DNA of 64,000 nt from Trichosphaerium sp. ATCC 40318. Its lineage: Eukaryota > Protista > Tubulinea. Positions 1 through 64,000 of this stretch are shown here, one piece after another. Every line of letters starts with the position of its first letter. Within the stretch, counting starts at the first letter, position 1. Made by a program: the position numbers and the translations under genes. Where the stretch lies: contig JALMLS010000100.1 in assembly GCA_038496445.1 (NCBI GenBank), positions 124,001 through 188,000 of the forward strand, given 5' to 3'. The notes under the pieces are model-generated. The model saw only the letters and a list, made by a program, of their open reading frames with translations, was not told the origin of the DNA and did no database searches.

Positions 1-688
1 AGTGACATCGACATATTCTCCCGTAGTAGCTTTTTCTGGTTCAATAGATACAACAGTCGGCGCGTCTTGATATTTTTCAGTAAGAAAAAACAAAAAAAAA
101 GAACACTTGGTTGGTATTACCTAAAACGAACTCCTGCGATGTATTTGAATAGTGTACACCGTCATTAGACACTGTAAGCCTATAAGCTAACGAAAATACT
201 TGATCCTATTTACATTTTAGAAATAACGATATAATCAAAATCGCACGTGATATCAAACGCCGTACAAACAAGCGATAGTAAAAATAAAAAATAAAAAAGA
301 TAAAAGAAATTGTAGCACGTGCTTGTATATCGCGTGGAGCTGCACACTGAATAGTTGTAGCGCTTATAAATTGTGTAGCAATATCTACCACGTGACCAGA
401 TTCTATCTCTCAATAAGAAACGTCATGAAAACCAACAACAAAAACGTTACCTGTATTCGTAAACTGGCACCTAGAGAACTCGCTGTCTAAAAAATTTTCT
501 CCTGTGACTGTTAAGTGTGTAAATACCTTGGCGCGATTTGGTACAACACTAGAGAGTATTGGGGCTTGGTATTATTAGTTTTAGGCAATAGAGATCTTTG
601 TGAGCGTACGATCAGCACTGGCATTGGCTACGCCATGTAAACAGCATAGTACCAAAGAAAACAGGAGAGTATACGAACATAGCGCCAT
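1..688 (-). CDS. Secreted/surface protein with IPT/TIG (Ig-like) domain; 3' end lies outside the window
   Basis: ATG at 688 gives a signal peptide MALCSYTLLFSLVLCCLHGVANASAD. Spliced exons read PILSSVVPNRAKVFTHLTVTGENF..RCQF, FISATTIQCAAP and LTVSNDGVHYSNTSQEF, which match IPT/TIG motifs. Confidence 0.7.
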
Positions 689-1416
689 TTGGGCTTTGTT
701 CCTCTGTTGAGATTTTTCCTGGTGACAAAATCACATTGCTTTGGCTTAAACGTTGCTTCCCACAAACTTTTTTGTACCCTAGAGGATAGACATAGTCATA
801 TGTGGAATATACTTCGCGTTTTTGCACAGAAGTTACAGGTACTTCCGTTCTGACATTAAGCTACGATGTCAACAATCAATCCCACTGGATCAGTTCAGAA
901 TACAAATGTAATGCTGCTGGATGAGTTTCGACAATCCACACAGGTTGTTCTTGCTCTTAACTCGGTCCCTTGCAATATCCTCGCTCTTTGGATGAGTCGC
1001 ACTTAGCTACTACACGATTTCTTTATTCCGTCATTTTTTGTCATTGACATTAATAAACATTAGATTGCAAAATCGTTGCAACAAGCAAAGTACCCATAAA
1101 CCAACTAGAAATTGTCTTAACGTCGTAAATACAGGCCTTGTACAATAACTAGACCTTTAACAACTAATAGACAAACACGTGGAAGTGACTCAGATGTTAA
1201 CAACCACATGAATAAAGATTGTCAGTTGTCAAGTATTTATTTTCAATGATGGATTAGCTGACCAGTTCGCATCATATTTTTAACTGATAAATAAACTATC
1301 AATCAAGCTTTAGTGGGTTTCTTGACATAAAACGACAAGTTGGAGTTTACAATTAATTACATTTTATTGGTACAACTCCCGTAATGATCCGGAAGGGTTT
1401 TAACAATATTATGGCC

Positions 1417-2542
1417 CTATTGAGCACCGCTTACAGTTTCACTCTTCAGAGCATCAGCACCAAAAGCGTTTGAAAGCATAGCACGGTATTTTGGGCAAAT
1501 TGAAGAATCGTTCTTTATCTGGTTATTGAGAGCCTACAACAAATAGGTAAGAATATTTTCGTCTGAAAAAGAAGAAAAAAAAGCAATACGCACAGTGTAG
1601 CAAGCTGATCCTGAGCTGGCTTTCTTTCCATACATTGTAAAGAAGCCGAGTTTACGAGGAGTTACCTTGCCAGTCATTGGACAATAGATGTTGCACTGAG
1701 GGATTGGTTTGGAGTAGCAATGAAGAGTGATGGCTAAGAAAGTTTAAGCGAAAAAATTTGACCAAAAGTTCCTTGTGGCGTACCTGGTTTGTTGTTCATC
1801 GAGCGTACTTTATGTAATGCCAAGTCGTCGTGGATGAAAGCTACTTTTCCTTCATTGTAAGGGTGAGTAGCGCCTTCAGTAATTTTTCCACTTTCTGAAT
1901 CAATGTGACAGTGTACTTCCTCGATATCGCCTTCTAGTACGCACATGAAACAGTTTTGTCCACTAACGTGAAGGGTAAGTACCGAAAAAAAAAGTGGTGA
2001 TATTTTCTGGTGAAACGATTTTTTCAGAAAAAATAGTAAGCCCAAAGGATTGGGTATGGGATTATTTTAAAGGTGTACAAGTGCGTTTTATAAAACGTGT
2101 CAAGTGACATGAGTTATTTGGGGTACATTTTTTACCACGTGCTACTTGCTCTTTCTAAAAAAGGGAAATATTTGTAGCGCGTGGTAAAACCCAACACCCG
2201 AAATTATGGCAGTAAACAACCGTTAAACAATGCGAAGACACAAAAGAAATACCAATGGTACAGAAATAAGGTAAAAACCGAAAGGTTAACGCGTTTAAAA
2301 GAAGATGCGTACGAGTGGTTGTGTATTGGGCTTATTTGATTCGCACCCCAACAAATTAGCATCAATTCGTAATCTTCGTTTATTTCAATAAGGTTTCGCG
2401 AGTATTTGTGTGGGCAAAAGAATTTATATTTTTGCCAGTCATCATGTTTGGTGCTGTACGCAGCCATTAACTGGCGAACCTCTTCAGGGTCATATTTAGG
2501 TGTGCTAAGAAGTTTCTTGAGGTCTGAGAGTAGTGCTTCCAT
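1417..2542 (-). CDS. CDO1: Cysteine dioxygenase type I (multi-exon)
   Basis: Motifs YSRNLIE..YELMLICW...SPIHNH, QNCFMCVLEGDIEE, IHDDLALHKV and ITLHCYS. These contain the His triad and the Cys/Tyr cross-link positions of eukaryotic CDO. Confidence 0.92.
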
Positions 2543-2736
2543 TGTGAGTTGAGTTATAATATGAACTTGCTTGACCTGTCATCAGCGCTAGCCAGATTGT
2601 GTATTAGGCACGTATGCAACACAAAGGGCAGCATGCGATACAAAAGCGTAGCATGCAAAGTATTTAGTTGAAAAAAATTGCTTGTTGTAGTTTTTGTTTA
2701 TTGTACAATTTCTATGCAACTGTGGCCTTTTAGTGC

Positions 2737-3966
2737 TCAAGTACTACCTTCAAACGATAGTTCGGTTGTTTTTGAAGGTGAAAGAACCCATTTTACGCAT
2801 CTTATTAGCCACCTACGCATAAATTGGAATTCTAACCGGTGCAATAGTTTTTACGTACACTTGCCGCGTCTTTTTATTACGTATTTTAAATTTGCTCCAA
2901 TCCCAGTTTTCGCTTGGATAGAACTGGCCCAATATATAAGGCCAGTATACCACCAATCCAGCAGCTCCTTGCAAGCGTAGCTGTTGATTGGAAACGCGTT
3001 GCCTAGGCGAAAATCAGTACATTTTTGTGCAAAAAGTTTTGCTTACCAATCGCTTGGGCGCTTGATATGCATGGATACCTCCAATTCCTTTATGAATTTT
3101 TTTACATCAGGCATGTTCTTCCATTGCCTGTTTTTAAACTTTCTCAGCTCTGGACGACGCCTTTTTATCAATAATTAATAAACGTATGTCAATTGCATTG
3201 CAATAGCGTACTTGAATTTGAATTTCTTAATGTCCCAGTTCACGTATGGGTATACCTTGGTTAAAGCTTCGAATAAAGTAATATTCCTAAACGTTAAAAT
3301 GTCAGACAAGTTGACATGTACGATTATACTTTTTAATTATGCCTGTCAATCCGCCTACCCATGTAACGTCTTTGTACGCTATATCATACCAAGAGTCAAA
3401 TGTACAAAGGCCTAATTGCTCACCAATAGCTTCAAACCTAGTACGCTGGTTGTCTACCTCCTCCCACACGTACTTAGGCAGATTTCTTAAAGGGATTCAG
3501 CAAAAAAAAGTGACACTTGAGACGCACTTGAACTCTGTTATGTGCCATTCGTACTCAGGGTAGATTATTTGTAACGCTTTGAAAAGAGATCTATCGTATT
3601 GCCTTTGTGTAGCTCTTCAGTTTGGTGTTGACTTCATGAAACTTACCGTTTTGTGAGCCATGTTGCTCCTTTGTCTTCTAAGTCTTGGCACGTTATGTTG
3701 TGCCAATCAGAGATGATTTTTACATTCAATTTTGGTGCCAAGCGCTCCATAAATCGTCTGTGATACAGTGGAAGTGTTGGAGGAGCTTTTTCATAACGTC
3801 TGAATTTAAGCGGCCTGGTAGCGTAACATCTAATCGTATTACGCGAGGTGGAAGCTGCTTGACGCACTTTTTGTACTGTTAGCAAAGGATACGCAAGTAA
3901 ATCAAAATTACCTTCGTTACTGCTTGTTCGGGCTACATTGAAAGCACTTACGCATTTGAGCGCCAT
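2737..3966 (-). CDS. Uncharacterised helical-repeat protein (DW-x-V/I...SL-x-KAL-x3-YPE-x-W repeats), possibly mitochondrion-targeted
   Basis: Exons encode KLNVKIISDWHNITCQDLEDKGATWL, YDRSLFKALQIIYPEYEW and FYPSENWDWSKF. The N-terminus is Arg/Ala/Ser-rich. A paralog lies at 45659-47040. Confidence 0.6.
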
Positions 3967-4094
3967 TATAAGACGATTGCTACCATTTTGCTATTATGAC
4001 ACAAAACACGATGATAATACACGTTTACGCGTGGAGATGCGATAGGTAAACCAAAAACTGTATTTTATTTTGTTTCTGACACTTAATCTACAAA

Positions 4095-5369
4095 TCACTT
4101 GGCTTCTGAAAAATTTGTGTGACCAGTTTTCTTGGCATGTCCTTGAGCTCCTTTCTCTCCGATAACAACTACAGGAAAAAAAAACGTGTCACTACCATTA
4201 CACAAAGTAAGCTTATACCTGTATTACAATCGCCACAAAGCAGTTTAAACTGCGCTGTATTTGTGTAATTACCAGCCTGTACAAAAATTAGTTTGAATGA
4301 AAAACCTTTGGAGTACCTTGTGTAAGCCTTGTATAAGGCGCTCGACTTTGCCATAAGCTCCTGTGTCCAATGGCGAAAATTTTGTAAGGTCACAGTCCTT
4401 GTTTTGTGGAGCGGCTGTAAGTGCTACAGCGTCGTAATGTATACCGTCGTAAATCAAGTAAACACGTTGATTATAGCCCTCACCTGTTTTGTTGATTAGA
4501 AAAGCCCTAACAGCCCTCCAGTGATCTTACCTTCGCCGAAGATATTTGCTCTGGCGCTGGTTACATCAAAAGCGCAAATTTCAGATTTGTAGTGAGATGA
4601 AAGGATAGCAAGTTCGATAGAACCTCCCCAGCGATCTGGGTGTAAGATAAATTTTTTGTAGTCTGCTGTTGATCGGCCTAGGATTGCGCTGTTCCATTTC
4701 GTTGTATCTTTTGAAACTGTCGTTGCTATGAGTTGTCTCAAGTATGTTGTTTTAGTTGTGCTTTTAGCTTCTAAGACATAAGCTATTGCGTTGAATAGGC
4801 ACGAGTTATCATCAGGGATTACTCTTCTGACGGGTTTGTAATCACTTGGTGCAATGCCTGGAGTATTAGTGCCCCATTTAGCCGCTACATGCAGTTGTTA
4901 GATTGGTTGTTTTAAACGAATTGCCGTTAAACTGTACCGGCGTTACTTGGTTGTGCGGTTTGCGTTGGTGAAGTTGTAGATGTTGGAGCAGGACTACTAA
5001 ATTTATTTGGCTTTGATTTGATGTGGCTGTGTCGAGTACCTTGCAGCAACTTGTGTGAGGGTTAAGCTGTCACCTATAAAACATAATTAGAAATTAAATA
5101 CGTTAGGCGTGTTAAAGAGAGCTGGTAGTATTTACCTGTGCGTAGTATATCGGATATAGGGCCTGTACCGCTTATTGGCTTTGGTGGGTATCCACCTAAT
5201 ACTTTTCTGGCGTTAATATTTACAAATTCATGTACAACGTACGCTTTTGTTGAGCAACAGGCACTCCAGTCTTCTCTTCGATCAAAGCCTGAAACGCTGC
5301 AAACGGCGTTGTTGGATCAATGCCTCTCAGTTGTACGGCGCCTCCTTTGCTTCTAACACGGAAATTCAT
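4095..5369 (-). CDS. YOD1: OTU1/YOD1-type deubiquitinase (ubiquitin-like N-domain, OTU domain, C2H2 zinc finger)
   Basis: Motifs IPDDNSCLFNAI, WGGSIELAILS and LIYDGIHYDA. C-terminal CGDC...AQGHAKKTGHTNF. N-terminal MNFRVRSKGG...GGYPPKP. Confidence 0.93.
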
Positions 5370-5490
5370 GGTATGTTTAAACACGACTGTTTGTTGAATA
5401 GAGGTACAACTTAACCAGCCTCCGTTATGTCGATTGAACGAGCTGAATAGTGTATTGTCGTAGTAGTACTTATTGCACCGAAGTTACAGC

Positions 5491-6858
5491 ATGTTTCAAT
5501 CCCAACCGACTCGTTTATTCGCCCAAGGCGTTTGTACCATAGACGAAGGTAAAATGGTGCGTAAACAGATAGTAATTGGGTTTGTTGTGATGAAATTAGT
5601 TTGTGGTGGCTAGTTCCATGCTAACTGGCTCTGGTGGCGTACGTTTAGTGTCATAGTCTCGTTTATAGTGCATGCAACTGAAAACAGCGTTTAAGGGCTT
5701 GCTTAGCGTCTGGCAGTACTTCAACGGCGAATGCATGAACGCAGGCGAGTTACAAGTTGCAGGAGAAACAATTACATCTGTTACGGTTAATACGCGTAAG
5801 AAGTTAACCTACCACGGAAAACTAAGCTGTCATAGACCATACAACTCCCATTATCATTTGTGGCGCCTCTAATGGGTATCAAACTACTTTCTTGTTTTTT
5901 TTTCAAAAGCCATTCAAAAAAATCACGTTTTCTGTTCAACTGAGTTGACACTTGAGTGAAGGTACCTGTACTATTTTGCAAAGCCTAGAGATAGTATGTT
6001 AGATGCAAGGTTACTTTTCATGAAGTCTAACCACATGATGGGTATAACTTGTTTAGTATCACACGATGGTGAGCTTGATTGTATTTTTTCTATAACATAC
6101 TTTTTTGTAGACTTGGTCGTCAGTGGGAGTGAAGATGGCTATGTCTTCTTGTATAAAGTAAAATCATATCAGATAATACCAGAACCCACATCCTTGCATG
6201 TACACAGTGGTAAGTACATTAAAAATGTCCTAGAGATTGATAGTGACTGTTTTTACAAAGGTCCTTGTACTGCTTTAGCAGTGACATGTAATGGCAAGTC
6301 GCTTGTTACTATTGGTCAAAGAGACCGAGTACTTCGGTTATGGAATATAAAGGAATCAGGTCAGTGTAGCATCACTCAAATCGTTTCTCATTGGCGTTAG
6401 GTATTGCAAGCAAGCCAACAGTTACAATTAAATTTGAACACCCGCCTGTAAGTGTTGCTACTTCTCGTGTAGATCCCAATATAGCTTGTATTGGTTTTGA
6501 GGAGGATCATGGCATTGAAATTTGGGACTTGAAAAGTCAATCTATTTTGGGTATTGCTCTTACTAATAGCGGATCTATCAAGTACAAAAGGAAGAAACTT
6601 TCAAAAGTAATTAACTATTTTTTTAACAGACGTGTTAAGTTTTCGAAAAAGTCTTCTTGCTTTGTTGCCGGTACAGATAATGGGTCTGTTCAGGTTATAG
6701 ATTCTAAAACTACTAAAATAATATACGCTCAACGTATTGGTGATGACTATGTGCGAGGTATTGACTGGCTAGATGAAACAACAATTATTGCAACCTCTTG
6801 GCATGATCCAATGCCAAAGGTTTTTGATGTCGGTGTACATCAACCCAAGGATGATTAA
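5491..6858 (+). CDS. WD40-repeat protein
   Basis: Motifs LVVSGSEDGYVFLY, HSGPCTALAV...DRVLRLWNI, IEIWDL, FVAGTDNGSVQVID and VRGIDW. Confidence 0.8.
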
Positions 6859-7069
6859 TCTATGACCACCAATGCCAGTAAACCTGACGAAGTCACAACC
6901 AAGTCAACCTTGATGAATACTGAAAAGTAACGCCAAATATCGTTGTCAATCTGGTTGATAGAAGAAATGACTTGGATAAAAAAAACTTTATTTTGCAAGT
7001 TGTCAGTACATGTCGCTTTCTTCTACATCGAAAATTTTTGCTGTAGGTGGCTTTGAAAAGAACTAAGTA

Positions 7070-8131
7070 TTAAGTTAGTATCAGATAGATTTTATTTTTC
7101 GAAAGTCTCACCGAGTTCAATAAAAAGCTATCCCAGTCTTTGCCAATTATAAGTGACTTGTTTATAGGAATACAACATTCAATTCCTGAAATACCAGCAC
7201 TTTTTGCAGACTCCTGTGTGTTTAATACCGCTCTTGGGATACCGTTCTCGTTTACCACAAATGAACTGGCTTGTATTGTACTACTTCTTGTCGTCTTTTT
7301 TGTTACTGTATTCGTTTTTAGCTGAACAACAACATTGTCACTGAGTTGTCCTTTGCCTTCACATTATTAGCTAGGTTTATTGCTTCAATTTATAGTACCA
7401 TTAATTATGTTGTATTCGCCAAGGAATATGAATTTGATCGTTGTTGATGTACCCTCAGTAGTGATTCGCTTATAAGTAAACTGACCTTTTTCAACAGTCA
7501 TTAAATATCATCTGGTAAGTGAAAAGTGTGGCGTACCTTTCGCCAAGACTAATGTACATTTTGTATTTGGCCATGACGTGCCACGAGCGTTGCCTGTAAA
7601 TGTGCAATGCTCAATCTTGGCCAACAACATATATTGTTGTAGAGCTGAAAGTTTAATCTAACCCAATTTAAAAAAAGGTCCACCATAAAAAAACCGCACG
7701 TGTTTGCAAACGTATGCAACGCGTTTACTCCTGTAGTGTCTCACAAATGTGTCATCTATAGGTTTGTATATGTCATAGAGGTACTACCACAGGCGATTAT
7801 CATTGTTGTACGTACTGGTGAGGCTTTCAACAAGACGTGAAGTGGCAGAGAGATTTACTATGTCGAATATTGATAGTTTAAGTACAATAGCTTCAAAAAG
7901 CTCTGGAGGAAGCTCAGCCATGTGATTATCCCTAACTACATTTCTGAAACGCTTTTTAGCCTCGTTTTGTAATCGCTTTTTCTTTGCTGTCTCTATATCT
8001 CTGTGACGCGTTAAATTGGTATTGTGGAACGTTTTTTACCGTTGGATTTCTTCACCATTGGCATTTGGACCAGAAAGTGAATTACGTGCCCTTATTTTCT
8101 TTTTAGTGGCGCCCTTACGTTTTTTGAACAT
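7070..8131 (-). CDS. F-box protein (multi-exon, basic NLS-like N-terminus)
   Basis: MFKKRKGATKKKIRAR... splices to MAELPPELFEAIVLKLSIFDIVNLSATSRLVESL, an F-box consensus. The 3' end is approximate. Confidence 0.65.
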
Positions 8132-8275
8132 GTTGTCGACGCGCTCCGTTAGTTTGGTTCAGTAGAACGTTAACAAGATTGACTTAGTGCTTCACAAAAC
8201 AACTTTCTGTTCAATGTGTTGACAAAAAAGTGTTGGGTATCAACTACGTATATGCGGATTCCATCATGCATGTTG
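7394..8275. repeat. Local direct duplication, copy 1 (source of 12037-12738)
   Basis: Long co-linear near-identical blocks are shared with 12037-12738, e.g. an identical block of about 89 bp starting AGTACCATTAATTATGTTGTATTCGCC. Confidence 0.95.
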
Positions 8276-8603
8276 CCCCGAACCAGACCTTTAATTTCGT
8301 AACAAAGTGCTTATTGGTACTAGTTTGTTGTTTTTTTCTAAGGCTTGGTGCCAGGGTTCAACCACCAATTTGGTATTCGTTTAGCTTCAAACCCTTGAGT
8401 ATACAACGAATTAAGCTACCCAACCAAAGCTGTCAACCACGTGAAATGAATATAGCCGATGTCAAACACTTTCTACATGTAGAATTTCTCTCGCGAAATT
8501 AACAATCAATCAAGGACTGAAAAGAGGGATAAATAACATTTCTACAAGCTTCCTATCAGCAATACCTCTTGTAATTAACTACAAACCAGTGTATATCATA
8601 CCA

Positions 8604-10236
8604 ATGCAACCTAAAGCGAAAAGAGTACACAAACTACGCACATTTAACGTCAACGTTCTAATGAATTAAATAGGTAAACCAAGCAGTACCACCCCAAAAT
8701 CATATATTGAACCTTCCAATGGAGCTCCAACTGTACATAAGCGATTTCGATAGCGAAGTTTATGTAAATTGGCCGCTGCTATGTAAACGTGCAGCATACA
8801 CTCGCTTTGATGCTACCTTCAATAAGCATGGTAAATGGAAGAAGTTTAAAACTGTGATTGATCACCCCAATGTAAAAAAAATACTCGAACAGCACTTTCG
8901 ACACGGTAAACGCAATGGACAGTGTAAGCAATGGTATGAAAACGGTCAGTTAGAAATTCACTCCTACTACTTGAGCGATAAACTTGACGGGGAGTTCAAA
9001 TCGTACAGCGAAACCGGGCAGCTGGTATACAAACGCTATTTCAGTAACGGTAAACTAGAAGGAGAGTACAAGAGTTGGTATAATAATGGGCAACTGAAAG
9101 CGCTCTACAATTATATGAATGATAAACGAGAAGGAGAGGGTAATTGTTGGTTCAACAATGGGCAGTTGCAACAGCACAGCAACTATGTGAATGGTAAACT
9201 AAATGGGAAGTGCAAGCTATATTATATCAATGGGCAATTGACTCTCAAAGCACATTACCGTAATGGTATCCCACACGGAGAGTGCTATTATTGGCATGTC
9301 GGTGGCCAAATGCTAGAAAGCTGCTTTTTCTTTGAAGGAGAAAAGTGTCTAGACTACCACATTTGGTATGAGTCTGGTCAACTAAAGGAGCAATGTCTGT
9401 ACTATTATAGTAAAGTTGGCAGATTCACACGTTGGCATCCCAATGGCAACCTCCGCGAGAAGTATTTTCTACGCTCTGGTAAGAAAGACGGGGAGTACAA
9501 CCTTTGGTATGAAGATGGCCAATTGGACGTACATACTAATTACCAGAATGGACAAATAGTCGGAAATTTCAAACATTGGTTTAACAATGGGATATTGAAT
9601 TGTGAGCGTAATTACGTCAATGGTAAAACAGACGGAGAACAAAAGGAATGGACCAACGACGGCAAAATGGTTGAGCGTTCGTTTTGTAAAAATGGGGAAC
9701 TTCATGGAGAATGCATGCGCTACAACAATGGAAAGCAAACAGCGCTTTTTAGGTATAAAAATGGTAAACTGGATGGGGATACCAAGACTTGGTATGCGAA
9801 TGGCAAATTGGAAAGTCAGATCTATTACGACAATGGTGCGCGTTGTGGGGAGTACAGGCGGTGGTTTAGTAACGGTAAGTTGCGTGAGCATTGGCATTAC
9901 GTCAACAACAAATATGACGGGGAGTATAAAAAATGGCAGGAAAATGGGTTGTTGGAGGAACATTCCCACTATGTCAATGGTTACTACAACGGAGAGAGGA
10001 AAACATGGACAGCAAATGGTCAGCTTGATGCAATAGAGAAGTACAATAACGGTAAGCGTCACGGAGAGTGGAAAATATTTAAGGAAGGTGGCGAACCTGA
10101 CGAAGAGTTGTACTATGAAAATGATATTCTAAAGCGCAGAATATGCTATGAAGATGAGATCAAATGCGAATATGTGTATACAAAAACAGATGGCAAAACT
10201 CTAATGGAACGCTTTATATTGGAAGATACAAATTGA
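8604..10236 (+). CDS. F-box-like + MORN-variant (MORN_2/YwqK-type) repeat protein
   Basis: The N-terminus ILNLPMELQLYI...WPLLCK is followed by many W-Y-x-N-G-Q/K-L...Y-x-N-G-K-x-x-G repeats in one 1.5-kb exon. Likely start is ATG 8604 (MQPKAKR) with a short intron at 8625-8673. Confidence 0.85.
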
Positions 10237-10380
10237 TATTATACTTGGCGTGGTGAAAGTGTAAAACAAACGAATATGTAAAAGCTCGTTCGAATAAAAA
10301 TACAATTTATTAAATAAGTTGATTCATTATCTAATGACACTTTACTTGCAGGTAGTAATAGTACTGAAATCACGTTTCCT

Positions 10381-11907
10381 TTAGAGGTAAGGTATACCTA
10401 TGTGACCCCGTCCTGAAGAGTAGTCTATGAAATACCTTAAGAAATCTACACGACGAACTCGTGCTCTTTCAAGACGGCGACTAGTATCTTCAGAAAATTT
10501 AGGAAAGTACCTGGACTTTTCAACAAAATGAAGGGTTGCTAGTGATAGAAAAGCATCAACAGTAATTTGATCGCAGTTCTTAAGACCAATTGTATGAACA
10601 CCTGATAACGCTCTTACTCCTTCATCTGTCACTGCAGTACCATCAAGATTAATGGCATGCACTCCCTTTAGTGCTTTTATACCTTCATCTGTCACTGACG
10701 TACGAGCAAGGTCAATGGAATGAACACCTGCAAGTGCTTTGATACCTTTATCTGTCACCGAAGTGTCTCCAAGATGAATGCTATGAACGCCTGCAAGTGC
10801 TTTTACACCTTTGTCTGTGACAGACGTTGTTTTAAGGAAAACAGTATGAGCACCCTTCAGTGATTTGATACCTTCATCTGTTACTGCAGTTCCATTAAGA
10901 TAAATGGTGTGCACACCTGCAAGTTGTTTTAGACCTTCGTCAGTTACTGCACTGTTAATGAGGTTGATAGTATGAACACCCTTTAATGACTTGATGCCTT
11001 CATTTGTCACATTTTTGCAGTTCAAAAGGTCAATGGTATGAACTCCTGCAAGTGCTTTGATTCCATCATCTGTCACCAAAGTGGTGGTAAGATCAATGGT
11101 ATGAACACCTTTCAATGCCTTTAAACCCTCATCTGTAATTGTTCTACAACGATAAAGACAAATAGAATGTACTCCTGCAAGTGCCTTCAGATCGTTATCA
11201 TTGATGACTCCATCTTTCTTAAATTTTACTTTGTGGTTCCTTTTGAATGAAGTATCGATGTGTTTACATCCAGATAGCAATGAATACAAAGTATTGTTAT
11301 CAACATTCATAACAATGACACTGTTGTTCATGACACCTTTGTACTGTCTGATCTTTAAGATGTCAGGAATATCGTAAATATACACTCTTTCATATCCAAC
11401 AACATGATGAATGATATCAGCCATCAAACGACATGACTGAGCAACAGCAAATCTTGACTTCGCCTCTGTATGACTTAAAATCGTGGATATAACTTCTGGT
11501 GGGAAATTAAGAATGTTCACCACTTTAAGTGGACGAGTTTGTGTTCTTTTAAATTATACAATTGTTAGTAACTATTGCACTATCAGAACGTACTTTCTTA
11601 TTTGCTTGTGCTTTGGTAGCGACAAGTCCTCGGCGTGCGTCGCCAGCATAACTGTTGGTACTGTTGCCGAAGTTACATCTCTAGAATGTACTGTGTGCTT
11701 TTTGGGCGTAGAAGTCTCCGCATCTACGGTTTTAAACAGATATTGGTCAATTTGGTGTAAAAGGTTCTTGTTTGCAACGTTTAAGATATTTTCAAGCTGG
11801 TTTATGAACACTTTGCGTTGTATTGTGCTGATTTTACTAAACTCTTCTTTGTGGTTGTTGTGATAGTACGTGATTGCTTGATCCACTGAAACACCTGGTA
11901 AATTCAT
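10381..11907 (-). CDS. F-box + leucine-rich repeat protein (22-aa GVHTIDLxxTxVTDEGIKAL repeats), copy A
   Basis: F-box ILNFPPEVISTILSH...AVAQSCR plus about 10 LRRs. The upstream ORF MNLPGVSVD... joins it in frame through a phase-2 intron at 11546-11593. Confidence 0.88.
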
Positions 11908-12036
11908 CTGTTTGAGTCTGTTTCGTTGTAAAATAAAGATAGTACAAAAATAGAAATCAAGCTCATTGTTAAGTCGGTGTAATATTCTATACAATGATAG
12001 AACTGCTTGGATTTTCAATAATGAGCTGAATGTTCA

Positions 12037-12738
12037 AGTACCATTAATTATGTTGTATTCGCCAAGGAATATGAATTTGATCGTTGTTGATGTACCCTCA
12101 GTAGTGATTCGCTTATAAGTAAACTTGCCTTATTTCAACCATTATTTAAATATCAACTGGCATATTGTTTGTGGAGTATCTTGCGACAAGAGTATAGTGT
12201 ATATTTTGTATTTGGACATGACATACCTCGAGCGTTGTCTGTATATGTGCAATACTCAATCTTGGCCAACAGCATATATTGTTGTAGAGCTGAAAGTTTA
12301 ATCTAACCCAATATACAAAAAGGGGTCACCATAAAAAAACCGCACGTGTTTGCAAACGTATGTAATGGGTTTACTCCTGTAGTGGCTCTCAAATGTGTCA
12401 TCTATTGGTTTATATATGTCATAGAGGTACTACCACATTGTTGTACATACTGGTGAGGCTTTCAACGTGAAGTGGCAGAGATTTACTAAGTCGAATATTG
12501 ATAGTTTAAGTATAATAGCATCGGCATTTGGACCAGAAAGTGAATTGCGTGCCCTTATTTCTTTTTAGTGGCGCCCTTACGTTTTTTGAACATGTTGTCG
12601 ACGCGCTCCGTTAGTTTGGTTCAGTAGAACGTTAACAAGATTGACTTAGTGTTTCACAAAACAACTTTCTGTTCAATGTGTTGACATTATAGTGTTGGGT
12701 ATCAACTAGGTAATATGCGGATTCCATCATGTATGTTG
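12037..12738 (-). pseudogene. Decayed partial duplicate of the F-box gene at 7070-8131 plus its upstream region
   Basis: A 1-bp deletion gives an early TAA after MFKKRKGATKKK. An internal deletion removes the start of the F-box, and a splice donor is mutated (GTACGC to ATACTC). Confidence 0.8.
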
Positions 12739-13068
12739 AGATGATAGGATCGGGTTGCACCAACCAGCACACACTTCGTCATCAATTCGCCTTTTGCCCG
12801 AAAATTCTTCGGCGTTTACTTTTTATTTGACTAGAATTTTAGTAGATGGCTTCGTGAAAAGGAAACAAAAAATCCTAACAGCAATTCCAGAGACATTCAA
12901 TCTTTAATTTCCTTACTCTCTACGCTACAAGATGACGTACGAGGCTTTGGTTTCTTAAACGCGTTAAATTTAATTTAATATTCGCTAATACGCGTATTTA
13001 AGCGAAAACAAGCGTTATACGTTAACAAAAAGACACTTCTACAACATTTCTTGTTTAAATGTCATTAA

Positions 13069-14320
13069 ATGATTCCTAACTCATATTCAAGCACTTTACT
13101 TGATATACCAGTTGAATTGATGATAATTATATGTGAATTGGATAAGGATATTTACATAAAATGGCCTCTTATTTGTCGAGAAATGGCATTCGCTTCACGC
13201 TTTAATACATCATTTTGTAAGTCTGGAAAATGGTTAACTTGGTATTGTGGTGATCATTCTGATCAGATTTTTGAAGAATCTTTCTTTGTTGACGGTGTGA
13301 GGCAAGGTAGGAACAGACAGTGGCATGAAAATGGACAACTTTTTATTGTCCGAAATTTTGAGGATGGATTAGCTGAGGGTACTTGTAAAACGTGGTGGAT
13401 GAATGGTAAGAAGCATGTAGAATCTACTATGAAGAGGGGAAAGGTTGATGGGATTAATAATCAGTGGGGTGTTGATGGTAAACTGTACATGACTGGATTT
13501 TATAAAAATGACAAGCTTGACGGTAAATTCAAGAAATACGACGCTGTCAGTGGTACGTATTTCCATCGGAGTTTTTTTTATATGAAAAACACCGTGCCTT
13601 TTATAATTCTATAAGCGCAGTACGTCATAAATTTTGAAAACGAAGAAATTTTTACATTTTTGATTGTCATTCGAGTTAAATCACGTGATGACTTGAAACC
13701 AAAAAAGCAAGAAAACTGAGTGAAAACTTAGCCACATATTTACCGTAACTGATACGCGGAATAGTGTGAAAAGACTGATCACACGTGGCTTTTCTGTAAC
13801 ACAAATTATCTAAAAGTAAATCCATTTTAATTTTACATACAAAACGTCTGAGTCACTTTTGGGCCTATCTTATCTGCAAAATGTAATTTTTTGTTAGTAA
13901 CTAATTGATCGATTTCTAGGATTATTATTAGAAACAGGATGCTATGTAAAAGGTAAATTGGATGGCGTTTATAGAAAGTATTTTAATTCTTTGGAACTTG
14001 ACCAATATTTTGATTCATTGGACGAAGAATCTCAACAACAATATATTGAAAACCATCCTAAAGGTAAACATCAATTACATTATGAGTGTTTCTTTAAAAA
14101 AGGGAAAAAAAATGGAAAGTATAAAGAGTATTATGTAAATGGACAAGTACAAAATGTATCAAATTATACACGTGATAAACTTCACGGTGAACATAAGAAT
14201 TGGTATTTCAATGGTCAAATAAGTTGTACTTATGTCTATAAACATGGAGAGCTTTGTGGTACTCACAAAGAGTGGCATCAAAATGGTACTGTAAAGAAAC
14301 ACTACCAACATGGTTGGTAA
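13069..14320 (+). CDS. F-box-like + MORN-variant repeat protein, paralog 2
   Basis: LLDIPVELMIII...WPLICR followed by MORN_2 repeats (QWHENGQL, YYVNGQVQ). An intron at 13553-13919 joins the two ORFs in frame. Confidence 0.82.
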
Positions 14321-14630
14321 ATATGTTATCTATCAGGCTCTTCAAAATAAATAACACCAATTTTATCTGTGATGTTCACTTCATCGTAACTCACAACAAA
14401 ATCATCAAATTGTTTCGTCAAATGGCAGTCAGGCTTCTGTCTTTGTGTGAATGAATCTAGCTAACAACTATGCTATGAGGAAATCAAAGTTAGTGATTCA
14501 CACGTAGTCTCAGATTTGTTTTTACTGGTCCTTAAACAAAGAACCTTATCGTGATTATTTGGAGTACAGCAGCATTTATTTAAGATAATGTACAGCATTG
14601 CAAAGAAGGGAGTGCTCCAAAGAAAAATGA

Positions 14631-17600
14631 TCATACTTGTTCCAATTCATGCATTGAAAAATTTTCTGTACTATCAGTGACGACAATATCAACAAAAGCT
14701 TCACTACCTGGATTAGCATTAGTATTGACCAATAGCACATTGAAAAAAAAAATGGTTCAAAATATAAAACTGTCTTGAGTCATACCTGCGTCCATAACAT
14801 CACGATGTTCTGCGTTCCTACCTGTCAATCTTCTTGTAACATTTGAAAACTGCTTCGCCAAGCCTATTGTAGTACATGTTAACACAAAGAATAGGGAAAA
14901 GTGGTGTGTAGAAGGCAGTGCTATAGTAATAAAAAAACAACACGTACGTCTGTCAAACACAGGAGCATCAAATAGTTTTATTGTTGGTGGGTTTTTTGTC
15001 ACTTTTTCTTTGAAATCACACCAATCGGGTTGAACATATTTTTTAGCAAACTCATCCAGATCAACAGAAGGTGGACGTGTTCTGTATAAAAATATGAGTC
15101 CGAAAAAGAAAATACAGGTTCAACGATTTGCTTGCTTACCTTGGATAGTGAGCTACTGTACCATGCTTAGAAACAGACCAATATTTACGTTCTGTTATGA
15201 CCCAGAAAGCCAGTGTGATTGGAATCAAAGAGAGTACTGCAATCGCTCCTTTTATAAACAGTTAGGTTTTTTGATTTTCAGAAAGAGAAAAATATTGTCG
15301 TTGTCCAACATACCTCCTTCTACGAAAGAAATAAACAGAATTCCAGCGATAGTGAGATGATATAATATAAGGCCGACCATTAAGTACCGGAAAAAATAGA
15401 ACCAATGCACACCACCTAAGACAAAACAATTAGCACCAACATAGTATTGTTTTTTTTTAATATACCTCCTTCATACTCTGCTTTGCGGACATATATTGTA
15501 TTGTATAGTGATTCCAAGTAAGCAAATAAGAAGTACATACCACCAAAAGGAAGTATAAGTGGAGCCATAGTTGAGTACGAAATCACAATGAGTAAAATTA
15601 ACATGTGCCTCGAAGCCCAGTAATCATACTGATATTGTTTCGCACTAATCAACACAATCATTAGGTTAAAATACAAAAATGATACTACTTGGAGTAAAGG
15701 ACAATTTTGTAATCAAGAAGGGAGGTTACGTACCGGTCAAAAAACTCTAGTTGACGTCTTGTTTTTACCCAAAAATATTTGACAAGAATTCGAATGAACA
15801 GACCTGGCGCACGCCATAGATGCATTGCACTTCCAATGAAACTCGATACCATAACGTAATTTATGAAGAAAGATTGTTGTGAAGGTATAGCAGTTGCAAG
15901 AACAACAAAGATACGCTCTGGACGTGATGCAATGGCATCTAAAAAAAAGTCAAAATACAATACAGATACAAACAAATGTTAGAGTTAGCTACCCACCTAA
16001 CTAACTCACAGAAGCGCAAATATTACTTTGTGTACAATATTATAAAAATTTATGTTCATAAAAAATACAAAGGACGTACTTATGACTTGCAAAACAGACC
16101 CGGCAATGATCTAATTATTTTGTTAAGGCAAAGATAGATATCAAAAAAAAAGTAAACTTCGATATTTCTCTTACCTGAAACAACCATACATTAAACATGA
16201 GGAATAAAACATACTTTGTCATAACAGATGATGTTTGTTCGGACTACAAAAACAAAAAATCAGTTCATCAGGAAAGAGCGAGGTTTCTTCTTTTTTTTTT
16301 TCTGGATTTTTTTTCTTCACGAAGAAAAAATAACTTACCCTTGATGTAAAACCATTGAATACTGATATCAATCTTAATAGGTTTACCATGAACTTTGTAA
16401 ATATATACAAAATCAAAGAAGGTACAACACCTTGAATAAACCATCTCAATATAGTATAAGAGTGGATAATCTTTGAAACAAATCCATATTTTTGTGGAAG
16501 AGCATCTAATATTTCCAAGCTTGAAATAGAAGCGACTATCACGTGATATTAATCGTTTATGATTTACTAATATACATATTATACGTACCTATAAGACTCA
16601 CTGGACTAGCTAAGAAAAGTACTAGTACAAGTGTTATAGCCCACGTGATGATACGTCTCAAAACAAACGATGTTTGAGTAACATACATGTTTTTCCACAT
16701 GATAGCTCTAGAGAAAATAACACGTGTAAGTAGTAGGGCGGGTACACTATGAAAACGGAGGTTGTACTTTGAGTCAGGTGCTATTGAAATCTTCCAGCGT
16801 GCGTTTATATTACTCTGAGATGCAAGCATTGCATCACTGATAGTCTTGAAAGTGACAAAAGCAGTGCCTGTAAAAAACAATCAATCGAACTAATGGCATG
16901 CTCGTTAACGAGCTCTATCTCAGGTATTTCGTATCAAATTACTTACCTGCGTAAGGAGCGCTCTTTGGGTCGTATTTTCTATGTTCTGCTTGAATCTCTG
17001 CTTCAATATCAGCAAGCTGATGCCGATAGTATTTTATTGAATCTCTTTCTTTTCCACAACATGTATAGTCCTTATGTGTAGGTCTTATCCCGTTCTTCTT
17101 ACGGTACACATACGCCTGAAAACATACATAAGAAACTGCACAAACAAGCATGCCAGTATTTCAGAAGCAATAGTCTAGTAGTTCTTGGAAAAAAAAGATG
17201 AACAACCAGTACCTTTTCTAGATTGTTGATGATACTCAATCGTTCTTCGTACTTTTTGTTTATTTCTGGTGTTGATTTAACCCGAGAAACAGAATGTACA
17301 GCGTCTCCTGTAAAATAATTTAAGTAAGTTAACTCTACAATACATAATAATAACTTGATGCTTACCATAGTACAACCGAAACAACTTGCTAAGCTTACGT
17401 TTATCAAGACTTATGTCATCAGTTGATACAGGTCCTGAAGCAAGAACCCATGGAGGTAGTTCTGTATCTGACTCGGAATCACTATGATTCTCGCTGCTCT
17501 TCAAAGCTACAGTGAACTTGTTAGTACAACAAAGACAATCAAATCAAAACAGAAAAAAGAAGGAAAAACAGGTACCTTGCAATGTTATTTTTTTTGACAT

Positions 17601-20175
17601 ATCAGAAGCTCTTCGAATTGTAGTATCATCGTCATTCTCTGTAGCAGGTACTTGTACATCCACAGGTAAGAAAGAAGCAAAGAAGTGTAATGTAGATGTT
17701 GATAAATTAGAGACCATGATAGTGTAGTTATGTGGTTTATGTAGTTCCTTATATTTGCATCGCATGCTGTAAAACTATAATCATAAGTTAGAATTTTTTT
17801 GGTTTCACTTAGGTTGTCGTTGTACGTCTGCGTAAAAGTTCCATAGTACGTAGTACGTAACAAATGTATTATAGAATACACCAAGAACATGGAATACAAA
17901 GTACAGCGAGTTAGGATCGCGATTAGCCATTGACCTAAAACAACAATGAGTTTGCCTTTAAATCCCAGCCGTAAAAGGTAGAAATATTAATCTTACATTA
18001 CATCTAGCCCTGATACATGCAGTGGATGTTCTCTGGGTAAATTCTTATTACCTCCAGTAACTAAAGAGAAACATAAGATGTAGTGTTTTGATGTGTTGTA
18101 CCATTGACAGGAAGAAGAACAAATAGTCCATAGATTGAGTAAAGTCCAACAAGTTTTAAAGCCAGTCTTATAAATCGAAGGAATAGCAATCTGTAAGAGA
18201 CAAGTTGTTAATCAAGATACTAAAACTACTCAAAATTATTCGCACGAGTCTGCTCCATGAGATAAAAGAAGGTCAGCGTCTGGAATACGAATCATATCGA
18301 TAAACCATTTAATAAGGCCTGGTGATGGACTTTTAGGTGCTAGTGGATCTAGACTGTAGCACAAGTATGGTCAGTATGGGATATTTTGTGTGGATATATT
18401 TAATGTATAACGTACACTCCACTAGTGTTTGGCTGCGATCTAGGTTCGTAGAAATATTGAAACCTTTTACGAAATAATAAAAATCCCATAAAGATTAGTA
18501 TGCCAACACCCAAGTTTATGCTGAATGAAATAAAGAATCCTTCAATTGACGCTGGGACTATACTACTTGTGGCATTAAAAACATAAACCTAAATTGATAA
18601 AGGTGAGAATGAGGACAACAAAAAGAAAGTCAATCGAAAATCAAAACACGAATTTTTGTCAACAAATGTCAGAATTAGTTGGTTTGCTAAGCAACTATTA
18701 TAAGTAGAAGATCGTACTTCATTAGTCAAAGAGTCGCCAACAATTGTGAGATTTTGATTGTAGTTAAAATCAATACCAACCGGTTTATTGAAGCTTCCAA
18801 ATCGCTGATACACCAACCCTAGTATAAAAGTAAATAAATGTATTTTATCAAAGTATTGTACCATCAAGGGTAAACCGGCTAACTGATTTCTCTCTCCAAT
18901 CAGTGACGAACTGTAGTGTGTTTAATAACACTATTACACGCTGTTACAACGTACCACTTCTTGAAGTTGATCAGTAAAAGTTATGTACCTGCAAGTAATA
19001 AATACGCATTTGGATAAACTCGCTTGTGTTTGCACAAGTTAGACATTTAACACTTACATTGGTATCCAATCATCCTTTGGTCTAGAGGAACTAATAAATG
19101 TCCCTAATATTCATTGTTAGAAGCAAGAATACTCGCATACACACTCAACCATTTGTAAAAAAGTAGTTCAATCTAGTGTTTCCATGATCAACAGCGACAA
19201 TTCTATCTTCTTGTCTTGGGTTTAAAGCTATACTAAGAGCCCCATCGAATTCACCTTCTCCTGTACCATGAGTTCCAAAAACAGTAATAACTTGGCCTAA
19301 ATCTGTTACCAACAAACATCTCCAAAAGAAGTCAATAAAAAAGTAGTAAGATACCATCATTTTGAGATATACTTTGTATCCTATCGTTCCCTGTGTCTGC
19401 AACAAAGAACGTATCATTTATAGAAGATACAGCTACATCCTGCGGAAGAACAAATTGACCAGGTAGTACACCAAGGGATCCATAGTTTCGCGAGAATATC
19501 CAATCTGTTCCGTTGAACGAAAAAATAGAAATACGATGATTCCCTACGCGCTTTAGGTCATTCTGACACGTGCTTTATAAAATTACTAACCTGAATCAGC
19601 TACATAAACGTCATAACCGACAGAGTCTCCAGATAGACCTACATAATCATTTAAAAACGAATTAACGTCAAAAACGTAATACGTATTTGTTGTAAAAAGT
19701 GCGTTGGTTACCTTTAGGTGCTTTAAGTTGCCCGTCAGCTGAACCCACCTCACCAAACATGGTGTAGAACGTGCCTTGGCTAATTTAGAAATAGAAAAAA
19801 GCCTGAATAGTACCATTTGTGTAAAACACTTGCACACGATGATTGGACGTATCACATACGCCGATAAACGTAGTATTGGGAGTGTAGAGATAAGCTACTC
19901 CGAAAGGACCATCAAACTGCCCTAAATAACTTGTAAGCCGTATTTACGCGTCAACAGCGCTGTAACCCAAGTGGGCACATACATGTCGCTGTCATTGATA
20001 AAAATCAGTAGTATGTTACTCAACGCACCTGGATCTACCCCATAAGTACCAATGGATACCTCCCTTCGTTCTAAAACACAATTAGCTTCGTTATTATTAG
20101 GATTGCCTACTAACCTCCTCCGGCGCGGCAAAACGCTAAAAACAGAGCCACACACAGAAGTGCTGTAGTGTTCAT
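14631..20175 (-). CDS. Signal peptide + NHL-repeat beta-propeller fused to an OSCA/TMEM63/CSC1 (DUF221) mechanosensitive channel
   Basis: Signal peptide MNTTALLCVALFLAFCRA. NHL blades GQFDGPFGVA, GQLKAPKG..VYVADSGNHRISIF, GEGEFDGALSIA..VAVDHGNTRL and FNKPVGID..VGDSLTNEVYVF. Channel motifs LFRKRFQYFYEPR, TGTAFVTF, APD..IMWKNM, FFINYV and YSTMAPLILPFG. Confidence 0.85.
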
Positions 20176-20387
20176 GACATCCGTTTTTTGGTTTTGACTT
20201 AACCAGTCAAATTGCGTACGTCGACGTTATAACTACAAGCTGTCTCAATTGTTGGTATGAGTACCAACACTCCAAGTTGTTTGGCTTTTGTTTAGCTAAT
20301 CTTGGTAGTTTGTAGCGGCAATGACACGTGACAAAAAAGTAAACCATCAAGAGGGAAACATGTAAAGTGAACTTAACCTCTTTTTTA

Positions 20388-23193
20388 TTAAGGATCCTTT
20401 TCAAGTAGTATTTTCTCTTCGTCGTCTACTGTGACATTGGTATCTACATCCAAAATACTAGTCAAATCTTTTGGTTTCCAAACAAAGACGATTACTAAAC
20501 AAGCAAGAAAAGACCAAGAAAAACAAATCATCAAGTTTGTAAAAGCCCAAACAGGAAATCCAAGTACTATTTCATCCATTTCTCCAGGTCTTCTAAAGAA
20601 ACCACATGAAAGCATAGTAAGTATCAAAATACAAAATAATAGCCATGTATGCTCAACAGGATCTTTATAAATGCCTAAAACCTCTAAGTCAGTACAAAGT
20701 TGTTTAGATTAAAAACCAGACCACCATAAAACGTGGTCTTCAACATCACCTTTGACTCCTTCATGTAATTCAAATTTATATCTTCTAACTGTTTTAATCA
20801 AGTACTCTAAGATAAAATGCGTTGCAAGCAGAACTAGAATAAGACTTTAGCAAGAAAGAAACACAAAAAACTTAAGAACATACCAACTATGTTCGCTACA
20901 ATACCAAAGAAAGCAACATTCAATCCACCTGTTTGTAGTGGTTAATTCTGGACTGTATTAAAACGATTCATACCGGGCGCGGGTGCAAAGATATGCATAG
21001 TTACAGATACTACCTGGCCAACTATAAACCCTGCCAATACCGCTTCATACCTAATAAAAAATGTAAGAACAGAAGTTGAATTGCCATTACGCACCTCAGA
21101 GATATCCAGTATGCACCAAGCAAATACGCAGGTAGGCACTGAAGTAATATAGCGCTCTGAAGTACATATAGTGATTTTATATCGAATACTATTAAAGTGC
21201 CAAAGACAACACCAATACCAACAAGAAGTACAGTAATAACTTGGGAAATAATTAACAAAGTTCGTTGAGCAAACCTAATTCCTCATTTTAGTACACTGCT
21301 ATAACCAATATAATACGTACATTGTTTGTCGGAATGGAGCGATTAAATCAAGAGCTATGACACTAGCGCAGCCCATCAAGAGTGAGTCCGTTGTACTCAT
21401 TCTAGTTTTTGTGAAAATTAGTGAGTTTTCTGTTTAAATAGATGTTACATTGCGGCTACTGTACTGGCGACTAGCATGGTAGCTATAGCGTAAGAAAATC
21501 CTCCAATTTCAAGCAAATCGCTATACAGCTCTGTATTAGTTATGGGTGTAGAAAGCAAAAGGGTAAATCCATGCCTTGTAATGATAGAAAACATTTGGTC
21601 GCTGTCTTCATCAGAAACATTTGGATGCCTTACTTTGCCTAAAGAACATCAGCAATGCATTCTCAGGTGAGTATGGAATTTACCTATCAACCCTGTTGCG
21701 ATTGTGGGTATATACGCTAAAAATGTTGCCCAGAACATAAACCCAACACCAATCCTGAACTTCTTTTCATTTTGTACGGCAAACACACGTTGCATTATAT
21801 GAGGATAGCAAGGGAACCTACAAAACAGAACGCTTCACAAATTGAACAAGGTATATAAGGCTTACGCAAGACCAAGCATAGCGAACGTCAGGAAAGCCAA
21901 CTTTTCTTCTGCTGGAGGTACAATCAGCATTGCTCTGGGTAGGTCTTTGGCCAGCTTTATCAATCCTCAGACAGAAGTTAGAAAACTCCTTCTAATTTGT
22001 AAGCACCTTCAAACTCTACGACACCAACACCGACAAGGGATAAGAATGCAAAAACAAGTAGGACTCCTTGTATGGCGTCATTCCAAGCAACAGATCTCAT
22101 GCCTCCCTGATTTCTAACTTAAGCTCCGACTTTCAATTGAAAAATAGTCTCCTTACCAAAGCCTCGTAGATTAGCATCACTACACCCAGGGCCACAGCAC
22201 CTAAAAGTGGGTATCAACTTACTTGTGTGTCAAGTTCCACTCACCCCATACTGCCGGAATAGAACCATTGGAAACACCCTAAATTGTGGTTAGAATTTCA
22301 ATTACACTTGGATTAGCATACCACAGCAGACTGTCCAATAGCTTTAAATTGGCCTATGATATAAAACATACTTCCAACTACTGTTGCGATACTCACCAGT
22401 ACCCGCAGTAACTTTGAGCTATAAATAAAAGTAAATCACGTGGGTTTGGAACAAAAAAACTAAGAAGTTCATTTGTGTACTCGTAGCGATGTTGTACAAA
22501 CTCATTTGGCGATACGTAACTAGTATAATGTAAGTCAAGTAGTGCAGGTGTTAAGTTCGTGAAGATTACCTGTGAATCTTTGCAAGACGATGAAATCTTG
22601 GACCAATAAGAACCATTGATGTAAATATCATTTGCATACTATTTCATAACAACATAAACAATTCCTCCAAAGCACTCTGATAGAATGACATACCTAGCAA
22701 CCCACATAAGAGATTGATATCCCGTCCTATAAGCATCTCCTGTAACACCAACTATCGTGTATCCAGAAAACGCCTAAAAAAGTTGACAACTTACAAAAAA
22801 ACCTTACAAAAATTGTCAAAGTTGTTGTACCGACGCAAACATTGTCAAAAAGAATATCGTAACTCCAAGAGATCCTCCTGCCTAATTCGAAAGTTCAAAA
22901 TAATTTTGTTTAAACGGATAAAACAGTATTATGCCATAGAACCGTTTTATTAGTTTCGTAGACGCTATTTTTGTACCAGGTAATGATCAGCTGTAAATTA
23001 TAAGTTTGTAGAAGAAATATTTATTTTGAACATACCCATAGTCCTTTCTCCACGCTTTAAAAACCTAACAAAGCGTCAGAAAAGTTTAGACAGTTTTTTG
23101 TAGTTGGACTTTGTACCCTAAAGCGCCAAGGCCCAATAAACCGAGTATATACACTGCCAAAACTATCCATACAGCAACGCCGTGGTCAGCCAT
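20388..23193 (-). CDS. Sodium:solute symporter (SSF/SLC5) family transporter
   Basis: Motifs LAGGSLG..LTM, FSGYT, GFPCYPHIMQRVFA and AAMSTTDSLL-like (across a splice), with multiple TM segments in many short exons. Confidence 0.85.
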
Positions 23194-23410
23194 TGCTAGG
23201 ACCAAACTTAGGAAAAAGACAAGTCAAATGACGTAAAGCTGTTGTTTCGTCGCTTATTGTGTCATTGAAATCGTATCGAGAATATTCTTGTACACTTACG
23301 TGTTAACAAACTTTACAGTAGCGTAATATTACAAGTTTATTTTTTGAATATTATCACGTGTTCATGCAGATTGCATATTGATAGTTTTTGGTTGTTTTTT
23401 TTTTCGAATA

Positions 23411-25431
23411 CTATTTTCTCCAGCTTAGGAAATAAGTAGTGTCAAGACCTGTTGCTGTTAACCAGCGCTCTTCATTTTCGCAGTCTGTTCGCGCTTGTTC
23501 ATATTGTTTTCGCATGTCTTCATCATCACCAAATGGACCTACAGGGGCTCCATCGAAAGCTGGAGGAGCAGAGTTATAATCTCGGTTCTGTAAATATTTG
23601 GCCATATTATCATCTGGTTGATCTGATGTTGAGCTGTCTTCTTCGTCAGCAGCTAAGGTATCACGGTAAGCGCTTGCAAAATAAACAACAACATTGTGGG
23701 CAATATGATAACTAGGAGTCATCACTTCGGCGTACCTTTGTCACCGACCATCTTTGATAACATGAATGATATCAATCCAGCTAGAATCAAAGCTAAACCG
23801 GTTCCCGTGTAAATACTATTTCTATCCCAAGGCACCATTGAGTTACCAGCGATAAAATGAAAGTGGAATAATAGAGTTATAAGTGGTAATCTGATAGCGT
23901 TCTGAATGTACACTACAGCAGTAGATAACTTCTTTATAATGATAAGCTAAACAAGTATTTAATGAACTTTGAATCGTACATAGGCTAGTACTTACGGAAA
24001 TAATGTTAAAGCCCAAATTGCAAATAATGTAACCACTAACAAAAACAGTAAAAAACAAGGTGATAAAAAAACAGGAAGAGAAAAAAAAGTTTGAAATGAT
24101 ACGCACAGTACTGGATAAAATGCTGTTCCACAGTTATCATTTGGTGCTTAAAACATGTGAGTGAAAATTCCATTAATTAAATTAGTCCGAAAAGGGATCT
24201 ATAATTACCTGAATTATGACCAAAGAAGCATAGTAGACCATGATAAAAATTCTCCGGTATTGTAGTGATATGTAAGTTTCCAATTTTAGGTATCAAGTTA
24301 AGAGGGAACACTACAATATCAATTAGATGATAAACAATATTTAGTACGCCCACATAATAGACTTCCTATGGTTTGAAATAATGAGGTCCATGCTTGCAAG
24401 TACAATACATTTGCGAACTAAGAAGAAAATAAGAAAAAGCGTTGTATGTTACATTAGTTACTTACAAGTTTCTTAAACGTGTATTCTTTGTAGAGACTTG
24501 AAACAGCCGTAGGAATAGTAGCAGCTGAGTATGTAATTACCCAAGCTATGTTAGATGTACTTTGATTCGCTTAACAAACCGTCAGAAGAAACTACTTTTT
24601 TTGCCAAAAAAACCTATTTTGGTATTTTTGGTATTTTTGGTTACGTACTATGGGACACTGATGGGTACAGAGATACTATAACGCCTAGAATAACCCAAAA
24701 TGCACCTACGAGTTGCCATACAGTGTATCTATAGCGTAGTACAATCATAGAAATAACCACGGTCAGCGGGATAACCTAAAAAACCAGGAACCTCTTAACC
24801 CACGCCTTTTCGGATTAAACCTTTAAGCACGTACGCCTTGGTACAACAATGCTTGAAGAGGTCCAGAAGTTTTCTTTGATCCAAACACCATCAGGGCACC
24901 TGCAAGCGAATCCAAACCACCCACTACAGCGAAAGGTATAAGAACTATAGAGAATAATATGTCCTGGTGACCGCCACGTGCTTATCATTATTTTCCACTT
25001 TGCTACATGCTTTTTCTTACTTTCTGGAACTTCATAAGCTTGTATTAACCCTATTTTATAAGCGTCAGCACTAGTATGGAGTGAAATGTCAGTTGTACTT
25101 TTTTTCTCCGCCTTTTTAATTTTTTTTTTGTTGTAAACTTGTAATAGTACGTCATCATCATACAGAGAGCGAAATAAACAGGTACAGACACGAAATTGAT
25201 AAAAAAAGACAAAAAGAAAGGGTAACTAGTTAAAAGTTATTTAAAATACGTTCCTAGCGCATGTAAAACGCATAAACGTACTTAGGCATCTCATCTGTCA
25301 TCTTTTTAAAGTAAATCTTACCAGCTGTTGATGTGCCCACCAGAATGGACCCATATATCACTGATTGCCACCATGGCACTTGTTTATTCTAATTCTATTA
25401 TACAGACTGCGTAAAAATGAAGGTGTACCAT
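23411..25431 (-). CDS. CRT-like (chloroquine-resistance transporter/CLT, DMT superfamily) transporter
   Basis: Motifs KIYFKKMTDEMPKY, GLDSLAGALMVFGSKKTSGPLQALLYQ, VIPLTVVISMIVLRYRYTVWQLVGA and IPTAVSSLYKEYTFK. The start position is approximate. Confidence 0.75.
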
Positions 25432-26138
25432 TGTTAGGTGATGTCACCAATAAAGTGGGAAAATACGCTATTTTTTGTTTAGTACAATTCTCGTGACATT
25501 TCTTTTTGGGGTGTAAATATTGACGCTTAGTGACGTCACGTTATAAGTCACCCTTTTACGGCATTGTTATTGTTTTTACCTGTTTTTGGTAAGAATATGT
25601 TAGCCCAAAAAGATACATCTTTTGGCATATTAGGAGCGTGCTTGTTATCGATCGTAAAAATGCTTCACACTGTCGTATACGCCAACACAATACTTTAACC
25701 AACCCAAGTAATACAAGCAAGAAATGGTTGTATTTTGTAGGACGAGACTGAAAAGGGAAAAGCAAGAAAGGAAACCGAAATGAACTGTCCTAAATTCTGT
25801 CTTCAATTTTTTGTATTTGTCGAAAAGACAGTTTTTCAGCTTGAGTGGCTATGTGCAAATTACGTAATGTCAACTCATTGCAGTAAAGAAATACTTCGAC
25901 GCTTTTTTTTGTCACATGATTTCTCAAAGGCTGATTTTGAACAGGTTTTTTTTTACTAGTTTTGCCGCCATTGTGGGATCGTAAGAAAGACAATTGCATG
26001 AACATCGCCTTTCTTCAATACCTTTGTTTATCACTTCACAGCCACAAGGCAATTCTTTTGAACAGCAAACAGTTTGATAGTGTAAGTCAATAAAAAAAGT
26101 GTCCTAAGTTGCAACCAGTACTTAAGCGCTTGATGCCT

Positions 26139-26265
26139 GAAAACTTCACCAATCGTTACCAAGCGTAACCGAGAAAACCTAAGTAACACTACGAAAAAAC
26201 GTGGACGTATTTGGCCTAAAATGGTACAAACCAGAAGAGCCAAAACCAGACTATCAAAAGCCCCC
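26139..26265 (-). repeat. Ngaro split repeat B2 (3' terminus)
   Basis: Identical to 26448-26574 (GAAAACTTCACCAATCG...TCAAAAGCCCCC). Confidence 0.95.
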
Positions 26266-26314
26266 CCAATAGTACAGTACAGGAGATGGGGAGCGATAGC
26301 GGCGGTGGAGGGCA

Positions 26315-26447
26315 ATTCGGTAAGACGAGATTTATTGGATCAGTTTTGGAAGTACACAAGAGATGTGTACGATGTAGAAAACGAGAAAACTAGCTAGTCC
26401 ACTCATTTCTTTTCACCCGAAATAAACGCGAAGCATTTATTTCGCAG
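26315..26447 (-). repeat. Ngaro split repeat A2
   Basis: Identical to 30560-30692. It abuts B1 directly, forming the circle-junction sequence. Confidence 0.95.
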
Positions 26448-26574
26448 GAAAACTTCACCAATCGTTACCAAGCGTAACCGAGAAAACCTAAGTAACACTA
26501 CGAAAAAACGTGGACGTATTTGGCCTAAAATGGTACAAACCAGAAGAGCCAAAACCAGACTATCAAAAGCCCCC
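26448..26574 (-). repeat. Ngaro split repeat B1
   Basis: Identical to 26139-26265. Confidence 0.95.
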
Positions 26575-26597
26575 AACTGACACCTAGGTCTGGTTGG

Positions 26598-27596
26598 TCA
26601 GACAAAAGTGTCCACGCCCAACGCTAACGCAGTGCCACGAGCCAATCTTCTCTTGACAGCACGTTTCTGTTCATCTTCAACAATGATGTACAGCAACACT
26701 GCCTCTGATTTCCAATCTCCCAGTTCCTTTATCACTGGTACAGGGCTACCTAACTTAAAAGCCCACGTAGCGCCCCCTCTTCGAAACGAATGACCCGCGA
26801 ACAAATGGGGGTCGAAGCCCAATTGTGTCATGAGCTTCTTCGTTTCTGTAACAAAGAGTTTATAAGTCAACGTCCAAATTTTTCCTTTAATTTTGCAAGC
26901 GAAAATTGACTTTGACGCAGGCGCCACGTGTGCCAGCAAGGTGTGAAGATACGGTGTCGGAGAGATCGGCGAGTCAGAATCAACCAATTCGATAGACAAG
27001 GTACGTGACCTATCTTGAATCGTCTTGGTTTTTGTAAACTTCAGTGTGAACCCAGAATCGTTCCGTATAAGATTCTGTCGACTGATGTTGTAACCTTCAA
27101 TGAAGGTATTTGGAGACTTTGGCAGCAGTTGACCCGAGCGGAGAAACGTGTCAAAGGCTGTCAGCGCCGCCGTGTAATAAATAAAAGCTTTAGCATCACT
27201 TAAATCAAGAAGTTCTTTCATTTTAAAAAGATGAAAAGGAGTAATCGGATGTTTACGGTTTATACGTACCCCTTTTGTCTTCGAGATGCCATTAAGAAGC
27301 AGGTTAAAGCGAAACATTCTCTCAGTGTCAGGTCTGGGGAAACCGTACCACTGTGAGTAAAATTTCACGGCGCCAATATAGCTTCGAATTGTTTGAGGAG
27401 ACAATTCGAAATCGATCGCCATCATTGTGACCGCGTCACATAGTTTTTGTTCAACGATCGGGAAAGGAGAGATCTTCAACAACACACATACCTTCAGATA
27501 AGACCTCCAACCTGAACGGTACGACTTCCAAGTGCCTTTTTCAAGAGCTGCACGCATCAAATCCATTTGAAATACGCTCAAACTTTGTTCGTCCAT
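26598..27596 (-). CDS. Tyrosine recombinase of the DIRS/Ngaro element
   Basis: Catalytic residues are intact: R (FLRSGQL), K (KTKT), H-x-x-R (GHSFRRGGA), LGDWKS and Y (VLLYI). Confidence 0.95.
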   Translation of the reverse strand: MDEQSLSVFQMDLMRAALEKGTWKSYRSGWRSYLKVCVLLKISPFPIVEQKLCDAVTMMAIDFELSPQTIRSYIGAVKFYSQWYGFPRPDTERMFRFNLLLNGISKTKGVRINRKHPITPFHLFKMKELLDLSDAKAFIYYTAALTAFDTFLRSGQLLPKSPNTFIEGYNISRQNLIRNDSGFTLKFTKTKTIQDRSRTLSIELVDSDSPISPTPYLHTLLAHVAPASKSIFACKIKGKIWTLTYKLFVTETKKLMTQLGFDPHLFAGHSFRRGGATWAFKLGSPVPVIKELGDWKSEAVLLYIIVEDEQKRAVKRRLARGTALALGVDTFV

Positions 27597-29164
27597 TGAG
27601 AGGTGTCAAATGGTAAACAATTGATGGTACAGAAATGGCGTGCGCCCTTGAGATCATCACGAGAAAGAAGGTCAGTAATCGTGTTGTCAGCACTTGAGAT
27701 GTGCTTAAAAACGATTCGGAAGTGTTTTGTTGCTTGCCAAAAATGAATGTCACGAATAAGTGGCATTGCGTTTTTGACCTTTGAGGTAAGCCTGTTGAGA
27801 GCTGCCTCTGCATTTGTGTTGTCGGTAAATGCGTGTTGTAGAGATCTTCCTCTAAATAGATCTCCAAAAACTTTGAGTCCAGCGTGAAGAGCGAAAATCT
27901 CGTGCCAAGCAATAGATTCTTGTCTCTGTTGTAAAGAGAACTCGCCCATAACCCAATGGCCTCTGTAGTATACTCCCCAACCCCAATCAGAAGCATCCGC
28001 AGCGAAGAACTCATAATTGCACGGTAAAGGATCGACCAAGATCGCCTTACCATTGAACACCTCCATGTAATTTAACCACCAATCAATGTCTTTCTGAAAC
28101 TGTTGATTGAGGTGTACACGATGATACGGTTGCTTGGCGGTGTTCATGCGATTAAGAATTCTTCTAAGATAGGTGCGCCCACCGAACACGACACCTGAAG
28201 CCCAATTTAGCTTACCAGCTAAAGATTGAATCTCCCTCTTTGTAACGCATTTTCTTGTTTTGAACCAACGAAGAAGGGAGCGAATTTCAATCAGTTTATC
28301 TTTAGGCAGTCTAGCTTCACGTTTTACAGTATCCAATTCAATACCTAAAAACGTGAGAACGGTGGACGGCTCTGAAATTTTTGTGTCACGTATCGTGAAG
28401 CCCAGAGACCGTAGTAAAAGGACAAGAGCGTCTCGGACGCGACGACAGGTTTCTTTGTCACCGGCAGCAACCAGAAAATCATCCACGTATACGGTGATAT
28501 AGAGCCAGGTACTCTCACTGAAAATTTCTTTGATTGCATCCGTTATGGTGCAAAATATATAGGGTGCAATGTTAAGGCCGAAAGGAAGACGTGTATCGCA
28601 ATACCACTTACCATTCCACATAAACGCAATGAACTGCCATGAATCTGGATGTACTGGTACGCTTCTATATGCTTCGCTAATGTCTACTAGCGCCAGAAAA
28701 CATCCAATTCCTAAAATAAACATAAAACGTATAGCATCCGCTATACTACACATTTTAAAGGTTGGCGGCTCATTGTAATCATTGACTGAGTTACCCTTGG
28801 GCATACTCAAGTCAATGATCCTACGCGCTTTACCATTTTGCTTAACAAGTACACCTAAAGAGTTTAGACGCTTCGGTTCAGACGGTGACTCGAAAATACG
28901 TCCCAGAGACAATTCGTGCTCAACATCGTCATCTAGCAGTTGACGGTTAAGTTCACAGGAAGAGTAATTAGCTAAACGGACTGGAGGATCATTCAAACAA
29001 ACAAAGGGAACAATAACAACGCCAAAGAGTAACCAGTTTAAGATCAAATTTTTATTTTTGTGAACATATAAAAATTCATCCCAAACTTTAGCGTTTTTCG
29101 TCAAAGGCGATACGAGAGCCTCTGACGCATGTATCCGTTGTACGAATCTAAGAGCCTCCGCCAC
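27578..29164 (-). CDS. Reverse transcriptase + RNase H (DIRS type)
   Basis: RT motifs VDISEAYRSVPV, LPFGLNIAP, YVDD and FLGI. RNase H motifs ADASDWGWG, IAWHE, TDN and NTITDLLSR. No ATG precedes the RT core, and the ORF is in frame with gag. Confidence 0.95.
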   Translation of the reverse strand: MAEALRFVQRIHASEALVSPLTKNAKVWDEFLYVHKNKNLILNWLLFGVVIVPFVCLNDPPVRLANYSSCELNRQLLDDDVEHELSLGRIFESPSEPKRLNSLGVLVKQNGKARRIIDLSMPKGNSVNDYNEPPTFKMCSIADAIRFMFILGIGCFLALVDISEAYRSVPVHPDSWQFIAFMWNGKWYCDTRLPFGLNIAPYIFCTITDAIKEIFSESTWLYITVYVDDFLVAAGDKETCRRVRDALVLLLRSLGFTIRDTKISEPSTVLTFLGIELDTVKREARLPKDKLIEIRSLLRWFKTRKCVTKREIQSLAGKLNWASGVVFGGRTYLRRILNRMNTAKQPYHRVHLNQQFQKDIDWWLNYMEVFNGKAILVDPLPCNYEFFAADASDWGWGVYYRGHWVMGEFSLQQRQESIAWHEIFALHAGLKVFGDLFRGRSLQHAFTDNTNAEAALNRLTSKVKNAMPLIRDIHFWQATKHFRIVFKHISSADNTITDLLSRDDLKGARHFCTINCLPFDTSQWTNKV

Positions 29165-29167
29165 GTT

Positions 29168-30553
29168 TCATTTGTTGCTGCTTCCATTGCGTCGTCTGGT
29201 GGTATTTGTACCCGATTTTGCCGTTGATGAAGCGAGCGATGTGGTCGACAAACCCTTTGAGCTTTTGGTGCTTTGATCGTAGGTCTCCCATGGCTTTTCC
29301 TTTTGATTCCTCAAGCTGCCGTAGTCAGTACGAGGAACAGAATTTAAAGCAATTAAGTTAGAAGGAACGTCGTACCACTTGGATCCGTCTAGCAAGTTCC
29401 TTGATCTTACCTGCATGTCCAGCGATTTTATACTGCGTTTCCCGCTCCATCTGAGACCTGATTCGTGAAATGAGAAAATAATTTCAAGATATTTCACGTA
29501 GTCTTCGAGCATATCAAGCGACAATTGACCCTTACGAACAAGGTCAATGTATCTTGACATTGCACGCATGTTAAGCATTCCGTAGCACGATGGACTGTAG
29601 TCGTCATCGTTACGTAATGCCCTGACCTCCTTTTTAGACAAGAGCAGTGACGTAGTGTCACGCAATTCGCCCAAGAAAATAACCGGTGCACGATCGTACA
29701 TTGGCGAAGAAGTTTTTGGTCGTTTTGGCAGAGGAGAAGGATCCACGGAGGCTTTGCGTTTACCAGACTGAGGTAAGTAACGCGCTTCCACTTGCGATTC
29801 GAGGGCGTTGATAGCGTCATCGATCGAAGGGCCCTCTGAACGAGGACTAACGAAGCGTTCACGAACCACCGGCTCACCAACCGTTGATTGAACAAACGAG
29901 GAAGGAGGAGCCGCCTGGTAGCCAGCGAATACGTTTCTTCCACTTTCATCGACCGCAGTCGAGGGTTGAGATGTTGGTACGCTAGGTACACTCAAGTCAA
30001 CAAGCGGAGGTGTAAGTGACGCGATCTTAGCAACCTCAGCTACTTCGACCTTGTCACGGAGCACCTTGTAGTCATCTTTCAAATCGCCCAGGGCGTTGAG
30101 AATAGAAGACATAAAAGAGACGACTTCTGGCATACCTGGAGCATTCGGATCAACAGCTGGAGGGACAGGCGTGGACTTCAGGGTGCTAGCGGATTCTAGT
30201 GGGCGAGGAGACTCTACAGGAGGAGTGTTAATCAAATGAAGAACTTCATCAGAAAGGCAAAGTTTTTGATTGCGATTAAGAAAAGCATCGGGCAAAGCAA
30301 CATTCTTCTCGAGAGAATGGATCAAAAAGTCAAAGTATGCAATTCGTTGGGGAACGAGGTAATTCTTCCAGATTTCTCCAAAATCAGAACTCACTCCCTT
30401 AGTCATTGCGGACGCTAAACCGTCCACGACGGCTGTCCTTTTTACGTTTGCAACCACAAAATTCTGCAGCGAGCGAAGAATTTCTAAAGCGTTTTGTACG
30501 TCCTCTTTGGACATGCCATAGGAGGATGAAAACGTGCCGGTAGTATTAGACAT
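29168..30553 (-). CDS. ORF1/gag-like protein of the Ngaro element
   Basis: Long intronless ORF between repeat A1 and the RT. First ATG is at 30553, and the middle is Pro/Ser-rich. Confidence 0.8.
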   Translation of the reverse strand: MSNTTGTFSSSYGMSKEDVQNALEILRSLQNFVVANVKRTAVVDGLASAMTKGVSSDFGEIWKNYLVPQRIAYFDFLIHSLEKNVALPDAFLNRNQKLCLSDEVLHLINTPPVESPRPLESASTLKSTPVPPAVDPNAPGMPEVVSFMSSILNALGDLKDDYKVLRDKVEVAEVAKIASLTPPLVDLSVPSVPTSQPSTAVDESGRNVFAGYQAAPPSSFVQSTVGEPVVRERFVSPRSEGPSIDDAINALESQVEARYLPQSGKRKASVDPSPLPKRPKTSSPMYDRAPVIFLGELRDTTSLLLSKKEVRALRNDDDYSPSCYGMLNMRAMSRYIDLVRKGQLSLDMLEDYVKYLEIIFSFHESGLRWSGKRSIKSLDMQVRSRNLLDGSKWYDVPSNLIALNSVPRTDYGSLRNQKEKPWETYDQSTKSSKGLSTTSLASSTAKSGTNTTRRRNGSSNK

Positions 30554-30559
30554 CGAAAG

Positions 30560-30692
30560 ATTCGGTAAGACGAGATTTATTGGATCAGTTTTGGAAGTAC
30601 ACAAGAGATGTGTACGATGTAGAAAACGAGAAAACTAGCTAGTCCACTCATTTCTTTTCACCCGAAATAAACGCGAAGCATTTATTTCGCAG
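30560..30692 (-). repeat. Ngaro split repeat A1 (5' terminus)
   Basis: Identical to 26315-26447 and contains a terminal inverted repeat. Confidence 0.95.
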
Positions 30693-30720
30693 TTAATTGT
30701 ATTAAAATCTACCCGAAGCA

Positions 30721-32208
30721 ATGAATTTACCAGGTCTTTCTGTTGAGAAAGTCATCACACACTATTGTACTAAGCATAAAGAGAGATTAAGTAAAATCGT
30801 TCCAAAACATCGTCAAATACTTGTAAACGAACTTGAAAGCACCTTAAAAGTTGCATACTCGAACCTGCTACGCCAATTAGATGTATTCATCCTCAACAAC
30901 ACCAATACTGATGGTAAGACAACCAAACAGCATCTAGCGCCTGATGACAACGATAAGCGTGTGGTGCAATCTAAGTATAGTTTGGTGCCAAAATACAAGC
31001 AAACAAGACAGTACGTCACAATAATTACATCAAGTACTGATTAACGATCAAACAGAGAGGCAAGTCAACACAAAGTAGTGAACATTCTCAATTTCCCACC
31101 AGAAGTTATATCCACGATTTTAAGTCATACAGAAGCGAAATCAAGATTTGCTGTTGCTCAGTCATGTTGTTTGATGGCTGATATCATTCATCATGTTGTT
31201 GGATATGAAAGAGTGTATATTTACGATATTCCTGACATCTTAAAGGTCAGACAGTATAGAGGTATCATGAACAATAGTATCATTGTTATGAATGTTGATA
31301 ACAATACTTTGTATTCATTGTTATCTGGATGTAAATACATTGATACTTCATTCAAGACAAACCCAAACTTGAGATATTTAAGAAATGGAGTCATCAATGA
31401 TAATGATCTGAAAGCACTTGCAGGAGTACATTCTATTTGTCTTTATCGCTGTAAAAATATCACAGACGATGGTATTAAGGCATTGAAAGGTGTTCATACC
31501 ATAGATCTTACTTCGACGTTAGTTACAGATGAAGGAGTTAAGGCACTTGCTGGAGTTCATACAATTGACCTTTTGAATTGTGTAAAAGTCACAGACAAAG
31601 GCATCAAGTCACTAACAGGTGTTCACACAATTAAACTTGTTCGCACACAAGTAACAGATAAAGGTATAAAACAGCTTGCAGGAGTACACACTATCTACCT
31701 TGATAGAACTGCAGTTACAGATGAAGGTATCAAAGCATTAAAAGGTGTTCATACTATTTTCCTTGCAGATACCAAAGTTACAGATGAAGGAGTCAAAGCA
31801 CTTGCAGGCGTTCATGTTATCCACCTTGGAGATACTAAAGTGACAGATGAAGGAGTCAAAGCTCTTACAGGCGTTTATGCAATTGACCTTGCACGTACTA
31901 CAGTCACAGACAAAGCTATCAAAGTGCTTGCAGGTGTCCACGCCATTAATCTTGATAGTACTTCTGTTACAGATGAAGGTGTTAGATCATTAATAGGTGT
32001 TCATACGATTGGTCTTAAAAACTGTGACCAAATATCAGATGAAGCTATTCTGTCATTAACTGGTTTGTATGCTGTTGAAAAAAGTGACGAAAGTCCTAGG
32101 TTTTGTGTTGAAACTAGAAGACGTCTGTCAGCATATCGTCTAGATTACTCAGATCAATTCATACACTGTTCGTTGGAGCAACATAGTATAGGTATACCGT
32201 ACCTCTAG
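30721..32208 (+). CDS. F-box + LRR protein, copy B (inverted paralog of 10381-11907)
   Basis: Exon 1 MNLPGLSVEK..., a phase-2 intron at 31011-31055, then ILNFPPEVISTILSH and 22-aa LRRs. Confidence 0.9.
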
Positions 32209-32291
32209 TGTAGAACAAACAGTAAATTTTGTGCTTATTATACTGTATATTTTTGTTTATTGTTTGTGCTGAATTATATCTTTGTGTGCGG

Positions 32292-35200
32292 TTAGTCTAC
32301 AAGAAATACTGCTAAGCATAATACAAGTATATGAGCGAATATATAAATCCCATGAGCACTGCTTGATTGCTGTTGATCGCGGCCACTTGTGGTGTTAGTC
32401 TTTGCTGGTGCTGCTAAAAAGTCATAATTGCATACACCTTGCAACGTGTTAGCTTTACAAAATAGGCGTAATATTACTTACCTTCAGGAAACTCTCCTCT
32501 GGTATCAGCGTTTTCAGCAGCGTATTCTCTATTTCCAGTCTCCCAATTGGAAGCAAAACTAGTGAGGACTAAATGACGCCCAACGTCTTCTCTCTAGCAT
32601 TAGTCAGCTAATGCGTAAAATCACGTGCTACAAAAGAAAAATACCTTAATCTCAAGGACTTGACCACCTTGTTCCGCTCTGATTTGAAACGGATAGTGTA
32701 CTGTAAATGTAGTGTATCGATACATATACGAAGCTGTAGCCTGGAAACAACAAAGTTACAAACAAAACAAGATTTTTACAAACGTGTACATCAACTACTT
32801 CAAAAGCTGCTTCGTTTGGATTGTCTTGCTTATTTGAAACAACATATATAAGAGTACCTATCAATTCAGTTCTTCCGCCGTTCTCAGTACGAATTACAGT
32901 TCCAGTGTTTTCAGTTTTAACACCTTAAAGAAATTAATATCCACGTTCAAAAACTGTTTTCATAACCTACCAAAAATCCATAGATTGGCTCCTCTGTTAA
33001 TCACCTTATAGCGGCCTGGAGTTCCTTCTACATTTAACTGACGAATCCATACATTTTGAGGGTTATCAAGTATTAGTTGAGCGCCAACATTCTCAACATC
33101 TGTATCATTTAGCACAACACAAGAAAAAACAATGTCGTTTGTTTGGTGCTAACCGTCGTTGTATCTATCACGAATAATAGCATCTTCGATGAACAAATCT
33201 CCAGATCCAGGGTAGTTAAAATACTTTGGTAAAACACTGCTTATAAAAACAACTGTTCTGCTACTATTGTGGTGAAACTGAACGCTGCTGTAGAAGTGTA
33301 TATCTATAAGAAAAATATAAGAAAGATTCAAACTTGCGTTTGTTTCAACAAGCGTACGGTCAAATACAAGTGGTGGATCTGAGCTATCTCCTTCTACATA
33401 TAGGAATACTGTATTAGGAGCCGGAGCAAAATCATTTACATGACCATCCTTATGACGACAATTAAAACAAATCAAAGATTGTACGCAGGTACCATTGAAG
33501 CAAATAAGCGAACTTCTCTTGGGATAAGAAACTCTCCTTGTAAATGTTAGACCATTATCATGTAGTAAACAACGCACTATTTGGTGAGTCATCACCAATA
33601 CGAATAGTGAATCTAGGGAACCAAAGACAAGGTTTCTTTGTTTCTAAAAGTCTTTGAAGCATTTGTTTTCTAGTGCCAAAACACTGACAAATGATAAGTT
33701 GTTTGTTTTGATTCTATATACATTCTCATTTTGACGGTACCGAGTTAGGATGCTTATGAATACCAGACCAATCACTAGCATTAGAAGACCAAAAAGGTTT
33801 TGGTGTCTCACGTATTGGTAATCCTAAGGAATACCTATCATCTCCAAAATTCGTATGTAACTTTTTAGGCATTTGGTTCTTTTCATCATTGTCTGGTGTA
33901 TAAAAATATTCTCCGGAAATAGATGTCAAGGTACCAGCTAGAATAAGACGTGAGTAAGTTGCTATAAATAATACATCTGCTTACAATCTGCTGCCTTGTT
34001 TTCGAGAAGAAAATCGTAGTTGGTTGATTGAACATTTCGCAAGTACAACCAGTCTCCTTTACCATCCTCAAGGCCATTCTGCATAGACACATTCGCTGAA
34101 CCGGTACCTATGGTAATATTTAATCGATGTGAATACAATAACGTGATACACTATACCTGTGTATTCAAAGGTTGAGTCTAAAATCATGTTAAAGCCACGT
34201 TCTACAAATTGAAAAGCTGGTATGTTGTCTTTTTGTTTACTGTGGACTTTTCTCATTGCAATCTATTTAAAACTCCATCAATAAGTATAATTTTCACTTT
34301 CAGAGACAAGCATATGTACGTACAACATTGCCACGATTTTGAATAGCGGCCACTTTCTGGTCTTGTAGCACAATATGCTCAAAAGTTGGTCCGTACTCTA
34401 TTTGAAGTTAAGCTCACGGTTACTTTCCCTTCACTGTGCTACCTCCTTGTGCAATTTGAATACCATAATCAAAACCATCTATGCGCACAGAGCTGATTAG
34501 ACATGGACCTGGCCACTTGCGTATCATAGACAAACCAGTATGACCCTCAAAGTCAGTCTAGGCAACAGTTATCAAAAAGATGATACAATTGGTTTCGTCC
34601 TACCTTGATTCTCAAGTCACGAACAGCTCCTCTGTTGTTTGCGATGTAATCGAGTGCCATAGCCCCAGGATTACCTTCTCCAATCTCGATAGTAAACCAC
34701 CTGAAAAACTAACACCGTTAACATACTTCCCTAAAACTACTTGAATACAATGTGTACCTGCCGGAAAGATCGGTTTCCTTTCTTTGTCTTTATAAATGCC
34801 TTTGGAGCGTCTTTATCCTGGAACCCTTGTGAATCACTCGCTAGTTTTAATACCGTCTTATCGACACCGGCTCCCCTGAACGAAATACAGCAAGCCCCAG
34901 CAGGACCACCCTCTAACTTCAAGTCAGACAACTTTTCTCACAAACTTTTACTTTACCTAACCAGCTACCAGTAAAGCCTTCAGTAGGCCATGTTATTGTA
35001 TCTCTAAAAAGATACACTCCTTCTGGAAAATACAAAGGAAGCGGAACACCAAAAGTTGGGTTTCCAGGGTGTCCAGAGCGTAGCAACTAAAACAATACAA
35101 TAAATCACGTGTGCGGGTAAACTATGTCACATGGCTCTTTAAAATAAAAATAAAATACGAAAGCACGTGGGACAACAGGGTACCTCATTCAAAACTGCAG

Positions 35201-35559
35201 TATTATCGAAGATTCCATCGTTTTTCAGTCCGTGGTCTAACACATTCATGCCAAACTCTCCAATGCCATCAAAAAGTGTTTCTCTGTCTTTAGGGCACTT
35301 CCAAGATGATCTATAATGATTTTTAGGCTCTACTAGCGGTGTTGTAAAGTAAGAGAACTGTACGCTTGTGCTGCAAAGTTTCCAGTGCCATATTCCCGTA
35401 CCCAGTCGCCTACTGGCATCTATATAGCGTAAACAGCGAGCAGCAGTGCAAAGTACGTACAACAAGGTCAGATGTAGGAAATAAGTTTTCGCATGGCTGT
35501 GAGTGTGCCAAAACACCACAGAGAACCATTAGTATCAATACACGCAAAGGTGAAAGCAT
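32292..35559 (-). CDS. Secreted Pectate_lyase_3/GH55-like beta-helix protein with a hydrophobic (GPI-like) C-terminus
   Basis: Signal MLSPLRVLILMVLCGVLA. Motifs NVLDHGLKNDGIFDNTAVL, LYFPEGVY, GAGVDKTVLKL, GNPGAMALDYIANNRGAVRD and WPGPCLISSVRIDGFDYGI. C-terminus IFAHILVLCLAVFLVD. Confidence 0.8.
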
Positions 35560-35776
35560 GCGTTGCAAATCAAACTGAGGACAAATTCGGTTTAAAGTCA
35601 AATGTGAAAGCAAGAATAGTCGACATTTAAGTTTTGCTGTTTATACCTTACTTAAGTAAATCAGCACAATAATGACTTTCTGTAAGGTCTCGTTACCTAG
35701 ATGAGAAAGAAACCATAGAACCACGGAACAAAAGAATTATGATTCTAGTGTTAAACGTAGGAGTGGTAAAGTATTG

Positions 35777-37713
35777 TCATGTTTTACTTTTATTGTAATT
35801 TACAGAAAAAATGGATTGGTTAGATACTACTGAACTTTCAGTCGGAATGGCTAAATCTGTGTACTTATTAATCGGTTTAGGGGCTGAAGTTGCTTTCAAC
35901 AATGAGAAAAATCGATTCCAACCTTCCGTCCAATCATTACAGTACAAAACTTCCAAAGATGCAGGATTTGTATTTAGCCAATTTGTCATATCCTAACAAC
36001 CTTTTAAGTGGTTTTTTGTGGATAAGATATTAACTTGTTACCTTACAATATGGATCTTGTGTATTCCATAATATAAAAGCTGGTGTTCTTCTATCAATTG
36101 GAAGCCTAGCAAAGTTTCTTTGCCTCTGGTGAAGTGCCCTTTGTACTGTTTAAAAAAACCCTCAACTTAGTTTTGTTTCACCACTTACCACCTTAGATTG
36201 GAGGTTAGCGCCTTTACGAAGTCACAGATTCTTGTATTATTTTAAGCCAAAGAAATTAGCTTACCACATTGGCCACTCATCATGTGACAAACTGCATCCA
36301 AGAAAGATGAGAGGTTCGTTTACCATCAGTTTCAACCATGTCAAGTTAGGTGGATCTAGAGACCTCAATTTTAAACGCCACATGGCATGATCATCTAGCT
36401 CTGGTTTTAAGCTTGCTTTGAATGTCTTTTCTGACAATAAGAGAGTAAACAACCGGTTGGAATACAGTAAATACTCACCTAATGTTTTACATTGTTTAAA
36501 GTCTTTGTCTAAAGAATGTATGTACGTTCCATAGTCACGTACACCTAGTTTCATAGTCCGAGATCCCTGAGCGTCTCCGTGTGGATACCTAACGTACCAC
36601 ATGTTATTAAGAGCATACATAAACGTGATAATACTGTACCATACACGTGTCAAACGTGAAGGTATATCGGTTGACGCATCATCTGGCACGTGTGTTGGTG
36701 TCTTGGAACATGCGTGGCGGTATAAGCACTCATTAAGTTTTCCATTTGGTGATTCCACGACTCGCTCTTTAGATTTCAACTCTAGTGATAGAGAGCGATC
36801 AAAGTTTAAACTCATAATATCACGAAAGTCATGTTGCAAAAAATCAGAGTAAAACGAACTCTAAACTACGAGTAAGTATACTCAAAACAAAGTAAATAAA
36901 TAGATTGTTTGCAGTGGTCAAAAAGCACAAACTGAGAAGCAGAGTAGCAACAAGACGTCCGAAAATAATTGGAAATTATTTTCATACCTTGCTTGTCACG
37001 TGCTTTTCGTACTCTATGAGATGATTCCTTTACTTCGTTACTGCTAAAAGAACAGATAATATAAAATCCTAAATCATACCTAACAACTTGTCTTAATTTG
37101 GTTTCTGCTGCGCCAGCCGTGCACTTTTTCTCCATTCTAACAAGACAACTTTCAACCAACAAAACAGCAAAAAAAAAATCATAAAGTTTGTTTACGCAAT
37201 ATGTGCAACAAATGACTCCCAGACACTTATTGTAGATTTCAGTCCAGCTTCATTCACTTCAGGAAGGCCTATTGAATTCGCTACCTTGTTCAGAAGTAGT
37301 AACCAGCCATCTCGTTCACCTAAATAAAGTCAAACTGAAAGTGAACTCACTTGCTTTGATTTACATTATTGGCGTGCCTGTTGCTTGTATGTTAAATCCG
37401 CAACCAACAATTGGAACTATAGTACGTTCTCCAGCCTCTGTTCGTTCGTTTGCAAGGATGTCACCAAGCCATTCCCAAGCGTCACGCTTTTGAGCTACAA
37501 TTACTTTAAAAACGCTCTCATAGCGTATTTAGTGCCAATGAAAACTACTTTACGTACGTGAAGGTGCTTTAACCTTGAAAGTACTCAAATATCTGTATTT
37601 CCGCTTCTCTGCGCGTTTTTCAGCGTGTGTAAGCCTATTCCTGCGACAATAACACCAATGCATCGAAGAATTTCCTCAAACCCTTACTACAGTATCGTAC
37701 GCTCTCTCTCCAT
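35777..37713 (-). CDS. SIR2-like (SIR2_2) domain protein, putative NADase of bacterial-defence type
   Basis: Motifs IVPIVGCGFN..GW..LL, IMSLNFDRSL, VW/YPHG and PLIFLGCSLSHDEWPMW-W-ALHQRQR. No sirtuin zinc-ribbon cysteines are evident. The 5' end is approximate. Confidence 0.72.
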
Positions 37714-37859
37714 GGAATGTTTATAAACAGCCACTCCGTTCAATGATCGCGCGTATGAAGTGTTAAGTTGACAAATTAGACTATAAAGTCAAACAAAGGT
37801 CACGTGGTTCCAGAAAATGTGCAGGTTCTTTTTTTGTTTTCAAGAATCTCACTTTTTAC

Positions 37860-39715
37860 TCATTGATTTACAGCTACCACTGGTACTACATCCCACTTTG
37901 TATTACTAGGATTACCGCGCGTGATATTCATGCGTTGATTGGCCAAATCCATGACTAAGAAAGATTAGTACACAGCAAAGTTGAGAATAAATCACACTTT
38001 CTGTTATTATTACGTACCTATTCCTGTGATTGTACCTACATTCATAGGTGATGCTGACGCACTAAGGGTACGAAGTTCCCAACCGCGACAAATAGGATAC
38101 TCTGAGTTAGACTTATCTGTAAGAATCTTTTTCAATGAATCAATAGTTGGTGTGGCACAGCTTTCAAATATCGTTGTAAGCTAAACATACGTGTTAATTG
38201 CATAGTAATACTTGATAACATTGTACTGTTTTGTATCTAGCATCAGATGAAGCTAAACCATCTCCATTCAGTGTTACTTTCTCAGATAGAAAACCATTTG
38301 TCCTGAAAACAACAGTTTCTTTTGTTGATTTTACTATTTGATTTTTTTCAACAATGTTGAATTTGCTGTTCATAAACTCCACGTGATAGTGTTCCTACAG
38401 GATATTATATAACTTATTGAATATTTATTATCACAAAATAACATACCTGCACTGAAGCAATTATAATAGCACTAGAGGTACCAGGAGAACCAACAGATTT
38501 CAACTATGATTACTTGTAAGTCACTGTTTTGTAATCCTTGTGAGAACATTGTACCTTAGCTATAAAGTCACTAGGCTTCTTACAATTTAGTGCAGATCTC
38601 AGAAAAACATGTATAGGTACACCTAACAATTCCTCTGGGAGGCCAAGATAGTTCAAAGTGACCTATAAGTACGTAAGTACTATTCCTGTACTGTCCAATA
38701 AAATTTGCATTGTACTCCTAGACCACACGAATTAATTCCAACTTTGGCGAGAACACCTGGTTCAGTCATTGTAAGTATCGTATGTCCATCTGGTTTTGAT
38801 ATACGAAGTAAAACGCATAAGCTCAGAGACTTCTACACAATGAAAAGTTAAACCACGAAACAAAAAAACAATGTAAAAGGGAAGTGGGAAACCTGGAAGT
38901 ATGACGCAAGGCTGTTCTTTCCACTCCATCAACAAGGACTATGTCTAAGAATACAGTATCTCCTTACAAGGTATTTCGGACCTTCAATCGGAGAAGTGTG
39001 TACATATTGATGGTGTTGAGTAAAAACTTGCGTGATATTTCAGATTTATTTTCCAAACTTCCACACTTTCCCTATTACGAATTAAAGTTTTATGCGTACT
39101 TCCAGCCAATCCCATGTCTGCCCTAACAATGCAGCTTTTGGATATAACACTGTACTGCATTCAGAAGGCTCTAAAGCAAGTTAGAACGACAAGGTATACA
39201 TGTACAAACCCTTTACTGAGAGCAATTCTGATCGAGAATTTATAGCGACGATATCGAGCACGTGTTGACCTGAGCCTTCAGCAATACCTACAAGACGGCG
39301 TTTTAGAATGAATTCTTGCGATTAGAGGGTTTTCTTACCTTCCAGTTCTTCGTATAACTCAGCATCATAGTTTTTTATGTTTTTGGCGTAGGTTTTGCAT
39401 GTGCGGCTACAAAGAGTTATGTCACGTAAGAAATGGCGTTTTACTGAATGGCTTCATCTGTAAGTCCCCATAATTGCTTGTACATCTTAATAGACGCTGA
39501 AATACGCTTCCTACAGCATGTTGAGTGAATTCCAAAAAAACTACTTTACTCGTACTTCAATATGCGCCCATGTTGAAGCCCTAGTTCCCTTGGGTTACCA
39601 CTAATATTTACCAGTGGTATTAGCTCGTTGTCTTGCACTTGTGTCATTCTCAAATGGCTAAATGTAAGTACCAAAATGTCACGGCAGGTCATGCTCACTT
39701 AATTAGCTTGAACAT
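37860..39715 (-). CDS. Peptidase C45 / acyl-CoA:6-APA acyltransferase (AAT) family Ntn-hydrolase
   Basis: Motifs GNPRELGLQHG, ELEGIAEGSG..IVAINSRSE, ECST (autocleavage Cys), GQTWDW, TEPGVLAKVGINS, GVPIHVFLR and VMDL...RGNP. Confidence 0.88.
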
Positions 39716-39826
39716 TCCTGATGTTCAAAAAGACACTTGTTGGACCGATCTCTGGCAGTTAGTATCTCAGTTTAGATTGTCACTATTCAAGCAAACAAAT
39801 AGCGTCCGTCACAAAAGGTCGAAAGT

Positions 39827-42351
39827 TTATTGTTTAGTAGTGTATTGTAAGTAAATATCATTTTCAAGCTGGACAACTTTATCAAGGTCCATAAACTGAA
39901 CTTCCTTCATTGTTTCTGCAATAGGACTCTGGAACCAATGTTTAGCTGTAGATCCAAGCATACAAGACCCATAATACAGGCTCTACAAGCACGTTATTAG
40001 TCTAAATAAACACGTGATGAGAAAATAAAAAGAACTTACAACAGAGTTACATAAGCCCAACTTTATAGCTGATGAATGCACTTTTGCACCACCTATCAAC
40101 AGAGTAATTATCATATTTTCGTTTATATCAAATGATAAATATTTGAAGTACCTTCAATGAGTACTTGCAATATCCCACGTTTTCCAAGCTGCCTAAGTAC
40201 TTCACTTAAGTCTACTCCATTTTCACTTTTTTTGATAACTTCGACATCAACACCAAACTAATTTATTTACAAAGCATTAAACGTAATGTATGCAACAAAA
40301 ACACTTTTATGTACCTTTTTCCAAGCTTCTAAAGAATCCTTACTTGCGTCTTTTGTTGTAAAAATCAGTGTAGGACCAACAGAAGTATCCATAAGACTTC
40401 CTGTTACCACTTTACCATACGTGTCAAGTACGACCCGCAAGGGTTTGACCTAAACGATTTGTTTAACAAACAATCTAAACCAGCTAGATGGTACCTCAGC
40501 CTCTACCCCTCTAACATTCAACCGTGGGTTGTCGGCAATCGCTGTGCCTGAACCGACAATAATTGCTTGACTAGGGGCTCTGAGTTTACAATGCACGTGC
40601 TTGCGTGCAGCCTCACCTAATTTACTCATTAACCAACATGCTACTTTCGCTCTAAAGTACCAGTAATCCACTGTGAAGTGCCATCGCCACATGCTATTTT
40701 ACCATCTAAACTTAGTGCTACCTTAACAATGCAATATGGTAATGATGTTCGTCTAAAAGAGGAAAGTCAGTTTACTGTATGATTTGGTTGTACACGTACC
40801 TATGATAGAGATAAGACCTTAACGATTGCTCAGCTTCCCAAACACATACACCAGTCAAAACTTGGATGCCTATTATTGCAGGTAAGAACTTCTCAATTAA
40901 ACAAAACAATTTACCTTTGTCTTTTAGGAATTGAATCCCTTTTCCTTCCACTTTGTTGTCTGGATCGACAACAGAAATAACGACCTTACGCCATATTAAA
41001 AGAGATAATGGATTATTACTATATTCACCTGCGCTACTCCTCTTGACGCAACAGCTACATCACAAGGACCAGTTCTGTGAAACTGTAAGCACTATGAAAT
41101 AATACTAACAAACTCTTCTTACCTTCCTTGGTGATGGCAAGGTTCCAGTGTTGTATACCTAAAGTTTAAAGGTTACTAAAACACACACAAAAAAGTTACA
41201 GTACAATGTGCATCCTTTTATTTTATCACCATTACCGGAAGCTTCAGCATTCTCGAAAGCTTTAATCTCTGCATGAGCCTAAAAAATCAATAAACTTCAA
41301 CACCACAATAAGGTTTATAAGAACTTACAGTCCCAGCTTTACTGTGGTACCCCTTGCCAATAATTTCACCATCCTTAACAAGCACGCATCCTAAGACAGG
41401 TTAGATATGATAAATATAGCAGTCAGCTTAAAAAACAGGCGTACCAACCCAAGGATTTGGAGGTGCCGTCAATCTTCCCTTTTCACCCTACGGAATGTTG
41501 TCATGATAAACTTGCACCAAGCAGCTTTTGTACCTCGCTAATAGCTATTCTCATATAGTCATCATGTGTCATTTCCTTTTCTTCGCCATCTGCTTCAGCT
41601 TGGTCATTGTGTGAATGTCCAATGTCGAACTCAAGGTTTACTGCATCGCCAACCTTACGGTCCTAGCAACTAATTAATAAACTAACTACAAATGCACCGT
41701 ACGCTAAGGTTAGTATGTGCGAGCGTATGAGGTATCAAAGAAACTCTGAAGGTGTTTCCCTTGACTTGAGCAACTGTCAAGCTAGTGCCATCAACTGTTA
41801 TAGATCCCTGTTTAGATGTCAAAAATACTTGCCTAGCATTACATAATAATGCATACCTTATGAACGATGGCATCTGATGGCATATCAGGAACGTTATCAA
41901 AAGAAATCCATACGTCTCTAGATCCGTCTTTGCGTTGATTTACCTCAACAACGTTTCCAAGTCCAAAAACGTGACCTACAGGAAATGACGTCTACGTTTT
42001 TTTGATTTCTTAGTACCCATGACGTAGTGACCTCCTAAGGAGTCTCCTACACGCATGCTAAGTTCTAAGTTTACATCAAACTCAGTATCGGGGTTCAGAA
42101 ACAAGTTTGTTTTAGTTCGTGTCTCTCCCATTACAAAAAACAAGCCTACATCATCCGTCCAGCCTTTCACTAATGTCAAGCAAACGCCATTCACGGCAAT
42201 ACTATCTCCTACACATACGTTACGCGCGTACATTGTATTTTTTACCTAGTTTGCTTCCTTTAAAGAAGCCTGGTGCTTTAACGCTTATTTCAAAAGTTTT
42301 AGAGTTTGCCGTTGCTTTTCCAACACATTGAACGAGGCCTGTATACACCAT
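39827..42351 (-). CDS. Riboflavin synthase fused to RibD (pyrimidine deaminase + reductase)
   Basis: Synthase motifs MVYTGLV, GDSIAVNGVCLT, GGHYVMGHV, GSITVDGTSLTV, LIPHT and VNLEFD. RibD motifs PPNPWVGCV, HAE, TLEPCHHQGRTGPC, SLDGKIA, WITG, DNPRL and LIEGG. Confidence 0.93.
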
Positions 42352-42579
42352 GACGTATTGATCAATTTTTACGCCTGATCACGAAAATTCCAGGCAGACT
42401 TAAGTCTAACTCTAAGTCAATTTTTAGTTTTTTTCTTTTTTGAAATTCGTGAAGTTAGGCCGGTTTGTAGTGAACAACAACCTCTTCTATACAGCTTTAT
42501 ATGTACATAACGTTAAAAGGGTCGAAAATTTTAACATGCTATTGTGCTGTCACTCCCTCATTTTTAGCAAAGTTGTGTT

Positions 42580-44430
42580 CTATTTCTTATCAACATCCAT
42601 AGCAGTTGACTCTTCCTTGTTCTCCGCTACTTTTTCCGAGTTTCCAGAATCTTCTTTTTTAGTTTCTGCAGGTGCCCCAGCGGCACCAGCCTTGCTTTCT
42701 TCAATCGCAGCCTTGTTTATCTTTGCTTCTTCCTTCTCTTTGTCAGCAGGAGGCGCAGCTTTTGATAGAAGTGTTAACGGATTCTTTTGATAAAATCAAC
42801 TAATATTTTTATATACCTGGAGAACGCTTTGGACGTTTTGCTTGGCGTTGTTCAAAAACCTCTTCTTTTACAGGTAACCAATACAAAGCTGGTTTTACCG
42901 TTGTCAAACGGAACAATTTGTTCAACTCTAAAGCAGCTATAATATAATCATTAATACTTAAATACACTCATGCAATGGCTATAGTACGTTCAACAGGCTT
43001 CTCACTAACTGGTACCCTCTTCTTCCATGTTTTATCGGCGTCCAAATATTCTTCTGGATCCACAAAATCTACTACGAGCGGCTACGATTACATCAGTAAG
43101 AAAGGAACTTTTAATGATATCTATTAAAGCACATACATTTCCTCTGTTTGATTTAGGCCAAACTCTACCGTAGATACGCTCTCTGCATTTCTTAGCTTGA
43201 TCTTCATTCTCAAACTAATAAACTTTGTGAACAACATAGTCACTACAAAGACTTGTAACGTACTGTGGCATAACAGAAAGATTTTATATTATTCCACCAC
43301 AAACTTGTAACCTTGCCTGACGATTTCTCCAAGTAACGCTGCATACCATTTGTTGTAAATGGTCGCACCATTCCTTCAATGTATAAACAATTCGTACATT
43401 CACCTTCAAAAGACGGAACCTCTAAAATACATTCTGTGAGTCACCAAACATTGAAAAAAAAAAAACAATGTTGTTTATTGCTCCACCAACAATTCCTGAA
43501 ATTCTAACGTACCAACTTGTCTGTCATCGTCATCTGCGTCATCCTCAAAAGATAATCTTGCTAGTATACTCTTAGAGTCTTTATTATGACGCGGTAATGG
43601 CCTTTGATAGAGTGAGTATAAATGTCATTTGTCAAATTTTTGGTAAAATGATAACTATCTGCGTACTTTTCACTAACAAGAGAGCGTGCACTATTCTTAA
43701 GGAGGGTCTCTGGCGCTGGTTTTAGTTCAATCTCACGAACCGGTTTGTCGTTTATCTTATCAGCCCTTAGGCCCCTGGTTTGGTTAACGAGTTTTGGTTT
43801 AAGTGATTCTTTTGCTTGTCCTTTTTCTGTCTTTTGTGTACGAGTATCCTTTGTTTTATCGTCTTCTTTTTTAGGTGTGGCGTCTGTTTTGTCTGCTTCT
43901 AAGGTTTTTTGTTTGAATAAAAACGTTTAACGTTTAAAAAACTTTTCGTTATGGTTACCTGTCTTTGTATCACTGCTTTCGCTAGTTAGCGACGTGCGAA
44001 CCTTTTTACGTGGTGACGGTTTCTTTAAAGCGAGTTAATTAGTTTAAAACCTCCTGAGCGTACGTCAGCAGGTAGTTTGCGTTTGTTGCTTTGTTGCTTT
44101 TTTTCTACAGGCTCCACTATAGTGGCAGTAGATTCTACGTTGCTAGGCTCTTCAGTAGGCTGTCTTTCTTCAGCCTGTGGCATCTCCTCGTCATTACTTT
44201 CTGGGTCTTTTTCCTCAACCTCCTGTACCACATTAGCGGTTAGAGGGACTGTAAATTTGTACCTCTGAAATACTCGTTGCATTTTCTTTGTCTAATGCTT
44301 CTGTAAGACGCTCTAGTAGCACAGCCTTTCTACCAGACGTCGATAACCGCCTCTTTTTAAGTTCAACTTTTAACTCGCGCACGAGCATTTTATCAGGAGT
44401 TTTAGGCTCTGTAGTCGATTTGCGAGGCAT
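42580..44430 (-). CDS. ACIN1: Acinus-like protein (SAP domain, RRM, RSB motif)
   Basis: SAP motif MLVRELKVELKKRRLSTSGRKAVLLERL and RSB motif LNKLFRLTTVKPALYWLP. Confidence 0.75.
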
Positions 44431-44691
44431 GTCAAATGAATGAGCAACGCTTGAATTATGTTTTGTACTTGAAAGGTTCAGACCAAAATTGCGTGCTTGT
44501 ACGCCAGTAATACTGATTGCTCTTTGTACAACTAGTGTTCTATATACAAGTGCTTTGCAGTGCGTACGTAGAAACGAGACGTAAACGGTGAATTTGGACT
44601 TTGTTGGTCATATGACTATGGTTCATTGAACGCAAAATTTTTACAATGTGTCAAAATGACATGCAGTTAAATCTACATCAGAATGTTTATA

Positions 44692-45556
44692 TTATACAAT
44701 AGAAACCTTATTATTCTCAATTTTAAAACCATTAGCCCTTAAAAATTTTGCCATACGCCCGTGACCGAAGCTTTTAAAACCAGAACCTTTTTGTAAAACA
44801 ATTAGTGAAAAAAACAACTTACGCTCTATGTACCAAAATGTTTGCAAATATCAGCAGCTAGGTCACCCACAGGTACCTCTCCCTTATCACTTGTTAGTAT
44901 ACTAATACTCTAAAGTCTTATGGGTACCTCTGCTGTACGTTTTTTAATGTACGATGACAACTCCTGAACTGTTGGTTTCATTTGGTCTTTTTTAGGCGTT
45001 ACTGCGCTCTTGACTTCGTTTGTTTTTGTTGGTGGAGGTTTGGGTATAGTCTTAGCTTCCTTAGGAGGCTTTGGAGTTGATTTTTTCGCTGTTCTTTGCT
45101 TTTTTTTTGCAAGCAATTTGTCAAGATGAGGGTCTCTGCTTCTTTTGCGTTTTTTAATTGCGCTTTTATCATCTAAATTATCTTCTTCCTCTGCTTTCGC
45201 TTGTGCTTCACTTTCTTCTATTTTGTCTTTTGCCATTTGCTTTTTCAGATCTAACATAACTTTTCTTTGTATTTTGGTGCTAACCTCAAACTCTTTGACG
45301 TTATACATTCGTTCTGCGCCAAGTCCCATTCTTTTTTGCATTATTTATTGCTTTTCAGTAATTGAGCATACCCTTGGGGTCTATGTGGTATGTCGCCTTC
45401 ATCTGGTGGTTCTTCGTTTATGTTTTTGACACCCTTCGTCATTTGCTTCATCCATCCAGATACAACATCTTCAACGCCTATAATGCCTTTTAGTATGCAA
45501 AGCAATTGGATATGACTGTATGTACCTTTGGCGTTGAATTTTAGCTGTGGTTGCAT
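44692..45556 (-). CDS. Lysine-rich protein, DUF3245-like N-half and possible LOTUS/OST-HTH C-terminus
   Basis: VSGWM...RPQG-MGLGA motif and a basic middle. C-terminus VPVGDLAADICKHFG..FKSFGHGRMAKFL. Confidence 0.5.
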
Positions 45557-45658
45557 TGTTTTCGCCTCTACGCGTATGCAGTCTTGGTTGGATTGGTGAG
45601 AGCGTGTTGTCAAAATGAGAAAGCATACTAATCCTGACTTTTCATTGGTTGTTGGCCT

Positions 45659-47040
45659 ATGGCGTTACGAAGGTACGAAAGATTCCATAACGCGTACTCA
45701 CAATGATAAAGAAGCGTCGTAAAATCGCGCTCTACCCCCAAACGCATCAAAGCGTCAGAATCAGTATGTAAGTCATTCTTTAATACAGTGGCACCATCTT
45801 TGGGTATTTGTATTTTAGAGGACTTTTACAAAGTGACGTACAGAGATATAGCGGTATTTGGCGGCACGGCGCTATTAAATCGGTATTGTACGATATTTTG
45901 ACATGTTTTATAACGTTTAACAATAGATACAACTATTCGATTAGAGAACCTCTCAAAAGCGCCTTCCCACGCTTCAATTGGGACACAAACAGTTTTATGT
46001 GCGTTATTTAAACTGACAAGTGACTAATATCAATAACAGCGCTGCACCTCCCAATTACTGGGGCTCTGTGGGTAAACAAAGAATCTTTTTAGAGCACAAA
46101 GTAGCACGTAGGATGAGATTGTATACATTGGACTGTTTCTACAAGGTAAAACGGAGTGACATCCTATGGCTCGGTGGAAGCGGCATAATGGGATATTATG
46201 AGGGTTCTGTATCAAAAGCACTTCTTTCAGTGTTTCCTGAGCACAAGTGGGAGCCATGGAGATTCAAGTACGGCGCTTTAAGTGTTAAAGATAAGTAATG
46301 ATTTGGCTAGTACAGTGCCTGCTGCATGTTGGGACTATGATGATAATCAACGCGCCAAGCTCAATAGTGTAGCTGAGAGTCTTAATGTTAAAGTGCTTGG
46401 AGACTGGGAGGGTGTAACCTACAAAGAACTTCTGTTTAAGGCGCCAGCGATAATGAACAGGTACGTTACCAGCAACGTACTGCAGTGCCTCTCGCTTACT
46501 AAACTCAACGAATAGGTGTAAGTCTATGCAAGACTTACTTAAACGGCTGTATAGTAATTATACCTTTTCCTTCTCACGTGCTAAATCGACAGCTTGGAAC
46601 AAAGAAGCGCAAGTCACGTTTTTGAATCATTTAGCAGAAACCTTGGACATTAGTTCCCCGGAATTGTGGTAATTTAATATCGGTATCAACCACCGTCTAA
46701 GAATGTATTAGGTATTCTTTATGTTCTTCAGATATGAGGAATGCTGGTGGTGTTGGCTTTACGCGATACTTTCCACAGGCATTGTCTTTATACGCACCAG
46801 GATATACTTGGGATTGGTCAAGATTCTACTATGGCCCCAAAGAAAAACAACGGTAGACCTATCTCCTTGTTTCGCCACTAATCTAATTTTTTGTTAAGAG
46901 GACTTGTTGCTAAATTACGCACTTTGGGGTGGAGTCAAAATGAAAGTGAGTGTTGTAGACTAAAGATTCTATCTAATAACACTAAGGTTTTAATGGTAAA
47001 ACGTTTCTTGCACAGATGTAGCATACTTCTGCAAGCGTGA
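45659..47040 (+). CDS. Uncharacterised helical-repeat protein, paralog of 2737-3966
   Basis: PPNYWGSVGKQRIFLE..GGSGIMGYYEGSVSKALLSVFPEHKWEPWRF and VPAACWD..NQRAKL..LNVKVLGDWEGV. Ends are approximate. Confidence 0.6.
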
Positions 47041-47549
47041 CTTAAACCCAGCGTTGTGCAGTGTTAAACAGCATCTCACACGTCACTTCATGATATTGAG
47101 GTCCATTGGTATTGCGTATACTAGTATTGCGCAAGAGTCCTATGCACAATCTAGAGAGATTCTAGGCTGCTAGCGAATTAGAAGGGTAGGCAAGTTCATA
47201 ACTTCAGAATCTCTAAGTCACGTGCTAGGACGCAAAAGATACTATTCGCTGCGAGCTGTTGTGAAGGCAACTTGCACAATATTGTTAGTGGCACAGAAAT
47301 CTTCACACGCAAACCAAAAGGCGCTTATTCTGTTTGGAAAGGCTACAAAACCACAGTTGGCTTTGCGCATTTTATTACCCACCAGTTAATGTATACGACA
47401 AGTACAGGGCGCGCCGCATGCAAGAAATATGTACAAACAAAGCTGTAATGTTTATTTGAAAAAAAAGAGAGTACTGTACCTACTGCAATGATTTTAAGTT
47501 AGGTTTTTTTTTCAGTACTTGACTTTATTTTCGGTAAATCTAGTTCGTG

Positions 47550-49179
47550 ATGTCAATGTCAACACAGTTGTTGCTCGCTGTATTCTTTGTATGCTTTATC
47601 CAAGCATCGATGTCTACGTCCCTATGGAAAGGGACGTTCGCTAGTGGTTGGATGGCCAATTGGGGCGTCAAACATGGAGATATAGACTCACGAAACGGTG
47701 TTCCTGGCGGTGGTGAAGTTGTTGAAGGTGATAAGCTAAAAGTACAATACGCGCCGGTACAGTCAATGTTTTGCGTTGCTATAGTGCTAATAATAGTAGG
47801 GAGAGGCTGGTAATAGTGGTGTATGGATGTTAGCTGTGCCTATTGATGATTTATCTCAATACAGAACATTATGTCTCACGTAAGTCGGAACTAATATTTT
47901 TCCGCGCGGTTCACAATATTTTTTTGCTAAGATTTTACAAGCTACAAACTCAAAGTTCCAAAAGACTTTGAATTCAATTTGGGTGGCAAATTACCTGGTC
48001 TTTATGGAACTACAGGTGACACTAGTTTGAACTCAAAGTGTTCTGGTGGTGATCAGCCAGGGCCATGTTACTCCGCGAGATACATGTGGCGTACAGATGG
48101 TGATGGAGAAATATATGGATACATGCCGACTCCTTCAAGCACGTGCGTAATACGATTTCGCCTATGGAGGGTGTTGCTTAAATTGGTTGTAGTGTGTGCA
48201 ATGCAGACAATAATATTTGTAATCCTGACTTTGGGCAATCACTCGGAAGAGGAAAATGGAGTTTTCCTGATGACGAAGCTTATCATCTTTATCAACAAGA
48301 GATCACTTTGAATACAGGTTCAAACTCTGATGGTAGTGCTCGTGTTTGGATGGACGGTGTATTGAAAATGGATCAACAAGATCTACAATGGAGAGCAGAT
48401 GACGATATAGTTCACAAGGGCATTTTCTTCAACACGTTTTTTGGAGGTAAGAAAATTCGAAAAAAAAATACAAACTCTTTTTTGTAAGAGTTTTTCACTA
48501 ATCTTGTTAGGTGGAAAGTCATGGGGTCCTTCAGAAACAATGTATCTCTATTTTGGAGACTTTGAAATTTCAACGTCTTGTGAGCCTGCTGAACCGTCAA
48601 CAACCGCTTCTCCGACAATGGCTCCTGCTGAAGACGCAACAGATGCCCCTACAGAACAGAGTACTACACCTGCGCCTAATAGCGTATGCCTCTTGGAAAC
48701 AGTAAACACAATTTCTGGCACTACATTTGATGTCAAAGTTGAATACACAACAGAAGAGGAACAAGACTTGCGTAAGTAAAAAATAGGAATTTCTCGCTTC
48801 ATAACAGGTACTAAATGATCCTAGGTGTTTCATTATTTACTACATCAACTGACTATGTGTCACACACAGAAGTTCGTGTGAGCGCTGGATCAGGAACGGA
48901 GACGGTAAGCATTATATTAATACCTGTTTGGTGCTAATACAAATGTAGGTTACTGTGGCTACGAAAGACTTCACCGGAACTGGTTTCCAAATCAAAGTAT
49001 CATTGGAACCACCTGGAAAGGACTTCAAGTCCGAGACTGCAGCAGAATTTTATGATCCTGGCGTTACTGGTTGTAGTGATAGTCAGGATAAACCAGCCAC
49101 TATTTCTTCCAATCACATGCGTACATTGCCTTGTGTCTATGTGTCCTTACTGTTGCTTTTTGGCTTGTTGTTTATGTAA
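47550..49179 (+). CDS. Polysaccharide lyase family 14 (alginate lyase-like) with Ser/Thr linker and hydrophobic C-terminus
   Basis: Signal peptide plus GGKLPGLYG, YSARYMWRTDGDGEIYGY, FGQSLGRGKWSF and FFNTFFGG. Confidence 0.9.
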
Positions 49180-49619
49180 AGATTAAACCAGATATCGTAT
49201 CCCTTATCACTATGTAGTCGCTTAGTAATAAATATTACTTTAATACTAGCGTCTCTGTTATTCAAAGCACAGTTCAATACATTTATGTAAACACAAAAAT
49301 GATGTTTCCTCGGAATGTCTAAACACGTGTTCATCCACTACGCAACAAACATTTAATCGCTGTTTATGTGGGCGGATATTTGAACTTCAAGAACAATTTT
49401 AAACGAAAACTTTTCCATGGGATTAAAGCGGCTTCTGTGAAAGGTACAAAACTGTGTAAATTTTCGGCGAGATTTCGAAACGATAGAAGTCAAGAAACAG
49501 CTGTGAATCCGCCATCATCAACGCCACACCTGTTACGCGTTACCCAGTGCTGTAATAGGTGGTTTGTTGCTCACCACATCGAGAAACCTCCAGAATTCTC
49601 TGTGTAGGTTTATTGGTGT

Positions 49620-52600
49620 ATGTGGGCGCTAGTAAAAGCGCTAGACAGAGGTTAGTAAGCATTTTATTAGACACAACCATAATGAACTCTAGATAACGCA
49701 AAATCGGCTCGAAACTACCTAAACAAAGATCTAAAGAATAGCAACCTTTCTCAGGGCCTAGACGGCAAGGATAATAGGTTTGCAAACACTAAATTGCCTA
49801 AATACGCTTACTTTTATCCCAGCATACTTCATTTTGCAGCTGGAAGGGAAACACACCGTGTTTTAAAAATACTATTACAACACCGACGCAAATTCGCTCT
49901 TTCACCTGATATTACAAACACAGACGCTGAAACTCCATTATTTAGTGCTGTTAGAGCTTCTAAATATGAAGCGGTTACAATACTTGTAGAAAATGGATCG
50001 TTTGTAAACAAACGGGTACAACACGCCTATTATCATTGATATGCTAATAAAGTCGTTTAAGAACAAAGCAGGAAACACACCGTTACACGTGGCCGTTGAA
50101 AAATGTGCTGATGACATTGTAACATATCTCATCTTGCATGGAGCGAATGTTTCTCTTCGTAACAGGTATAAATATGCTTTGACCTTCTTTGGTTCAACCA
50201 AAACTTATACATTCAAAGGAATAAACAGACGCCTTTACAAGTAGCTACAGCACTTGCTGATAAGGCTTATGCTCACTTGCAAGAGAATTATAGCGACGAT
50301 GCACAATATAGGTAATTGGCGATTTCTTGTTTGTAACAAACTTAGTTTACTAATTTTTTTCTGAAAAATTGTAGATCTGATGTTCTGTACGAGATTGTTG
50401 AGTTTTTGACTATTCGTCCAACAAAAATACAAAAGCGTGTTAAAGCAAGCAATAAGAATAAATTTGATAAGAAATGGTGGTTCAGCAAGGGTAAAGGCAT
50501 ACATTATGCTGCTTCACATGGGTAATAGAGCAAATAAGATTTTTTTTTCTTATTTATGTTTTTGATTAGTGATCTGCGCATGGTTTCAAGAATTTTGGGT
50601 AATGAAAAAGCTGAGAAGTTAGTAAATAACTGTAGCTCTCGTGGGCATACACCATTATCTCTAGGTAATAATTGCCAACTGCTAAAAACTTGATTTTTTA
50701 AAAAACGCAAAGTTGTTTCTTTGTTTATTCTTATTTTATTAGCTGTTAAAAATGGTTCTTGTGAAATGGTTGAAAAACTAATTGAACTTGGCGCTGACGC
50801 ACGCATTAATGCTACGATTCAGTCCCCTCTTCATTTGGCAGTTTTGTCAGGACACACGCGTATAGTTGCTGCATTGTTATCTAATGGAGCACATGTAGTT
50901 TTAACTAATTCTATGCAGTACGTAGAACGAAACAAGGCCAACGAAATTCTATATTTTTAATATTAGTTTGGCAAGTCCAAAAATCCTCGTTCTCAATCTA
51001 GCATAAACACAAATCAGGGTTATTATTAGACCTCGCTTTTAAAAGAAATCTTAGAGTGGATATCAAACAATTTTTTTTTGATTCTCGGTTTCGGGCTTAT
51101 TCTTGTAGCAAACAAACACCTCTTCAATTAGCAGTACGAAATGAAGAATGGGATATTATTTCAATGCTTCTTGAGAAACATTTTGAAGATGCTACTAAAC
51201 GTGTTGGCGTACTTTATAGGTATAACCATTTTCTTATTTTTTTCTTTCTTGATCAAATTTCGTGATTGCTGTGGATGAGGTTTAACACAATTTATTTAGC
51301 ACTTGTAACTTTTTACTACGATTGGCTTCGCGTCAAAGCACAAGGAAAATGAACGCTTTGATTATGTTGTTATTATCTGGTAGATGTGTTAATATAGATG
51401 CACAAACAGCTTCAGGGTGGACTCCTCTTCATATTGCTTCTCGAAATGGTAATCTGAAAGCTCTCAAGTTGCTACTTGAAGTAAGTCACAAAGTGAACTG
51501 GACTGGCGGCTTAACGACTATTAGAACGGAGCTAATCCTGATGTTAAGACAAAGGCTGGATGGACACCTCTATTGATTGTATCTGAGTTAACTACAAAAA
51601 CTGTAAAACTTGACAAGAAGAGAGATATGGCAGCTCTATTGATTAAACACGGGGCAGACCCTAACATTGAAACACAAGAAGGTATGAATTAGTTAACAGC
51701 GAGTTTGTTTGAAGTACTCACTCTTATTAACAGGATATTGCGCTCTTCATTTTGCTGTTCGCAAAGGACATATTAAGACTGTTGAGGCTATTCTAGAGGC
51801 ACCTAATGTGTCTCTTGAAGTGTGCCATGACAAGTACTTAACTCCTTTATACCTGGCTATGATCAAGCATCGTGACGCTGTAAGTTTTTTTTTTAATGGT
51901 ATTAGTCTATTAACTTCATCAATTATATAGTGTTGTGTAGCTCTAGTAAATAAGGGTGCTAGTTCTTGGTTTTCAATTGATGGATGCTCTCCGCTACTCG
52001 ATGCAGTTAGGTAAGTGTCTTTGGTGTTTTGATTTACCTTTCTTTTTGTTGTTCTAACACATGACTCAGTCGCAATGCTTCAAGCCTTGCCCTTGCTCTT
52101 ATTGAGAATGGTGCTGATGTTAATGAAGTTTGTACTCTCGCTTGCGCTGAACACTACAAAGGATGGCCAATTTTAACAGTCGCTACATTAAAAGTGAACC
52201 CTGTTTCTGTTATCAAAGCTATAGCTGAAAAAGTTGACGATATTGATAAACTTAATCCTCACGGTCACACAGCGCTTCATACTGCTGTCAGACTAAATAT
52301 GGGACAAGCTGTTGATGTCATTTGCCAAGCAGGTAAATTATAGTCTTCTTCATTAACAATCTAACTAGCTGACAGGCGCTAACGCTGATACTTTGTTCAA
52401 TGACGCCGGATGCAAGTACGTTGTGGAACTTTTCTCAAACAAAAAAATTTGTTTTAATATGACACCTTGCTTGTGCTTATAGTTTCGCTCCTTTGTAACC
52501 TTTTTTTTAGCGCAGTCCATATTGCTATTTATGCTAAAGCATCTACCGCATTGGGTGCTTTATTACGTAATGGTGCTGATATCAATGTTAAGTTTCCAGG

Positions 52601-54806
52601 AACAGAATTTAGCGCTTTTGATGCTATTTTTGCTTCAACGGATCGTGACATGATAACAGAGGCATTAAAGAACCAAAGTAGTGATAGACTAGGTAAAGGT
52701 GTTCTTAGTGAACTCGCACGCAAAGGCCAAGACAAGTACGTGCTGCCTCCTTATAACATTTCCACTGACGTCTTTTCTTCTATAGACAGCTCCTCGAAGA
52801 GCTTTTGGATAGAGGTCTTGATCCTAACGATGCTAACGATGCTGGGTTTTCTATACTCCACCAATCGATTTCTGTTCGTGGAGGAAATTTTGAATTGGCT
52901 AAGCTTGTGTTATCTAAAGGAGCTAATATAAACCAGCAAACAAAAAAAGGAAGGTAAGTAATTGACTTACCACTTAAAACATAAAATTGACACGTGGTTA
53001 GAACTGCTCTTCACTTTGCTATGGAATTTGCTGCAAAGTATAAAAACAATACGCCACTTCAGTTCCTACTCAAAGTCCCTAAAGTTGACGTGAACCTTGC
53101 GGATACTAATGGTTGGACACCTCTGCATTTGGCTGTACAGTACAGGTATTGACTATTTTGCGTTAACCAAATAACTAATTTGTCTATTAGAAACTGGACT
53201 GCTTGTAGACTTTTATTAGACAAAGGCGCTAAGGTTAACGTTGAAACTGTCAAAAAAGTCACACCTCTCCACCAATGTATGCAAAACCAAATGATTAGCC
53301 ACCTTTTTAGCTACAAAGATTTTTTTCCTTGCGTTACTCTGTTTGACTCATTTGGTAGGTGTTGCGCTGCCGAACGCTGACTTGTCAATTATTCAAAAAC
53401 TGCTGGACCTTGGTGCTAATATAAATACATTGGCACGTGGTCGTGTAACAGCTTCCGAATATGCTTACAGAACGAGCAACTTTGACGCTTTCTCTTGTAC
53501 GACTTAACAGCCTTGAGTCAATTTAACTAAATCTTTACTCTAGTGTTAACCCAAGCTGGTGGTAAAGTAATACAACAAGTACGAATCATGATGATTATTT
53601 TTTTGTGACTTAAACAGTAAAGAAAATTGCTTATCAAACTTTTTTTAGGAGCAAACTGATGGTAACACTAAATGGACTGCTTTGCATTTGACTGCACAAA
53701 ATAATGATGCGTCCATAATAAGGTCACTGATACTTTCAGGTGTTACACCTGATTCAATTGACGTAAGTACATGAATGGCGCTATGGGCGCTTCTTGATTT
53801 TTTCTTAAACTATTATCTAGGTTAACGGTTGGACTCCGCTGCATGTGGCAACACTTTATGGAGCTCTTGACTCTGTAAAAGCTCTTGTCGAAGGAAAAGC
53901 CAACGTAACGATTCCAACTCATAAAAAATGGACTATCTTACATACAGCTGTTCGTGTTGCGTGTACCAAACCAAGCCGTGAACGTATAGATATACTCAAA
54001 TACTTCCTTGAGAAGGTACACTATTCTTTTTCTTATATACAGAATACAATGAGTAACCCACGTGTAGGCACCAGAACTGCTCAATCTATCGACAGAGAGT
54101 AACTTAACAGCTCTTGACTTGGCGTTTTTGAACAAAAACAAAAAAGTTCTAGACATTTTGATGAAATACGAAGTCAAGTCGTCAAGGTACACAAACCAGC
54201 TATTTTTTTTTGGCCATCACGTGTTTTTAAACTTTTCTTCTAAAAATAGTATTAGATACGATAACAGTAATGTATTGTTTACAGCTGTTGAAGATGATAA
54301 ACCTGCTGTCATACGTACTAGGCATTCACAAGCATCAGATATTAATGAACAGAGATCGAATACCGGCTGGACTGCCTTACATCTGGCAGCTTGGTTTGGT
54401 AACCACAACTGTTGCACTGCTTTGCTTGAAGTAGGCGCAGATCCAAACATCCAGGACTCAAGAGGTCGTACACCTCTTCACCTTGCTGTTATCAGACGTA
54501 GACGAAAAGCATGTGTTCGTATTGGACATAGTGAGAAACTAGACATGTCTATTGTCGATGATGACGGTAAAAAGGCACTCGAATACGCTTCTACAATTGT
54601 ACGTCATTTTGTTTTGTTGTTTTCTTGTTGAAATTAATTGGTTGTTGTTTAGGGAAGGAGACCTCTTAGAGCTAGGCTTGAGAGGACTATTTTTAAAACC
54701 TATAGAACGTCTAAGGAGCATAAGGAATCACGACAAGTTATTAGATTTCATGCTGAATACAAGGAAAAAAATAGAAAGTCTGTTAAATTGTATACTTCAC
54801 AAATGA
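49620..54806 (+). CDS. Large multi-exon ankyrin-repeat protein
   Basis: Numerous G-x-T-P/A-L-H-x-A motifs (GNTPLHVA, GWTPLHIA, GYCALHFA, GWTALHLA, GRTPLHLA). Ends are approximate. Confidence 0.88.
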
Positions 54807-55021
54807 CGAAGAGCAAGGATATTTTGTATTTTAATTTAAAATTAAAATAAGTCAAGCAAATGATTGCACTTTAACCTCTAACGTAATGGTTCAAGAACTA
54901 TTCAACAACAAAACTTGATGATCGCTTTATTTGTATTACAATTACCAGTTTATCTAGCCATCACATACTATTGTGAGGATCATACAGATGGGTAAATATT
55001 GCGAAAGTAAAGTGTTTTACA

Positions 55022-55981
55022 TCAAGTACTTTGTGCATTGATCCACGTTATACCTAAAGATTCAACAGCTTTCTTTGTTATCTTGTTCATATGCCTGTTC
55101 ATATTCTTTATTGAAATAGACTTGAGAGACTTCAGGTGTTTCAAACATGCGTTTGTAAGCTCGGGACACTCTAGAAGCTCAAGGTGTTCAAGGTTTACCA
55201 AGTGCTTCAAACGTGAGTCTGTAATGTTAGATTGACCCAAAAAAAGATGTTTGACATTCATCAATGCTTTGATACCATCGTCTGTTATTGAGGCATCAAT
55301 AATTTGTACTGTGTGTATATTTCCAAGATGTTTGAACCATTCTTGTGGTGGATCGCTGAGTGCGATTGAGTGCACACCTTTAAGTGCTTTTATTCCCTCG
55401 ATAGTAATGTCATCACAGAACATGATATCAATAGTGTGTACTCCACTTAGTGCCTTTAAAGAAACGTCCGTTATACACGTGAATGACAAGTCAATGCAAT
55501 GAATACTATGCTTTCCTCCTTGTGCTAAGATAAGGATGTCCTCGTCTGTAACCGGTGCGCTGTCTAGTTCAATGGTATGAACGCCTGCTAGGCACTGCAT
55601 ATGAAATCCTGTAAGTGAAGGGAAAATGGCGATTCGAGTGTTCTTCAGCAAAGGATTGCCTTTTAGAGCACAGCAGTCTGGTTCAGCTGTTTGAGAGAGA
55701 TGAAAAGTAAAGTCTGAAGGATGCTTCAAAAGTATACTAATAAAGCCAATGTTGTTACGAATGATATCGTTAAAAAGATGACAGGTAGTACAAGCTCCAA
55801 TACGTTGTTTTTTGTTTAAATAACGAAGAATTTGCGTCAACATCTCTGGTGGCAGCTCTTGAACCTGTGTTATACGCGATATTGGTATTAGGTCTTTTTT
55901 GTTTAAACTCATGACTGGCACGTGTTTGTATTTTTTTTTTTTACCTGAAAAATCATGCGAAATTTCGCCTTTGCTTAACAT
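55022..55981 (-). CDS. Intronless F-box + LRR protein, diverged third family member
   Basis: F-box LPPEMLTQILRYL...ACTTCHLF. LRRs LAGVHTIEL..VTDE and LSGVHTIDI..ITIEGIKALKGVHSI. Confidence 0.85.
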   Translation of the reverse strand: MLSKGEISHDFSGKKKKYKHVPVMSLNKKDLIPISRITQVQELPPEMLTQILRYLNKKQRIGACTTCHLFNDIIRNNIGFISILLKHPSDFTFHLSQTAEPDCCALKGNPLLKNTRIAIFPSLTGFHMQCLAGVHTIELDSAPVTDEDILILAQGGKHSIHCIDLSFTCITDVSLKALSGVHTIDIMFCDDITIEGIKALKGVHSIALSDPPQEWFKHLGNIHTVQIIDASITDDGIKALMNVKHLFLGQSNITDSRLKHLVNLEHLELLECPELTNACLKHLKSLKSISIKNMNRHMNKITKKAVESLGITWINAQST

Positions 55982-56471
55982 TAGCTATCAATCAAAAGCT
56001 ACACCAGCGTAGATTTCACTCAAACGGCTATTGTATCTATTAGGTAATAAATATTAACACTCCAACAATGAATTTCCGAGGCGTTTCCGATGAGCGAGGC
56101 CATTCATACCCAGAGGTGCACTAACAACTGCTGTATTTAATTCGTTTGGGGCTATATCCCTAGTTAGCGCTGCTACGCTTATGATTTGTTAAAACAACAG
56201 CAACTTCATGTTTAACGTCAAATACAATAGTTTACGGAGTTAACTTAACGGAGAATTTTGCTTTGTGTAACGTAACTTTTTGAGATGTTTTGTCCTTTCG
56301 GAGATGTTCTCAATTTGACAACCTATGTTGATGAAGTAGAGTACAGATTCCCTGCGTACCGTGTTGGGTGAGGCAGAAAACCATTTCCATAGACTAGAAG
56401 ACATGTCATTGGATTTGTACAAAAGGCTTTTTATTTTTTTTGAACACGTAGTTTTTTTTCTTTTATATGCT

Positions 56472-59400
56472 CTATGCTTCTTTGTGTCTATTGAACCCAC
56501 TCTCCACATCAAAATTTGGTAACCAACTTTTTTTGTTCAATCGTTGGTTATTATACCAATAAATAAACAAAGAAAGAGCAACGAACCCAAATAAAGCCAA
56601 ATAAAGACCAAAACCTCTTTGTTTTTTTTCTTTTGTTGTATCTGTTTTCTCATCTCCTGTTGTTGCATCATGTGCATGACCTGTATGTATCTTTTGCTTG
56701 TTATTATTCTGAGGTTTTTTACTGCCTGTGTTCATTGGTTTGAGTTTGTTGGCTTGGGTGTTGTGATGTATAACTTGGCTTATATGAGGATCTTCATGCT
56801 GAGCACCTTTGCTATCATCTTTACTTGTTGAATCTTCTGATTTCTTCTTTCTTTCAGAAATATCACGACTGATGACGTCGCCTGCATCAATATCACCAAT
56901 TTTTAAAGGTTTGAATGATTTATCAATTGATGACTGTTGGAAAGAGAAAAGAAGTTAATAACAACAAAATGTATTGGGAAAAAAATTGCGACGTTGCTTT
57001 TTTTTGATTGACGAGGTGATAATGATTGTCGTACCGAAGAAAATGTAAACATGTACGCATGTATTTCAAGAGGTGATATAGATGCTACAAAAGGATCTGA
57101 AAACGCTAAAGCTTTTCTTCCTGTATTCTAGAACAAAACACAATCAAAAATGTGCAACCCAAGAAAAAAAGAAGAAAGTTCGTCATACTCGTTTGGCAAG
57201 TTCTTCAACTCTTTCCTTCTCATCTAAGGCATCTTGTGATAAGAACACGCCCTGCTCATCTATTAAAAAAGTATTTTAGTAAACAATAATTCGTAACACG
57301 TGATGTCAACAGTAAAACACGTTACCTGTATTTTGAGAGTCTAAAATATCATTGACACCTTTAACATTAGAAAAATCAACTTGTCCAGTGCTTGACCATT
57401 GTGCACTTCTCTGTAGATTGTAATCTATGGCATTTATAAGACGACTAATATACTGATATTCAGGGTTTGTACCTTGGTTTAATGAAACAGCAGAACGTTT
57501 AATGTTATGTGGCGTAAACCCAACGAATAATGACGCCAAGTCCATTACTATTGGTTTTTTTGAGCTATATTGTTCGTTCAAGTTTAACATTCTAACTACT
57601 ACATCATCTGATGTGCCATCACGTGCTTTAAGCGTGATAATATGCAAGTTATCAGGAACAGTTGCTTAAAAAAAACGTCAAAAAGAGAGTCGTAAAAACA
57701 AGGTGAACAAGTTGGTGCCACCTCTTCGCACCTTTCAATGGTGAATAAGTCTTTTTGTGAACGTCATTCCAGTTCTTTTGGGCATGCGACCATACCATTT
57801 CTAGTGGGTGATTTTGAAGAACAGATAACTTCTTACGAAGTTTTTCAGTCTTTGATGCAAGCTCATACATGAGCCAATGAGAAGTAAATATCTTTGAATC
57901 ATCATTATTACCCTCACCAAGTCCTAACACAACGTTACTTCCTTTTTTAACGTTGAAGATATTTCTCTGTACCTCTACCATCATCATGAGGTAGATTACG
58001 ATGTAACATAGTTTCAATATGTCCATTATGAAGACTTGAAGTACCATGAGCATATCTTGTTAACAACTAAAATAGAAGAGTTAGCAAAAAGTTTTTTTTA
58101 ATGATCTTGTTGTGGTGTACCGTGAATTGTCCATTAGAGCGTTTAGTATCTCTAATAAACGCTGATGTAACTGTAGGATAGTAATTTTGTTCAGCTGGAC
58201 CACCGTTAAACTTTCTAGGGACTATTTGAAGACCATCATCAGTCCAAAATGTCTTATCTGTATTCAAGTTCGTGTTGTATCTCGTTATAATCTCTTGTCC
58301 TGACTGAGCGCCCAAAGCGGACTCTTGAACAATTATTTTATCCATATCACCTGCTATTTTTGAATACAAACGAACAGTAGTTGAGAAATCTTTAACATAA
58401 ATCTACTCAAAGTGTTAGGTGTCTAGCTCTTCTTTTTTCTTATTTTTTTCTTATGTTATGCAAGTTCAAATTCAAAAAGAAACGTACACGAGCTTCTTGG
58501 ACAAGATCACCTGTTAATAGATGAATTTGTATTGGTACGCCTTTATCTAGTGTATCAGGTTCTGGTTTGTTCTTTGTTCTAAATAAGTATGCTCCACTGT
58601 TTTTACTTCTTCTTTGAGTTCCGTAGGCCATCCACTATTTGAACGTGTTACATTGATACTCTTGCGTACCGTAAAGTTGTTTTTTTAAAAAATGCGGTGC
58701 AAGATTATGTACCCTTTGGTTAACGTCCAGTATTTTTTTGATACGTTTGTTCTCAATCTTATCAATACTTCCAAACTCACTTGAAAATATAACTTTGAAT
58801 AGATCATTTTCCATTGCGATTACATTACCACTCATAGGCCAGAATTTTATGCCTTTATCTGTACCAGAATCTGTTACACCTAAAAAACAAATATAAGTAT
58901 GGCATCTCTCAAGACACGTGAAAATCTTTGAATGTGACTTAGCAACGTACGATTATTATACACCTTAAGATCAAAGTCAACAAATGTGCTGGTTTTAGAG
59001 TATTCGAGAAAGTATGTAGATGCTCCCATAGCAGGAACAATCACCAAGCAATGTAGCTCATAATGAGTTTTACTGATACTACCATCTTCGATTATAGGCA
59101 TCAATTGACAAGGCACATCATCGCCATCTCCATTACGAACTCTTCCTTGTTTACTACTAACATAAATTCGAGTGAACTCTTTTCGTTCCCAAGCCAATGA
59201 GTTATGGAATACTAATGCATATCTAGAGCCTTCTTCAAGAGCGTATGTAACTTTAGACTTAAAAAAAGTTTATCAATAGATTACTCAACAGAGGACCAAA
59301 AAAGGAAGGACGAAAACTACTTACAGACTTTAATGTCGGTGCTTCTTTATCAGCAAGAAGCACTGATAATGACTTTGATAGTATGTTTCTAGAACTCTTT

Positions 59401-61162
59401 AAAGCAGTATTGAGCCGTTGTGCATAGTCATTTACAACATACTGCTTAGCAGTCCCTGTAATACCATCGTGATGAAGTACAAGTGCAACATCCTAAATAA
59501 ACATGTTAGCTAGAGTTAGTTTTTTGTTTTAGTGTTTAGTTAGTTCAACACAGATGAGGATAAATGTCGTACACGTCTTGATTGCAACATGTTACTAAAT
59601 TCAAAATCCCACTTGAGCTTATGCGCCAATTCTTTGTTTTTTGTTACAGTTTCTCTTGCAAACAAGTATGCTACTTCAGCAGTTCTGATTACACTATAAA
59701 CAGATCTAGCAGCACGTTTCAATGTAGGGCGAGTTGTATAGTATCCCTAGAAACGTTAATATTGTACAGCAATCTTTTCATTGACGTACTGTCCAGTAGC
59801 TGTCTGCGTTATCAGCATATGGAAAAAAGTCACCACGGTAAAGTGGAAACTTGATTTGTTTTTCATTAAGAGCATTAAAATATCGCTCTGGCGTAGAGTA
59901 TTGGATATCTATATTATAAGTATCTTTGTTTTTGTTTATGTACTCTTAAGAGAAGAAAATTGCTATCAGTAACAATAAGGAGAGCTTTGAAAGAAGATTT
60001 CTTACCTATGATTTTGTCCATGTTTGAAAATTGAAGTTCAGCTCTTTGGAACTTAAAGTCATCACCAAATACAACCATTAAATGGTTAGATGCGTAGTGA
60101 CCTGCTCTGCCCTATTTGAAGTATTTAGCTTAGTATAAAATGATAATTATTATTTACTCACCTTGCAAACTCTGGCATAAGCATCAGCACGATTCTTTAC
60201 ATTAACCTGAGAAATACGTGGATTTCTTGATGCATTCTCTTCCCAATCAAACCCTTTTACTGCTGAATAATGTGTATGCAGTACATGTGTTAATATCTGA
60301 GACTTATTTCCTAGTGTAGGAGATCCTTCCCATACAAATTCCATGTGTTTTGCTTTCTTGAATTTGGCCTGAAAAAAATAAGCAATTTTTGTCAACTTTT
60401 TTTGACAACCTTTGTTTGGAAGTGAATTCTATTTATAACCATCGCATCAAACTTCATCTGAGAGAACACAGTAGGCGATTTTGAAGAATGCCCAAAAGGG
60501 TCTATTTGCCATGCAATACGTGGTCTTACTCCGAATGTTTTAAGCAAGTATTCATGGCCTTCTGTCATCTGTTTGAAAAAAAAAATTACAACCAGAAACG
60601 TCTTACTTTCTTCGTTCTAAAGCCACGTTACCTGATCGAGGTAACTGTCAAAATTAGGATTGGCTTCATCTGGTTGCACCCAGCCACCTTATTGAGTATA
60701 TAAACGACCAATAAATTTACATGTCGAGTGAGCGTACCTTCTACAAATTCAAATTGTTTTCTGTTTATTAGAGTCTTTACGTTCTCTCGTATGTACAATG
60801 GTTGCTTATCAAACCACCGAGAAAAGAAGGATCTGCAAAAAACAATGATTAATTCGTTTGTTACGCTTGTGACGCACATTTCTGCCCATACGAAGGTGCG
60901 TGATGGATTATTGATGAGTTGAGATACAACGTGGTTAAGAATATGATCTACTTTACGCGTAAAGTACTCCTATAGCAACGTTAACGCGTTAGTAATACTT
61001 ATACATCACCTCGAAAGTATTAAGCCAACCAGGATCGCAATGGGAGTGAGGAATAACGTGAACGTGTAGTGTATCCTTTTTATTGTCAGAAAAACCCCAC
61101 TTCGCTTCTACGTTGATCAAACCCGCTAATAAAAATACAACTACAGCTGTAGCCCACTGCAT
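56472..61162 (-). CDS. Glycoside hydrolase family 38 alpha-mannosidase with a C-terminal TM helix
   Basis: Signal peptide, HVIPHSHCDPGW, WQIDPFGHS, HHDGITGT, SGAYLFR, FWTDDG and NYYP. C-terminal GFGLYLALFGFVALSLFIYWY. Confidence 0.92.
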
Positions 61163-61325
61163 GAGTCGTAATTGCGTTTCAACGGCACTGTAGCGCTAAA
61201 AGATAACCCAGGAGCGTTCTACTGAACCAGACTTAATGTTGCGTTTGGTACACAGACTTAAAACCCACGTCACTAGTTGTACCAATCAACTCTCTGTTGC
61301 CTGTTAGATACTACAAGCTGTAAAA

Positions 61326-62100
61326 ATGCAACGGCGAAGTTGGATTTACATAGTGGTAATCGCGCTGATCGTGCTATTGATTATAGACGCGTCACTAGCC
61401 AAGAAGAAGAAGAAAAAGACAAAAAAAAAGAAAAAGAAGCCAGACACCTCAGGTGCGACCAAATTACCTTTCAATCGCTCCCTGCTTAGTATTAATTCAA
61501 GGCAAAACATGCCAAGACGCAACTGACACAACCAAAACATTTCCGTATGAACAAGGGCGCAATTTAGCAGAAATGACAGATCTACAGTGGTCCAAGCGCA
61601 ATTGTTGGGGTAACCCAAGTGTCAAAGGCATTTGGTACAAATTCAAAGGAAATGGAGAACAAATCAAAGTGACAACATGTCACTCGAATACAACCGTAGA
61701 AACAGGTCTTGATGTCTACGGTGGCGATTGCAAGTTCCTAAGATGCATGGGTGTTAGTAGAGGAGACTCTAGCTGCACAGCAGCTCAAGTACGCTCTAAA
61801 ACAACAAATTGCAAAAGCAACCACTAAAACGTGCTTTAAAATTGTAGAATGACAATGGATCTACTGTTCTCGTTGATACAGAAGAAGGAGAAGATTATTA
61901 TGTGTTGGTATATGCCAGTGGGTTCATGGTACGACCTTTAATTTTGACAGTTTTACCAACCAAACAAAAAAAATTAAAGGATTCTAATGACTTTGTAGAT
62001 TGGATTGTATCACTTGGGAATACTACCTGCTGATGGTGATTTTCCATCAAATGCAATAGAAGTACAAACTGACGGCGTTGATTCAAAAATAGAACTGTAG
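61326..62100 (+). CDS. Secreted/ER protein with poly-Lys tract and a Cys-containing domain; ends in KIEL
   Basis: Signal/anchor, then KKKKKKTKKKKKK and GIWYKFKGNG..VTTC..LDVYGGDC..LRC. The last exon ends DSKIEL-stop. Confidence 0.6.
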
Positions 62101-62245
62101 AAATGAGGCAACAAGGTGTTGTTGATCATATAAAAAAATGTAATTTGAGGAAAAACAAGAAAAAAAAAGATTTCGAGTGTGCTGAAAAGTTCATTGTGTT
62201 GTCTCTTATAATCTTTTATTCAATAAAAATAGATGACATAGTAGG

Positions 62246-64000
62246 CTATATGTACGCTTGAAAACTTTGTGAAGGTGGTTTTGCGATTTCATTAGTAAGT
62301 AACTCGCTAGCCATTGTGTATAACTCTTGTAATCCGGGGTCTGTTTCCATTTTTTCAAAACCTACAGTAAAAATATTTCTTAGTATGCAATCTTTCACTC
62401 ATAACAAGACAATGAACGGTAAAACCAAAACAGAAATCCATAATGTGTGCTTTTTGAAAGTAGAAAAAAATAAGAAAAAAGTTTGTGTTCGTACCATAGT
62501 CCTCAAAGGCTTGTATGCACGTTTTGAACAACTCAATCTTTTTTTCGTCTTTTTCAATCTCTGTTTTTAATCTCTTTCTAACTACCACAGCACGATTCGA
62601 TGTGTTTCCATTATTAAGTGTACTCCGTTTGGCCTAGGAATGAAAAAAATGAGAAAACAAAAAAATAACTTTAACTAAACAAAAATCAAATAAAAGATAG
62701 CGAGAGCGTACAGTCTCCTCTACAAATACAAACTCATCAAGTGAAAAATTTTGAATTGAGTCTTCAAACTCAATCTTATATTTATCCATACTCGAACTGA
62801 ACGATATGCACTTGCCAACACGTTTCTAAATAAATCATTACAAAATCACGTCCATCAAAGAAAAAAAGCAATGGGCCTTACATCTGCTCTAATCATTACT
62901 CGCTTGCCAACAAGCTGAGTTTTTTGAACTCTTCTCTTTTTTGTAGCAGGCAGAGCAGCATCAGTTATAGATCTTACAGCTGGCGCTCGTCGTTTTCGTG
63001 GACGTGGAATTACTTCATCAAACTCTTCGTCCTAAGTAACTTAATTTAGATAAAAAAAAATCTACGAGAATACCACAGGTGTGTACTATGTACCTCAGAG
63101 TCACTTGCCTCAACAACGGGTTTCTTTTTTTTGGGTGTCCTCTTTTTTGAAATTTTTAGAATCTTTTTTGTGTGAACTATATCTTTGTCTTCTGGTGTAT
63201 CACAAGAACCTCCTGATAAAGAACAATAGTATTGTTTCTTATCTTCTATAAGATCAATCTGTAACTTTGGTATTTTTCGCCACTGGGTAGAAAGAAAGAA
63301 GCGTTAGCCACACTGAACGGTAGTATAAGTAGTACTTTTCTACATTTCTGACAGTAACCATATGGCGTATCTGGCATGCTGTCTTCGCCTATTCTGGCCC
63401 ACACATTACGAATTTGTCCTGTAGGAAACGTTGCCGCCCAGTAGTGCTTCAGCCTTAAATATAAAAGTAAGAAAAAAGAAGAACACTTCATGACTTTAGA
63501 CTAAAACAACAAAAAAGTGTGACATTTTTTACCAACAATGATGTACCTTGTTGAAAGTTGGTTCTTAAAGTTAAAAAACTCAGAAGTTTGCATAAACCCC
63601 TGTTTTGTATGGTTTGGTTGTAAGAAAGAAACCTCACAAACACCAACAACACCTCTACCACGTGATGATGCTTCTGTCATCATACCAATTTTCCAATTAT
63701 ATCTAATAAGTCTATTACGTGTATAGACAAAGAAACCAAACTGTGATCCTTTTTTTTCTGGATTTGTTATACATCCCATAGTCACCTTGTTTTAACCGTT
63801 ATTTTTTAGCGACTTTAATTATCACACATGTGGTAACACGTGATCGTGATGGGATTGTTTTTATTGTTACCTTTGTCATTTTCTTTCCTCTTGGTGTATA
63901 CGATGTTGTTTGTGTCAAACAAAGTGTACGTGTTAGAATAACAGGTTGAATTAGTTTACCCTATTGATTGTACCCAGTTAATGGTTGCAATGTTAAAAAT
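62246..64000 (-). CDS. MORC-family GHKL ATPase with CW zinc finger (5' part outside the window)
   Basis: MORC S5 domain GFFVYTRNRLI...GVVGVCEVSFLQPNHTKQGF, zf-CW CQKCRK-WRKI..YC....CDTPED, and a C-terminal coiled coil. Confidence 0.85.

Follow-up and report, generated by a model that had tools for sequence, protein, structure and literature searches.

A Trichosphaerium gene joins an NHL propeller to an OSCA/TMEM63 channel

In the 64,000-nucleotide stretch of Trichosphaerium sp. ATCC 40318 DNA analysed here (the window), a first-pass annotation had placed a signal peptide and NHL blades ahead of an OSCA/TMEM63 channel. This raises the question of whether the two parts belong to one gene and, if so, what a beta-propeller would do on a channel of this family. 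The coding sequence starts in exon 1 (20115-20175) with the ATG at 20175, ends with a stop codon at 14631 and comprises 3435 nt including the stop, which specifies 1144 amino acids (Table 1). The reading frame is unbroken across all 32 exons, and the 31 introns, all of them GT-AG, measure 39-141 nt with a median of 62. From N- to C-terminus, the predicted order is signal peptide, six NHL blades, a 9-residue linker, M0 and the complete channel. An argument for exon shuffling from intron phase was considered and dropped: phase 1 is found in 8 of the first 11 introns, which belong to the signal-peptide/NHL part, yet also in 10 of the 20 later ones.

Table 1. Features of the NHL-OSCA gene; positions are those of the window.
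Feature	Position	Strand	Basis or remark
Whole NHL-OSCA gene	14631..20175	-	32 coding exons, 31 GT-AG introns
Putative signal peptide, residues 1-19	20119..20175	-	hydrophobic core ALLCVALFLAF, small residues then GG
Six-bladed NHL beta-propeller (predicted), residues 26-305, exons 2-12	18562..20056	-	NHL consensus alignment, Pfam NHL, TRIM71 match
Junction intron between blade 6 and the M0 exon, 129 nt, phase 0	18589..18717	-	RNA contigs X1 and X2
Junction exon: last strand of blade 6 (VYVFN), 9-residue linker, M0, FYEPR motif	18416..18588	-	Pfam RSN1_TM, charge bias
RSN1_TM region M0-M2, residues 314-470	17847..18537	-	three consecutive exon matches, hydropathy peaks
M2-M3 cytosolic loop, residues 471-729, PHM7_cyt and acidic/Ser-rich insert	16656..17846	-	Pfam, predicted model
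RSN1_7TM pore region M3-M10, residues 730-1031	15193..16655	-	Pfam, PDB sequence, Foldseek
Cytosolic C-terminal tail, residues 1032-1144, and stop codon	14631..15192	-	gene model

The two parts meet at an intron (GTACGA...AATTTAG) that splits the last strand of blade 6, and the spliced junction reads ...SLTNE|VYVFNATSS.... This intron is exactly removed in RNA-derived contigs from two runs of two separate studies (joint 18586->18716, cut +2), with a depth of 5.4 and a shorter side of 61 letters in run X1 and a depth of 4.7 and a shorter side of 21 letters in run X2. Altogether, joints in the RNA match 15 introns of the gene model, namely the junction intron and 14 further ones. The NHL frame contains no stop up to the junction donor, and the channel exon has no Met until residue 330, inside M0. 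The start codon, the phase of the intron, the reading across it and the missing Met before M0 had all been described correctly in the first-pass annotation, and its claim of one gene rather than two is upheld by the splice seen in RNA, the stop-free NHL frame and the lack of a start in the channel exon before M0.

The transcriptome peptide P0001 (MMETSP0405, Trichosphaerium sp. ATCC 40318) corresponds to model residues 497-1144 and differs from them by one residue and one 27-aa gap. RNA contigs do not cover 18947-19702 (exons 5-9), and no single contig extends over the entire gene; blades 5 and 6 are therefore linked to the signal peptide and blades 1 and 2 by the continuity of the open frame and the completeness of the propeller. 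Thin 5' coverage and the lack of a gene-long contig would fit the case in which a neighbouring secreted NHL gene and an OSCA gene had been joined by read-through or in chimeric contigs, or if the locus were a decaying pseudogene. Such an artefact is nevertheless highly improbable, as the junction splice is canonical and was recovered in two studies, the stop-free NHL frame finds the completion of blade 6 in the next exon, that exon offers no Met ahead of M0, and the frame is intact over its whole length. The NHL-OSCA fusion is thus real and is encoded as a single 1144-aa polypeptide by one gene.

Scored exon by exon, RSN1_TM (PF13967) matched three consecutive exons at profile positions 2-36, 44-74 and 77-111. 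The first of these matches (27.9 bits, cut-off 27) begins at residue 18 of the junction exon, and M0 was assigned to residues 315-336. PHM7_cyt (PF14703) was found on P0001 with an E-value of 2.2e-22 and 80.5 bits (cut-off 27), at residues 577-718 of the gene model, and RSN1_7TM (PF02714) with 2.6e-46 and 158.7 bits, its exon matches covering profile positions 17-247. Among PDB sequences, the channel part matched OSCA1.2 and OSCA3.1 (E about 5e-36) and also TMEM63A. An AlphaFold2 model of P0001, from which M0-M2 lie outside, had a pLDDT of 70.7 and a pTM of 0.69; the M2-M3 loop was modelled as a mixed alpha/beta domain with high pLDDT, and in the C-terminal tail, from model residue 520 onward, most values were under 50. 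When this model was compared with the PDB by Foldseek, the best 36 matches were all OSCA/TMEM63 structures, led by OSCA3.1 (E 8.9e-19, TM 0.66). The channel is divergent, with 23-35% identity to any relative retrieved and 21-24% to the solved OSCA/TMEM63 structures. The family assignment made earlier is borne out alike by Pfam, by the sequence matches in the PDB and by the fold of the model. By these predicted features the OSCA/TMEM63 channel is complete, comprising 11 membrane helices and a cytosolic PHM7 domain. It resembles the canonical AtOSCA1.2 (6mgv), AtOSCA3.1 (8xw0) and hTMEM63A (8ehw) in the order RSN1_TM, PHM7_cyt, RSN1_7TM, in helix number and in predicted fold.

Where the first-pass annotation had counted about five to six NHL blades, alignment with the NHL consensus confirmed the blades and fixed their number at six, blades 5 and 6 being degenerate. 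Pfam NHL was detected in two exons at 21.5-24.3 bits (cut-off 20). The best sequence matches of the blades are TRIM-NHL proteins (TRIM71/LIN-41, Thin, TRIM2/3, Brat), and a 62-aa exon (19356-19541) matched the NHL domain of TRIM71 in three stretches with an E-value of 6.6e-20. PDB matches of the NHL exon also include the sensor domain of M. tuberculosis PknD (1rwi), the teneurins and PAM, at weaker E-values of 4e-8 to 2e-3. An enzymatic propeller of the PAL type was rejected, since the PAM match was weak (0.002 versus 6.6e-20 for TRIM71). In TRIM-NHL proteins the propeller forms the C-terminal part of a RING/B-box protein and binds RNA or protein in the cytosol, whereas the Trichosphaerium propeller is N-terminal, lies behind a putative signal peptide and carries seven sequons. 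In PknD, the teneurins and PAM (lyase domain), in contrast, a membrane protein exposes a six-bladed NHL propeller to the cell exterior or the lumen, although there it sits on a kinase, an adhesion protein and an enzyme rather than on an ion channel. Members of the TRIM-NHL, PknD and teneurin families characteristically bind partners through the top face of the propeller.

The first 19 residues form a hydrophobic N-terminus (Kyte-Doolittle 1.54) that ends ...FCRA|GG and constitutes a putative signal peptide; to our knowledge, hTMEM63A has none. No Lys or Arg occurs in the 15 residues before M0, compared with three in the 15 after it. This charge bias and the putative signal peptide ahead of the propeller fit the earlier statement that the N-terminus before M0 faces outside. 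The luminal and extracellular faces are topologically equivalent, and family topology, the predicted signal peptide and the positive-inside rule together suggest that the propeller lies on one of these two faces. Since the linker comprises only 9 residues, the propeller would be held tight against the outside of the membrane domain, beside M0. Seven N-x-S/T sequons were counted in the ectodomain, compared with 3.0 expected from shuffled sequences (P about 0.02); the glycosylation proposed in the first-pass annotation hence stands as a prediction with modest statistical support. After removal of the signal peptide the ectodomain retains a single Cys and therefore should contain no disulfides.

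How far this architecture departs from other members was examined by comparison and by database searches. As in the Trichosphaerium protein, an N-terminus precedes M0 in canonical OSCA/TMEM63/CSC1 proteins, but it amounts to a few to about 90 residues in known members as opposed to 313 here, which include the putative signal peptide and the propeller. The only described precedent that we found for an ectodomain before M0 is the N-terminal soluble domain of hTMEM63A, which reaches out from M0 to cover the pore region on its extracellular side and, its authors suggest, may contribute to the smaller conductance of that channel (PMC10319725). Unlike the Trichosphaerium propeller, it is much smaller, is not a repeat propeller and has no proposed binding function.

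None of the 47 homologues retrieved aligned to residues 1-300 and none carried Pfam NHL. Homologue searches with P0001 (6 matches) and with a 4-sequence profile of 417-1326 aa (24 matches) returned only plain OSCA proteins lacking PF01436, which is a weak negative in both cases owing to the word prefilter, and a search with the 57-aa junction exon gave no candidates. A whole-library HMMER search with one 67-aa exon as query, which does not amount to an architecture survey, yielded 17 matches including Trichosphaerium's own transcriptome peptide. The first of two metagenome scans was empty and the second produced one 5'-truncated OSCA-like contig (L001), uninformative on N-termini, while the ESM Atlas, queried by features and by fold, gave ordinary OSCA clusters only and no NHL. 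The closest amoebozoan homologue is that of Soliformovum, whose peptides begin just before M1 and so do not cover the N-terminal region. No paper was found that pairs NHL with OSCA/TMEM63 or with mechanosensitive channels, and the Trichosphaerium genome paper mentions neither NHL nor OSCA/TMEM63. The homologue queries were taken from the channel part and from single exons, and within this limited survey an NHL propeller on OSCA/TMEM63, itself a known channel family, is a combination that none of the relatives, libraries or papers searched contained. This agrees with the earlier view that the architecture is absent from characterised members.

We consider that the protein is probably a single signal peptide-propeller-channel polypeptide whose propeller, outside the cell or in a lumen, couples the channel to something external. 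Like its relatives, the channel core would still sense osmotic stress or tension in the membrane. The propeller would bind a protein or glycan and thereby connect the channel with an outside partner such as the cell coat or test, the substrate, prey or some soluble ligand; in this way it could tune M0 and the outer pore vestibule or transmit force to them. The occurrence of NHL ectodomains elsewhere, with PknD, the teneurins and PAM among the PDB matches, supports this explanation. Several observations count against it: RNA contigs leave a gap over exons 5-9, the ectodomain has but one Cys, the best PDB matches of the propeller are cytosolic TRIM-NHL domains, the channel is divergent, and OSCA/TMEM63 channels are held to respond to force from lipid and not to tethers (review PMC13494684), so that the propeller may be unrelated to gating. 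A more specific version, in which the protein is a surface receptor-channel whose external propeller binds coat or test, substrate, prey glycans or a soluble cue and thereby gates or strongly tunes the OSCA pore through the short link to M0, is less likely and is put forward only tentatively; the first-pass annotation, too, had raised a tethered or ligand-binding receptor-channel as no more than a possibility.

The same protein might instead reside in an internal membrane, such as that of the lysosome or phagosome, the contractile vacuole or the Golgi, with the propeller binding luminal content or glycoproteins rather than serving at the surface. We regard this as unlikely, although its sequence features are compatible with either location, given the equivalence of the two faces, TMEM63 channels have lysosomal roles (2026 review, PMC13494684) and a phagotrophic amoeba possesses a large endomembrane system. 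It is quite unlikely that the propeller binds nothing outside and serves only as a passive structural cap, which as an enlarged version of the hTMEM63A domain would shield the outer pore, lower conductance or aid assembly or trafficking. The pore shielding and possibly reduced conductance ascribed to that domain (PMC10319725) and the shortness of the linker, which must bring the propeller up against the membrane domain, speak for a cap; yet a 280-residue repeat propeller would be a costly shield, and binding of partners on the top face is characteristic of such propellers.

The current explanation of OSCA/TMEM63 channels is force-from-lipid gating, in proteins with essentially no ectodomain (review PMC13494684). 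The protein described here, a candidate sensory receptor of the marine amoeba Trichosphaerium, is a natural member of the family whose large, binding-type propeller is separated from M0 by only about 9 residues. A pair of full-length and propeller-deleted proteins could be used to ask whether the OSCA fold is gated or tuned externally by a tether or ligand. Should the propeller be only a passive cap, the protein would nonetheless reveal what an ectodomain in the position of the TMEM63A N-terminal domain does to conductance. The receptor-channel reading, if true, would make it the first member of OSCA/TMEM63 under the control of a tether or ligand from outside the bilayer and not of lipid tension alone.

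The window has a G+C content of 37.9%, and between 20175 and 14631 its minus strand carries a gene of eukaryotic type, broken up by numerous short introns. Its exons were assembled from reading frames and RNA joints, which gave 32 coding exons separated by 31 GT-AG introns of 39-141 nt (median 62 nt) and an uninterrupted spliced frame of 1144 codons. The stop codon ends at 14631, the gene end already given by the first-pass annotation, and the junction intron between propeller and channel (18589-18717; 129 nt, phase 0, GTACGA...AATTTAG) likewise agrees with that annotation in phase and to the single base. The protein reads ...SLTNE before this intron and VYVFNATSS... after it, so that the final strand of blade 6 (E, VYVFN) is encoded partly by each exon. 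Window composition and gene structure fit the published figures for the Trichosphaerium draft genome (G+C 37.69%, introns mean 75 nt, exons mean 154 nt; PMC10521059).

Positions of the predicted protein features (residues of the model) and of the neighbouring open frame (nucleotides of the window)
Feature	Position	Strand	Basis or remark
Signal-like hydrophobic N-terminus	residues 1-19	minus	hydropathy of the model
Six NHL blades	residues 26-305	minus	alignment of the repeats to one another
Sole linker	residues 306-314	minus	model
First membrane helix (M0)	residues 315-336	minus	followed by KRFQYFYEPR
MORN_2-repeat open frame	13958-14320	+	PF07661, E 3.3e-7; just downstream, opposite strand

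On the same strand, a gene for a membrane protein ends at 20388, so that the intergenic space 5' of the ATG (20176-20388) measures only 213 nt. An upstream ORF of two codons (ATG TCA TGA) overlaps the start codon at 20175. The surroundings of the gene contained neither tRNAs nor tandem repeats.

Parts of the locus were recovered as contigs in two public runs from two studies (X1 and X2), and since introns have been removed from these contigs at GT-AG borders, they are derived from RNA. All 15 joints listed in the contigs agree with introns of the model after the stated cut shift. The joint from 18586 to 18716 (cut +2) corresponds to the junction intron and is present in both runs, in X1 at a depth of 5.4 with a shorter side of 61 letters and identical sequence, and in X2 at a depth of 4.7 with a shorter side of 21 letters and 4 differences in 165. 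The introns at 17775-17825 and 17308-17365 are backed by the ends of contig pieces and a loose end. Record 8 of X2 (19813-19920) continues with extra letters on either side, as would be expected from spliced exons 2, 3 and 4. No contig of either run covers 18947-19702; across this gap, it is the reading frame and the complete propeller that connect blades 5-6 to blades 1-2 and the predicted signal peptide.

When one 67-aa exon was searched against the whole library, the 621-aa transcriptome peptide P0001 (CAMPEP_0168534012, MMETSP0405) from Trichosphaerium sp. ATCC 40318 matched it at 100%. Model residues 497-1144 equal P0001 except for R587W and a within-exon gap of 27 residues, and, these two differences aside, P0001 confirms how the last 15 introns are spliced. 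The gap corresponds to 81 nt (16396-16476, minus strand) inside exon 16339-16535. No register gives this segment GT-AG ends, and a short CAAAG repeat flanks it. Its loss would also take away the greater part of a membrane helix, and the gap therefore resembles an artefact of assembly or RT, or else a rare aberrant isoform, more than it does an intron.

In one X2 contig (19922-20057), intron 2 (19922-20028) is retained unspliced together with part of exon 2, and adapter sequence is found precisely at the intron's 3' end. The contig may come from unspliced pre-mRNA, from a fragment of the intron or from carried-over DNA. Of the 22 X2 contigs on the gene region (14600-20250), 15 show an identity of only 90-95%, pointing to expression of paralogues or to the same gene in a related strain or species; no further copy was found within the 64-kb window.

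The channel portion comprises the membrane helices M0-M10, placed mostly from hydropathy peaks, with M2, M6 and M8 lying under the cut-off and placed by eye. Its cytosolic loop of 259 residues contains PHM7_cyt, and the tail has 113 residues. Searched exon by exon, Pfam RSN1_TM was matched at profile positions 2-111 across three exons, and RSN1_7TM was also matched; on P0001, RSN1_7TM reached E 2.6e-46 and PHM7_cyt E 2.2e-22. In a PDB sequence search the E-values of P0001 were about 5e-36 for chains of OSCA1.2 and OSCA3.1, and about 1e-16 to 1e-17 for TMEM63A/B. The best 36 structure matches of its AlphaFold2 model (pLDDT 70.7, pTM 0.69) were OSCA/TMEM63 only, headed by OSCA3.1 (E 8.9e-19, TM 0.66). 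Judged by sequence and predicted fold, the channel is an OSCA/TMEM63 member on every feature tested, as had been claimed.

The blades follow the pattern ...G.F..P.G[ILV]a......i.VaD..N.R[IV]..F...G, degenerate in blades 5 and 6, and NHL exceeded the Pfam cut-off in two exons. A 62-aa NHL exon matched the TRIM71 NHL domain (E 6.6e-20, PDB sequence search) and, more weakly, the propellers of teneurin, PknD and PAM. In four blades a phase-1 intron falls at an equal repeat position (19775-19813, 19297-19354, 19104-19149 and 18819-18861), where it interrupts the codon for Gly in the ..N/D-G turn; one of the four introns is only 39 nt long. This shared position would fit blade duplication at the exon level.

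Taken together, the GT-AG junction splice in RNA and the one open frame bear out the proposed fusion in one gene and show a single polypeptide of predicted signal peptide, propeller and OSCA channel; the NHL-OSCA fusion is confirmed as real and transcribed. Within the channel exon, Met does not occur before residue 330, which already lies in M0, and thus a channel with intact M0 could not be translated separately.

In BLASTP against 47 retrieved homologues, residues 1-300 of the model gave no alignment, and full-length relatives pair from their residue 5-18 with model residue 303-313. RSN1_TM begins at residue 3-89 in seven long OSCA relatives of 979-1309 aa, and their added length sits in the cytosolic loop or tail. 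PF01436 (NHL) was absent from the homology-search matches, which passed a coarse word-based prefilter, and from ESM Atlas clusters. NHL and OSCA/TMEM63 were not found together in the papers searched, and the Trichosphaerium genome paper (PMC10521059) mentions neither NHL, OSCA nor channel. Among relatives whose N-terminus is complete, the closest is P0012 (29% identity), with about 40 residues ahead of M0. For Soliformovum irregulare (31% identity), the closest relative among the amoebozoans, the available peptides begin just before M1. All three of its EukProt isoforms (P0023, P0004 and P0024) start at an internal Met and lack M0. As far as this survey with single exons and P0001 reaches, the NHL ectodomain appears to be a novel variation on the family.

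Since the linker has only 9 residues, the propeller would have to rest against the outer side of the membrane domain. The charge pattern of M0, with no Lys or Arg in the 15 residues preceding it and three in the 15 following, is consistent with an N-out orientation, and the seven N-x-S/T sequons of the ectodomain (3.0 expected, P about 0.02) add modest support for an outside or luminal position. The single Cys of the ectodomain and the TRIM-like blades speak mildly against a classical ectodomain. A rival reading is that the propeller has a luminal role in an organellar channel. Alternatively, the propeller may be a passive cap, as in TMEM63A. We favor a putative binding module that would couple the channel to an external partner, and the propeller may tune, or pass force to, M0 and the vestibule. 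As the OSCA/TMEM63 family is considered to be gated by force from lipid (PMC13494684), an externally coupled member would be of interest.
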